A DNA stretch of 64,000 nt from Rotaria socialis (lineage: Eukaryota), in assembly GCA_905331295.1 (NCBI GenBank), contig CAJNYD010000027.1, positions 1 to 64,000 on the forward strand. Direction: 5' to 3'. Both the position numbers and the translations under genes were made by a program. Of this stretch, positions 1 to 64,000 are shown piece after piece (positions within the stretch are counted from its first letter, which is position 1; every line of letters begins with the position of its first letter). The notes under the pieces were generated by a model, which was given only the letters and a program-made list of their open reading frames with translations, had not been told where the DNA came from and ran no database searches.

Positions 1-962
1 CCCCCCCCAGAATAAAAGACCATGGCCTTATACAGTGCCTTAGCACATCGCTACTTTTTGGACGGCCTTCTATTGAGGGCCAATTTTTGGTCAATTATTA
101 ATTAAAATATTTTTAAAAATTAAAAATTAATTAATAACCTTAATTATTATTTTTTAGTTGTTTGTCACTAAAAAAACTAGCATTTTTTGTAAAAACTGTA
201 CTATTTATGAGAGGATAGGAAGAATTGCGCAAAAGAGAACGCTAGAAAATCGGTTATATTTCTATAATTATTAGTTATATTTATTAAAAATTCAATATTT
301 TTGTAATTTATTAATTAATTAGTGCATGCGCCTTCTAATAGGGCGTTTGAACTTTTGTCCGAGCATGACCTTATACAGGAGGTGGTCTTCTAATATATGG
401 TGGCCGTCTATTTGGGGGAGGGAGGGGGTTAATAACCTTTCAAAAATAATTTCAGGTTGTCTTTAATTTAAGTCCATCGCTACAGCTAACGGAAAATAAG
501 GGCGATTTACTTATATATTTATATCTTTTCTTCTATTTACTTCCGTTAAAAATTCAAAATGAAAACAGAAGCATCAAAACTTTCTCTTTGATTAATTCGT
601 TCCTTTTATTTCAGCTCATTGATACAATGTATTCAAAGTGAATATATCTTTTCACATATGTCTTTATAAATCTTATATTTTTCTACCTTTAGTTCAATAT
701 CAAAAAAATAATATAAATATAAAAATATTTTATAAATAGCTATTTCTTTTTTTTAATTTACATTCGTCGAAACTATGCATGGGAAAGAGCTATGAAGATC
801 GATTTCAGACATCTGGGACAATCCAGTCAGACAAGCGCCTTAAAAAAAACGCATTACAGCGAATACATATTTTGACGCTTTCATGTTGTAAGACGTTAAA
901 ACATCTTAAAATTTCATAAAAACGCCGTATGTATGATTTCATGCATTTTGCATCTACATCTC

Positions 963-1445
963 CTACCCAAGCAGACAAAAAATTTTAATAACGCGTGCAA
1001 ACGCACATACTTTCTCGGACGTGTTCGGATGGCAATCGATGTTCCCGATTATGTGTCACTAACGGCAAAAAGAGAACGACGTGAAAACGCTTACTTTTTT
1101 ATGCTAACTGAAATTGTAGCCATGTATTATCCGTAGAATTTTAGTCGTTTTCACACCTGCTTGGCTTAGACGCTTAAAAGACGTATTTTATCATAGTGAA
1201 ATATTTTTCACGTTTGAATGGCCTGTTTTTAAACCTACTTTAGATGTATTATTTATAGATGTTTGTGACTCATAATCGGAACATCGATTAGCATCCGAAC
1301 ACAGTTAATAAAATTACGCGTTTACACGGTGTCTTTTTACTATACTGATATATTTTCACGTTTCAACGGTAGGTTTTTAAAGCCTACTTTGGATTAAGTA
1401 TTTACATAAGTTTTTGACTCACAATCGAGACCTTCGATTGACAGC
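963..1445. mobile_element. Degenerate MITE-like region of the CCCAAGCAGACAAA family
   Basis: ctacccaagcagacaaa at 963-979 matches the terminus of the intact MITE at 11926. 1021-1063 and 1261-1302 are inverted copies of each other. ~1200-1280 and ~1350-1430 are diverged direct repeats. Confidence 0.55.
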
Positions 1446-1514
1446 CAAAAGCATCTGTTTTTTTCAGCGTTGAAACGCGAGTTGTGAGAAGATTTGTAAT
1501 GTGTCAGTGTCACA

Positions 1515-1810
1515 GGATCCTGTAGGAACTATCACAAAAAATGATCGCGAGTCATGTTATCTTGCGGAAAACCACGAGAAATCGTTCGAGCAAGCAAGCA
1601 GTTTTCCGGCTGGAAAACTACCCGATTTATACCGATGATTTCTTCCGCATATTACTGAAACATACAGCAACATGGTCAGAACTCATTCGAAAAAATTCGA
1701 ACCGCTTCTCTCCAGATTACTACTCCTATGTTCAAGCGATTCTCATTGGTTTTCTGCAGAATAAACTGGCATTCTCACCAGGCTTCCTCACAGTTCCTGC
1801 ACGATCCGCC
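1515..1810. mobile_element. Diverged copy of the CCCAGGTCGAA MITE family interior
   Basis: Aligns by eye with the interior of 51093-51390 (gatcc.gta..., aagcagt.ttccgg, aaaaa.tcgaa). Confidence 0.45.
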
Positions 1811-1825
1811 CACTGGAACAATCCA

Positions 1826-2075
1826 CCTGCGACGTTGCATCTAAATACAAATAAATTAAATCATCAGGTTTCTACTTATGAAATCGAACTTACTACTATT
1901 ACTTGTTAACCTGATGTTGGATCTAAATACAGATAAAATAGTTCATCAGCTTTTAACGTTTCATATCGAACTTACCATTATTATTGGGTCATCTGCAGTT
2001 GGATCTAAATGGAAATAAAATAATTCATTCGCTTCAAAAATTTTCATGTCGAGCTCGCCATTATTATTTATTCAT
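1826..2075. repeat. Diverged tandem repeat, about 3 copies of an 82 bp unit
   Basis: g(c/g)atctaaat recurs at 1837, 1919 and 2001, each followed by a tcga(a/g)ct...attat motif. Confidence 0.7.
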
Positions 2076-2172
2076 CTTTCATGTCACTGAAAGATGTTAA
2101 AGGGGACAATACAATAGCAGTGCATCTATAGAAACAACAAATCTATTATTATCTGAGAATCTGAATTAATTC

Positions 2173-2420
2173 NNNNNNNNNNNNNNNNNNNNNNNNNNNN
2201 NNNNNNNNNNNNNNNNNNNNNNNNNNNNNNNNNNNNNNNNNNNNNNNNNNNNNNNNNNNNNNNNNNNNNNNNNNNNNNNNNNNNNNNNNNNNNNNNNNNN
2301 NNNNNNNNNNNNNNNNNNNNNNNNNNNNNNNNNNNNNNNNNNNNNNNNNNNNNNNNNNNNNNNNNNNNNNNNNNNNNNNNNNNNNNNNNNNNNNNNNNNN
2401 NNNNNNNNNNNNNNNNNNNN
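2173..2420. other. Assembly gap (N run)
   Basis: Run of N. Confidence 1.
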
Positions 2421-2602
2421 AAACGGCCGTTTTAAGCCGAATTAAGGCGTTTTAACAGGGGCAGTATTACGGCCATACACGGACACCGTATATCAGCCGT
2501 AAAACCTCGTAAAGCCGGCGTAATATTATCGTATTCTATAGAACATACGGTCGTATTTGTATTGTATACGACCGTTTACTGGTCGTTTTCTTCGACCGGG
2601 GG
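2421..2602. mobile_element. Right end of a MITE with a ...ttcgaccggg terminus, cut by the gap
   Basis: Ends ttcttcgaccgggg, resembling the ttcgacctggg terminus at 51380-51390; interior is rich in acggc/ccgt motifs. Confidence 0.45.
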
Positions 2603-2657
2603 AACGGAGAATAAAAACCCTTTTGATGATGGGGGTGGAACAATAAATCCCTCACCG

Positions 2658-2856
2658 CCCAGTCAGTCAAAAATTTTACGCGTTTTCACGCTTTTTTTTG
2701 CCTGAGATACAATCGTAGATATGAATTTCTACCATTAAATTATTTAACTTTTATTCAGATTTGGTATAACACCTGATTTAATCGTTATGCTACGATTAAA
2801 TCAAATGTAATAGCAAATCTGTATAAAAATAAAACAATTTAATGTTAGAATTTCAT
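2658..2856. repeat. Foldback element with ~60 bp imperfect inverted arms
   Basis: The left arm gaatttctaccattaaatt...tgatttaatcgt pairs with acgattaaatca...aatttaatgttagaatttc. It is preceded by cccagtcagtcaaaaa, similar to the CCCAAGCAGACAAA terminus. Confidence 0.6.
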
Positions 2857-3015
2857 ACTTACTATTGAATCAATTGTTGACTCAACTCTAAATAAAAAAT
2901 AATAATTTTATTTTATCATTTCATACTTACAATTGAATTAGCTTTTTGTATTAAATCTAAAGAAAAAGTAATTTTAATTTATAAAGTCATACTTACGATT
3001 GGATTGAATCAATTG

Positions 3016-3268
3016 NNNNNNNNNNNNNNNNNNNNNNNNNNNNNNNNNNNNNNNNNNNNNNNNNNNNNNNNNNNNNNNNNNNNNNNNNNNNNNNNNNNNN
3101 NNNNNNNNNNNNNNNNNNNNNNNNNNNNNNNNNNNNNNNNNNNNNNNNNNNNNNNNNNNNNNNNNNNNNNNNNNNNNNNNNNNNNNNNNNNNNNNNNNNN
3201 NNNNNNNNNNNNNNNNNNNNNNNNNNNNNNNNNNNNNNNNNNNNNNNNNNNNNNNNNNNNNNNNNNNN
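3016..3268. other. Assembly gap (N run)
   Basis: Run of N. Confidence 1.
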
Positions 3269-4232
3269 AGAGGCTACCTTTAATTTATAACCGACTCGAC
3301 CTCGATAACTCTCATAGTCATGAAGTTATAGCAATTCTCATGGAAGCTATAAAACAAGTCATAAGTCTAGTTTAGTTAGGTATACAAGGCTGAAACGTTT
3401 ACCACAAGCGTTTCTCGCTAGGCCCATTCATTCCTGAAAGTTTCAGCCCAAACCTATACTCCAAAGTGGCAAGTCGATTCTGAGGGGGGGGGCCTTAAAT
3501 CTCAGCTCACTAAACCATTTTTTTCCTTATATCATATCTTTTTCATATACCCTTCAAGGATTTAGCATGATTTGTAGGAAGGACAATAAGGGTTCATTAT
3601 TCTACTCTGTTGTTTACAGTGTGTTTCTATGAGAACCAATATAAGAGAACGATTGAAAGAAAAGAAAAGAAAAGAAAAAAAGTGACGATGTACGTCTTGT
3701 TTTAATATTTTTTTTTCGCTTTCAATCGTCGTTCGTGACAAATGTGTCGCATGCGCATTGAACCGTTTATTAAACAAGTTTTTATAAGCAATTTTACTAT
3801 GTTTTACCTCCGGGTGCTGTGAGTTTTCTGTGGTACGTAATCGAATTGTTTTAAAATCATAATGGGTATTTCAAACTAACGATAATTATTAGAACAATCG
3901 GATCTTACCTTTGATCTGTCATATTAAGTAAGAGTAAAAATCAACAAAAATTTAATAAGAGTATCAAGCGTGTGAGTCATAACCTATTTCGCTAGTACGT
4001 GTATATAGAAGACATGTTTTTTAATACATAGTATTCATTATTGATTAGATGTGTTTAATGAGGATATATATCATTTACTCTCGTTTTGATAATTATGAAG
4101 TAACATGCTAACAATCTTCTTCGGTTCCGTTCAACTAATTATTCTTGAAACTAAAAGATTTACTTTCTTTTTGTATTTAAAGATTATCTCATTAAAAACA
4201 ATTATCGTGTTTCATAAAATATTAAATACGTA

Positions 4233-5776
4233 ATGTTTTCTTGTCGTAAAATAAAAGCACGATCAAATCGTCTATACTATATCATTATCCTTTTTGTATT
4301 TATTTTTCTTATTTCAAATATTATTTATAAAATACTACTATTCAATCCATCACGATTACAGAACTGTTCAGAATTATGTCGTCACTCAAGTATATTGACT
4401 AATGAGTCGCTTGAATTCGATTCATTGTATCCTATTCGACATTATCCAAACTTTGTTTGTCCACAAAATTTTCGCAATCTAGCTGATTGGGTTTATGGTT
4501 GGCCTGATCAATTTGGTGAGCATATAGAAAAAACAACTGATCAAGGAAAAATTATTGCTCCCTGTTTGCTACCGGGTAGTATTATCTATGTTCGCATATG
4601 GGTTATAAATGAATTCTTCGAATTTGTTTATCCATATTTACAAAATAAATTTGTATTAGTTACTGGTGAAGGTGATATGTCATCACCGGTTCATATGGAA
4701 TATCTTGAAAGCTTTGATTCAAAAATAATTCATTGGTTTGGACAAAATGGGCAATATGATGTATCGAAAAGTAAAAAATTTACTCATATACCAATTGGTA
4801 ATTTGCTGGTTTTACTATTATGCCTTTCTTCCTAAGATAGGAAAGTTTAATCGTATGAATAACGTGAAATCGAACAACCTATTGATAATTGAAGCTTTTA
4901 TTTCACAAAAATAATGAGTTTTATATTCTAAATTGTTACTTCATAGAGGTTTATGGCTATAATAATTTATTCATGCTCATAAAATGTAGCAAAACTAGCT
5001 TTATAGATCTCTTATTGTGCCAATCGATGTGTGTGGATTTTCATGGATGATTTGTTTTTTATTTAGGTATTAATTGCTTTGAAATGGCCGATGCTATTGA
5101 AAAAATATATTCTAAACAAAGACTTGATATAGTGCCTTCTGTATTCAATGATTTGGATGAACCATCAAGTTATATTCAACCAAAAGATGTATCAAATCGT
5201 GTACAATCTACAAAGGTAGAAAATAAGAACTTGGTATTGATTAATTTTGACCCAGGCACTGATAGAACTGGTTTTCGTTCACGTATCTGGAAAAAATTAT
5301 GTTTGAAAAAATATCGCCTGAATTATACATTTGTAAAATGTTTCACAAAAGAAGGTGGTGTTCAAATAGACGATCTACCTAAAATATACGAACGCAATCG
5401 TCAGTATCCATTTTGGTTATCACCACGAGGTAATGGTCTTGATTGTCATCGAACATGGGAAGCACTTTATCTTGACATTATACCAATTGTATGGAATAGT
5501 TCATTAAATGTTCTCTATGAAAATTTGCCAGTGGTTATAATAAATGATTATCAAGAATTAAATGAATCATTTCTATATGAAAAGTTAAATGAACTATCAA
5601 AACAGAAATTATCAAAACTTAACACGTATCAATTTGAAAAATTACGTCATGCTTACTGGCGTCGTTTAATATTAAAGAAATCAAGGCATCAAAGCAAAAG
5701 AGATATTTATCTACGTAAACAGCAATGCTGGAGAGCTACGAATACAATGAATTGGAGACGGCTAATACCTATTTAA
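4233..5776 (+). CDS. Exostosin/GT47-like glycosyltransferase, type II membrane protein; join(4233..4797,5067..5776), 424 aa
   Basis: A GT-AG intron joins HIPIG to INCFEMADA in frame. N-terminal hydrophobic anchor. C-terminal FWLSPRGNGLDCHRTWEALYLDIIPIV is the GT47/exostosin-type motif. Confidence 0.8.
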
Positions 5777-7606
5777 TTTCACAGTGAAAAATATTTTAAT
5801 AGGATTCGTTCTGTATTTTTTCTCATGTATTTACTATCTCAGGTATCACACAATGAACCAGTTACATCTTGACAATAAAATATCAATATTTTCAACCACT
5901 TCATCCTTTTAATATAGATGAAAAATTAGAATAGAGTTAGTCTAATTAGTTATTATTTTGATTCCTCTAAGAAAATGTTGAATTTTATGTCCATACATAC
6001 GAGTATTCTTTTATCATGAATAGTTCTTCTACTTATTACTGTAGTTATACATACAATTATATCTTAATAATATTTCATCAGATAACTTCATATATATATA
6101 TATACGTACTAGCTGTGTATCAATATTCAAATAGGGCAAAATGATAATCTATATTCATATGACGATCTCACGTTAATATAAATTTCGTCTTTTTTAGATA
6201 TCTTCTAGTTCAAATACTGACTAATTCAAAGAATAAGAATTATATGTTGTAGAATCAGCAATTCTACTCATACATGTAAAAGTCAGATTTCAATTTTTTT
6301 CTAGAACAAGTATAAGTCAAAAAAAGCACTAGACTAGAAATTCGTCTACCCTCTATGACTATACCTTGACATATATAAATGATATTAGGAAGAAAAATGA
6401 TGAGCGACAGTATATTTACGAGTAGTTTTATACATCGTAAAACTTTATAGGCATGACTCAAGTTTTTGAAAACGAAATATCTATAAATAAAATGGAATTC
6501 ATTGACATCTAAAATTATTTCCAACAATTTAACGTGCACTGAGAATGATGTCACATTTATTGTTGAATAAAACAATAATTATGCAATAGACACATGTGAT
6601 TTTTTTTATCAAAGCAGCTGTTACAAAAAGTCAACAACATGTTTTTCTTGTAAAACAGAAAACCACTAGTTGATTGTGTTTTTTTTTTCTATAAGAATAT
6701 TTCTTATCAAGAGTCAACTTTTTTGTTTTCGTCTTAAGTATAGGACTCATCTATTGACTGTATGATGAGATTCAATAATTTTATATAAATATTTAAAAAA
6801 TTCTTAAAGCAACCAAATATATACAATGAGTTTTGTTTTTCTCAAATCGAAATTTTCATTTGAATGGCGAAAACATCAAAGGAACTCAGTACAAGTAATA
6901 TTCAATTCAATCGAACCTAGTGTGAAAAAAAAACACACAAATGACGATAGAGATCTTTTTTCACCATGTAGAGTTTAGTATCGTATGAAAAGTCACATTC
7001 AAGAATTTATAATGAATGACAAGTGTTTCTCTAGGTCATCAACATTTACCTGCTGTTAAAATTTCATTGTTTCCTTACGATCTCTTTTCCAGACAACCCC
7101 GTAAGGCAAGCTATATGTACTTGTCGATCTTTCTACTCTTCGAAAATGAAAAGCATATTTGAGTGCATAACTACGACAGGTGCATTCTTTGATGCATGAT
7201 TGATTTTGTTTTTCTTATGAAATAATGACTGAGACACATGACAGTGCTATATCTTGACAAGTGAATATCGGGCATGGTAGTTAATTGTTAGAAAACAAGA
7301 TGAATTCATAAAAATAACTAAGTAATATATATATGGAATCATAACTTGCGATTTTTTCCTTTTGATTTAGCAAATAGTATGGTTCGCTCATTCTCCGTGC
7401 ACAATAAAAAATAACCAACCCATTTAAATAAGTGCAGAAAAAAAAGAACAAACAAAAAATCATAAGTAGAAACGTTGCCAACAACGTATCTACCATGTTT
7501 AAAGTAATTCAAAACAAAAACAAAAACAAAAACAATTACAATCTAATCTAACTTATATCTCAATTTCGTCAGCAATCAGAAAACTAGCGTTCTTGTCTTT
7601 TCAATT

Positions 7607-10278
7607 TTATGTATTAACTTGTGAAGTAACCCCTAGTAATTTAGTTAATGAAGGAACTGACGGTGATGGTTCATTCGATGCTGGATTTTTATATTTTGGA
7701 AAAGCCAAACCAAAGCGTGTTTCAATACCTGGAAAATGAAAAAATAGGTCACCTGTCAATACTTTAACAAAAATAAAATAAATTATAAACCTTCAAATGT
7801 TGCTTGAGCTAAATGAAATCCACCAACATGATCGGGATTACTTGAAAGTATAATAGATGCACGTGATTTCGGCGAATATTGTGCTTGATCGACATTCTTC
7901 GATCCTTCTAATTTTCTACCTTGAAAATCAACATTAAACGAACGTTGAAGAAGTTCATAAGTAAGCAAAGTAACACCAAATTGTGGTGATGAACGAAGCA
8001 TACGTGCACCAGCACCTAGATTTTATATGTAAATCAAAAGTGAAAGTATTGATTATTATTATTACCTTTCCAAAAAGCTGTCCATCCTTCTTCGATATAG
8101 ATTTTTTTAAAAGCGTCTGTTAAACCATTATATTTTGTTTGTCCTTTTCTAGCTTGCACTTGTAAACGTGTTTTAACAACATCAGCTGGTGTGCAAAGAC
8201 CAGCTGCTGGTATACCAGCAAGAAGACCAGAAAAAAATAAACTCTTTGGATCATTATAACCATGTTCATTAGCAAAACGTTTTTTCATATGAGCATAAGC
8301 AGGAAAATAAATAGCTGAAAATGGAATATCACGAAGAAAACAAGCACGAGCACCTTTATATAAACCACGAATGCCAAGTTCACGTACAACTTCACTAGCA
8401 GCAGGACGACGAACAGATTGAATTTCACCAGCAACTTGTAAACGAATTTTTACTATTTCTAATGGATTCGTAAATGTTACCTAATTTACAATATAAATAA
8501 AAACAATAACTTCTAAATAAATCTTAATACTTGGGATGCACCAGCTAATCCACCAGCCATAATTTCAGCCCAAAGTGGAATAGTACCATCAGCTAATGTT
8601 AATCGATCACGAACAAAATCATTTACAGTTAATTTAATAGCCTTTTCCGGTGCAACACCAACCAATTGAGGAATTAAACCTACATTGAATGATTTATTCT
8701 ATTTTGAATTTGTTTTCAAATTGAATTCATTTCATTGTTTTTTACCTCGATATAAACCAAAAACACCTTCATGTCGAATAACTTTTTTAAAACAGTCAAT
8801 AGAATTTCGATAGAGACGTTCACCAACAATGCTTGTAGTTCGTTGATTTTGCATGCGAGTTTTTACTAAAGGAAAAAATACGCAATCAATGTATTTTTTG
8901 CTATTAACAAAAATTCATACCAAGATCAATAGGATAAACAGCTGTAGCACCAACAGCACCGGCAATACTACCTAAATAAGTTCTTATTTATTACAAAACT
9001 ATATGATAAGAAATTCTTTTTCTATTACCCAATCCGAATCGATAACCACTTTCAAAAATTTTCATAACAATAGTTTGATGTTCAATTTTATAATGTTCAT
9101 CAACAATCTCTGATCGTAATCGATATGGTAATAAATGTTCTTTTGCCGATATTGTATCAAAATCATTAAATTCAATATATTCACTTTTGACTTCTTTACC
9201 GACACTATTCTGATGTAGTTGATTTGTAATAGCAAATAAAATATCTATTTGTAATGGAGTTGTATGTGGAAAATGTTGAGCTTCAGTTAAAAATTCTTCT
9301 TTTGTTATAGTTGATGATGAAAATGTACGTGCTTTTTTTTCACATACAGCTAAATAAATTTTTCTCATAGATTCAATATTTGATAATAATTGTAGAAAAG
9401 CCGTAAAATATGGATACGATATTTGATTTGGTAATGTCGCTGATGATGATAATTTCACAATATCTTGTAGATGTGTCGATATAAATTCAGATAATTGATA
9501 CTGTCGTAATTCTTTAAGTATAATTTCAAAATTTTTCAATGATATATAACCAAGATTTGTGTTATCAAGTTTACAAAATGTTTGAATTGTTTGTTCGTCA
9601 ATAAAATCTTTAAAACGAAAAAAAAAGGTAATATATTTAAAAAAGCAAAAACAAATTATTATACTGTTTATGATTACCCAATAGTATTTGTGTAAATTCT
9701 TTATATGTTATTTGTCGTTGTCGTTTTTCACCAAAATGCATTCGAACAAAGTCCGAATCAAAATTAAATGGAAATTCTTTAAATTGCTTTGTTGCTGATA
9801 TTACATATTGAAAATCGTCAAAGGTAATAAAACCTTGACCACGACGATCGAATAATTGAAAAGCAAGACGATATAATGAATCGGAGGCTACTAGTAATGA
9901 TTCAAAATTAGTGAATTCGTCTATCGTTATTCCTATTGAAGAGAAAAAAATAATAGATGTATTTTTCTTTGATTTTTTTTTAAAGAACAAACTATGATTT
10001 TTATTTAAATCAACCAATGATCCAAGTATGTTTAGTGTTGTTGGGTCAATATTATCACCTTTTAAATAACCTAAATAATCTTGTAAAAATTCAGTTGGTG
10101 TCATATAACGTTGACCGAGATGTTCATGACGAGCGTAGCGATTAAAAACAGCTAAAATCTCATCATGATTCGTATGTGAAAATTGTGTGGCTGAAATGAA
10201 AAAAACAATTTTTTTTAATTAATCTTTTTTCCTAAAGCTATATTCACTTTTTTTAGGATCTTTTCCATTAGGTGCCAT
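7607..10278 (-). CDS. SLC25A12: Calcium-binding mitochondrial aspartate/glutamate carrier (aralar/citrin), multi-exon
   Basis: EF-hand N-terminus ([23 protein letters not shown]). Carrier repeats [43 protein letters not shown]. Also [19 protein letters not shown] and [24 protein letters not shown]. Confidence 0.95.
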
Positions 10279-10739
10279 GTTTAGTCAGTGCTACGTGTTC
10301 TACTGAATGATAAAGCAGGAAAATATAACCTTTTAACGACCACACAAAAACCAAAATGCATCAAATCGAAATAAGTATCGTGCATATCGTTTCACGTCGA
10401 CACCGCATGCTCATAAAAGTGAAAAATGAATGCTTTTGAAGCGACATCTATGTATTGCTATAGATCAGTGCTGATTGATGCTTTCACTTGTATAGAGCAA
10501 GGTCACTTTTTTAGTGATGCACGTAATGCTCAAGAATGTATTACTGCAGAAAAACTCTCCACACTTTTTTATTGCACCGTTCTGAATCATCATTGACCTT
10601 TATATTGGCCTGAATTTTTAAAATAAGAGTGCATTTTTTTCAGTGCACTGAGCCTCGCGTGACTTCTTGTGATAAGTAGAAAAATTTATTCATTTTGTCC
10701 TTTTCTGTGTTTAAGATCAGTTGCTAACAAAAAGTAAAT

Positions 10740-12874
10740 ATGGGAAAAGGTGGACATAATACACGTATTGGAAATACAGATGACCAACAAGCAGATTTAG
10801 CATCATTATCAGCACCACCTCATCGACTACCAACATTATCTGAGATTAAAGTTAAAGTACCAGCTCATTGTTTTCGTCCAACAGTTCGTGAATCGATGAG
10901 CTATGTGGTAAAAGATGTTATTTATGTTGTGTTGGCATTTATTGTGATGTATCAAATACAAAGCAGATTCCAATATGGTTTTTTACTTTTTCCTATTTAT
11001 TGGTGTGTACAAGGTTTGTATTATTGTATTTGGAAAAAAAAGATTCTACTCGTATTCAATTTATTCATAGGTACTCTTTATACATCACTTTTTGTTCTTG
11101 GACATGATTGTGGACATTCTAGCTTTAGTATGTATCCATTGTTAAATGATATTGTTGGTATGTAAGAATTTAATTCAAGTTATCAATAAGACAGCTGAAA
11201 TTCTATTTAGGCACGATCTTACACACTTGGATATTGACACCATATTATACCTGGAAGGCAATAGAAAATATTTTTATTCTTACTATTATGTTTAATTTAT
11301 ATTTTAATGTAGATTACTCATAATAAACATCATAAAAATACGGGTAATATCGATAAAGATGAAATATTTTATCCTCAACGCGGCGCACCGTTTGAACCAT
11401 CATTAATCGATGATATTCTCTCATGGCTTCCTGGCATTGGCTGGTTCTATTATTTAATAAATGGTTATTCACCGAGAACAATTAACCATTTTAATCCAGT
11501 AAATAATTTTAATCTTCTTTACGAATTTGAAATAAATTACTGTTATTATTTTCTCTAAGTTTGAACCGATGTTCTATAATCGAAATTTATTTGGTGTTTC
11601 GTGTTCGCTCTTGGCATATGTAGGAATAGTATGTTATTAAATCGATTTTCTCGTTGAAATATACATATTTGGATTTATTTAGTGCTATTCGATGTATCTT
11701 TATGCCTGTTCGTTTAGTTTCATGAACTTAGTTGCTTATCATTTAATACCAGTGTTCCTGTTTGCATCGTACATGGTTATTATAACAATGTTACATCATA
11801 CAGAAATGTAATGTACCTTATTTGAAATTTTACAGAGAATAGAATAAAGATTAATATTTCGAAATCGAGTATTAATAAGAATACTTCATACTGTTGAAAA
11901 TGATATTAGAGTGATGAAACTTCTACCCAAGCAGACAAACTTTTGGGAAAACGTGTTTCTTGCGTTTCATTACTGAGTGTTAATGACTTACAATCGCGGT
12001 TCCCGATTGGGTGTATAAATGCGTTTTTCCAAAAGTTTGTCTGCTTGGGTAGTACGTTCAAGATTTGAATAGTAGCTCTTAAATTTCTACTAGCTGAAAA
12101 ATCTTAATATTATAGAAATTCTATTATTGCTCAAGTCGTCATTACTTTCACCGACTGAGATTCCTGTCGTTGACAATTAAATTTTCCATTCGAATCACTA
12201 GTTGACATGTTTAAAATGTTTACGGTTATAGGAGAAAAAAAAATGAAATTGAAAGAATAAATTTAAGAGTTACTTTATATCTCTGAAATCTTAATAAATG
12301 TTCATGCATATTTCTACATTTGAAAGAGAATTTTAAGTATTTTGAAGAAGTAAAACGTTTCTCCTAGGAAATACTGCATTGTTTTACAGGCTCGATGTGC
12401 TTTGTGACTTTCAAAATATGTACCCATGATAGTTCTTTTAGAAAATCTTCTCATCAATTTGTTCTAGTGATGTACCCTGGTATGCTGATTCTGAATGGAA
12501 TAATGTGAAAGGTCAATTATCAACTGTCGATCGTGATTATGGTTGTGTTCATTCCGTGATCCATACCATTGGTACACATCAAATTCATCATCTCTTTACT
12601 AAAGTACCGCATTATCATTTAGGTAAGAATTTACTATTTTTTTTCTTTTTTATTAATATCGTCTTTTTCGTTTCATCTGATAGAAGAGGCAACAATGCAT
12701 TTCCGAAAAGCATTTCCTGATTTGGTTCGTTACAGTGATGAACCAATTCTATCTGCATTTCGACGTATGTTCAAAATATTTATTCAACAACGTGGCATTG
12801 ATCACGATATACGAGTATTTACGTACAAGGAAGATGGCAATGTCAACAAGAAACAAAAAATTCATAATGAATAA
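10740..12874 (+). CDS. Methyl-end (omega-3/omega-6, delta-12/15-type) fatty acid desaturase, multi-exon
   Basis: Three His boxes ([21 protein letters not shown]), plus [15 protein letters not shown] and LSTVDRDYG. No cytochrome b5 domain. Exons join in frame to TAA at 12872-12874. Confidence 0.92.
11926..12049. mobile_element. Intact 124 bp MITE in a desaturase intron, CCCAAGCAGACAAA termini
   Basis: Perfect inverted repeat ctacccaagcagacaaacttttgg (11923-11946 / 12029-12052); element flanked by TA on both sides. Confidence 0.85.
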
Positions 12875-13208
12875 AAATATATCTGAATTAGTGATCCAAT
12901 CGAATAATTATGGACTCCTTTTTGTGTTCCATTCCTATTGAAAACAAGTACTAACATCATTGTCATTTGTCCTTGAAGATAGCGCATTCATCTTTCTATT
13001 TTGATTATATTGTCGGTTTTTTTTAAGAAAAAGAGAACAATATCATTCTTTTTCTAACTAAAATAAAAATATAACATCATGTGCACTATTTACTTAATAT
13101 CTTATCAGTAGGCACGAATGATTGTTTTTGTAAAAGTGGGATTGTTGTATTCTAATTGCACTAAATATATCATTTTACTATTCATAAGTGTATGCGTTGT
13201 AGAAAGCT

Positions 13209-15397
13209 ATGACAGATCAGCAGCCAGTCGACACTAGCACGGAAATTGATACAACTGATAAACCAAAATCAAAATATGGTAATTAGCCGAATTGACTTAT
13301 TATTTTGCGTTAAAATTCCAAGCAAACATTTTTTTAGACAAGACAAAAATATTTCTCTACATTGCAATGGGTTTATCAGCATGGGTAAATATCTTTTGTT
13401 TTTGCTGTACTTAAAACTAACATCGTTCAATGGTTCGAGCGTAATGATAATACCTTCGTGTTGTAGGGTGATAGAATGTGGAACTTTGCTGTTGGCATTT
13501 ACTTTATATCTCTCAATCCAAATAATCTTCAAAGTGTCGCTTTGAATGGTGTTGCACTTAATTTAGCTGTGATTTTATTTGGAGGAGCCATTGGCGATTG
13601 GATAGATCGTAATCAACGTTTACCAGGTAAGTTATATTGATAGTTTGTTGATATATGTATCTATTTGATTTCTCCTCTCAGCTCTTCGAAAAGCATTATA
13701 CTTTCAAAATTTATCTGTATCTGTTATGGCTGTATTAGTCGTTATTGCTCTATACAATCAATCTTGGTTGCCATCATATTGGATGCTTATAATTCAAGGT
13801 TATTTAAATCATCAGCAATTTTTTCTTTTTTGTTTTCGGCTTAAAATATTTATTTTATTACTTTAGGTATTTTGATTGGTATTGGTATGATAGCAACACT
13901 ATCTAGTGTAGCATGTAAAGTATCAATATCAAAAGATTGGGTTGTAGCATTATATGGTTCTGATCGGCAAAACTTAGCTAGTAGAGCTTTCTTTATTGTC
14001 TAGAAATGTGTTTTAAAAGAATTTCTAATCAGAATAGATACGAATGCAACGCTTCGTCGAATCGATCTTATTAGTGGTGTATTAGCACCAATTTTAACCG
14101 GTGCTGTCATGGCATTTACATCAAGATGGCTTAGTGCTGTATTGATTGCTGGTTGGAATGTTGTTTCACTTTGTTTTGAACTTTTATTATATACAAGAGT
14201 CTATGGATATGCTCATGATGTCTTATCGAATAAAATATCAGCTGCAAAATCGAACGAAAGTAAATTATACTTTTCTTGTTCGATAAATTATTCTATAATC
14301 GCATTTACAATTTTTGTTTTTGTTATTTAGAATTAGCTGAAAAAAGAGAAGGACCAATAAGAAAGTATAGATTTCGATATGAAAAATAATATTATTTATC
14401 ACGAAAATGTGTTTTTTTTAATTTTCATAAGGTTCTTTTCATCTCTCCAAGGTTTAGGAACATATGCTTCGTTATCCGTATTTTTACCAGGGCTTTCACT
14501 TGCATTACTTTATTTGACTGTTTTGAGTTTTGATTCTGTTACACGAGGTAAATATTTTTCGGAATTTAAAACAAAAAACAAATATTTGTATGTTTACTCT
14601 ACGGTGAAATTTATTTCTTAGCTTATGTTATTGAACAAGGTTTATCAGAAGTTTTGTTGGGTTTATTGAATGGCTTAGGATCAATTATTGGTATTATTGG
14701 TACTCTTGCTTATCCTATTTTTGTAAAACGTATAGGTTTGGTGCGTACCGGTGTTATTGGTTTTTGGTCGGAATTCTCAATGTTAATTCTTTGCTTATTA
14801 TCGTTATTTGTTCATGGAACATCATTTATTCCATTTGAAAAGTTTACAGCTGTTTCATGCCATTATTATGATACATACTCGAATAGTACTAATGCTACAT
14901 CAACTTTAATGCACCTTCCTTGCTCCAATTCCAAATTATCCGTCTTGTTACTTGTCATTGGTATAACTCTCAATCGATTCGGTAAATTTTTTTAAGAAAA
15001 CATTTGTATTTGATTTTAATTGTTTTTTTTATTAGGTTTATGGATTGCTGATTTAACTGTAAGTCAGTTACAGCAAGAACGTGTTCCAGAAAAAATTCGT
15101 GGCCGTATTGGCGGTACACAACATTCACTCAATCAACTTTTTGATTTAATTCGTTATACACTTATTATTTGTTTACCACACATGCCACAATTTGGATATC
15201 ATATTTGTTTATCAGTTTTATCTGTATTTACGGCATCACTTATCTATACAATATGGTCATGTTCAACAGCTTCTCAGCTTGTTCCACCAGCTGCTGATAT
15301 TGAAATGACTGAGAAAAATGCTGACCTAGCCGGATATTACGAGACTGAGCTTGGTGAAAAGCTCAATTATGTTGATAATGAGGAGGACAAAGTCTAA
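13209..15397 (+). CDS. SLC40A1: Ferroportin (iron exporter), multi-exon
   Basis: Spliced motifs LSAWGDRMWNFAVG, GAIGDWIDRNQR, ISKDWVV, TNATLRRIDL, LALLYLTVLSFD, RFGLWIADLTVSQLQQE. Confidence 0.95.
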
Positions 15398-15719
15398 AAA
15401 TAGTTCTATTAAATTTTTTCTTAATTTATTATTTTATGTTGTTCAAAAATTTTAGGAACATTTTAAATTAACTGTATTCCAAGTATTTCAAAATTATTTT
15501 CTATGCTCAAAAGCATTTCTCTGTTTTTGTCATGCCAACGTTTTTCCTAAGATACTATGCAAGCAATATAAACATCATTTCATTTTTACATATTGATATT
15601 TTTTTTTTATTGTAATTCATAGATAAATATTGCCTATTTTTGTTCATCGAAATTTTTAAATAAAAACAGGCAAATTTCATTAGTACAGATATTAAAGTGA
15701 ACTTATAAAAGTATGAAAA

Positions 15720-16018
15720 TCTTCTTAGTCTGTAACTAATACTTCGATGATGTATTAAAGTCTCTACAAGAATTTGAACTTGTAAATCGTTTCCATCAAG
15801 TTATAGTAGTTTTAATGAAAAGTTTATCTCAAGAATGACCAATACAAGTGTATTGAATGGCACCGCCTTGTTCTGGAATACTTTTCATAAACAAGTCAAA
15901 CGATAGGCCAACTCATAAATATTATTTGATATTTGATTCAACAGAGCATGTAATCTATAATTTAACACTTGACAAAATATACTTTCGACGACATCAGTGA
16001 CTTCATAGCGATTAAAGT
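15720..16018 (-). pseudogene. Decayed exon of a ribonuclease-inhibitor-type LRR protein
   Basis: After a ttttcttcag acceptor the frame reads ...ILEINFSLKLL*LDGNDLQVQILVETLIHHRSI, LRR-like, with two in-frame stops. Confidence 0.35.
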
Positions 16019-17694
16019 CTGAAGAAAAAGTAATCGATTCAAAATTACGATGCATTTATTTACGTAATCATAGATTTGAAATTGTTACGTTGTGCATTTC
16101 ATCAATTGAAATAAATGAATGAAACTATAGAGTTCATTCGATTTTAATGTGCAAAAGATGTACTTTTATTTTCAGGATAAAAATATGTCGGATACCAATT
16201 AGTTATTCATCGAAAAATGTGAGAATAGCTTACTTTTGAATGCATCAAGGAATTTTATCGGAAGTCAGTGGGACGCATCCGGAAATTTTCCATTTCCGAA
16301 GAATTCATCTGAAGTGTTTCAATATCCGCTGTTTTTTTCTGAAATTGGATTGTTAGACTTTTGATTCTTTATTTGATATCTATTTGCCCTATCTTTGCAT
16401 ATATCAGAGATCTTCCTATACGATTTCATTGCAGTACGTAGTAATAAGTTCTCTCTTTCTCTCTCTCTATCAATAATAATATTGTCTTATTTGGCAAATA
16501 TCTTTAAGTTCGATAGTATAATCTGGCATATTCAAAGCTACGAAAAATATTTTTCCTATGATTAATTTTCATCCATCATACTACTTGATTGCAGTAGCAT
16601 AAATTCATCTAACCGTAATTCCGTACTGATATCTGTTTTATATGTGTGACAAATGCATGAAGTCTCAGAGATTTTCTTTAAACAAAAATAACACTCCGAT
16701 AATTCTTTCGTCGCATCAGTTACGATAATCAATGACTAGCACTTTAATTTGATAAACGTTCATCTTTATTTAGACGATCGTCATCATCTATCGAGCCGAA
16801 CTTCCTTTTATTGTATTCTCAATCCAATCAGTATATTGACTATCTTAAAATAATACACAAAAAATAATCACATAAAAAAAAAGTCGAATTAAGCACAAGA
16901 TCGTAAATTATAAGTTCTCTCAATTGATGAATACATTACTGATTGAATAGGCATGATTGTAGAAACTGCAACATCAAAACCAATTATTTATTTTTTAATT
17001 TTATTAATTTTATTAATAGAACATTAAAACACAATTTATATATCATCATTAAACTAATTAAACATGCAGAACAGATTTGTTTATCATTACACTTTTTATA
17101 TTCTATTATTAAACATAAAATAATAAACACATTTTAACCATCGTGAATAACAAGAACGCATATATTGAACAAGCACATGTAATAACTCAATAAACTAAAA
17201 TACTAAAAATCCACTCGGGATTTTGAACACATTAGATATTAACAAAATAAAAATAAAACTCATAACGCACATATTATTTAACGAACATACTCAATACAAA
17301 TGAAACTGATCATTTTTAATTCTTGTATTAACACATTTGCAAACTGAAATTTGACTTTTCTTAATATTTTTAAACTAAAAAGAAAGAAACCAAGAATATT
17401 GAAAATAATATAAAAATTAAAAAGCAAAACAGAAAAATAATAAATTTCAACAGTCTTCATCGTCCATTGTATCCACAGAAATATCAAGTGGAACTGATTG
17501 TCCATTGGGATTATTCAAGGAACTAAACAAAAAGAAAAACTAAATGCTACTTATTTATTTATATAAACTTGATTCAAAAATATCCTCTTCTTCTTTCCAA
17601 ATAAATAACAAAAGAAAATACATAGTTCCTAAATATCACACATACACACAAAAATAAAGTATATTTCTCCTATAAAGAAAATAGAAAAAATAAT

Positions 17695-19452
17695 TTAATC
17701 CAATATGATTATCTCGTCGGTTTCATCATCGCTTGTCCAAGAAACATTATCAGGATTCATATCGTCGACAATCATGATTGACCTTAACGAATGGGGTGAA
17801 ATAATAAAACAAAATTAAAAACAAGATTTTTTAGTGCATTCCATAGTTTTCGATAAAACCAACAAAATTTTAATTTCAACTTACTTTGTATCATCAACAG
17901 GTGACATCAATAAAGTAGATGAACAACTGTCTTCACTATTTAATATGCCATTTTTTTGTTTTCGATTCGACAAAGCCATTTTTTTATTATAATCTGTTGA
18001 TCGTTCTCGTTGCCAAAGCCAATGATTTGGCTGAACAAGCATGATCTATGATAAAAGACATAGTTTTTGAATGAAAATTTCAAACACAAGCAAATTCTTA
18101 CTTCATCACATTCATCTTTTGTGACTCGAGCTCGAAAACCCATACGAGTCCATAGATCGTTTTTCTTCGATAAAAATCTTTTAAAATCATTTTTTAAATC
18201 AACCGATGGACGACCATCATTTGTTTGAAGTGCCCATGGTAATAAACCATACTTTGCTGTCAGATCTTCTTCAACAGAATCATGTGCTAACCATCTAAAT
18301 GTGCATGAAAGAAAATGGTATAGATCATTTTATAGAACAAGTACTACATAGATAATGGTAACATTTGTATTTCCTATTGCTCTCAATTACCATGAATTCT
18401 GTAAATATATCCTAACTATTCAAATATTTGTCTCTCAATGATCTACACAATTATATTAGAACATGTAATATCAATTTTCAATCGATTTCAAATGGTGAAA
18501 TAATATAGAGCTCATTTGTAGCCCGAAACAGCATGATATTCTCAATGACAGTAATGTAAATAGATACGAAAGTCATGTGAATGTAGCTGGAAAATAGAAC
18601 AATATAATGACTGACGTTCCAAGAAAAAAAAACTTTTTTTCTCTATTCTACAAAATCAAGTACAATACAAAAGAATACTAGCAGTGAGCCATGTCTTAAA
18701 TTGACAGCTTACATTCAATGTACTAATCTAATTTTTCGGAAAATAGAATAACTAATGCTTTTAAGATAAACATAAACTTCTACAATCAAAATCTAGTCGA
18801 GAAAAAAACGCAAAACAAATAATCTATTGTATTCATTACTTACAAGGCTAAATAAAACGAATCTTTTGTGTAATGATGTTCACGTAATTTTGCTCGCCAA
18901 AAATAGATTAATGTCATCGCTAATAGATACTAGATTTAAAAAAAAATGCCGATTTAAAATTATAAGAAAAAACAGTCTTATTTACTTTATCAGCATGTCG
19001 GAAATGTTTATCATATTGGAGGAAATCGGATATTGAGGAATTATCTAAAGAATCGAAGAAAACATGACATTGTTTCGAATCTTTATTTTTTTTTTTCATA
19101 AATAACTACCGATTAGATGAAGAAATAAAGCAACACTACGACGCAGTTTAAGTGTTGAATTTTGATGAAAATTTTCTTTATATTTTAATGGTATTTGATG
19201 ATTTATCATGGACATTGGTGGTACAAGTGTAAATGAGTTAGAATTGTCGTGTTGTTGACAGCATTGATGTTGACAATTGTTATATGATGGATGACTTATA
19301 GTTGTTGTCGTCATCGGTGCATGCTGATAATGGTAATGATGATGATGATGATAGTGATAATGATGTTGCTGTTTTACATCATTAAAATTTCTAGTTGTCG
19401 ATAAAGGTAGACGAGATACGGACGAAGAGGACAACCAATCGTTGAAAGACAT
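17695..19452 (-). CDS. SPDYA: Speedy/RINGO CDK activator; exons 19452-19110, 19044-18986, 18929-18844, 18294-18102, 18045-17885, 17782-17695
   Basis: The six exons are phase-compatible and rebuild a complete Speedy box: DFLQYDKHFRHADKYLLAMTLIYFWRA...LALWLAHDSVEED...KYGLLPWAL...FLSKKNDLWTRMGFRARVTKDECDEIMLVQPNHWLWQRERS. Confidence 0.88.
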
Positions 19453-21429
19453 TGATTATATATACGAATGAAAATGATATTCTAAAATAAATTTGAATAA
19501 TATTTTCTTATGCATATTAAAAAATAAAAAGATTGAGTGCGGACTCCAGTTTTGTTTCTCTTTTGTAACGAGAAGCTATTTTGAAATCGGTCAAAACTCG
19601 AGCAGCTGACTCGTGTTCCATAGACTCTATTAGAAATTTTCTATTCATTTTCTCATCAAATAATTCAATTTGAGTATGAATATATTATTTTCCGCATTCA
19701 CAGTTTTATATTGAATTGCAATAACGATACGTAACTCAGCATGATAAAATATCGTCATCAATCACATGATCTATTTATTGGCTTTTTTTAAACTAACAAA
19801 AAGCTAAACTTTGACTATGTATTCTTTTTCTTACTATTTAAATCAAAATCTTAACCGAACCTATATACGATTTTGATTGTTCTTTTGTTACAAAAGTATA
19901 TGTCATTGTTTCTGTTAGCAACATAAACTTAATTGCGTATATTCTCTTGAATTTTATTTTATTGCAAAACATTCTATTAAGAAAATAAGAAATAGGAAAA
20001 TAGAAATGTCGACATTTGAAGACAATTTGTCAAGTACTCAATTTATATTCTTTAATTATATATTTTTTATTTTTCCCCAGATTCATGAATCACTCAATAT
20101 TTAGCTCTTCATTTGTTTCGAGTATGCAGCTTGATGCTAACAGATTTCCTGTCTATTGACTAAATATAATATGTTCAAATTAGACGACTTCTTGTCTGAG
20201 GATCTACTTTCCGCTGATTATGTAGACGGAGAAAGCATACGAGTCAATAAACAGCGAGCATGGATTTGAACGTCAACGTGTGGGACGAGAGTGAAACTAT
20301 AGAAAAGACACTCACGCTAACCTACTTTGATCCTCATCGCCCCTGATCCCGTATGTACTCTCGGTACACCCATTCGCTTGTTTCTTTCTTGCCCAAATAA
20401 TCAATAGAAAGTAAATTGTCATACAAGAAATTGACTAGTAAAACTATTTTTTTTGTATAATTAACAAACAGGAAATTTTCTTTCAACAAAATTATATTCC
20501 TTCGAAAGAAAATATCGTTCAAAATATTAACGACAGCAACTATAAATCATTTGAATTCATCTTATTAATATATTGAACCATATCATTTTTTTTTATAATC
20601 TTGATTTCGATTTTTCTAAAATCTTTATCTTCATTGAACCTTCATTATATCCTATCAGTTCATATTACTCCAATAAATGCAAACCAATATATATATATAT
20701 ATTATTTGTTGAACACTTTGAGATTATCTCAAGTTGAATGAATTCAATAAGACTATTTTGGAATCTATACTCGTCATCATTATGATCCATTGAATACTGT
20801 AAAAGAAACAAAAACAAATACTACTTAAATCCCTTTTTTGTTTTTATTCTTCTCGAATAGAAGTCACACACAGAAGAAGGAAAAAAGTTGGCTGACAAGA
20901 TCATGTTCTAATGAAAAAAGAAATTTAATTGACGCATAGACATTCATCTTTCGTTGCTTATTACTGTCTAGCCATAGAGATCGCCATCATCAAACGCATC
21001 TAGAAATCATACATATGAACCAAGAATAAGAAAAGAAAATAATAAATCGACTGATTATTTTGTCGAATGCACGCGAACAGAAAATGTTTCATTTTTTTTT
21101 GAACTAGAAGGAAAAAAACCAAACAACTGACAAAGATGACAATAAGAAGAAAAAAAGAAATATGAATGCTTGATAGTAGTTATAGTGAATATATCAATAT
21201 ATATATATATATATATATCTATAGAGCAAAAGAGAAAATGCGTACGCGTACAAAAGAAAAAAACTGATGATTTTGATTATATACAAAAGACGAATGATGT
21301 CTATGTTGTTGATAGTTAAGTAAGATTATGCAACCGGTAGGGAATAAGTATAAGCAAAGGTTGAAAAAGTAGTGTATATAAGTGCGTGTTGATTTGAATT
21401 CAATATGTAAAAATGATTGTTGCACAGGT

Positions 21430-22857
<1,428 letters not shown>

Positions 22858-24271
22858 TTTAACAATAACAAAGAAAGGAAATTAAAACAAAAAAATTGTG
22901 TAACAGATGAAATGTTAATACGTTGAGGATGGGATTGGGGGAGAAAATATAAGATTTTCAACAATGATTTCTTTTTTTCAATTAGATTTCATCATTTTCC
23001 GATGTAACAAAATTTTAATAACGAATTTCAGCAAATGCGTGCGTGATTTTGTTATCTAAAAATTTGAAAAAGAAAAAAAGGATGCCGAAGACAAGAAAAA
23101 ACAACGTGTAGCCATTTCTAACAGCGTCGATACTCTTTTTTGAAGACATGAAAAACAATTCGACTCTTTCCGTCTATTTCGAAATGACTATTGCGATTGA
23201 TGACAATTATTTATCGATATGAAAAATTTCAAACGAAAAAGTAGAAAAAGGGAAAAAAGAATATTTTTAATTGTTGTTCTTTCTTTTTGTTTATGTGTGT
23301 TTTAATTTAAGTTACCAATGCACATGACATATGATCATGTTAGAGAATACGAAGTGTCTTTTGATTTGTTATTTAATAACCAATTATTGATTTTAATTGT
23401 TTGTCATGCGTGTGCTTCTTTTACTATTTATTTAGTAATATATTTATCGATTTTCAATATTATTTTCGTAGGCAGAGTATACATGTCAATACAGTAAAAA
23501 TCGTGTGAATCTTTTGAGGGAGTATGAATAGTTTGATATCCTACAAAATCCCATATATAACATAAAGAGCAATAATATGCATGAGAAAGTCATTTGAGCA
23601 CATTATAACCAAATTTCTTTAGAAAATTTTCTGACATGAAAAACCGGAAATTTGAAAAATGAAATTTTTTTCTGTCTAATTGCAAAACTTGTCTTTTTCT
23701 TGTCTCTGTTTGGTTTTAACGTCCGATTAAACGTTCCATGTTACTCGGTACAAACAACAGCTGTTAACAATAGAATCATCATTAAAGAGATGGTGTTTAT
23801 ACGATGGAAGTAAAGCTTTTAACGATTATCACACAATGAAAATCTTCTATTTGTTGGTTTGCATAGTGCTTTGGAATTTATTGAAGTTTTTATTTTATTT
23901 AATAACTTCTTGATAGCTTTATGCAGCACTTGTCGGCCATTTTAGGGAAAAGACGTATTAAGAATGTAGCCAATAAAAATTAATTTGCAAAGTCGGAAGT
24001 AGTAAGGAGAACGTCGTACTTCAATAGACTATACCTACACAGAGTTAGTCGTTATATGCTACTCTTAATTGAGGTAAACAAGTAAAATAAATAAAAAATG
24101 CCAGACTAATTTTTATCAATGTTTTTGGTGAATACATGACTTATTCACTATTTTGAATTCATCAATTTTTCATTTTCTTTTTTTTTTTGAAGAACAGTTT
24201 ACGACTCGATCTTACAAGATTTAACTATATTATATCTAGGCAATATTGTATTACTGTTTTGTTTCTTTTAG

Positions 24272-27080
24272 ATGAATACCTTGGGTAGCATGGACCGTAT
24301 GAATGAGCTGTAAAGTCTAAAATTTTCTCTTTTTTTCCTTGTCAATTAAACTTTTTACTTTCTAGTACAAAATTCGAAGAGTTTCCAGCTGAAATTTTTC
24401 ATATCATCTTCGATTATTTAAGTGGTGATGATATTCTTAGATCATTTTTGTATCTTAATAAACGTTTTAATTCTCTTACTAAACAACTTCGTTTAAATAC
24501 AGTTGAAATTTCAGCATGGACATGTCGAGATATAACAAGTTTTTTTAAAAATGTTTCAAATTATATATCATTACACTGTCACTCATTCAAATTAACAAAT
24601 CAACATTCTCGTACTGGTTCTTGTTCGGCAAATATCGAATTTATATTGTCAACCGTTCTTGACTCTTATCAGTTGAAATGTCTTTTAAAAAATTTACAAC
24701 AATTAATTTACATTCGTCCAATTATTGACACAGCCATCTGCTTACCTGATATCATTCTTCAATCATTTATTGTTCATTCTTTCGTTGATAAAATTATTTT
24801 TAGAAAAACATTTTCTCACGATAAACTTGATTGTTTGATGATATGTAGTAATACAGTGATGAGAACATTATTAGTAGATCACGGTGGAATTTATAATCAA
24901 ATGCTAGTCAGTTATCAAAATCCAATCATTCAAACAATAATATCATATGTAAAACATTTGAAATTGTATATAGATAATTATAATCGACAATGGGTTTACA
25001 TGTCACCATTTGTTGTTGATACATTATCTGAATTGACTCTTCTCATAATTGATGATCAATTCGAATATTATCATGGCCAATTATTTAGTTCATTACTGTC
25101 AAATATAGCAGATAAATGCCATATTCATTTCTTTTTACAATTCATTCCAAGTAATCTTATAATAAATTACGATATTGATATATTGGCACAAAGTTTCCAA
25201 AATGAATTTTATACACAACATCAAGCGAATGTAACAATTGCTTATTGTCGAAATTTTTCACTTGGCGAAGGTTTTCCTTTACTCATATATACATCACCAT
25301 TTTGTGCATCAAAGATTACATTAATTAATAATCAAAATATCATAGGTGTTTGTGTAAGTCTATTATCTTATTCTTAGAAAATTTTTACATATAATACTAT
25401 TGTCATTGTAATTATTCCTACTATCATAAATTAATCTTGAGTTGGTTCATTAAAAAATTGCATGATGTTTTCAAGGGATATATTCATCAAATAAGAATGT
25501 AAAAACAACTAATAAACTAACTCGAATGCGCGTTGAAGCCGTCATTTTATATATTTATTCTGAAGAGTATTTAGACTATAAAGTCCTCCGCTTAGAAGTT
25601 ATCATTCATATTTGAGAAGAAAAATGAGTGATCGATTTGTAGAAATATATTTTTTTAATATCCTAATAAAATATACGACTGAGAAAAAAATGGGTACTGC
25701 TTAATCATGCGTTTTGAAATGAAATAAAAACTAATCAGCTATTGTGAAACTCCTTCGAGAATTCGAGAATTCGAGAATTCGAGAACACACAATTAGAACA
25801 ACATAAAGAAAGAAAGAAAAATGTCCTACTTTTTCAGAAGACTGCAATAGAAATCATGAAAATTAAGTTGAGAACAGTTGAGCTTTTATTTTTGAAAAAG
25901 ATCCAAATGCGACGTATTCTTCTGTCGGCTCGTGTTAATTTTAATAACTCAAACTACACAGAACTTTTTCAACACGAGAACATTACCTTAAAACTTGTGT
26001 AATCACGTATGTTGATAAGCAATAGAATAATCTATTAATTATACGTTCTTTTGTTTTTACAAGCTATTGTTTGGGCTGAATATGTATGCGTTTTATTTTT
26101 CAAGTGAATCATATGATGTTATATCATCAAACGTGATACACAGGTCAACAGAACCTTGAAAATGAATAAAAACAACAGTTGGATATGACTAATCTCATAG
26201 TTTGTGACAGCAAGGTATGATCCATTTCGCCAAATAAATGAAATTATGGAAGTTTTCTTTATTTACATTTGCCACAACCCCATTAATGACAAGAAATTGT
26301 AGACATTCGAAAGAAAAAAGTAGTTTCTGGAAATATATCTTTCACAATCTTGCAATTAACATTTAAAACTTTTTGCTATTGTTCTAGTCTGATTATCGAA
26401 GTCTAACTCGATTAATATTCGATCCATGTTTTCCAAATTATCCGAGTATAATTCCATCAAGTAATCAAATAAATTGTTTAACAAATTTAACATCCTTAGA
26501 ATTGATACATACACCTCGATATAATTTTAATCGAATGGCAATTCCATCAAATACTATTCTTCGACAAGTTATTTCAAATATTCGTCATATACACTTTATT
26601 AGTGATCAATGTTCATCGTATTTAATAAAATATATTTTACCCTTATACAAATTTCAATGTTTACGTTATCTTGATATCACTAACAACGATTTGAATTGTT
26701 CGATATTAAATGATATTCTTCATCAAAGTGATTTTTGTGCAAATATTTTTCATTTAAATATATCCGGTTTGTGTTGTTTAAGAGACGTACATATAAAAGA
26801 GATTGGTCTTAAATTTCCTAAATTACAAACATTAAAATTTTCTATGAAATTTATTTCATCATTTAATGAACAATTAGATACAATAGGTCAATCTATTTTA
26901 ATTAAAATGCGTTCTCATTTACATTATTTACATATTTATTTTCAATATGAAAATTTATTAATTATGTCCATGATACCAAGTGAAAGTCAATTAAGTGAAT
27001 GGTTAGGTTATAATCAAAAACGATTATTACATGTGCAAGCAATTGAACTTAATCGAAATGAATTATCTGCTTGGCTGTGA
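24272..27080 (+). CDS. F-box protein with degenerate LRRs; join(24272..24309,24366..25353,26389..27080)
   Basis: F-box-like TKFEEFPAEIFHIIFDYLSGDDILRSFLYLNKRFNSL. C-terminal LRR-like LRYLDITNN, IFHLNISG, FPKLQTLKF. Confidence 0.75.
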
Positions 27081-27338
27081 ATTAAGAAAATATTTTTTGT
27101 TTATTTTTATTTACATATTTTAGTTTCAAAAAGAAATATATGTATATGCATCACAAAATAATTGTCTTTTCTTTTTCATTTTTGTTTTTGAGGATTAGTG
27201 TACGGCTAGAAAAAGAGTTCCATTCATCTAAACATAGGGCGGTATACTACATAGAACAAAAACAAAAGAGAGAAATTCTTGTTTTTTTCTACCATAAATT
27301 AGAGTTTGGTTATCATTCGAGATTCTAAGCGTAGACAC

Positions 27339-30182
27339 ATGACGATTATAAAACAAAAGGTTTATTTGCATAGGAGAGGTAAATGGAAAAAATAAAATAA
27401 AGAATATACAAGAATGAAATTTTGCTAGACACCGTGTTACTTCAGGTCAGATCAATATGGAGAGGAATATTTTTAATAGAAAAAAATCTAACGTGTGTAA
27501 TTATTTGTTTTATTTTAATTTTCTTATTAAAATCTTTTGAATTTAGTTATCTTTTCAGACTTGGAACGCCAAACGAGCGAGTACTTCGCTACCGTCCATG
27601 TCTGTTATTGGATCAGCTCAACCAGACGTTGTGAGAATAAAAGTTTATGTGAGAAAACGTTTTTTTGTCGGCTTAATTATTTGTTTTTCACTTTAAAAAA
27701 ATTCTAGAAACCGAATATTAATGTAAACGATCAAGGTCATGAAGTAGGATCATCGAAAAAATTTTGCATTGATCCCCGTTTAACAACTTATCAAACGTTA
27801 CAGTGCTTAATTGCTCAAGCATTTGATATTAAATCAGATTTTACAATACACGCCATACATAAATGTACAAAGAGTGGCCGAGAACAAGTAACGGCTATTT
27901 GGTCCGATTGGGATCTTGATGCATCAATACAAACTGTTCAACCAGGTTCATATTTAAGATTACGATATGAAATAACTCCTCGAGAAGAAGGTAACAGATT
28001 AAATTATATTTTGTTGTTTAATGAAAGTTTTCTTGTATTTTTGTTAGGTCTCGATGATTGGGATTTTATTGGATTAAATGATTTCAATGCAAATATTCGT
28101 TGGTTTAATGTTGATAGCCGATCGATTATTGCAACCGTAAATCAAACAGCTGGAAAAGCAGCTTCAGCTTTGAATAAAGCCATCAGTAAGACTCGAAGGC
28201 TTTTCTTCGATATTGATGATATAAATTTTTTAGATTGGATGTATGGAGGAGGGAATGAACGACACAATTCAAGACCAGTGAATGAAAGTGATATGAAAAG
28301 ATTTCTTGATCCTGAAGGACGTCTTATACATATAAATGAGTTACGACAAGCTATATTTGAAGGTGGTGTTGAACCAGCCTATCGGAAAGTTGTATGGCGT
28401 CATTTGTTAAACATCTTTCCACCAAATATGACTGGTCTTGAACGTATTGCCTATCTTAAATGTGTAGAAATTAAATATAGAAAGTTCGTAATCATATTTG
28501 CAGACGAAATATATTTTGAATGTTGTTTTATTTTATTAGATTAAAAAAACGATGGACAGATGAACAACATCAAAACGAACATACTCGAGTTATTATGCGT
28601 ACGATAGAAAAAGATGTTTCTCGAACTGATCGATCCTTTGGTTTCTATGCTGATTCTGGTTATGGTTCTGTTAATGTCCGATCTCTATTTCATATTCTCA
28701 CAACTTATTGTATTAGTCATCCAAATGTTACCTATAACCAAGGTTTGAATATATTACTGTTTCTTTTAACTTCTCCAGTGAGATTTGAATAGCAGCACTT
28801 AAGATAAATATTTAATTTAAGAATAATAAATAAATTTCAATTAGTCATTAATGAAGATGTTGTCAGTTTTATAAAGGATGTACAAGTGAGCGTGTGAACA
28901 GATTTGTCTACTTCCTTATCTTCGGAAAATAATTTTAATTTTTCTATACTAAAACAACTGAAATTGAAATATATCGAGAGAAAATTTTTCTGGTTTCTTA
29001 TGTCTTCTTTTATATGTAAAAATTGATTTTTCTGATTACTTTCAGGCATGAATGATTATGCTTCGACAATTTTATATGTAATGCGCGAAGAATCATTAGC
29101 ATATGTATGTTTTTGTTCGCTTATGAAACGTATTCAAGTCAATTTTGCTACGGATGGTGTAGCTATAGCAACGAAACTTCATCATCTTAAAACGCTTCTA
29201 AGAGCTATTGATCCTGTTTATTGGAATTTTCTTGAATCTTGTGATGCAGGTAAATTATATAGCTAAAGAATTCTGTAGAGTTGACAAATTAAATTATTTA
29301 AAATTATTTTTTGTTTGATCATTTTTAGTCAATCTTTATTTTACTTATCGATGGTTATTACTCGAATGTAAACGTGAATTTCCATTTAATGATGCTTTAC
29401 GTGTACTTGAAGTAATGTGGGCAACATTACCAATCGATAATGAACCACCACAACTCAGCGATATATGTTTAATAACTTCACCATCGGATACATTGATTTC
29501 TGATAATTTATCTAACGAAGCAAGTCAACAAATACAACGTCGTGCACTGAGTTGTCCACCCTTATCAGTCATGGATGAGTCGAGCACTTGTAAATATAGA
29601 CATCGTTCGTCATCATTAACTTATATTAGTAGAGACGAATTATTATCTACTTTACAAGACCATGAACGACGCGATAGTAATGTAACTTTGGATAATGATG
29701 AATATAATTTCACCACTAGGAATTTAAATGCTTCGTGGGCGAAATCAAGAGGGAAAAGTTTAGAAAACTCATATTCACTTAGTGAAATATCTGAATTTGA
29801 TATGAACAATTTATCGACACTGTCTTGTAATGATTCTATGACTACTCCGACAAACGCAGTTGCTAGTGCAGCTGTACCGACACAATATTCAGCAACAGCT
29901 AATTGGATACAACGCTTACTCAGTGATAATACAACGTGGCTTGAAGAAGAAAATTTATTTTTACTTTTTCTTTGTGTCTCGATACTATTAGCTCATCGTA
30001 ATTTATTATTGAAACAAATGAATCTTGATGAACAAGAAATAGCCGTATATTTTGATCGTTTTCGTCGTCGTCACAATGGTGAAAGAATCCTATCATATGC
30101 ACGTTCATTATATGCTCAATATATACAATGGGCAAGGAAAAAACGTATGCTTGATGATCTCAATAATTTTTCACCCAATTAA
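27339..30182 (+). CDS. TBC1D25: TBC1 domain family member 25 (Rab GAP); start exon uncertain
   Basis: N-terminal VVRIKV...FCIDPRLTTYQTLQCLIAQAFD...SDWDLD; LIR-like DDWDFI; TBC motifs GGVEPAYRKVVWRHLL, IEKDVSRTDR, YNQGMND, YRWLLLECKREF; C-terminal FLLFLCVSILL. Confidence 0.9.
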
Positions 30183-31988
30183 TTATTCATACAGTGGGTT
30201 TCTTTGGTTCCATGTAGTAATTATTATTATTATTATTATTATCACTATTGTTTTCTTTTTCTTTTCCAACTGTGTACTATTATTCTATTTGGCTCGCTGT
30301 TTATTTATTTTTGCCATTTTGATAGAGAATTTGGTGTCAGGGTAACCAATAAACGATTACAACATAAATTTGTGAGATGAGACAGTTACAGTATTGCTTG
30401 GGTTTGTTTTACTGCATAAATTAAATTGTAATTATATATGTTTATGTATATATATATATATATCAATAAATGGTAGTTCCACAGATTTCTTTGCATTAAT
30501 TAGAATTTCTCATTGTCATTCATTATGGAACGTTCGATGAATTATTTCTAAAGTGCTAACTTTATTGATAAAAATCAATTGATTTTTGAGTCAAGATTTC
30601 GAAAAAGATTCATGCGCAGAATGCAAATCTCTCTCTGAAGATGCGTCTTGTCTCTTTTTACCATGCTGTTTTAAGTCATAAAATATCATGCGATTGAACA
30701 TTTTAGTTAAAATAAAAATATTGTCAACTACATGCACAATGAATATTATTTTTTGTTGTATTAGTGACCTGTATATGAACAAATTCATATTGGTTGTTGT
30801 TTCTTCTTCCGTTTAACATGTTTTCACCAATACTTATGATTATCACTACTTTCAAAGGCTACACACATATTCTACGTAGGTTTGAGTTTTTCTCTGAGCA
30901 GCAACATTACGGTCATTAGCAGTGTGATCTTCTATGTAATATTATTTCATGAAACAACAAAGGAATTTAACTGAGTTCTTTCAAGAAAAAGGAAACCGAT
31001 GGCAGAACTTCTGTCGCAGAAGTTTGATTGTATGGAAATGCAATGTAGTATCATATTGAAGATTTACGTTTATTATTCATTGAGTTTTATGATGTGGAAT
31101 AGTTCTAATATATTCTGGATCAAATTCTTTGTATATTTAACAGAAGAATTTTATTTTGCATAAATATTCATCTTTTTTAAACATATGGTTTGAACCTGAG
31201 CAGTACGAGTTTCAAGAAACAACTGCTTTATAATGAAATTCCTACTTCATCAATCAAGGCCCATTCATAATCATCGTAATTTAGTGACTTTCATGTCAAT
31301 CCATTTTATACAATACGAGTAAAGCAGTTGTTCTGCTCGAAGCCTTAGTTTTGATATCCATTCAATTGTTACTTAGCTTATAGATTTAAATGAAATTTTA
31401 GAATTAGAAAAATTTGTTAAAATAATCACTTTTGTATTATTTTAAGCGTAAAAAAATGTATTCTTATCATTTACAATGGAAATTATTGATATATCATCAT
31501 AATTCATTACGAAAAAATGTTTCATACCTTCAGATTTTGTATTACAAACAAAACATAAACGGATTTAACTATTGAAATTAAGGTTCTTCTCAGTGTTTCT
31601 AGTTTGAATTTCAATGCGAAAATTATGCTACGAAAAAATAAACAATTTAAATGCGTCAGTCAATGAATAACAGCTAATGATTTATTCATGAAAAATATAT
31701 GATTCTCATCTTTCCTCTATGGATGTGTTTTTGTCAACGTAAGAAATCGAAACATTGCTGTTATCTATTTTTTTACTCTAATCTAAGTACTCTGTCATGT
31801 GCAATTAAAACTTAAATTGTTTAACTCATTTCTTATCGTGCGAGAAAATGAGTCAGTTAGGCTAAACATTTATGCAATGACACCCTGGAGTATATAACAT
31901 GCATGTCTTCTTGAATTTCTTCATTCGTTTCAGTTTCTATTAACTAATCTTCACTACAACAGTGTAACCAGCTTAACATCTGAGCGGA

Positions 31989-32240
31989 ATGGGTCACGAA
32001 CATTCACACCACCATCATCATCCTCATCATTATCCTCATCATCCACCTCATTATCCAGCGCCTACTCAATTTCCACATCATCATATACCACCACCAGTGC
32101 CGCAATATTATCCACCTTCAGTGCCACAGTACTGTCCACCACCATCAGTGTCTCCATATTGTCCACCACCACCACCACCATCATTTGATCATCATCATCA
32201 TGGTCATCATGGTCATCACGGTCATCACGGTCATCATTGA
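31989..32240 (+). CDS. Small His- and Pro-rich protein, 83 aa, single exon
   Basis: Clean ORF with strongly biased composition (His termini, PQY(Y/C)PP core) and a TATA-like gtatataa about 100 bp upstream. Confidence 0.65.
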   Translation: MGHEHSHHHHHPHHYPHHPPHYPAPTQFPHHHIPPPVPQYYPPSVPQYCPPPSVSPYCPPPPPPSFDHHHHGHHGHHGHHGHH

Positions 32241-35055
32241 AGACTTTTTACAACAACGTTTATGCAAGGCTGATGTTGCTAATTATTTTGTTTTATAATG
32301 AATGCATATTGTTTTTGAAAAAGTATATATATATTTATAAAATGATGCCATAGAACTGTTATTTATATTTAAATCATTTTTTGAGAATGAATACAAGAAC
32401 AAAATCTTCTTAACTCATGTTGTTCTTATCAACGATGTTCATTTCTTTTGCAACGCTCCACCTGCATGAGATAATATTTTCTTGTTTTTTTTTGTGTCAT
32501 TCTTATCGAATTACTCGGTAAGAGATACTCTGTCTGAAACACAGAAAAATTACCTCTAATAAAACTGAGATAAAAACTATAGAGTTCACAAGCAATACAG
32601 AGAAAATATTTTATCGCTTAAAAAACATTTCTTTACTGTACGATGGTGCTCAATTATTTTCTATCGCCATATATAGTTGCCCATGGGTGACAATTAGTTA
32701 TAGAATCGAATTTTCAAATGCAGAATCAACATCTAGATTATTTTTCTTACTATTTTATTTATAGCTTTTATCAGAGGGTACTCTTCTTTTCACACAAGGA
32801 TGTATAAAGATAAAATTTCTATAGAACATTCCTTGAAAAGTCGTCAAATCATTGACGTCATACTGCAACAGAGAAGAATTCATACATTTTTGTTCTATTA
32901 CCAGAAACACCTTGGACATCGCGACACTCATATTGTGAGTATCTAGTGTCACCAGCGTTGAATGTCAATCTAGTGAAAACGGACTGATCCACCTACCGAA
33001 TCGTTCAGAAGTAGAACAACATACAACAAATCAAAGTAACATTCAATGGACAGCTTTAAACAAGTTTAATAGACAGACTTTTTAGGCTTTTCTTGTTTAT
33101 GCTTCTTGGTAGTCAACCTATGATCTATTAGTAAACATTAGAGTTTTATAAAATTCTAGCCATGTGCTTATCGAATGTATACTAGTTTTACATATTAAAC
33201 AAACAGTACTAATAATATGCAAAGATACAAAATCTAATATTCCAGAATTCCTTCTACGAACTATTGCTGAACAATTTATTATTGCTTGAATTTAAGATTA
33301 CAAAGAATGTCATGAGATGAAAACAGCGACTAAATAAATTCTTGATTTCCGAGGGGTTTTATCTTGAACTCAAAAATTTTTTCCAATGAATAGTTAAGCT
33401 TTTCGATCGCATGGTGTGTAAAGAATCAGTGACACAGTAGAGCAACCAAGCGTGAACTAGACAGATGAAGTAACAGTATGATGCGCAATTATTTTAATTA
33501 GTCTATTGTTAAATACGTAATAATCAATATTTTTATGAATAAAAGAACAATATAGATAAAAGAACGTATACTCTAGTAATGAATTGTTCAATCTCATGGA
33601 TTAAAATGTTCTATAGAATATATTGATATCGAATTTTCCGTATCAAAACTAACTCGATCTGTATCTTCCATATATGTGTTAGGTGATAGAGGTCGCCTAT
33701 TTAGTAACCACGAGCATATCACTCATTGGTACGAAAACACGATAAATCATTGTGCTTGTTGATCACTATCAAATAAATATGTCATTTCTTGAAACTGTAC
33801 CATCATTAATTGAATATAGAAAATTATTATGGAAAATAGCAAACTTAATAGCGATATATATTAGCATTGCTAAATTTTTGTTACCAATTTTGTATCATTT
33901 TTCCTTAAAATTTGAGTCTGTTTTAACAGACTTCTAATTGACAATCCATACAAATTATTCGAAATTTATTATTGTGGTTTGTTTATTTGTCAAAACCTTA
34001 CTTGATAAATTAAAATGAGATTTTTATGATAGTAGTAATACACATCCTATTCACGTAATATGAATATATGTTAATTATTCTCAATCGTATATTAATATCG
34101 TCGAAAAATAATTTAAACATTAAATGTGATTAGAATACAATTTATCTATGACTACATACTTCAATATCTTCTCCAACGTGTGCATATATCTGAAACTGAT
34201 AGTTTGAAAAAAAATGTTACAAACGATTTTGTTGGCATAGAACACAACCATCTTGGTAATTATTCAAATAGATTAAAAAAATTTTTTCCCTATGTAAATA
34301 ACTACGAGTAGATTGATTACCAAAACTAAATGATATATGAGAGCTAAAACTTTCAACAAAAACAATTCTAATTAAACTCATGAGTCGTTGATTGTTAAAA
34401 ACAAATATATTCGTTTTGAGGTGTCGATGATAGCTAAGTACATTATAGATAATTATTTGCAATATAGATCGTTTCTTCACTATTGAGTAGAGTGAGAGTA
34501 ATCAAGAGACAAGTCAATCTATATAGAGTAAATATCATCATGTAAAGATTTAAATTAATATTTAACAAGGATTAAATGTCGTCAGCAATTATAGAGTTCT
34601 TCTTTGGAAACCTTTTATATCATGTAACACGTAATATTCATCATCAAACCGAACTAAGAAAGATAAAAAATGTTGAAAATCAAATAGATAAATAAATGAT
34701 CCATCATTTTAGATTTCTGTATCATCATCAATTCAAATATTAATCTTGTTCTTGTCGATGACAATAAATAGAAATGCATTTCAAATATATACATAGATCA
34801 ATAATTACTTTTGATTTCATTGTTTGTGTCGAATTCTGAAAATCATGGAAAATATTTCCGAATCAATATTAAAACAAACTATTGTAATGGCAGATATTCT
34901 TTTCAGTAAGTAATCTTTTGTATTTTAAATTAAAAGTGTTTTTTCCTAGGATGTCTAATTTAGATAGAAGAATTAATAAATACTATGTAAAACTAAGTGT
35001 TTATTTAAATGAAAAACAAAGCGGGAAATGGAAGAAGTTTTTCTTTTCATAAATT

Positions 35056-36352
35056 ATGATTTCGAATATTTATCCATCGAACCGTATTGTCTCTACGAAT
35101 CAATGTTGTATTTGCCAACAAGCTTTTCTATTTGGTGCATTAGTTCTTCGTTATAGTGATATTGGCACTAGGACGTATATGTATTATCATCCAACATGTT
35201 TACAATGCATAAAATGTCAGAGAAAATTTTTGAAAGACGATAAAAATTTTTTTAATATGATTTATTATTCTGGAAAATTTCGTTTTGATCAAGTTCTATG
35301 CGATCAATGTAGATTGAACATTTTAACAAAACATCCATTAGAAGAAGAAACTTTCGTGAAAGAAAAAAGTAATAAAACAAATTCATACAGATCGTATTTA
35401 TTTTGCCAAAAAGTTCTTTTTTTGTGTTATGAAACGTTTTTATTTTATTTTTTCAGATTTAATAAAGCCGATGTACACGATTATGGTCAATTATTATTTG
35501 AACGTTTTACGCATCGATATAAAGTTGACCATCAAGAAATTGATTTAAAAACCGATGATGACAATTATCATGGATCCTGTTATGGTCACGATGTCATTGA
35601 TATCAGAAAACTGAATGATTGTGTATGTATTTTTTTAAAGTTACAAACGAACACGCAGAAATGCCTGTAAAAATTGAAGTGCGTCAGAAATGTTCACGTA
35701 GATAATGACTTAGAATTCTTTTGTTTTTGATATAGCATGAAATAATCGTAAAAACATTCAATTTGTTCAGCAATAAAATAATATTGTAAAAATTTCGCAC
35801 ATTATATCGAGCATCCAGAGATTTTATCCTTTTTATATATTTCAGTATTTGTCGAATTTTACAATTTTGTTTAAATCTAATTTTCTCTTGGAGAAACATT
35901 GTTCAAGTTTTTTTTTCTTCTGTAAGTAACTCGACACATTCTATAGAGTTACGAAAAAATAAAGAATTTACTTTGAACAAAATCATAATCACGAATTTAT
36001 GATATTTTCGTTTTATTACATGATTTCTATTTAGAAAAAATCTGATTTAAATACGTCTTTGACATGTTGTCAAAAGGATTGGAGTGGCATTGATAATATA
36101 AATATTAAACAATGTGTCCGCTGTCACAAGACTTTTACTCGATTTGATATTTATCAAACATTGAATCATACTAAACATTATTGTAATATATGTTGGATAT
36201 ATCAAAAAGAATTCGTAATTAAAAATGAAAAACAATCTTCATTTATTCGATGCAATTTATGTGGACAACTTTTGTTAGATCAACTTACAGATGATATTAT
36301 TGCGATGAACTTTGTTCATCCAAAGTGTTTGGAGAAACATTTAGATGAATAA
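35056..36352 (+). CDS. LIM-like multi-zinc-finger protein, three or more exons; true start may be upstream
   Basis: CCIC...HPTC..CIKC...CDQC fits a LIM-type ligand pattern. The last exon has CVRC, CNIC, CNLC and HPKC. GT-AG introns join in frame. Confidence 0.6.
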
Positions 36353-36473
36353 TACGCACATTTTATTTTAAAAAAGACTTATGCCTTGAAAACAAAAAAT
36401 TAATGAGATTTTCGATTTTCTTTCAGATTATTTTAACTGAAAAGAAATATAAGGCCTGTATCATAGATGTAAA

Positions 36474-37866
36474 ATGGATCGTCTTGCACTTTTTCAATTC
36501 GGTTTACTTTTACTAGCTGTGCCGTTACAATATTTCATATTAATGAAATGGTCTTCCAAAGATATTGAACAAGCCCAAGCGATGAATAAGTACTATCCTT
36601 TCTTTTATTAGGGGTAGATATTTTGAATTGATACTTTCCATTTTCTAGAATTACAAATCAAATTAATCAAATGTTTCATTATTTATCTCCAAGTACATGG
36701 TTTAATTGGTTCATTAGTTTTGTTATTGAAGTGCCACTTGGATTTAACCCACTTTTACATAGGCGTACATGGAGACGTGGGATTGAGTCTCCTGCTACAG
36801 AAGTTTACCATGTCAGAGAAAAATATGGATATTTTGCGAGTAATTTACTTGTTTTTTTGTTATGATTTATGAATCATGAGGCCATTTTCTTCACTATAGC
36901 ATCGCCAGCGATTCGATCCTATCGATCTGAATATGTTCAATATCGAGTTGGTCAAGTTATTCGACATAAACTCTATGGTTATCGTGCCGTAATTATTGGT
37001 TGGGATGAAATAGCTTCTGCGCCAGACCAATGGCTCGATGAACACCATCAAGATCATCCAGTTAATCTAGACTAATCAATTTTCATAAAAGAGAATCATT
37101 TTTTTTAACTATCTAGGAATATAGAAAACAACCCAATTACTCAGTATTACTTGATACAAGAGATCGACATGCTCATAAAACTTATATACCACAAGAACAT
37201 ATTGAAGTTATCAAACATACAAAGGTTTGTTGATTGAACATTAATTTGAACAGAAAAATAATACTTTGAACAAAAACGAACAGATAGTAACATGAAAGAT
37301 TTCACGTTCTATTACTCACATTTGCATCGAGTCTATCGTGTCAATTCTAATGAGTTTATAATGTGAAGATTCCAAATTGTTTCCTTGATCCTATCGTGAG
37401 AAACAGTTACATTGCAATCTTATTGTTTTTTATATTGCTCATAAAATATCAACAGATATAAAACTCTGATGTCAGAAAATGACTCAATTATAAGACTTGA
37501 AACTTTGACAATGAATTACTTACATGAGAATCTGTCTCAAGTCGAAGCTTTCCTTATTTTCCTGAGGCACCTTGGAGCATTGACATGAAGCATACTGTAA
37601 AAATACAGCATCTCAGCAGTAATAAACCCCGAAAACTAAATTTGTTCGATGCTATATCGAACTGAAGTAATTCATATTGTCTCCACTCAAAAGTAATGAG
37701 CCACTCACTGAACTTTTACGTCTCAAGTTTTAATTAAATATCTGCTATGATGTTTTTTCTTCTGCTTTAGATCGTCAATGCCCAATGGAGCGAATATTTT
37801 ACTCACTTTGATGGTGTTCAATATATAATGCAACCGTGGCTACAAGAGCAATATCCCAAAGATTGA
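36474..37866 (+). CDS. YccV/HspQ-like (hemimethylated DNA-binding-like) domain protein with an N-terminal hydrophobic segment
   Basis: YRVGQVIRHKLYGYRAVIIGWD...QPNYSVLLDTRD...TYIPQEHI...YFTHFDGVQY...WLQEQYPKD* matches the YccV-like domain also found in FBXO21. Confidence 0.85.
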
Positions 37867-38017
37867 CAAGTTGATCTTATTGTTTTAATTGAACAGTTTG
37901 TTTGTGTTTTTTCCTTGTTATTTTGTGTATGTTTATTCAAATATATAAACTCAAAATATTGATAAAATATTTAAATAAAAAGTTTTGGTATAAATCTATG
38001 TGCTTTAGTTTAGTTCA

Positions 38018-40292
38018 ATGGCTACTAAACCAATTTTTGTTATTGATAATGGAGCATATATGTCGAAATCAACAATGAATACGACAGATAATCCAAGGTT
38101 CGAGTGATTTCTATAAGTAATTTAATTTTTTTTATAATCAAATTTTCAACATAGAATTGTTCCGAATTGCGTAATGAAATCGAAATTTTATCCGCGCCGT
38201 ACTTTCATTGCTGATCAAATTGACAATGAATGTCCAAATAAAACAAGTCTCTATTATCAATTACCATTGCAAAAAGTAAACGCAATCAATGCATTCAGCA
38301 ATTAGCACATGTACTTTAATTTTTGTTTTTATTTGAAGGGCTATTTAGTCGATTGGAATATTCAAAAACAAGTGTGGGATCATCTATTTGGCAAAGTAAA
38401 AGCTAGTTGTTTGTTTTATTAAACAAAACATAATCTTTTTTAGATACCATTCAAATCAACAGGTTTATTAATGACAGAGCCATATATGAATTTAAACTTT
38501 ATTCGAGAAACAATGGATCAAATATTTTTCGAAGAATATGAAGTTGCATCATTTGCACGATATGATCGTAAGATTATTTCTATGATAAAGATATAAAAGA
38601 ATAGCAATCATTCAAATTATCTATATTTTCAGCTGCTACATTAAGTGCATATCAGTATGAAAACGATACAAAATCTAATTATGTGCTTGTTGTTGATTCT
38701 GGTTTTTCATTTACACACATTGTTCCATTTCATCAAGGCAGAAAATTACTTGAGGGTATGACAAGGTAAATAGAAATTCATATACGAAATATTTCGATGA
38801 TGACATTTTCTACATTGAAGAATTGATGTTGGTGGGAAATTATTAACAAATCAACTAAAAAGTGTTATTTCCTATCGGTAAGAATATGGTTGAATAAATA
38901 GGTCTTTGATATAAGTGATATTGTATTTTCAACTTTAGGCAACTATTAGTCATGAATGAAACATATATTATTAATGAATTGAAAGAAAATGTATGCTTCG
39001 TTTCATTGGATTTTCAAGAAGACATGAGAAAAGCACGGTATGATATTTATTAATAGATTCTTTCAGTGAATGACACTGATCTTTCCTCAAGAGAAAATAG
39101 ATTTTTACGCAGTCTGCTGGTTTCAGAATTTACATTATGAACCGAGGTATTGATATAAGATATTATTTTTAAAAATAAATGATTTGCTATGAATAGCCCA
39201 AATTTACAGTGAGAAATTTATTAAATCATGAATCGGAGCTCGAAACAACAGATTTACCTTCGAACACTATTCCAGCAGTTCTGAACAGTGTCGAATATTT
39301 TCTTTGAATGTCTGACTACTATCTGTTATAGTCACAATACGAAATTAATTTCATTTGATTTCAGCTTACCATTAGGTGAAAATCCACATGCTATTGACTA
39401 TATCTTACCTGATTATAATGAAATCAAACAAGGTTATTTTCAGACTCCATCAGTTTCAACATCTAATATTTACAATGCAGATGGTTCAAAAAAGAGTTCA
39501 ACAAAGCAACAACAGGTAATTGCATTAAATATTTCATTGAGAGAACTGAACTGAAATTTCTTCTTCTTAGATTGTGCGAATGAACGTTGAACGTTTTACT
39601 ATTCCCGAAATACTTTTTCGACCATCAACGATTGGTATTGATCAAGCTGGAATCGCTGAATCTATTTATAATTCTGTTGAAGAATTACCTGAACGTATGT
39701 TAATGAATAAGTATACTTAATTAGAGTCATTTTCGGTCAGTCAGTAACATATTGCAGGATTATTGTAAATAGATACAAAAACAGATGAGTTACTAGTACT
39801 GTAAAAACAAAATCAACAATGCTCGGAAATATAAAATCTCACATTACCGACGTGATTACTCATGCATCTAATAATAAGAAATACTCTTAAACTTAGATAT
39901 TCGACCAAGTATGTACAATAATATTTTATTAACTGGTGGCAATTGCTTATTTCCAAATTTTAAAGAACGTTTGTAAGTTAAATATTTCCCTATTGATTTA
40001 TTAAAGCTCAATATATTATTTTCTTTCAGAGAAAATGAATTACGTTCTATGATTAATGATGATTATCCACTTCGAATAACACTGCCAGAGAAGTAAAAAA
40101 ATAAATATTTCCTATTTATCGATCTACAACAACAATCGACTTTTTGTTTTCTTTAGTCCAATAACACATGCATTAGATTCCGGAGTGAATTTAACAAATT
40201 CATCTGATTATGCAAATTATTGTGTGACTAAACGAGAATATGATGAACATGGTGTATCGATTTGTCATCGAAAATTTACAGATAGTTGTTGA
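38018..40292 (+). CDS. ACTR6: Actin-related protein 6, multi-exon
   Basis: VIDNGAYMSK, VPNCVMKSK, KGYLVDWNIQKQVWD, VVDSGFSFTHIVP, RIDVGGKLLTNQLK.VISYRQL.VMNETYIINELKE, DYILPDY, VTKREYDEHG. Confidence 0.93.
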
Positions 40293-40806
40293 ATATATTA
40301 TGTAATTGATTTATTTTTTTCTTATTGTTGTTAATAAAAATTGTCAGATATATAAGAAATAGAAATTAGTACGAAATCACTGTTCGCTTAATAAACGATT
40401 ATATAGAATACTTTGCATGCAATAAAACTGCTAATGACAACTTAGCAATGATATTCGAAAATTTTCGATTCAACATTCATTTTAGTTTCGTAATTTCTCA
40501 AATATTATTCATAAAAGAGAGTTCTATTAGCAAGATTTAATTTACTGTCAATTCGTTGAGTATAATGAAAGAACTAATATTTCAATGAGGATTTCAAAAA
40601 TCAAGATATATACGAATATTTTCGCTGTGAATAATTTCATTTTTCGATGATCAACAAACAGAAAAAAACTAAATATATAGATTTTTTTATTTTTGTTTTA
40701 TCTTTTTTATTCTTTTCGACTCAAAACAAATTTTGATGATGAAAACAATAACAAATTTGTCGAGTCGATGAATGTTAACCATTCCGATCGGTAATCGCTT
40801 TGATAT

Positions 40807-41366
40807 TTAGATTCGCGAAGGATAAAGCATCTAAAATGATACAAGCTAGAATTAATAACAAATAAATAAACAAGTTTAATACATACAATTCGAATTCGTC
40901 GTCCGATAGCTTTTGGTGGTAGATTACGACGGAATTTAGCTCGTACACCACCACTTTTACCATGTGCACGGGTAACTTTACCCCAAAGAATACGAACACG
41001 ATTTAAACGTTTTTGGCCAGGTACTAAAGTCTTGCTTAAAAAGACAGAAAGAAAAGATCGATGTAAAATGTTTCATTTAAAACAATGCACACTTACTTTT
41101 TAGCCTTGTATACATAAGCACAACGTTTACCTAAGTAAAAATTAGTTTCTCGTCGATTATTGACACCATCAAGTTTGAGTAAAGCAGTATTTTCGTGTTG
41201 ATTACGTTTACCACGTCGGAAACCAGTAAATACTGCTTTTACATAAAGACTAATAGAGACACGAAACGGTTATAAAAAGTGAAACATGACAATACGGCGA
41301 TTTTACATACCGGCCTTTCTTAATATATGCACCTTCCGGTTTTTCAACTTTCTTTGACAATGTCAT
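40807..41366 (-). CDS. RPL35A: 60S ribosomal protein L35a (eL33), four coding exons
   Basis: [30 protein letters not shown]...[13 protein letters not shown]...[40 protein letters not shown]. Confidence 0.97.
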
Positions 41367-42855
41367 TGTTTGATCGGTAGTCAAATCTAAAAATTAAAGT
41401 GAAATCATCTTTTGAGACCAACGCTCTAGCAAAGTGATTTTTTTTTCATTTAGAAAAAGACAATAAATAAAATAAACAATATGTCTGATTGGTTGAATGT
41501 AAACCAGTACTCAAGAAATTAGTGTGAATAATAAAATGTGCTTTTGATATATTATAAGGTTTTAATTATAGATGAAATAATTATTTGAAACGTTTTTTTA
41601 AATATCATTTTGATGGAACATTTATTCTTAAAATTCAATTGGTATTCGAAGCATCCAATCGTAGTGATGATTCACTCTTATATTTTACAAGAAAAAACGA
41701 AAGATGATGATACAAAGATCCTTGCTGTAAAGTGAGTCAAATGTAAAAAAAAGAAAATTTATTTCTCTTTAACCAACCAGTAGTTTTTTTTATTATTATT
41801 TCATTTTCACTATTTATTTTTCGTTCAACATACTAGAGAGTGACAGAAAGAACAAATCAGAAAATACAAGAGAAGAGAAGAGAACAAATGAGAGAGAGAG
41901 AGAGAGAAATCTTTTCGGCGATGCCATGTACAGAAGTAGATAGCATTACGATGAAAACAAACGCACACGCACACATAGGATGATGAGAAAAGACAAGAAA
42001 TATATTTTGTGAGAGTGCTCTCTAACAGATGAAAATTTACTTTTTCTGCTGTCTGCGATTTTTTCAACTACTATAATAAATTTCAAAGACTTTTGAAAGT
42101 AATTACAATGGAATAGTTTAATTGTTTTGCTTTAGTGTTGCAGCCAAGGGGAAAAAGCGCGACTTCTGTACTTCCTTTTTACTCCCTTCGTACTTAAAAG
42201 AAATTTGAAGCTCAAAGTCTCACTTTTCCCCCTCTTGATTGTAATACTCTGAGTGATATTCAATTTTCAAGTACTTTTTATATTGCATAGAGAAAAAAGG
42301 ACTTTCAAAAAAGTGTTTGCTGTTAGGTTTTGATTAGAGAATATATATCGGAGTGCAGGAGTCGCAGCAGCCTATGTCTCAAAATCAAGAAGTTAGGACG
42401 GGCACACATTAAAAAAAATATCAGGATATTTTCGGACTGATTTGAATAGTTACTTAAGTGATTAAATCTTCAGAAAAAGTGACTTAAGTATTGTTAATCT
42501 TTTATAATAACCACATGTATTGCTTCGATGAGTTTCATAAACCATGAAGAAAAAATAAAAAATTTAAAGAAAAATTTTTCGGATGCGTGTTTCTAGTTCT
42601 GTTGTTTTTGTTCTCGGAGCTCGGGTGCACCATTTCCAGTCGCGGCTGTGTGACTTGGATATTCAGTTCAACTGTAGTGGCACATCCCTATTCTTTCAAC
42701 ATGATTCATCCTAGTTGGTGTTCAGTCTCTGTGTATATATAATGTAAATCAACATATATATTATGCTAGTTTATTGTGGAATTTTGTTTCTTTACTTCGT
42801 GTCTCTTCAATAAGAGCGTTTTCGAATGATGAGAACCACCAACTTTGGTTCAAAA

Positions 42856-43142
42856 CAGAGATGTCATAATATCCTAACACTGGGTATCGTCGACATACCA
42901 GTCACGATATCCATTCAAGTGGATATCTAAAATGGATACCCTATTGTAGGAATACGTATCTTTATAATTATAAGTAAGGAAACGTGATGCTATGTTTAAA
43001 TTTATTGTATTCATGTAGTCAGCTTTATTCCAATATTTATCGATAGATACAGATTTGTTTACTGCATAGATATCCATGCAACTGGGTATCCGATCTGGGT
43101 ATTCATCTCGATACCCAAGTTGTGGATATTATGACATCCCTC
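42856..43142. mobile_element. hAT-like MITE
   Basis: Terminal inverted repeats agagatgtcataatatcc / ggatattatgacatccct and internal gggtatc/gataccc motifs. No target-site duplication visible. Confidence 0.7.
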
Positions 43143-43150
43143 AATTTTAG

Positions 43151-43867
43151 AGATGTTTATTATTGTCCGGGTAATCATGAATTATGGACACGATCCGGTA
43201 GAGAAGATGAAGAATTGCATATTGATAATTCTATAGAAAAATTCCAGTATGCATTATGATCATTATTTACTCATATAAATTTATTTGATTTTCTCTAGAT
43301 ACTGAAAACTTGCGAAAACATTTTGGCGTACATACCAAATCGGGTGTTACTACTCTTAATCTAGTTTTAAAGAAAATAGAAATAATTCGAAAATCATTAC
43401 ATTTTCACATGTTTTAACAAGCAAGTATGTGTGATTAGCATTATTACTAAATTTACTCGACTTTTATCTTAATATAGAAAATTAATGAAAGCATATATCG
43501 ATGAAATGTCTCTTCGTCGACAAAAATGGCTTGACAGTCGAAAAGGTACACCACGCATAGAAGAATGGAACAATGACAGCGAATTTTTCATTAGTGGCTG
43601 GAACTGAATTATTAAATGAGCAATTGAAATTAATTAAACCACAAGTACACATATTTGGTTAGTACTACTGAATAAACATTCTATGCTTCAAAAGAAATTT
43701 ATCTTGTTTTTTATTTTTGTATTTATTAGCTCACAGTCAAAATGGAATTGGATATTGGTCATGGTATTCAATATATAAATAATTCATTTGGTTATATAAG
43801 AGAAAGAGAAACAGGAGTAATCAAGTCGCCTCCTGAGATTTATGAAATAAATAAAGATAACTTATGA
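43151..43867 (+). pseudogene. Calcineurin-like metallophosphoesterase pseudogene
   Basis: DVYYCPGNHELWT...SIEKF, then frameshifted pieces ILKTCEN/GVHTK, NFSLVAGTELLNEQLKLIKPQVHIFAHS and GIQYINNSFGYIRER. The N-terminal exons were not found with confidence. Confidence 0.7.
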
Positions 43868-44713
43868 GATTGCTTTTAATATCAAAAACATTATTTATTA
43901 TCAGCTGAATGCCAATGACACTATTGTGAAAGATTATATAAGAATTCATTGGTTTCACTTAAAATGTTACATGCTCTATTATTCCTCAGAAGAACATATA
44001 TTCTGAACGAATATTCAAAGCGGTAGCCCTCAATTTTACAATATATTCATTCCATAATCTATATGTAGTTCAAACTTCAATCGATAGTCTCATATAATGA
44101 AAATTTGTAATATTTTTTACATCGAATTATATTAAAGATCGCTATAGAAGATCTCCAGTTTTGAAGACAATACCCAAGCGGACAAATTAATAGTATTCTG
44201 AATGTGTTTACATAATTTTGATTTAATATGAGTAAAAAATTTAATTTATGAAGAAATAAGTAATTTCATTCTAGTAGTGTCTTGGCTGCTTTGTATGTAT
44301 AGTTAAATCTATAGACATGTTTTTAAAAAAAGCATGCTATTCGATTATGTTGATTTTAACTCTTGTTTTTCAATTCATTTTAACGCACTGTTAAAAATAG
44401 CAGAGACGCTCTTTTTACCCATTCTCTTCATGAAAGCCATCTACTCAAATGAAACCTTGGATGAGTACACGTTTTATGCTCTTTCGGTGAAAAGTCTCTT
44501 CTTTTCTTTTATTGACACAAATAGAGAACGAAGAAAAGACAGCGGCATACATCACAAAAAAACCTTCACTAAAAAGAAAATACAAAGCGCCGACAACACC
44601 CATTATTTACTCAAGTAACATTCTACAGACATTCTCTTGGAGTTTTTCAATTCTCATCGCCTTGCAATACACGTATTTTTAACTAAAGTAAGTGTCTCAG
44701 AGAATTTCATCAG

Positions 44714-44813
44714 NNNNNNNNNNNNNNNNNNNNNNNNNNNNNNNNNNNNNNNNNNNNNNNNNNNNNNNNNNNNNNNNNNNNNNNNNNNNNNNNNNNNNNN
44801 NNNNNNNNNNNNN
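44714..44813. other. Assembly gap (N run)
   Basis: Run of 100 N. Confidence 1.
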
Positions 44814-45073
44814 GTAAATACGTTTTTATTCTATTAAGAACACTGAGCGATCTTTCGGCAGTGGCTGTTGTTACAGGTACTGTCAAATATAATGTTGTGT
44901 AATAATGCGTCATCTGTCATGACAACAAAAACTGAACTATAAGAAGATACGTTTACATGTAACAGAGTCTACTCAAGCGTTTAACTCTTATAGTTTGAGC
45001 CTATCCAAGCCTACCCACTTTTATTCTAGGGCAGGCTTGCGTCTACCAACGCCAAATGGCTCCGCCGCCTATG
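44814..45073 (-). mobile_element. Internally deleted hAT element: C-terminal dimerisation-domain fragment plus a probable terminus
   Basis: LYLTVPVTTATAERSLSVLNRIKTYL is the hAT C-terminal motif. ctccgccgcctatg near 45060-45073 resembles a CATAGGCG-type end. Confidence 0.7.
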
Positions 45074-45710
45074 TTAGAGTAGTAAGCGAGCGCACTTAAA
45101 TATTACAACAGTTGCCGAGGAATTACCTGGAGATTTCACACCAAATCAGAATGTTCGCGCAATATTATCAAGATACCCTCGGAGAGAGTATAACATTAGT
45201 TGATCACATAAGCTCATACAAATCACCAAAGTAATCTATATATGGGTGTATAATTATGGATAGATACGTATATGCATAGACATGGGAGTGGTCACTCGTT
45301 TTATAACGCGCATTTCCCCTTTTTCAACAGGTAGGGAAATAGAAAATGAAATCGAGAAAGAGAAAAGAGCGAGTATATAAAAGGACGAGAAATTGATGGA
45401 ATAGGTGAACATTTTTTAGTTAGCGTAGTAACAAGAAGGAGAATACTTAGAAGATTAGAAACAGTAGTTACATAGCTATAGACATATAAAACGAAAGATA
45501 GGGATCATTACCGTGGAATTGTTGTATCACAATCATTCTTTTTATAATTTACGTCTCAACGCTCAATTTATCTCATTTATACCAGCTTATTGTTCATTGT
45601 GTGTATTCATCTTATTATTCAAATAAACATCAGTGAATTCGTAACGTAATATTCTAACTCATTGATTTATCTACGAGTAAGTACCGACCAAAAAAAATTA
45701 TTTCGTTACA
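45072..45710 (+). mobile_element. Possible solo LTR
   Basis: Starts tgttaga, TATA-like gtatataaaagg near 45372, aataaa near 45622, candidate ends attctaac (45658) or gttaca (45710). No target-site duplication found. Confidence 0.35.
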
Positions 45711-46177
45711 ATTTCATATTTAGAAAATCACATACATTTCTTACTTCTAGAATATGTTTGTGTGCCAAGAAGTACGTCCGTCGTAAAGGACGAGATTAGA
45801 TAGGGGTTATATGAACCACTGGACGTCCGCTCATAAGTCATAGAACTAATGGACACCCTTGTATATGACGACACATAATCACCCACTGAACAATACGTAA
45901 TCGTTCCCTGTATCCTTTTCTCCCTATGTATCTTTTTGTCTCTCTCTAATATATAAACGCGCGTTATACGTAAAATAGACAGCAGTATAAGAAGAGTAAT
46001 ATTAGAGCAGTATAAAGGCCGTTGAGTCGAGTTCACTTCTAAGCAAGTCAAGTTCCAAGAAGATCGTGTTGAATTGTTGTTAATATTATAGACACAGTGG
46101 CTAAAATATATAGCTGATACTGATCTACACTTTGTTGCCCATCATCCTATATCAGAATATATACGCAATTCTATATA

Positions 46178-46580
46178 CAGTAAAGTGCAAAAGTCTTTGC
46201 CCTGTATATTGTCCAATATTTTTAAAGCATAACTCTCGAAATATCTAAACAGATTTTTCGACAACATTCTAGTAGGTGAGAAGAGGTATATATATATAGC
46301 TATGTATATCGCGATTCATCGTAAACATTCTTCATCATTTTGGAAAAAATGTCTCAACAACGAAATCTTAGTACAATGAAAACGAAGCGATCAACTATTT
46401 TACATTATTGGAATAACGGTCATCCATCCCCTGCAACAATTGCTCGTATAACAAAGATCCCAATTAGAACTGTTAAATACAATATTGTCAAGATTAAAAA
46501 CCAAGGCACAATTGAGGATAGACCACGCAAGATTACAGTAAATGATGACAAAGCACTCGGTCAATGGATTCGGCGAAACA
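46178..46580 (+). mobile_element. 5' fragment of a Tc1/mariner transposon (terminus plus transposase HTH region)
   Basis: TA|cagtaaagtgcaaaagt is a Tc1-like terminus. KRSTILHYWNNG..SPATIARITKIPIRTVKYNIVKIKNQGTIEDRPRKIT.NDDKALGQWIRRN is a Tc1-type HTH region, truncated at 46581. Confidence 0.8.
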
Positions 46581-46617
46581 AGGGTGTGGGTGTTCTAGAC
46601 GTCCACACCCACACCCT
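46581..46617. repeat. Short palindromic element with TGTGGG-type arms
   Basis: Perfect 13 bp inverted repeat agggtgtgggtgt / acacccacaccct. Relatives at 50711-50762, 51464-51510 and 52192-52409. Confidence 0.8.
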
Positions 46618-49046
46618 CGCACTGTATTCAAGATTTAGAAAAAGAAAAGTTTCTTTTGAACAGATTCTTATACCAAGCTCATTAACATATGCATATAGAG
46701 AACGATATCGGTTGAATGATTGTTTATCTACTAAATGTAAGTAGCAGTCAGTTTCATTAGTTAGAATGTACGACAGAGTAATGAAAGATTCATTTTTCTC
46801 CACTCAAGATCAGAAAGGTTTTAGATGATACTATAAGAAAAAAAGAGATTGTTTGAAGTTTGTTTTATGACAGTATTGAAAATCATTGGAGGCAATCTTA
46901 CAATTCAATCATTTTAATTCGAAAGTGGTAAAGAATCTATGTGTTAATGTTTCTAATCTAGCTCCAAGATTAATGTACTAATGATTTGATATAGTTACAC
47001 AAGTAGAGTGAACGAATCGTATGTTTACAAGAAAAAAATATTAATAAACATATAAATATGTAGTTGAACAAAGAAACAGCTACTGTTGCATTGATTCATC
47101 TAATTTTAATCTATCTTAGTTAGCTCAATAGATAAATTTGAGGTCGTGCGAATAGTATTGAAAATCTAGTTAGTGTAAATGTGTCTAACATTTCAGCAGT
47201 TATTTCTTCTTCAATGTAAAACAGTTTCATTCAATACTTTGTTTAACTTTAAGAGTATAGAGCGCAATCAATCCTCAATAAAATGAGATAAAACTTTTAA
47301 AGTTCCTTAAAAATACAACAAAACTGAAGAAAATAAGTGAATCCTCCTGTACTGTATATTATTCTCTGATAGTTTGTGGAATGCATACATTTGAAATTGT
47401 TCATCGAAACATGTACATGATGGAATAGTATTGAGAAACAAAAAAAGTCTGTCATGTTTTGTATCATTACATTTTTCGAAAACATGTCATTATTAATTTG
47501 TGAAGCGATGAAAATGAGAAATGTCACATATGATAGTAAATCACATATTTATTCTTGTGTCTCTTTTGATAATAAAATCTTTTCAAAGTTAAATGTTTAA
47601 AATCACTAGATTTGTAGAAAGACATATTTTTGTAAAGATTGTCAAAAAAAGGTTAATCATGGAAAGCGGAAAAAAACTAGTTTGAATGAAAATATTTTCT
47701 ACAATGATATAACTACTGTCATGTAACATAAAACAGATGATTCAATACGATTAACGATGAACTTGAAAAGAGATAGAAGACATTTTCTTCTCTTCTGATA
47801 AATAGTATATGAATATTCAAGTTATCTTCCTATTGCAACTTCAATATGATTTTAACTGAGTGACAAATATAAAAGCTTTACGACGATCTAGTCGTATTCT
47901 TGTTTCAAAACTTTGTATATACGAAAAGATATGTATTTTACAATTAGAAATGCGTTCAATATCATGCATAAAAGCGAAATAGATGCTTAGCTCCTTTTTT
48001 TTGGAAACTATACAAATTAATCTGAAAGAAACATGGTGTCACTAAAATTATTCTTGATGAGAAAAGAACAAAAATATTTCTAAGTCTATATTACTATTAT
48101 AAGTCAAGCGACTGTAAAGTATACTGATTGAGTCGGTACTTCTCGGCCAATGTCACCATTTTGTTTTGTTTATTTTACTACGGATTGAGTTCAATGATCT
48201 TACCATTTATTCTTTTTTCTTTCTCATACATTATCGAACGATTATTTTCCCAATCAATAGCACATAATCTATTATTTCATGAATTTGATTATTTGCTATA
48301 GATAGTCGAAGACCAGAAAATACAACGTAAATTATTTTTACTCATATTTTTAAGCCGATTCTTCAGTAAAAAAATGACAATTGTATTAGTGAATTCTCTA
48401 AGAAAAAAAATGCAAAAAATATTTGAAAACTTAATATCATTAGAATACATCATAGACTCATGATAGCATATTAGAAATTCAGTTTTTAAATGAACTGTTT
48501 GTCTACTGTAAAAAGAGTTGAAAAAGCTAGTTATACATCTAATCAAGAAATAATTGCTCTGTGAGAATTCGTAGAATTCCTCAGAGATCGAGATCCAAAG
48601 ACTTAAATACTGGTAATAAAAGTTTTCCTGTGTGTATATCAATTCGATACATTTTTAATCTCTTCGGTCGAATCATTTATTTTAGGAATAAACATTAAAA
48701 TAATACATTTCACTTGTCATTGCCTTCGAACAACTAATATATATATATATATAATGATTATTCGATGAGAAAAATTATCTTTGCTACGCATAGATGTACT
48801 CCAAAGAGTGACTAAAAGCAAAAATCTCATTTAGCATCGAGTGAAAATAGACAAATTGCAAAATCATACTTTGTTCCCTAATTTCTAATTGAATTTCAAT
48901 TTCTAGTGATTTATATCGCTGGAAGAACTCATTCGTTACAATCATTTATTTCGAATAGAGTAAGAAGTTATGTTAGATTTGCTAAATATCAGAGAGCAGA
49001 AGCAGATTCTCTTAAAAAATGATGATATGATCTATGCGAGTTTTTC

Positions 49047-50332
49047 CTATGAGTACATTGTACCTGACAAATGCAAATAGTTATATTCACATGGTCCATA
49101 CTAATCAAAACAATAAAACAACAATATCTTACCTTCATTAATTGAAGCACTAATTTTTACATCAGGCATCTGAAACAATGAGATATTTCATTAATATTTT
49201 TTCTTCTTTTAAGTATCTATGATCTTACTTGGCCAGTGATCGAATTTATTCCTGTCTTTTTGCTAGTATTGGCAGCTGCTCCATGTGTATCAATCTATAA
49301 ATAGAATGATTTAAGTGTTAACCTTAGAAGATAATAAGAAATAGTTTGATTTACTTGAGATTTGTTTGAATGTTTTTTTGACTTTCTTTTGCTTATGTCA
49401 AAAGAAGCCACTGTCGAATCACCTGTAATAAAAAGAAACATCAGTTATACATTCTTAATTTCACCAAAACTCGAACAAATTTAAAGCAATATTTAATATA
49501 GGTAGTATACTGTATCTATTAAATAAACATTCTATTTTTATTATCTTTCGAACTCACTAGGTGGATTGGAATGAATTGATAATGAACCAATAATAGGTAC
49601 CGGTTGTAGGAGTGGAAAAGGTGGAATAGTTTCTTCCAGTTGAATAATGTAAAGGTTACCTTGAGTAAGGCAACCTTTTACTTTGAATTGAGTTGCAGCC
49701 ATAAGAAGTACCTCATCTTCAGCTGGGTAAAACGAATGCTGGCTAATATCTCTTGCTGATTTACATTGTAAGGTAAACATAGTTCTTCTGCCTGTTTTTC
49801 CCAAGAATATTTCTGAATCTAGCACATCGACAGATGTTGTGCATGATGAGAAACCGCATCATACAATTGATTCTCCTTTGATATAGCGATTGCTGAGGTC
49901 TAATCTAACACCTCTGTATGCCACCGCAGGAACCAACGGAAGACGAAACAATGCATTTAAAAAAAGTCTCAAATAATGATACCAAAATGGGAGTCTCTGT
50001 TGGCGATTTTTAGCGCGCAGTGTGTCATTCAAGACCACGTATAGACATTCGTCAAGAGGCTCCCATCCCATGGTGTACAACATAATCGAAGCAGATTCAT
50101 CTTGTGTTAAATTATCGGCAGGTTTCTTACATTTTAATTTAGCGGCGTATGCATGACTTTGAACATCAGGTAGAATAGGAACAAGTGGTTTCACCGCTTC
50201 TTCAAGTGAAACAAGGGGTACTTTCGAATAGCCGCCGATGGGTGTAAGAATTTCCAGTGACTCTTGTACAACGTCACTAAAGCGCAATACACGTTGTACT
50301 GTCGCTTCTTCTCCTCCACCTGCTGTGGCCAT
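49047..50332 (-). pseudogene. NAD(P)+-arginine ADP-ribosyltransferase (ART) domain gene with an in-frame TGA
   Basis: LTQDESASIMLYTM, LYVVLNDTLR and R-S-E motifs YRGV, FSSCT, EDEVLL. The expected IVWWGFSSCT reads IV*CGFSSCT (TGA at 49859-49861). Small downstream exons join in phase; 3' end tentative. Confidence 0.8.
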
Positions 50333-51092
50333 GATTATTAGAAAGAAAATACTTTAAGATGATTAATATCTGAAAGTAAAACAAAGACTCATTCAGTGTT
50401 ATTTTCTATAATTTCATCTATTTTATCTCAATATAATAATTAAATTTTCACAATATTAGACAAAAAATATGTGCGTCTACAAGCCCTTTTTATTATTGAT
50501 TATTATGATTAGTAATAATCAAATAAATAAAATATTCCAGTTGTTAAAAGTAAGAAAACAAGATTTAGTTTCACGTGATATATACTATTTGGAACATCAG
50601 TCTTGAAGATAGCTGCTACGGGAATTTCCTCTGTCGATTCAGAAACTTTCGAATAAAAGACTTTTTAACAATCTTTTCAAACAAAATTTGACTACTGTTA
50701 CAGCATTTTCGGGTGTAAGTGTGAGTATTGCTTACTGACTAACACTCGCACCCACACCCACAAGGAAAAGACAGAAATATATGAAAAGAAGTAAATATAT
50801 AGTGTACATATTATAGATGCAAAGTTTCTACGAAATACAAGGAAGTTATATACTATCAATTCAATGTTATAGTGTTCATATTTTCTACTGTTTTTGAATA
50901 TTCACTTCAACAAGTATTTTTAAGTTAGAATATGTTTGTAAGAATAATGTGTACTCCTTGCTTTTTTATAATTTCAACGATGAAAAAACTGCCTGTGTGT
51001 TTCTTTTATGTAAAAAAGAAGATTCGCAAATCCATTAAAATTTTATTATCATTCCACTTACTTCAAAAACTTATATTTACTGGTCTACACTT

Positions 51093-51390
51093 CCCAGGTC
51101 GAACATTCCGGCCACCGGATCCCGTATGATACTCCAGGAAATATGCGGGAAAGTCACCATATCCTGCAGGAAAACACGGGAAATCGCTGGAACATGGAAG
51201 CAGTATTCCGGTCAAAAATACGGCCGGACTTTTCCGGTGAATTCCTGCCAAGTTCTGGTGCTTTCCGGCAAGAATTGATCGGAAATCATCGGAAAAAAAT
51301 CCGAAATTTTTCCAACCGGAATACTGTTTCCACAAAATCAACGGAACTATCCGGAACCGGCCGTTTCCAGGCCGGACTCTTCGACCTGGG
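51093..51390. mobile_element. MITE with CCCAGGTCGAA termini
   Basis: 11 bp perfect terminal inverted repeats cccaggtcgaa / ttcgacctggg, flanked by TT on both sides. Decayed relatives near 1515-1810, 16247-16300 and 58176-58280. Confidence 0.85.
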
Positions 51391-52191
51391 TTCAAGAATT
51401 TTCTCTACTCTTTCTACCTCGGTGCCACCTGACAAAAATTTTATAGTATAAACTATAACCTTATGTGTGGGTGTGAGTGTTGACGTTCTGGACATCCACA
51501 CTCACACCCTTCTTCCTAATAACTTACCACGATTGAAAATTTGAAAGCAGTTGATGTGCTACTATTGTTGTGAGGAAGAATTTTTTTCAACTCATAAGGT
51601 TTAGTCGATATTTTTTTCAAACGTCTTTTTCCTTACCTTTTTTTGAAAAGCGACATAACTCAATCCATTTCTATTTGCTTCACCACTTCTTTTCTTTTTT
51701 CAAGCATGTACACTTTGAAGAAATATCGCGTACATAACAACAATACGCATTCAAAGGAAGAAGAAAAGGAAATTATTCTTTTTGGACGAAATTATTCAAT
51801 TCTGAATAAACAGTTTGGTACTGAATGTTTGCTCGAATGAAAACAATATAAATTTATAACAATGAATAGCAACAGGCAATACGGTAGAGTAATCTATTGT
51901 ATCTCTAATTAATTTAAACTTATTTTTGCGTTAGAATTCTCATTCGAAAAATATATTTGAAATTCAATAGAAAATTGATTTATTCTTCATATAATTCTTA
52001 TATATATATATATATATGAAAACAGGTAGATTTTTCAAAAAAATATTAAAAACGTTTCTCATGGTGTCGGAGTAATCAAAATTTTCGTTTTTATTATTTC
52101 TCATTGTAATCAACAGATGCGAATATAAGTTTTTAAAAATGATACTGATTAACATGTGCTTATTATAGAAATGTAACTATCGAGTAAACAG

Positions 52192-52409
52192 CAGGGTGTG
52201 GGTGTGGGTGTGGTTGAGCTAAGAATACAGTTACACGCACACACCCACACCCTAGCTCTTAGATGCGTTGATGCAACGTTGTGAGTGAATGGAGACTTTC
52301 TCAAATTTTTGCTACCCAGTATCCAGCTGACGAAAGTTTTTATAATAGCAACTGCTAATCAAACTTGCGTAGTACGATAGATTTTCTACACACCCACACC
52401 CACACTCTG
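52192..52409. repeat. Element bounded by inverted TGTGGG arrays
   Basis: cagggtgtgggtgtgggtgtgg at 52192 has two inverted partners, cacacccacacccta ending 52254 and cacacccacacccacactctg ending 52409. Confidence 0.7.
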
Positions 52410-53478
52410 TTCGGTTTCTGTGTACTTTGACTGCTTTTTTTTTCATTCTTTTTAAAACACTTAAAAATATGAATTCTATTGGCAATAGAACTGTACATAG
52501 AAACACTAAAATATTCAGTAGACGAGTAGACGACGAATGAGGACAAAGCAAAAAAAATTCTTAATTCCATAAAATTTATTTCTCTGCGGTTTCAAGGTGG
52601 TTTCTGTAAAAAAAAACTCTATGCTCGACCTTTCGACTATTCATTGTCAAAAACAAACTAGCATTTTTTTAAAAATATCTGACATCTCTTTAGAATTGAA
52701 ATATAAATCAAATCAATAAACTCATACCGCTATTCGGTACTTGATTTTATCACCCACTGAAAATAAGAGAAACAAGAAATTTAGCTTACGGATTTGAATT
52801 TTTACTTCAAAAATATTCACATTCTCATGAAAATAATCTAAAAAATGATTTATGATACAATACATGTATAGCAATTTAGAAGTATCCTGACATTTTTTCT
52901 TGCTAAATTCACAACATTAAAGCATGTATAAGTAGCGACTGAAAGAAGTCAAGCAGGATCATTTAAAATATCAATACTAAATCAAAAAATCGAAATATGC
53001 ACATTTTCAGATAACAAGTATTGTCAGGTGTAAGAAAAAAGAAATTCAACGATAGCGAACTTTTCTTAGTCTTAAAAGTCATAAAAACGATGCACCTATC
53101 TTTTTAAAATATGACTTGTTCATTAATATCCTACGACTACTATGAGAATACGAAGCAAAATGTCTGTAATTCATGTTACTATTTTTTATACTAATTCAAA
53201 GATGTTGATTTTTTCCCATCATCTCTCTTTTTATTTTGCAAGTAGAAAAACTAAGCCAATTCACTTTTAATAATCATGTTTTTTTAAATGTGATTCTCTA
53301 ATAGTATATTGATTTTATTATTATTCAAATGTTCTTGAAAAACAGCAGTCCTCAACTCTTATGATGTAATTAAACAATTGAATGTAAAAATACTTGTAAA
53401 CATATCAAAGTCTAAATCAGCACCTACTAATAAAAAATACTTGATTACAAGAGATGATGATAGTAAGAAAAGAAGTTT

Positions 53479-54290
53479 TCATGTGGAAATTTGCTGGTCA
53501 TTGTAATGGTCTTTGTCGAAGTCAGTTTCAATTGATTGTTGTGATAACATTACTTCTTTTTCAATCAATAATTGTTGGATATGAATAGGGGCCTTTGACA
53601 TATCACCAATATCAACCATGATTTTAATAAATATTGTATAATCGCGAACATATGGATTAGATTTTTGTTGGTTCTTCGCTAATGGAAACAATTTAGCTGT
53701 AACACTAGAAATATTAATTTCTGAGCTTGATCTCCACAAACTATTCGATTTAACATTTATGTGATTTTGCAATTCAAGAGAAACTTTAAAATCGTATCAT
53801 TGTTAGTCTACGCACTTGAACAAAGAACGGTGACATAAGTGTACGTCTAGCAGTTTCCTGCTCATTTAATTAAAGTCGAGCTCGTATCTTGTAGTCAGTT
53901 GGTGATGAATAAAATGGAGGCGAATAAATCGATTCATTCACTGTATATTTTGAAATGAAAAGAAGTTATCGTTCTTCAAATCGAGTCTGGCATTCAATAT
54001 TTTTCATTGATGGGATATTTTACTTTTGCTACCTATTTACAATTTCATAAATTCTACAACAGAAATAAAATAAATATCACGCAAAATGTTCATACCCAGT
54101 AAACGAACAAAGTGTGACTTTGAACACAGATTTCGATAATGAACATATTTGAAAGATCGATCGGGCATTATCTTGAAACAAAACAAAAATTTTTTGAATA
54201 GTTGTGTTTGTTCAAGCTTATTGTTCCATAGTTATGCTTAACAAATAGATCAATAATATGGGAAACAGGATTATTTCATTTTAAACATGT
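53479..54290 (-). pseudogene. TRAF (MATH domain) pseudogene
   Basis: SIYSPPFYSSPTDYKIRARL*LN...ARRTLMSPFFV, frameshifted NDTILKFLLNCKIT, a deletion, then KSNSLWRSSSEINISS..KLFPL...NPYVRDYTIFIKIMVD. Fainter N-terminal remnants upstream. Confidence 0.8.
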
Positions 54291-54738
54291 ATGTCAAGTC
54301 AATTGTTTAGTGTTAATCGATGAAATAAAATCTAATGTTCGGATTAATAGAGCATAACAGATCTTTAATATATCGAATGATGATGATTGATCAACGCGAG
54401 GAGGTTCATCATAATTTAAAGATCTGGATGTTGTTGAACTGATTGATGAAATAAATCGAGTATTTGTTAATGTATTATTAAAATCATCAAGAATTTATTC
54501 TTTTAGAGTATCTGAATTTGAAAGATTTCAAAATAAAATCATGATTTTTCGATCTATTATCATTATAGATAAATCGAAATTTAAACAGGCGAATGGTGAA
54601 ATCATTTGCTTCATTACTAAATCATTACTAAATGTAATTTTTGTATTTAAAGAATTTGTGAAAATAGATCGAACTTGATATTTTATTTTATTTTTTATTT
54701 TATAAGAAGAGGGTTCCCGTTTCCCGAAGGAGACGGGA

Positions 54739-54929
54739 GTGGACCGAACTCGACAGCACTGCAGTGTCAAGGCGATTCGTGGCACAGGTCCGAGTGAACC
54801 CGGGTGATCTTGGCCGATGTCCAAAAATCCGCTTGAAAGAGCCTGGCCCCAATGGGACCAGCGCCGGCTTTCAAGCCGACGAGAACAGATACTACATTTT
54901 GATCTTAGTCGAAAAGGCCGAGAAGCGAT
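54739..54929 (-). ncRNA. U2: U2 snRNA, full length (~190 nt), variant
   Basis: Reverse strand begins ATCGCTTCTCGGCCTTTTCGACTAAGATCAAAATGTAGTATCTGTTCT. Stems IIa (cgtcggc/gccggcg) and IIb (ctggtccc/ggggccag), IIc complementarity (gcttgaaa/tttcaagc), Sm site GGATTTTTGG, stem IV loop CTGCAGTGC. Confidence 0.93.
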
Positions 54930-55070
54930 GCCTATCTTGGAGGATAGGAAAGCACGAAATTGCGGCTCCAATGACACATCGCTCACTCCAAGGCTCGCAA
55001 AGAACGGAAAAAATGTGAAACGCGTAAGGACAGAAGAAATATCGTGCCCCATATCTCAACAAGAAAAATT
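54930..55070. promoter_or_regulatory. Putative bidirectional snRNA-type promoter between U2 and SL RNA
   Basis: AATTTCGTGC (54961-54952, - strand) lies at -32..-23 of U2. AATATCGTGC (55038-55047) lies at -33..-24 of SL. Both are followed by TATC and CAAGA. Confidence 0.65.
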
Positions 55071-55175
55071 GCTTATTACAACTTACCAAGAGGTAAATGA
55101 TCTTTACTGATCAAATACATGTTGCGATGACGAAATCGTGTGGGTTGATGGTAACATCGACCTACCAGAGCAACA
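55071..55175 (+). ncRNA. Spliced leader (SL) RNA gene, copy 1
   Basis: GCTTATTACAACTTACCAAGAG matches 22 nt of the bdelloid SL exon as I recall it (GGCTTATTACAACTTACCAAGAG) and is followed directly by a GTAAAT donor. Hairpins tgatc/gatca, tgttgc/gcaaca and gtgggttgatg-GTAA-catcgacctac. 3' end inferred. Confidence 0.88.
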
Positions 55176-55520
55176 CTTTTCAATTAAATAAAAAGAAAAA
55201 AAGACAATGATTCATTTTTGAAATAATGAAGAATAAACCATTCATAAAAGTAATAGAATTACATTTGTTTTCAATTGTTCGACTCAATACATTTACAATC
55301 AAACGACGTACTGCTTATCGATGTGAGAAGAAAAAAGTTCTAGAACATCAAAATTTATAAAATGTTAATGATAGAAGCAATCTCGATATTCATAAACAGC
55401 TGCTAATTTCTTTTTTTTAAAGAGACAATAATCGGTATTTTTATTGAAAATGATCTCACTGATTTATTAGTTACAATTGAATAATGTTGAGCCAAATAAG
55501 ATCATACTTTGATAGGTCGA

Positions 55521-55638
55521 GGCCGATGTCCAAAAACTTGCTTGAAAGAGCCTGGCCCCAATGGGACCAGCGCCGGCTTTCAAACCGACGAGAACAGATA
55601 CTACACTTTGATCTTAGCCGAAAAGGCCGAGAAGCGAT
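55521..55638 (-). pseudogene. U2: 3'-truncated U2 snRNA copy (first 118 nt)
   Basis: Near-canonical 5' end ATCGCTTCTCGGCCTTTTCGGCTAAGATCAAAGTGTAGTATCTGTTCT. Sm site altered to AAGTTTTTGG. Stems III and IV are removed by the duplication breakpoint. Confidence 0.88.
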
Positions 55639-55781
55639 GCCTATCTTGGAGGGTAGGGAAAGCACGAAATTGCGGCTGCAATGACACATCGCTCACTCCA
55701 AGGCTCGCACAGAACAGGAAAAAAAATGAAACGCGTAAGGGCAGAAGAAATATCGTGCCCCACATCTCAACGAGAAAAATT

Positions 55782-55886
55782 GCTTATTACAACTTACCAA
55801 GAGGTAAATGATCTTTACTGATCAAATACATGTTGCGATGACGAAATCGTGTGGGTTGATGGTAACATCGACCTGCCAGAGCAACA
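55782..55886 (+). ncRNA. Spliced leader (SL) RNA gene, copy 2
   Basis: Same leader and GT donor as copy 1. The one difference I see (cctac vs cctgc) changes a U-A pair to U-G and keeps the hairpin. Confidence 0.88.
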
Positions 55887-58473
55887 CTTTTCAATTAAAT
55901 AAAAAGAAAAAAAGACAATGATTCATTTTTGAAATAATGAAGAATAAACCATTCATAAAAGTAATAGAATTACATTTGTTTTCAACTGTTCGACTCAATA
56001 CATTTACAATCAAACGACATACTGCTTATCGATTTGGGAAGAGAAAGGTTCCAGAACATCAAAACTTATAAAATGTTAATGATAGAAGCAATCTCGATAT
56101 TCATAAACAGCTGCTAATTTCTTTTTTTTAAGAGCAATAATCGATATTTTTATTGAAAATGATCTCACTGATTTATTAGTTACAATTGAATAATGTTGAG
56201 TCAAATACGATCATACTTTGATAGGTCGAAGTGTAATGTGATCGGTACAATTGTTTTAAGCTGACTCTTATAAAAACAAATGCTTTTTCTGATGGCAACG
56301 ATGAAGTACCTATTTCGATAGTTGTCAGAGATCATTCTGATTTAAATCGAGTAATATACGAATTTATTGATGGTGGTTGTTACAAGTTATTTCGCTGAAC
56401 AAAATACAATATGAATACCGTGAACTTTCGATACTTTCGTCAATAGACACATATAAGTATCAACTGGAAAATTTGTTTAAAATCCCAACTATACATAAAG
56501 CTTAGAACGGTAGTCAGAAAAATCATTGTATAAATCACAATTTATTAGACTCGCAATACTGCGTGTTTACTTTTATCATAACCTATGATCGATAAGTCAA
56601 ATATTATTTTCATAGAGTAATACTGGTGGTAACACTATCTAACTTCAAGCCCAACGGATGTGAAATATGTTATAGGTTTTTCACGGTTGTCAAGTTTTCG
56701 TGAAAATGGATAACACAATCAGATAAAAAAAACCTTCGTCTTGCTTACTGTTTATAAATGATCAACATTTTCATTCGCAAATTCGAATCCTTAGTTTTTT
56801 TTTCTATAACGAAAATTTGAATAAAAAGATTCAGCAGAATTTGATTCGAACGCAGCTTATATTGCTCAGATCTTATAAATACAAAACTTCGTGAAACTAA
56901 ACAACGTGTAATAGTTCGATTAAGACAATTGGCTAGGCAAAGTTTCTAGTCACTTAAATAATTGTATATTTTAGAAAAAAACAAAGGAATGAAATTTGCT
57001 TGAAGTGATCTAAATTGAAAGATAAAATATATCTCTACTCATAGCTTGAAATCAATGGAGTGTTGAAATACAATCATGAAAACGATGTATCTACCTTTTT
57101 AAAATATGAAATACTTTCAGACACATTCATTAATACTAATTCAAAGATATTAATATTTTACCCGTTGTCTGTTTTTCCTATTGTGTAAGTCGAGAACCTA
57201 CAAGCCACCTGAATTTTAATAATCATGTTTGTTAAAATGTGATTCTCTAATTCTAAGTATGTGATTTTCTGTTAGGATGGCATATTGATTATATTCAGTT
57301 CTTATTCAGATTCTCAGAGGAAAAAAACACGGTAATTTCATGAAACAATCAAATGTCTGTGATATTTTTATGATAAATTCGAGTTACAATTTATTACTCA
57401 AAATTATGTGTTACACAAATATAATTTAATTCATACATCATAGAAAAAGTATCGAGTGACTTTACGAAGATTGTGTCTGGTGAGTGTCTCTTCTACGATT
57501 AAACACAATTAAATATTTTCGATGTAATTTTGAAAATCAAATGAAAACTCTGTTTTAAATTTATAATAGAACAGAATTCAATTGATTCATTTCACTGCAT
57601 ACTTTGAAACGAAGACAAGTTGTTGCTCTTTAAATTCACTCTGGAATGCAATTATCTTTTGAAGTATAAGATATTTTACCACCTATTTCCAATGCTAGAA
57701 ATTCTAAAATAAGTATGACGCAAGATGGCGATGCTCTGCGAATTAACAAGTTGTTACTTTTGAGCGACTAAGTTTCGAGATCAGGAATATTTCGATATAA
57801 ATGAAGAATGTTCTCCTATTTGCTTTGTGAATAAATTTCAAATTATTATCTAGGATCAAAGAATCTAACCTACTCATTTTTTCATGAAAGTTCGTTATTT
57901 AGTGTTTTAACTTCACCGACAACAATATTTATCGTTTGGTAACTTTCTTGCACTTGCTAACTCTAATTTATGTATCATTAAAACAATTATTTGTTGAAAA
58001 GTATCAGTTACATAATATTCTGGGAATTGAGCTTGACAAACTTAAACAGATTCGCTTATTTACGTTGATCTAATAATTGTTATAAAAATGATAATCGAAC
58101 AAGATGTATTTTAAAAATTCTAACCAACAACTATTTCATCTTAATAAGATGATCTTATTAAAATAATATATTTTTACCCTGGAAACGGAGACCAAAAAAC
58201 TTTTCGGAATACTGCTTCCAGAATTCGATGGAAAATCACCGAATCAGACTGTTTCCTGCCGTACATATTTGACCCGGAACCCATACACTCAAGATGTGAT
58301 ACTTAGAATATTTTTATAGTAGCTTTTAGCTTTGTATTAACCGATGAATGAAGGGAATGTGTGTTTCAACCAAATATATTAGTTTCTACTATTTTTCAAA
58401 TTGTCATAATTTTAACGAAATTTAGACAATAAAGTCACCAGCAATAATGGGTATTGTCGTAAATCCTATGTAG

Positions 58474-58696
58474 GGGTGGCATTTTAACTTTAATAAAAGT
58501 ACTGTAAAAATGAAAAGTAAGTTTTAGCTCTTTATGTACGGTTCTATATAATTTTTACAGTAACTTTAAACTTTAAACTTTAATAAGCAGAGTTTAAAGT
58601 TTAAAGTTACACTAAGAACCATATATAACCGTACATAAAGAGCTAAAACTTACCTTTCATTTTTACAATACTTTTATTAAAGTTAAAGTGCCATCC
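58474..58696. mobile_element. Foldback MITE, ~105 bp inverted arms
   Basis: gggtggcattttaactttaataaaagta...gtaactttaaactttaaact is mirrored by agtttaaagtttaaagttac...tacttttattaaagttaaagtgccatcc. Confidence 0.85.
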
Positions 58697-59724
58697 AGGG
58701 TTGCCAACTGTACCCCATTTTGAGATACAGTACCCCACTTGGACTTTTCCCTTTACACTATATATATCAATCACCTTTCAATATAAATCAATGACATTTT
58801 TGGCTTTAACTACCGTTTTTCTTGTGGAGATAAAAGTGTTAATCATATTAACCGGCTGCCCAAGGAGTCAAAAATTTGGAAAAACGCGTTTAAACGCTCA
58901 AAATAGAACCATGGTTGTGAGCCATTAGCGCTTATTAAAAAACCGCAAGAAGCACATTTTATGTTCAAAATTTGTACTTTCAGAGCGTAAAAAAGACGGG
59001 AAAATTCAGTTTTTAATGTTAAAGCACACTTTTATTCTATAATGTAAAAACAATGCAGCTTAGCACTCAAAAACTGGAGTTCTCCGCCGGCTTCACGCTC
59101 TAATAATGAAAATTTTGAATACATAACGCCTTTCTTGCCGGTTTTTAATGAGCGCTAATGGCGCACAATGACCGTCTCATTTTGAACGTTTAAGCGTGTT
59201 TTTCCAAATTTTTGTCTGCTTCGGTGGGGATTCAGTCATATGAAGCACACATGGACACCAAGTCGAAACTCGATGTCAACTGAGACCATTGCGGCTGAAT
59301 GAAAAGTTAGGTTGAAGTTGAATACTAAGCTGAAATGTGAAGATTATGATTTATTTGTACAGTCGCAACCAGAATGGGTCAAACTTGCCAAAAGCAAATA
59401 GCAATACCGTCATGAAAAAAAGATGTGCGTCAGTTAATGTGAATACAGAGCGTTTTTTCTAATGAAACATTTTTGTTTTATCTTTTGAACAAAAATATGT
59501 TGAAAACAGCAATAACTGCGAACTCATTTGTTTGAAAGCAAACATTCCAGATTATGTCTTGCACACAGGCAGTTGAACGTGATCTTTCTCTCGCTAAAAA
59601 TGCTATTGCCAGCCGTTTCGTGACATCAATTCCTTGTCTTGTAAAAACACTTTGTCCCCCACGAGCGTACCCCATTATGAAAAGAATTGTACCCCATTGG
59701 AGACCTTAACAGTTGGCAACCATT
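58696..59724. mobile_element. Non-autonomous hAT-like element containing a nested MITE
   Basis: Inverted termini cagggttgccaactgt / acagttggcaacc, subterminal gtacccca repeats near both ends, and faint frameshifted transposase C-terminal remnants near 59430-59610. Confidence 0.7.
58859..59224. mobile_element. CCCAAGCAGACAAA-family MITE, palindromic over most of its length
   Basis: cccaaggagtcaaaaatttggaaaaacgcg ... cgtgtttttccaaatttttgtctgcttcgg, flanked by TG on both sides. Confidence 0.8.
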
Positions 59725-60490
59725 ATTAAACCCTTCAGACTTCGTGAGTATTGTTCTAGAGGCTATCATAACATCAATTCCTACCAGAGTTCTCTACCTA
59801 TCTTCATATCAATCGACGAACAATACCAAGAATCTGTCAGTAAAGGCTTCGAAATGATTATATAATGCTCTAGATAGCAGAGTATGGTTAAAAGTAAGTC
59901 TTCTTTCGTGTTGTGAAAAAAATTGAGTGAAAAGTTGTATTTTGTCAATATAGATATCGCATTGCCGATTTAGAGTTCTCAAGTATGTTGATATCAATTT
60001 TGAATGAAAGTCAATATTTTCTGAAATTCAAACTATCACCGAGAAAAATCTGACATCATTCGAATTGTCACTATAGCCTATATAGAATTATTCAAGGCCA
60101 ATAGCGCTTAACAGTCGTTTTTCCTATTTGACAACCTCAAACATCAGTAGTTATTCATGTAAAATAAAATATGTGAAAGAAAGAATAGTGACGAAAGCAT
60201 GTCGCTGGATGACGTCCTACGAGCTAGACTGACTAATGTTAAAAATTGACGTCAACGTTGATACCATATCTGCCATATTAGATGTTGTTGACTCAGAGAA
60301 GAACGGGAAAAGAAAAAGAAAAGGGTAGCCAGAAGAAAAGAAAAAGCAGGCGGGTAGGCATACTGAGCAAGTTTTATCGTTTATTTCGTCGTAATCTACC
60401 GAGAAAAGTGTATAAATAACCCAATCCAAACATTATCATATATTATTCTCAAGTTTTTCTACTACCCACATCAACAAAAAACAAAACAAC

Positions 60491-61222
60491 ATGAGTAAGT
60501 TTATCTTAAATTTGATTTCGATAGTTTTTATCAAAGGATTGCTATGAACTAATAAGAGAAGTATTCACTGTCTCAGTGTTTACTTTCATAGATCACCTAG
60601 TGTAAGAATTGATTGATAGAAATTTTCTTCTGAATAGATTTCATAACAAAACAAATTGAAAAGAAAGTTGGTATCGATTTAAATGGTGATGGTGTCATTG
60701 GTTCAGGTATGGATTCTTTTTCTAAATGTAACCATGATTGATAAAAATCAGTTTTATCTATCGAAAATAGGTCGCCAGGGATATGGTGGTGGCTACGGAC
60801 AAGCTCACGGTGCTGGAGGTGGTATGATGAATCAATTAGAAAAAGTTACACATATGGATCTTAACGGCGATGGACGTGTTGGTGGTGGTGCTGGTGCTGG
60901 TTATGCCCCACCTCCTAACCAATATGGACCTCCTAGTTATCCTCCGCAATATAATCAATACTGTGGTCCACCGGTTCCTCCAAATTATGGTGGCCCTGGT
61001 TACCCTCCGAACTATAATCAATATGGTGGTGGTTATGCTCCACCACCAATGAATCAATACGGTGCACCCGGCTATGCACCTGCTCCATATCAAGGGGGTG
61101 GTATGGGTGGTGGATTGATTAATCAATTAGAAAAAGTTACACATATGGATCTCAATGGTGATGGTCGTGTTGGTGGCTCTGGTTATCGCCCACCTCAAAA
61201 TCAATATGGTCCTCCCTATTGA
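60491..61222 (+). CDS. Gly/Pro/Tyr-rich protein with three DLNGDG repeats; join(60491..60494,60638..60706,60771..61222), 174 aa
   Basis: TATA-like gtataaataa near 60410; phase-compatible GT-AG introns; QIEKKVGIDLNGDGVIG plus two copies of NQLEKVTHMDLNGDGRVG. Confidence 0.8.
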
Positions 61223-61647
61223 AACAATGCCAACTGTACAATAAAATATACATTTGTCGTCTTGTTGTAAATTCTACACTAATCTATATAATTATTGATT
61301 AAAATTTTAAAATAATTATTTTTTATTTCTACGTCTGTGCAATAAAATGCAACTAAGAGTTCTGAGGAAATCAAAAGACGTACTATAATGACCTAAATGT
61401 ATTATCACCTACCTGATTTGTCACATCTATTTTTTTATTATTTTACTATAAACTAACAATGACCTTTGCTCATAAGAGTAACATACGGGTCATGGTGTTC
61501 CAATAATAATTTCTTAAAATAAAAGTATCTTTTTTCATCAATTTTATTGAAAGTCAAGAAACAGAAAAATAGTTTCACTAGGACCGGGTACACGTATTTC
61601 TGATTAAAATAGAATATACAACAATCAATCACTGTGTCATCAATTCT

Positions 61648-61998
61648 TCATCTTTGTTGGACAAGTGAATTTTCCAGACAAATAATAATCATAAAAAGTG
61701 GTAATAAACTCGTGCAATATTCAAACTCTTTATGATTGCTAAAATCCATGATTTGTTTCGTACGAATAAGTGTTAAAATTGTATTTAAAATATTTTTGCC
61801 ACCAACTTTATCTTCAAGGTAAAGACGTAATTTATATATAATTTCTTCTGGTTTTGCTTTTACTTTTTGAGCTTCATGAACACAATGAAGACCATCAAGA
61901 TAATCGTCTGTTGTCAACATTGGCATCGGTGGTGTTGACGATGATGAACAACAAGTAGGAGCATGAACATTTTCAGACGAAAATGATGGATCGTTCAT
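61648..61998 (-). CDS. Hypothetical protein, 116 aa
   Basis: Uninterrupted ORF with protein-like composition and a helical-looking C-terminal half. No family confidently recognised. Confidence 0.5.
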   Translation of the reverse strand: MNDPSFSSENVHAPTCCSSSSTPPMPMLTTDDYLDGLHCVHEAQKVKAKPEEIIYKLRLYLEDKVGGKNILNTILTLIRTKQIMDFSNHKEFEYCTSLLPLFMIIICLENSLVQQR

Positions 61999-63707
61999 AT
62001 CAATAATTCAATAACTCAATGAGCACTTTTGAGATTTAGCAAACTGAATTACGGTCTTATGATAAGAAGTAATCGATCGACAATAGCGACATCAAAAAAT
62101 ACACCAATGAAAAGATTATATTACACAGATGGCAGTATACTACAAGCTGAGTTTTTGTCTTCAACATACACTTTCAACACGTTGATTAAAAGCGTAGTAA
62201 TGATGTAGAAATGGTATTCAATTAAATATAACGACATACCAATGAGTGTACAACAACTCTACTGTAGAATGTTCATCAACATTGAATAGAAGAGATATGA
62301 CTTCCAATTGATATCACTGCATATAAAGGAGTGATCAAGGACATTATTTTCAAGTTGAATATGCTCTGATTTCAATCTCAAATATCAATTTCTCATGAGT
62401 TTAAAAAAATCTTCATTTCTTTTTTTTAATCTTACTTTAGTACTATTATCAAGGAAAAAATTGGCAAGAAGAGACACACAACTGAAGTCAAAGTCAAGTA
62501 CTTATTAAACGTCTGTTACGTATTTTATTTTATGACCGAATCATATCATAAATATCCATATAAAGATTATGCTCTTTTTCTTTTACTCCAGGAAGCTTCA
62601 CATTAAGTACGCATGCCATTCGTCTATGAGCAATAAACAAGATAATTCGAAAAGTATGTATATTGAATGAGAAATATCTGAAAGATTCCATCGTATTTTA
62701 TTACTTAGAAAAAATTCTTAAAAAATAAAACGTCACCGTTCATTTAAATTCAATCAATAGTCGAATTCAACTCTAAAGAATCACAATAAGATCGCATGAA
62801 GAGAGCATTGGCGCAACATTCTCTTTCATACGCGAACAGAATCTTATGTGTGAATGAAACGCAAAGCTCTGTGAAGAAAATGAGCACAATGAGAAATGTG
62901 CCAATATAGAATAGGCAATATTGTATAAAATATTCGCATTAAAAACTCACTTATCCGCATGATTAAGTACTCAGACGTTTACACATGATTAAAAGAGTAC
63001 AACGGCATAAGATTTCAACAGCAACAGCAACAACAACAACAACAACAACAGAAAAAGATTCTATGCAAGTAGGATAAAAATATGTAATATTATGTTGGCA
63101 CAACTACAGTCAGCCATCTGGCTTTTGTTTATTTATTCTGAGCATGATATAATGACAGTTAATGATCGACATCTAGCGCTCTCTATTAATGGTTATATAT
63201 GGATTGCCTTACTATTCAACCAGTCTACTAAGAATTAACATGGTCGTTGTTGGTTATTATATGTATGCATGCGCGAAAAACTCTCTCTCTCTTCAAAGAA
63301 AGAGAATTTTGCTCTTCACCGTTCGCCAACCAGCGCTTATTGCTGCTCCTGATTTTTTTCTTCTTTTCTTCTGTCTCTTTTTACTTTGTTTCTTCACTTT
63401 GGTAACAGAGCAGAATGTATACCGTAGTTCGTTCGTTCGTTTGCCTGTCTCCTCTTTTGCGCCTCTCTGTCCCTTTAGTTGACATTTGACATCTGTTGCT
63501 GCTTGATGTACGTATGCGTATACGTGTATCCACATATATATATATATATGCATGGATTTACTTACTTTCGAGCACAAAAAAAACTACTGGGTCACACTAT
63601 TCAGTCGAAGGACAATGGCGCAGTCTATAATCATTCAATTTCTTTTTTTTACTTCATTATTTTTAGATTTAAATTCCAATGAACTAAACACGCCATAATT
63701 AAAGAGA

Positions 63708-63985
63708 AGTAAGAATTAATTTCTAATTTGAATTTTGAATATTATTTTCTTTCTCTTATCGTCAGTGGGCACATATATTGTTGAATATGATTATATTGCT
63801 AAATCATCAGATGAATTAACAATAAGAAAAGGAGATCTTATCACTGATGCTGTACCAGCTGAAGATGGTTGGTTGAAAGGAGAATGTCGTGGAACATTTG
63901 GGTTTGTAGTTTTTTTCTTCTTCTACTAAATTTAATTAAAGTTTACGTTTTTCTTTCAAGTCATTTTCCAGAAAATTTTGTTACT
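63708..63985 (+). CDS. SH3-domain adaptor (CD2AP/CIN85-like N-terminus), partial; runs off the window
   Basis: MGTYIVEYDYIAKSSDELTIRKGDLIT...EDGWLKGECRGTFGHFPENFVT from exons 63708, 63766-63901 and 63961-63985. Confidence 0.8.
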
Positions 63986-64000
63986 GTAAGTTGAATTTTT

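What the first reader, a model, noticed from the sequence alone, without database searches (positions are those of the whole stretch)
54739..55175. Head-to-head U2 snRNA / spliced-leader RNA gene cassette
Seen: U2 starts at 54929 on the minus strand and an SL RNA gene starts at 55071 on the plus strand, 141 bp apart. Established: U2 is required for both cis- and trans-splicing, and SL genes are linked to 5S rRNA or snRNA genes in several lineages. Inference: a divergently co-transcribed trans-splicing module. I do not know of this arrangement being described in rotifers, but cannot check.
Basis: partly seen in the sequence, partly recalled or inferred. Interest (0 to 1): 0.9.

Follow-up and report, generated by a model that had tools for sequence, protein, structure and literature searches.

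The report
Back-to-back rotifer U2 and leader genes
A splicing RNA gene (U2) and a spliced-leader RNA gene sit back to back in what is likely a bdelloid rotifer genome, one case of a recurring fixed-spacing layout that likely couples two separate promoters, and the leader RNA lacks the usual Sm protein site but carries a conserved motif predicted to form a snoRNA-like kink.

Summary
U2 (54929-54734, minus, Rfam 121.7 bits) and an SL RNA gene (from 55071, plus; exon equals the published bdelloid leader minus its first G) lie 141 bp apart. A 709-bp tandem copy follows, with U2 truncated.

The cassette is not a dedicated U2/SL module. In 114 metagenome loci the usual unit is a back-to-back SL/SL pair (35 spacer clusters, 125-137 bp). 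U2/SL pairs recur in 5 other clusters. U2 was the only snRNA found near SL genes. Each gene has its own two-block upstream element. The blocks are 28-31 bp apart in 32 of 35 SL/SL pairs although the middle is unconserved, so the promoters are likely coupled; the genes are not co-transcribed.

This window's U2 looks decayed (8 private transitions, weak promoter block); its SL gene looks intact.

The SL intron has no conserved Sm site. A box C/D-like K-turn geometry occurs in 115 of 123 copies; a three-way junction fits the same bases. Ten literature searches found neither the layout nor the motif, but the 2005 rotifer SL paper was unreadable. Transcription of this locus is untested.

The parts
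54734..54929 (-). U2 snRNA gene, copy 1: full length with Sm site, but 8 private transitions (possibly decaying)
   Evidence: Rfam 121.7 bits versus 137-142 for canonical relatives; private changes
54715..54738 (-). Extra 3' hairpin beyond the Rfam U2 model, mostly with a UUCG loop
   Evidence: Folds in the window copy and in all 10 distinct sequences read behind U2 3' ends in the loci, with pair-preserving changes
54951..54962 (-). U2 upstream block B (PSEB-like position, about -33)
   Evidence: Score 10.5 with the SL-trained matrix
54968..54980 (-). U2 upstream block A (PSEA-like position, about -51), degenerate here
   Evidence: Score -5.1 versus 8.5-19.1 in the 5 other U2/SL clusters
55019..55031 (+). 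SL upstream block A (-52 to -40)
   Evidence: Score 12.8; whole promoter 30.0, the top score among 18,036 sampled window positions
55037..55048 (+). SL upstream block B (-34 to -23)
   Evidence: Score 13.2; conserved columns
55071..55092 (+). Spliced-leader exon, 22 nt, followed by GT donor at 55093-55094
   Evidence: matches the published rotifer leader minus first G
55071..55175 (+). SL RNA gene, copy 1: stem I across the donor, stem II, 3' domain; no canonical Sm site
   Evidence: Fold z -5.3; covariation in the 3' hairpin; no conserved U tract
55121..55133 (+). 5' strand of the terminal stem plus box C-like heptamer (predicted bulged K-turn strand)
   Evidence: Near-invariant columns; motif counts
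55166..55174 (+). Box D-like tetramer plus 3' strand of the terminal stem
   Evidence: Terminal stem 100% paired in 68 sequences
55521..56229 (.). Second copy of a 709-bp tandem duplication (first copy 54812-55520), 95.8% identical
55521..55638 (-). U2 copy 2: 5' 118 nt only, Sm site altered; pseudogene
55782..55886 (+). SL RNA gene, copy 2: one base different from copy 1 (U-A versus U-G pair)

Best explanation
A U2 snRNA gene and a spliced-leader RNA gene sit back to back 141 bp apart, each behind its own two-block upstream element that likely acts as a separate RNA polymerase II snRNA promoter, and the near-fixed spacing of such pairs in related sequences likely couples the two promoters. 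Shown: the gene identities, the upstream blocks, and the recurrence of the layout, mostly as SL/SL and sometimes as U2/SL. Inferred: the unit began as an inverted duplication of an SL gene centred about 67 bp upstream; two SNAPc-type complexes load back to back about 30 bp apart and help each other or share one open-chromatin patch; U2, which uses the same promoter type, fills one slot in some pairs. Two separate capped RNAs would result: U2 for all splicing, and SL RNA to donate its 22-nt exon to mRNAs. In this window the SL side looks functional and the U2 side is likely decaying. The SL RNA's 3' domain likely binds protein through a box C/D-like K-turn (about 55%) in place of a normal Sm site.
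For: Identities. Layout: of 154 distinct SL genes in 114 loci, 108 have a divergent SL partner, 8 a U2 partner, 19 none, and 19 have too little upstream DNA. At 80% identity the spacers form 35 SL/SL and 5 direct U2/SL clusters (133, 133, 137, 144, 235 bp). Promoters: conserved blocks at -51..-40 and -34..-24 in 63 non-redundant SL upstreams; 11 of 12 U2 upstreams score in the top 0.1% of window background; the design resembles the PSEA/PSEB of Drosophila Pol II snRNA genes (PMC1761439, passages). Spacing: block-A gap 28-31 bp in 32 of 35 SL/SL clusters, while the central 28 nt average 45% identity. Six SL genes keep a divergent promoter-like element 132-137 bp away with a broken or missing partner gene. 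U2 is the only family at Rfam's gathering score in 60 of 114 loci and the only snRNA at E<=0.5 in 31 loci.
Against: No transcription data for this locus: only contigs were available, and they carried relatives' alleles. Coupling rests on spacing alone. Gaps of 21, 33, 34, 38-40 and 132 bp also occur, and some U2 genes lie in tandem with no divergent partner. Arms within a pair are only slightly more alike than arms of different pairs (0.56 vs 0.52; above 0.7 in 7 of 35 vs 6.5%), so the inverted-duplication origin is weakly supported. Loci were picked by an exact SL match and many are redundant. The window's flanks match none of the loci, so orthology of the U2/SL pairs is not shown.
Confidence: 0.68

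Rival explanations
1. One reading: a dedicated U2/SL module that selection keeps together to match U2 supply to trans-splicing.
For: U2/SL pairs recur in 5 other spacer clusters. U2 hits lie in 33 of 114 SL loci, and no other snRNA was found.
Against: SL/SL pairs outnumber U2/SL 35 to 5. Linked U2 genes also lie in tandem, and several are divergent variants at 81-84% identity. This window's U2 appears decayed. U2/SL spacers are no more alike (0.52-0.65 for the 133-144 bp ones) than unrelated SL/SL spacers (mean 0.60).
Confidence: 0.2
2. The layout is a historical leftover: small two-gene units are copied around the genome, the promoters are independent, and the spacing is inherited rather than selected.
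For: Off-standard gaps exist. Orphan halves and pseudogenes are common. The window's own cassette was duplicated with a broken U2.
Against: Length is held within 4 bp in 32 of 35 clusters whose middles average 45% identity; neutral indels would be expected to spread it (inference). Several off-standard pairs have one degenerate side (window, L001, L004, L028).
Confidence: 0.25
3. The SL 3' domain is not a K-turn but a three-way junction with a plain tandem G-A internal loop, and a highly divergent Sm site lies elsewhere.
For: This is the minimum-free-energy fold. Its two alternative pairs are 100% paired in 68 sequences, and its mini-hairpin is 76.5% paired. PMC2770079 (passage) says the published rotifer model has an unpaired Sm site. 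Divergent Sm sites are known in Oikopleura and flatworms.
Against: The three mini-hairpin pairs are broken in 49, 12 and 11 of 115 genes while their 5' bases stay fixed. Three copies carry a perfect box C. The longest U run between donor and terminal stem is 1-2 in 87 of 120 genes. The strict C/D geometry arises in 20 of 20,000 shuffles (pattern defined after seeing the data).
Confidence: 0.4
4. The tandem second copy is an assembly artefact that joins two alleles end to end.
For: The 4.2% divergence is close to bdelloid allelic divergence (recalled). In related DNA runs the copy-1 spacer bin is thinly covered compared with the copy-2 bin.
Against: The junction at 55520/55521 is sharp, with at most one base of overlap. 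Both U2 halves carry private changes at a flank-like rate (6 of 118, versus 11 of 344 in the flank), which suits a real duplication with relaxed selection.
Confidence: 0.25

Closest known systems
Bdelloid rotifer SL RNA (Pouchkina-Stantcheva and Tunnacliffe 2005; not held, seen only through PMC1925144, PMC3795323 and PMC2770079)
   Same: [quoted passage not shown]
   Different: Genomic copies have T (90 of 94) or C (4) before the exon, never G, so the published first G is not templated. No conserved Sm site was found across copies. The gene layout and promoter are not covered in the papers I could read.
SL RNA genes linked to other small-RNA genes (Euglena SL-5S 0.6-kb repeat, PMC2784804; same-strand SL tandem arrays in flatworms, PMC12582326)
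   Same: Multicopy SL genes clustered with each other or with another small RNA gene.
   Different: Those are head-to-tail. Here the unit is a divergent pair with near-fixed spacing, the only non-SL partner found is U2, and no 5S was found.
Trypanosomatid tRNA / U3 or snRNA divergent pairs (PMC2784804)
   Same: Head-to-head small-RNA genes with a narrowly held spacer (93-105 bp there).
   Different: There a Pol III tRNA's internal boxes drive the partner. Here each gene has its own upstream element and ARAGORN found no tRNA in the window.
Drosophila Pol II snRNA promoter PSEA/PSEB (PMC1761439)
   Same: Two upstream blocks at fixed distance, no TATA box, shared between snRNA-type genes.
   Different: Different sequence; arranged as mirror-image pairs; no binding or transcription test here.
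Box C/D K-turn of snoRNAs, U3 and U4 (PMC4382518)
   Same: Terminal stem, three-nucleotide bulge, tandem G-A and A-G, closing G-C, boxes at the RNA's 3' end.
   Different: The pair after the G-A pairs is C-A rather than U-U, a type that PMC4382518 reports can fold in Mg2+ without protein. No guide sequence. It sits in a trans-splicing donor RNA.

Membership tests
U2 snRNA (RF00004) | Full-length match above the gathering score | tested here: met
   121.7 bits versus 46, model 1-192
U2 snRNA (RF00004) | Branch-site hexamer GUAGUA and Sm site | tested here: met
   Both present in copy 1; Sm site altered and 3' half missing in copy 2
U2 snRNA (RF00004) | Intact stems and invariant 5' bases (functional copy) | tested here: inconclusive
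   8 private transitions versus 6 relatives that differ from each other by 1-6. Three break pairs by my reading of the fold; G21 is the U2/U6 helix Ib base (recalled). Fold -80.9 versus -93.3 kcal/mol for L001
Spliced-leader RNA | Short 5' exon followed by a GU donor in the first stem-loop | tested here: met
   (stem I 95% paired in 68 sequences)
Spliced-leader RNA | Exon found at mRNA 5' ends | tested here: inconclusive
   RNA contigs did not show it; published for bdelloids according to PMC1925144
Spliced-leader RNA | Single-stranded Sm site (RAU3-6GR) in the intron | tested here: not met
   Sm-like strings in 15 of 111 genes, at scattered positions; longest U run 1-2 in 87 of 120
Spliced-leader RNA | Trimethylguanosine cap and RNP assembly | not testable with these tools
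   Needs immunoprecipitation
Pol II snRNA-type promoter (PSE) | Position-fixed upstream element shared by snRNA-type genes, without TATA | tested here: met
Pol II snRNA-type promoter (PSE) | SNAPc binding and Pol II initiation | not testable with these tools
   Inferred from architecture only
Standard K-turn | Duplex, 3-nt bulge, then G-A and A-G pairs | tested here: met
   Sequence geometry in 115 of 123 SL genes; definition from PMC4382518
Standard K-turn | Kinked register preferred over the alternative pairing | tested here: inconclusive
   Both registers are 100% paired and show no covariation
Box C/D snoRNA | Exact boxes RUGAUGA and CUGA | tested here: not met
   One change in each box at mutually facing positions; exact box C in 3 of 111; no Rfam snoRNA match better than E 5.5 over the SL gene
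Box C/D snoRNA | Binds Snu13, Nop56/58 and fibrillarin | not testable with these tools
   Complex prediction scores proteins only
SL-5S rRNA repeat | 5S gene in the unit | tested here: not met
   None in the window or in 60 of 114 loci scanned

The most novel reading that the evidence does not exclude
Bdelloid rotifers build their spliced-leader particle without an Sm ring, on a box C/D-like K-turn bound by 15.5K/Snu13, as if the leader RNA arose from or converged on a U3-like snoRNA. They transcribe it from paired, helically phased back-to-back promoters into which U2 alone among snRNAs has been recruited.
Probability: 0.3. Interest if true: 0.85.

Novelty: new variant of a known kind. Interest (0 to 1): 0.52.

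Why it matters
How SL trans-splicing arose repeatedly in animals is an open question, and the usual model derives SL RNAs from Sm-bound snRNAs (PMC7986045, PMC6053224). An SL RNA with a conserved K-turn and no Sm site would be a direct counter-example, testable with one binding assay. It would also be missed by tools that require an Sm motif by default. The paired layout gives the first bdelloid snRNA promoter consensus I could find, and a natural series of spacings for testing whether back-to-back SNAPc promoters cooperate. The single cassette in this window matters less, because its U2 may be dying.

Tried and rejected
No whole genome is held, so copy numbers in this organism are unknown. 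RNA runs were contigs only: 3 of 4 covered relatives' U2, and 1 held an SL gene with upstream DNA, so probably DNA carry-over; no evidence on this locus or on mRNA 5' ends. Depth in DNA contigs was higher over SL than U2, but the tool states it is no copy number. Viral contigs: no SL match. Window flanks versus the 114 loci: no tblastn or blastn hit. No Rfam family matches the SL gene. miRNA-family hits are below gathering score and fall mostly on inverted spacers or SL pairs; rejected. A Utopia retrotransposon as the cause of the U2 truncation: the break is explained by the duplication end; PMC4640811 passages add nothing on rotifers. A promoter scan for other snRNA-type genes gave 126 hits: 106 SL, 8 U2 and 12 unlabelled, of which 6 are orphan halves of pairs and none showed a new RNA. 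SL conservation versus flank between the two window copies was not significant (1 of 106 vs 11 of 344; one search printed p=0.21 for a pre-typed 14 of 344, so the true p is larger). Helical phasing (gaps 21, 30, 38-40) is a hint from few cases only. One U2/SL 'spacer' of 383 bp (L004) spans another SL gene and was dropped. Earlier findings: none.

Full report
Observation. Rfam finds two U2 matches in the window and nothing else at gathering score: 54929-54734 minus, full length, 121.7 bits, and a partial one from 55638. The leader core occurs at 55072 and 55783, against 0.01 expected by chance, each followed by GT. Bases 55071-55092 equal the Rotifera consensus leader in Table 1 of PMC3795323 without its first G. 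PMC1925144 states that this exon comes from RNAs of about 100 nt and is on more than half of bdelloid transcripts. The organism is therefore very likely a bdelloid; no genome was available to confirm it. The two genes are 141 bp apart, as reported. The region 54812-55520 is repeated at 55521-56229 with 95.8% identity, and the repeat begins inside U2, so the second U2 has only its first 118 nt.

Is the arrangement general? One scan of metagenome contigs for the exon plus GT returned 116 stretches in 114 loci, 80 with wide flanks. Many are redundant, and all were selected on SL. Among 154 distinct SL genes, 108 have another SL gene head-to-head, 8 have U2, 19 have no recognised partner, and 19 lack enough upstream DNA. 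Clustering 60 distinct spacers at 80% identity gave 35 SL/SL clusters (125-137 bp) and 6 U2/SL clusters; I dropped one that spans an intervening SL gene, leaving 133, 133, 137, 144 and 235 bp. U2 hits lie in 33 of 114 loci, some in tandem behind an SL gene, and four are divergent variants at 81-84% identity. Rfam found only U2 in 60 of the 114 loci at gathering score and no other snRNA or 5S at E up to 0.5 in 31 loci. The window's flanks match none of these loci, so whether the U2/SL pairs share one origin is open.

Promoters. In 63 non-redundant SL upstream regions two blocks stand out, at -51 to -40 and -34 to -24; U2 genes share the first block one base closer to the start. A matrix trained on SL scores the window's SL genes 30.0 and 26.4 (leave-one-out median 28.8) and its U2 genes 7.0 and 14.4, all within the top 0.03% of 18,036 sampled window positions. 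This resembles the PSEA/PSEB design of Drosophila Pol II snRNA genes (PMC1761439); SNAPc binding and Pol II use are inferred. Each gene thus has its own element, so the pair is not co-transcribed. The outer edges of the two first blocks are 28-31 bp apart in 32 of 35 SL/SL clusters, while the central 28 bases of 17 equal-length spacers average 45% identity. Six SL genes keep a promoter-like element at 132-137 bp on the other strand with a broken or absent partner. I infer a length constraint and so some coupling between the promoters; neutral inheritance is the rival. The base before the exon is T in 90 and C in 4 of 94 genes, so the published first G is not templated and is likely read from the cap.

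State of this copy. The window's full U2 has 8 changes not seen in 6 canonical relatives, all transitions; those relatives differ from each other at 1-6 sites. They include G21A in stem I (the U2/U6 helix Ib base, recalled) and G33A, two bases before the intact branch-site hexamer. Three break pairs by my reading of the canonical fold. Its first promoter block scores -5.1 against 8.5-19.1 in other U2/SL pairs. Related DNA runs carry the canonical base at 54777 and 54810 in nearly all depth. The two SL copies differ at one base that keeps a pair, though this is not significantly fewer than in the flank. The U2 side is likely decaying (about 60%) and the SL side likely active. RNA contigs gave no evidence for this locus.

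SL RNA structure. The window's SL folds at z -5.3. On 68 aligned genes (66 of 111 distinct locus genes plus the two window copies), the long 3' hairpin has changes on both sides at 8 of 11 pairs and the terminal stem is 100% paired. No Sm site is conserved: Sm-like strings appear in 15 of 111 genes at scattered places, and the longest U run between donor and terminal stem is 1-2 in 87 of 120. The most conserved intron bases flank the terminal stem and read as a box C-like heptamer (exact box C in 3 of 111) and a box D-like tetramer, in K-turn geometry, in 115 of 123 genes; 20 of 20,000 shuffles of the window intron give this pattern, which I defined after seeing the data. The copies share ancestry, so 115 is not 115 independent cases. 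The pair after the two G-A pairs is C-A, a type that PMC4382518 reports as able to fold in Mg2+. Against this, the minimum-energy fold uses the same bases in a three-way junction whose two alternative pairs are also 100% paired; its mini-hairpin is often broken while the box-like bases stay fixed. PMC2770079 says the published rotifer model has an unpaired Sm site, and I could not read which motif was meant. I put the K-turn at about 55% and an Sm-free particle at about 30%.

Literature seen. Passages by term search: PMC4640811, PMC1925144, PMC3795323, PMC12460157, PMC2784804, PMC12582326, PMC7986045, PMC6053224, PMC1761439, PMC2770079. First quarter of the text: PMC4382518. The 2005 rotifer SL paper is not held; its content is second-hand or recalled. 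Ten full-text searches, including 'spliced leader' with 'U2 snRNA gene' and 'divergently transcribed' (0 papers), 'SL RNA genes' with 'head-to-head' (1, Euglena) and 'spliced leader RNA' with 'kink-turn' (2, unrelated), showed no description of the bdelloid layout or the motif. The library lacks most subscription journals, and supplements of bdelloid genome papers, which I did not see, may bear on novelty.

Verdict. A real feature and a new variant of a known kind. The U2/SL pair is a minority form of a recurring back-to-back SL gene unit, and this copy's U2 is likely decaying. The more interesting lead is the SL RNA's missing Sm site and predicted K-turn. Interest 0.52.

Noticed in passing
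window 54715-54738 minus; behind U2 in L001, L005, L010, L018, L038, L048, L055, L070, L072, L073: All 11 U2 3' ends examined carry an extra 24-nt hairpin beyond the Rfam model, mostly with a UUCG loop. One RNA-library contig covers it. It is either a fifth stem-loop or a 3' processing signal.
   Followed up: partly
L048:693-882 +, L055:1529-1719 -, L073:1070-1267 +, L038:748-933 -: Divergent U2 variants (81-84% identity to the window's U2) about 330 bp downstream of SL genes, with their own promoter block; possibly a variant-U2 family or pseudogenes. L038 has altered bases at the branch-site region.
   Followed up: no
L074:3029-3154: The SL/SL spacer is nearly palindromic (arm identity 0.78; also high in L026, L012, L033), suggesting conversion between the two arms of a pair.
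   Followed up: partly
L001:65-177, L010:649-761, L028:24-136, L050:449-564, L055:2303-2415: Exon variants with one- or two-base insertions sit on otherwise intact SL genes; bdelloids may use several leaders.
   Followed up: no
window 55175-55181 and most SL genes: A short T run follows the terminal stem in most copies; possibly a 3' end signal.
   Followed up: no
L009:2999-3352: Two SL genes tail to tail, one of them paired with U2 across an unusual 235-bp spacer.
   Followed up: no
window 52192-52253 and 52387-52409: Short inverted tracts of a TGTGGG repeat, recalled as the bdelloid telomeric unit.
   Followed up: no
window 49541-50353 minus: Gene pieces with a Pfam ART (NAD:arginine ADP-ribosyltransferase) hit, E 9.8e-07.
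   Followed up: no
window 58474-58696 and 58859-59224: Two long inverted repeats (106-nt arms, 91%; 156-nt arms, 76%), MITE-like.
   Followed up: no
window 53079-53316 and 57074-57268: A diverged direct repeat (about 78%) on either side of the cassette, about 4 kb apart.
   Followed up: no

Follow-up and report, generated by a model that had tools for sequence, protein, structure and literature searches.

In the 64-kb window, by which we mean the whole stretch of DNA analysed here, a U2 snRNA gene and an SL RNA gene lie head to head, and the same 10-mer, AATWTCGTGC, precedes both of them on opposite strands. Does this word represent the snRNA proximal sequence element (PSE) of bdelloids, as the initial annotation had proposed, or is it part of a larger promoter? 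The genes and repeat units of the locus are as follows:

54734..54929, minus strand: U2 snRNA gene, copy a (U2a), full length, Rfam RF00004 with 121.7 bits, presumed start at 54929
55521..55638, minus strand: U2 copy b (U2b), nt 1-118 only, cut off at the duplication junction
55071..55176, plus strand: SL RNA gene a, start presumed, 3' end approximate
55782..55887, plus strand: SL RNA gene b, 3' end approximate
54812..56229, no strand: tandem duplication of two ~710 bp units, 54812-55520 and 55521-56229 (repeat families D1-D4)

In SL gene a the templated exon measures 22 nt (55071-55092); behind it come a GT donor and an intron part of ~84 nt. The exon equals nt 2-23 of the 23-nt Rotifera leader as listed in PMC3795323 (Table 1 of that source). 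Since the first G of the published leader is not templated (position -1 is T in 60/65 of the SL clusters described below), numbering starts at the templated G. Leader exon, GT donor and an RNA of about the size given for rotifer SL RNA in PMC1925144 (~100 nt) are all present in the window. The body of gene a was aligned with 59 other SL bodies without gaps of its own, and gene b differs from gene a at 1 position in 115 nt. A search of Rfam with the SL RNA gave no match at E up to 10. Among the 60 distinct bodies the intron part (55093-55176 in the window) lacks a canonical Sm site, AT4-6G being present in 4/60; the first hairpin has a six-nt loop that varies strongly, and 59/60 keep the 3' motif of the last stem. 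Short diverged direct repeats (53079-53319 and 57074-57295; D5-D7 and D10), ~3.95-4.0 kb apart, flank the U2/SL cluster. Runs of N, which are assembly gaps, are located at 2173-2420, 3016-3268 and 44714-44813, none of them near the promoters. Scanning 9 of the 14 long ORFs of the window returned no Pfam match.

The positions originally reported for the 10-mer were reproduced: it is located at -32..-23 of U2a (AATTTCGTGC, 54952-54961, minus strand) and at -33..-24 of SL gene a on the opposite strand (AATATCGTGC, 55038-55047, plus strand). The 64 kb contain 4 exact matches compared with 0.30 expected, a number reached in 0/100 shuffles, but these four are two pairs from a single tandem duplication of ~710 bp. 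Shuffling the 70-nt upstream regions of U2 and SL produced a 9/10 match at positions no more than 2 nt apart in 9/3000 trials. Both 10-mers are indeed unchanged in the duplicate, where the U2 10-mer is shifted to -33; this is weak evidence, since it would happen by chance with P=0.20 given 10 differences in 141 nt. The accessory words GTGA (-57/-56), TATC (-17/-19) and CAAGA (-10/-11) stand in the first copy where they had been placed, but in the duplicate TATC is gone on both sides and GTGA and CAAGA are gone on the SL side.

For comparison, public metagenomes were searched for the SL exon with a GT directly behind it, which yielded 203 matches in 109 loci. With matches close to contig ends excluded, 98 distinct full-length 70-nt SL upstream regions were obtained, which come from 47 loci and group into 65 clusters when 80% identity is applied. 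U2 genes in the same 109 loci provided 14 distinct upstream regions in 11 clusters. Judged by the SL exon alone, these loci are presumably bdelloid. The 65 and 11 clusters do not amount to independent species, since they come from few samples, re-assemblies and paralogues with common ancestry, and the U2 sample may be unrepresentative because every U2 gene was found via its linkage to SL genes. No U1, U4, U5 or U6 was detected by Rfam in the window or in the 30 of the 109 metagenome loci scanned with it, nor by short motifs across all 109 loci; among Rfam families, U2 alone was detected near SL genes in the loci scanned. Viral contigs contained neither the SL nor the U2 pattern. The sole SL-pattern match in prokaryote genomes (L110) lies near a 16S gene on a bacterial contig and was dismissed as a chance match.

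In this sample the 10-mer does not behave as the defining bdelloid element. Absence of the motif upstream of other snRNA genes had been named in advance as the result that would speak against it, and for the U2 genes of other loci this is what we found: the 10-mer, even with one mismatch allowed, occurs at the equivalent position in 0/14 distinct U2 upstream regions and is therefore not common to different snRNA classes at the same position. Among SL clusters it is exact in 1/65 and within one mismatch in 6/65. The accessory words were discarded as elements as well: GTGA is exact in only 7/65 SL clusters, TATC in only 1/65 and CAAGA in 2/65, CGAGA being the consensus (20/65).

Conservation among the 65 SL 70-mers instead peaks in two blocks, at -51..-40 (0.58-1.62 bits per column) and at -34..-24 (0.61-1.40 bits per column); at -70..-59 it amounts to 0.04-0.31 bits per column. 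The first block, box A, reads ATGTGTAAAGAC and is exact in 19/65 clusters and within two mismatches in 44/65. The second, box B, reads AGATGTCGTGC in SL genes, with GATGTCGTGC exact in 16/65 and within two mismatches in 45/65. Column frequencies also give a start-proximal consensus CGAGAAAAGTT, a purine tract with a TT end. In leave-one-out scoring, 54/65 SL clusters reached a matrix score of at least 8 for box A, leaving 11/65 below it, and 48/65 reached it for box B; random 70-mers do so in 0.22% and 0.14% of cases, respectively. In all promoters in which both boxes are strong (44/44) the offset from box A to box B is 17 nt, which corresponds to a fixed spacing of 5 nt.

Box A is shared by the two gene classes. 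The SL-trained box A matrix scored at least 8 at -50/-51 in 10/11 U2 clusters (SL versus U2, p=0.15), and 6 of its 12 columns are invariant across all 11. Box B differs by class: the SL-trained matrix reached 8 in only 1/11 U2 clusters (SL versus U2, p=6e-6), the CG core is present in 51/65 SL compared with 2/11 U2 clusters, 5/11 U2 clusters carry TATAA at -30, and only RATRT is left as a common core of SL and U2. A scan of all loci and the window with the matrices gave 126 matches, 105 of them at SL genes, 10 at U2 genes and 11 elsewhere. Five of these 11 have both boxes, at least 2 of which precede recognisably decayed SL copies, and six have box A alone, about the chance level in 1 Mb; no new gene class behind the promoter emerged from the loci and window scanned. 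In the window the elements are placed as follows:

55020..55031, plus strand, -51..-40: box A of SL gene a, ACGCGTAAGGAC, matrix score 14.2, background p 7.8e-6
55037..55047, plus strand, -34..-24: box B of SL gene a, contains AATATCGTGC, matrix score 12.4
55060..55070, plus strand: start-proximal purine tract with TT end of SL gene a (the CAAGA of the initial annotation), consensus CGAGAAAAGTT
54968..54979, minus strand, -50..-39: box A of U2a, ATGTGTCATTGG, 3' half decayed
54952..54962, minus strand, -33..-23: box B of U2a, contains AATTTCGTGC, SL-type spelling, SL-trained score 9.0
55678..55689, minus strand, -51..-40: box A of U2b, ATGTGTCATTGC, matrix score 3.3
55662..55672, minus strand, -34..-24: box B of U2b, carries the 10-mer, score 9.0
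55731..55742, plus strand, -51..-40: box A of SL gene b, ACGCGTAAGGGC, matrix score 11.0
55748..55758, plus strand, -34..-24: box B of SL gene b, carries the 10-mer, score 12.4

The 10-mer falls into box B. At this position AATWT is found in 7/11 U2 but 2/65 SL clusters and CGTGC in 22/65 SL but 1/11 U2 clusters, so the 10-mer joins a U2-type first half to an SL-type second half. Other SL promoters, seen at loose ends of contigs from public runs of the closest relatives, carry AATTTCGTGC, GATTTCGTAC or GATTACGTAC in the same register; on these grounds the 10-mer is a real spelling of box B in the lineage of the window. The earlier interpretation is upheld in that the motif belongs to an snRNA-type promoter common to SL and U2 genes in a bdelloid-type genome, but the proximal element would be box A, 17 nt further upstream. 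Box A had been missed, and only the 10-mer seen, because box A is partly decayed in front of the U2 gene of this locus.

Position bears on the same question. In the human Pol II snRNA complex, as described in PMC9758055, SNAPc contacts -57..-35 and TBP sits on -30..-25 of a TATA-less promoter, with SNAPc serving as a ruler for the start site. The 10-mer at -33..-23 overlaps the TBP site and lies outside the SNAPc footprint, which is the wrong position for a PSE. That AATWTCGTGC is itself the PSE common to snRNA and SL genes could be argued from the four exact matches in register in the window and from the same or a near-identical 10-mer in SL promoters of close relatives, so that it may be the common spelling of the lineage. 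Given the counts in other loci (0/14 U2 upstream regions within one mismatch, 1/65 SL clusters exact), its position and the damaged appearance of both U2 copies that carry it, we regard this claim as very improbable and, across bdelloid-type loci, as largely refuted.

Box A is the better candidate. It lies within the human SNAPc footprint (-51..-40 in SL, -50..-39 in U2; PMC9758055), is common to SL and U2 genes and keeps a fixed distance from the start. Box B overlaps the TBP site at about -30..-25 at a fixed spacing from box A; it does not keep one consensus across classes, as Pol II snRNA genes do in Drosophila. Position, sharing and fixed spacing suggest that box A is likely a PSE/PSEA bound by SNAPc and that box B is likely a TBP-contact box.

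The insect arrangement is similar in several respects. According to PMC1761439, insect Pol II snRNA promoters consist of an essential PSEA and a weaker PSEB, the loss of which costs 2- to 8-fold; two boxes at fixed spacing, a strong upstream box kept across classes and a weaker box near TBP are common to both systems. The insect PSEA is longer, however (~21 bp compared with ~12 bp for box A), and its centre at -50 to -55 is somewhat further from the start than that of box A at about -45 (PMC1761439). Fly Pol II genes also have one common PSEB, whereas the spelling of box B, SL-type or TATA-like, goes with the class. The sequences of boxes A and B we take to be unlike the fly consensus. Vertebrate Pol II snRNA genes lack a conserved second box, and Pol III is selected there by a TATA box (PMC1761439); the rotifer-type loci differ in having TATAA at -30 in 5/11 U2 clusters. 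SL2 and snRNA genes of C. elegans have a common two-part PSE (PSE/UM1) with sub-motifs 5 bp apart (PMC2527325), so that one promoter type likewise serves SL RNA and snRNA genes. In C. elegans, however, both sub-motifs belong to one 21-bp core, whereas boxes A and B span 28 bp and the second box varies between SL and U2.

The worm arrangement leads to the main rival of a two-box promoter, namely a single long SNAPc site that would comprise boxes A and B (28 bp, -51..-24), lie closer to the start and have the 10-mer as one half. Such a site would resemble the C. elegans PSE with its two sub-motifs. Box B, however, overlaps -30..-25, which TBP has to occupy in the human complex (PMC9758055), TATAA stands at -30 in 5/11 U2 clusters and the SL-type box is lacking in 10/11 U2 clusters, and we consider a single site quite unlikely.

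We therefore favor, as the probable explanation, that the spacer contains two back-to-back two-box promoters in which box A likely binds SNAPc and box B likely seats TBP for Pol II. Factor binding, polymerase and start sites are what we infer here from the location of the boxes and by analogy with human, fly and worm, comparing two gene classes (SL and U2). Bound to box A, SNAPc would place TFIIA, TFIIB and TBP on box B in the manner of a ruler, this placement would set the start ~40 nt downstream, and each gene of a head-to-head pair would be driven by its own promoter.

The layout also accounts for the mirror symmetry reported for the motif. The 10-mers do lie on opposite strands, but the spacer is no palindrome: only 26 of its 141 positions match the reverse complement, and a single dyad-symmetric site was rejected. 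The mirror arises because two promoters stand back to back, the usual layout of SL genes. Enough flank was available for 95 distinct SL upstream regions, of which 79 are head to head with an SL-like gene and 14 have no partner; 76 of the 79 SL/SL spacers, with both members of a pair counted, measure 131-137 nt, with a mode of 134. A U2 gene at 133 nt takes the place of the partner in 2/95, and L009 contains a further U2/SL pair with a 137 nt spacer. In the window the U2/SL spacer is 141 nt long, and the outer edges of its two boxes A are 40 nt apart. A U2 gene and an SL gene are neighbors separated by ~0.13-0.56 kb, in head-to-head or tandem orientation, in 15 loci, some of them redundant (L001, L004, L005, L008, L009, L015, L020, L034, L043, L044, L051, L066, L069, L074 and L102). 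Four loci (L046, L053, L094 and L100) have SL-like partner genes with an altered exon and a conserved body opposite canonical SL genes; from their sequence these could possibly be minor leader variants.

We also assessed the state of the U2 copies. U2a scores 121.7 bits in Rfam compared with 137-142 bits for intact relatives. At 8 positions it departs from every one of the 6 full-length relatives; all 8 changes are transitions, G21A and G33A among them. The sites of G21A and G33A we take to belong to the U2/U6 helix Ib region and to the stretch immediately preceding the branch-point pairing sequence. Among the 40 best-supported differences examined, two of these 8 variants (54755 and 54810) are contradicted by all or nearly all contigs in four public runs. 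Position -1 of U2a is C, which is T in 11/11 other U2 clusters. Its box A scores -4.1 and has at least 4 mismatches to the consensus, yet is the top position in the 70-mer. Besides its truncation, U2b has three changes next to the Sm site, at nt 100-102. The U2 half of the promoter pair, in which box A is damaged and box B is of the SL type, is likely decaying, and both U2 copies of the window are probably non-functional.

This state raises the question whether the match between U2 and SL is a relic: a U2 gene would have moved into one half of a head-to-head SL/SL pair, retained the SL-type box B and then become a pseudogene, in which case the 10-mer match would be uninformative on U2 transcription. 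The damaged box A and the C at -1 (T in 11/11 others) fit such a history. The upstream region of U2a is also nearer to SL upstream regions (best 32/54, mean 22.1) than to those of other U2 genes (best 24, mean 19.5), although a best of 65 against a best of 11 is a biased comparison. Against a relic, an intact U2 gene in L001 has an SL-type box B as well, and the U2 promoter of the duplicate is spanned by contigs of two other organisms, which means that this genome is not alone in having the arrangement. We regard the relic as possible, if doubtful; it is compatible with two back-to-back two-box promoters and concerns only the history of the copy in the window.

Further features of the U2 genes were observed. 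In 11/11 genes with enough flank (the window, L001, L005, L008, L009, L015, L034, L044, L051, L066 and L069) stem IV of U2 is immediately followed by a predicted hairpin of 9-10 bp, which mostly has a UUCG-type loop and shows paired changes in L044 and L069. In the window it was mapped to:

54716..54737, minus strand: extra predicted hairpin at the 3' end of U2a, running past the end of the Rfam model

The predicted hairpin may be a 3' extension of U2 or a signal for 3'-end formation. Divergent U2 genes occur in L044, L051 and L069, with stem I altered, box A perfect and box B TATA-like and rich in A/T, which suggests a putatively expressed variant class.

A more far-reaching proposal is that bdelloid SL genes form a dedicated module, with the shared SNAPc box and an SL-specific, CG-containing second box that would be served by its own factor or by a SNAPc variant, and with head-to-head pairs whose spacer of 131-137 nt would be under selection; many U2 genes with a true TATA at -30 would then stay with Pol II, against the vertebrate rule that TATA means Pol III. 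We put this forward tentatively and consider it rather unlikely.

The architecture is of a known kind. In the literature searched, to which most subscription journals and supplements did not belong, we found no published description of a rotifer snRNA promoter; an earlier published note is possible. The boxes provide a usable and testable snRNA/SL promoter consensus for a phylum for which none was found described, and more than half of the mRNAs in the lineage are trans-spliced (PMC1925144). Upstream elements have guided the finding of plant telomerase RNAs (PMC12133305), and box A could similarly guide the search for unannotated small-RNA genes in bdelloid genomes. Promoters with box A could also serve transgenes or guide RNAs, and the class-specific box B makes the choice of polymerase testable once U6 is added.
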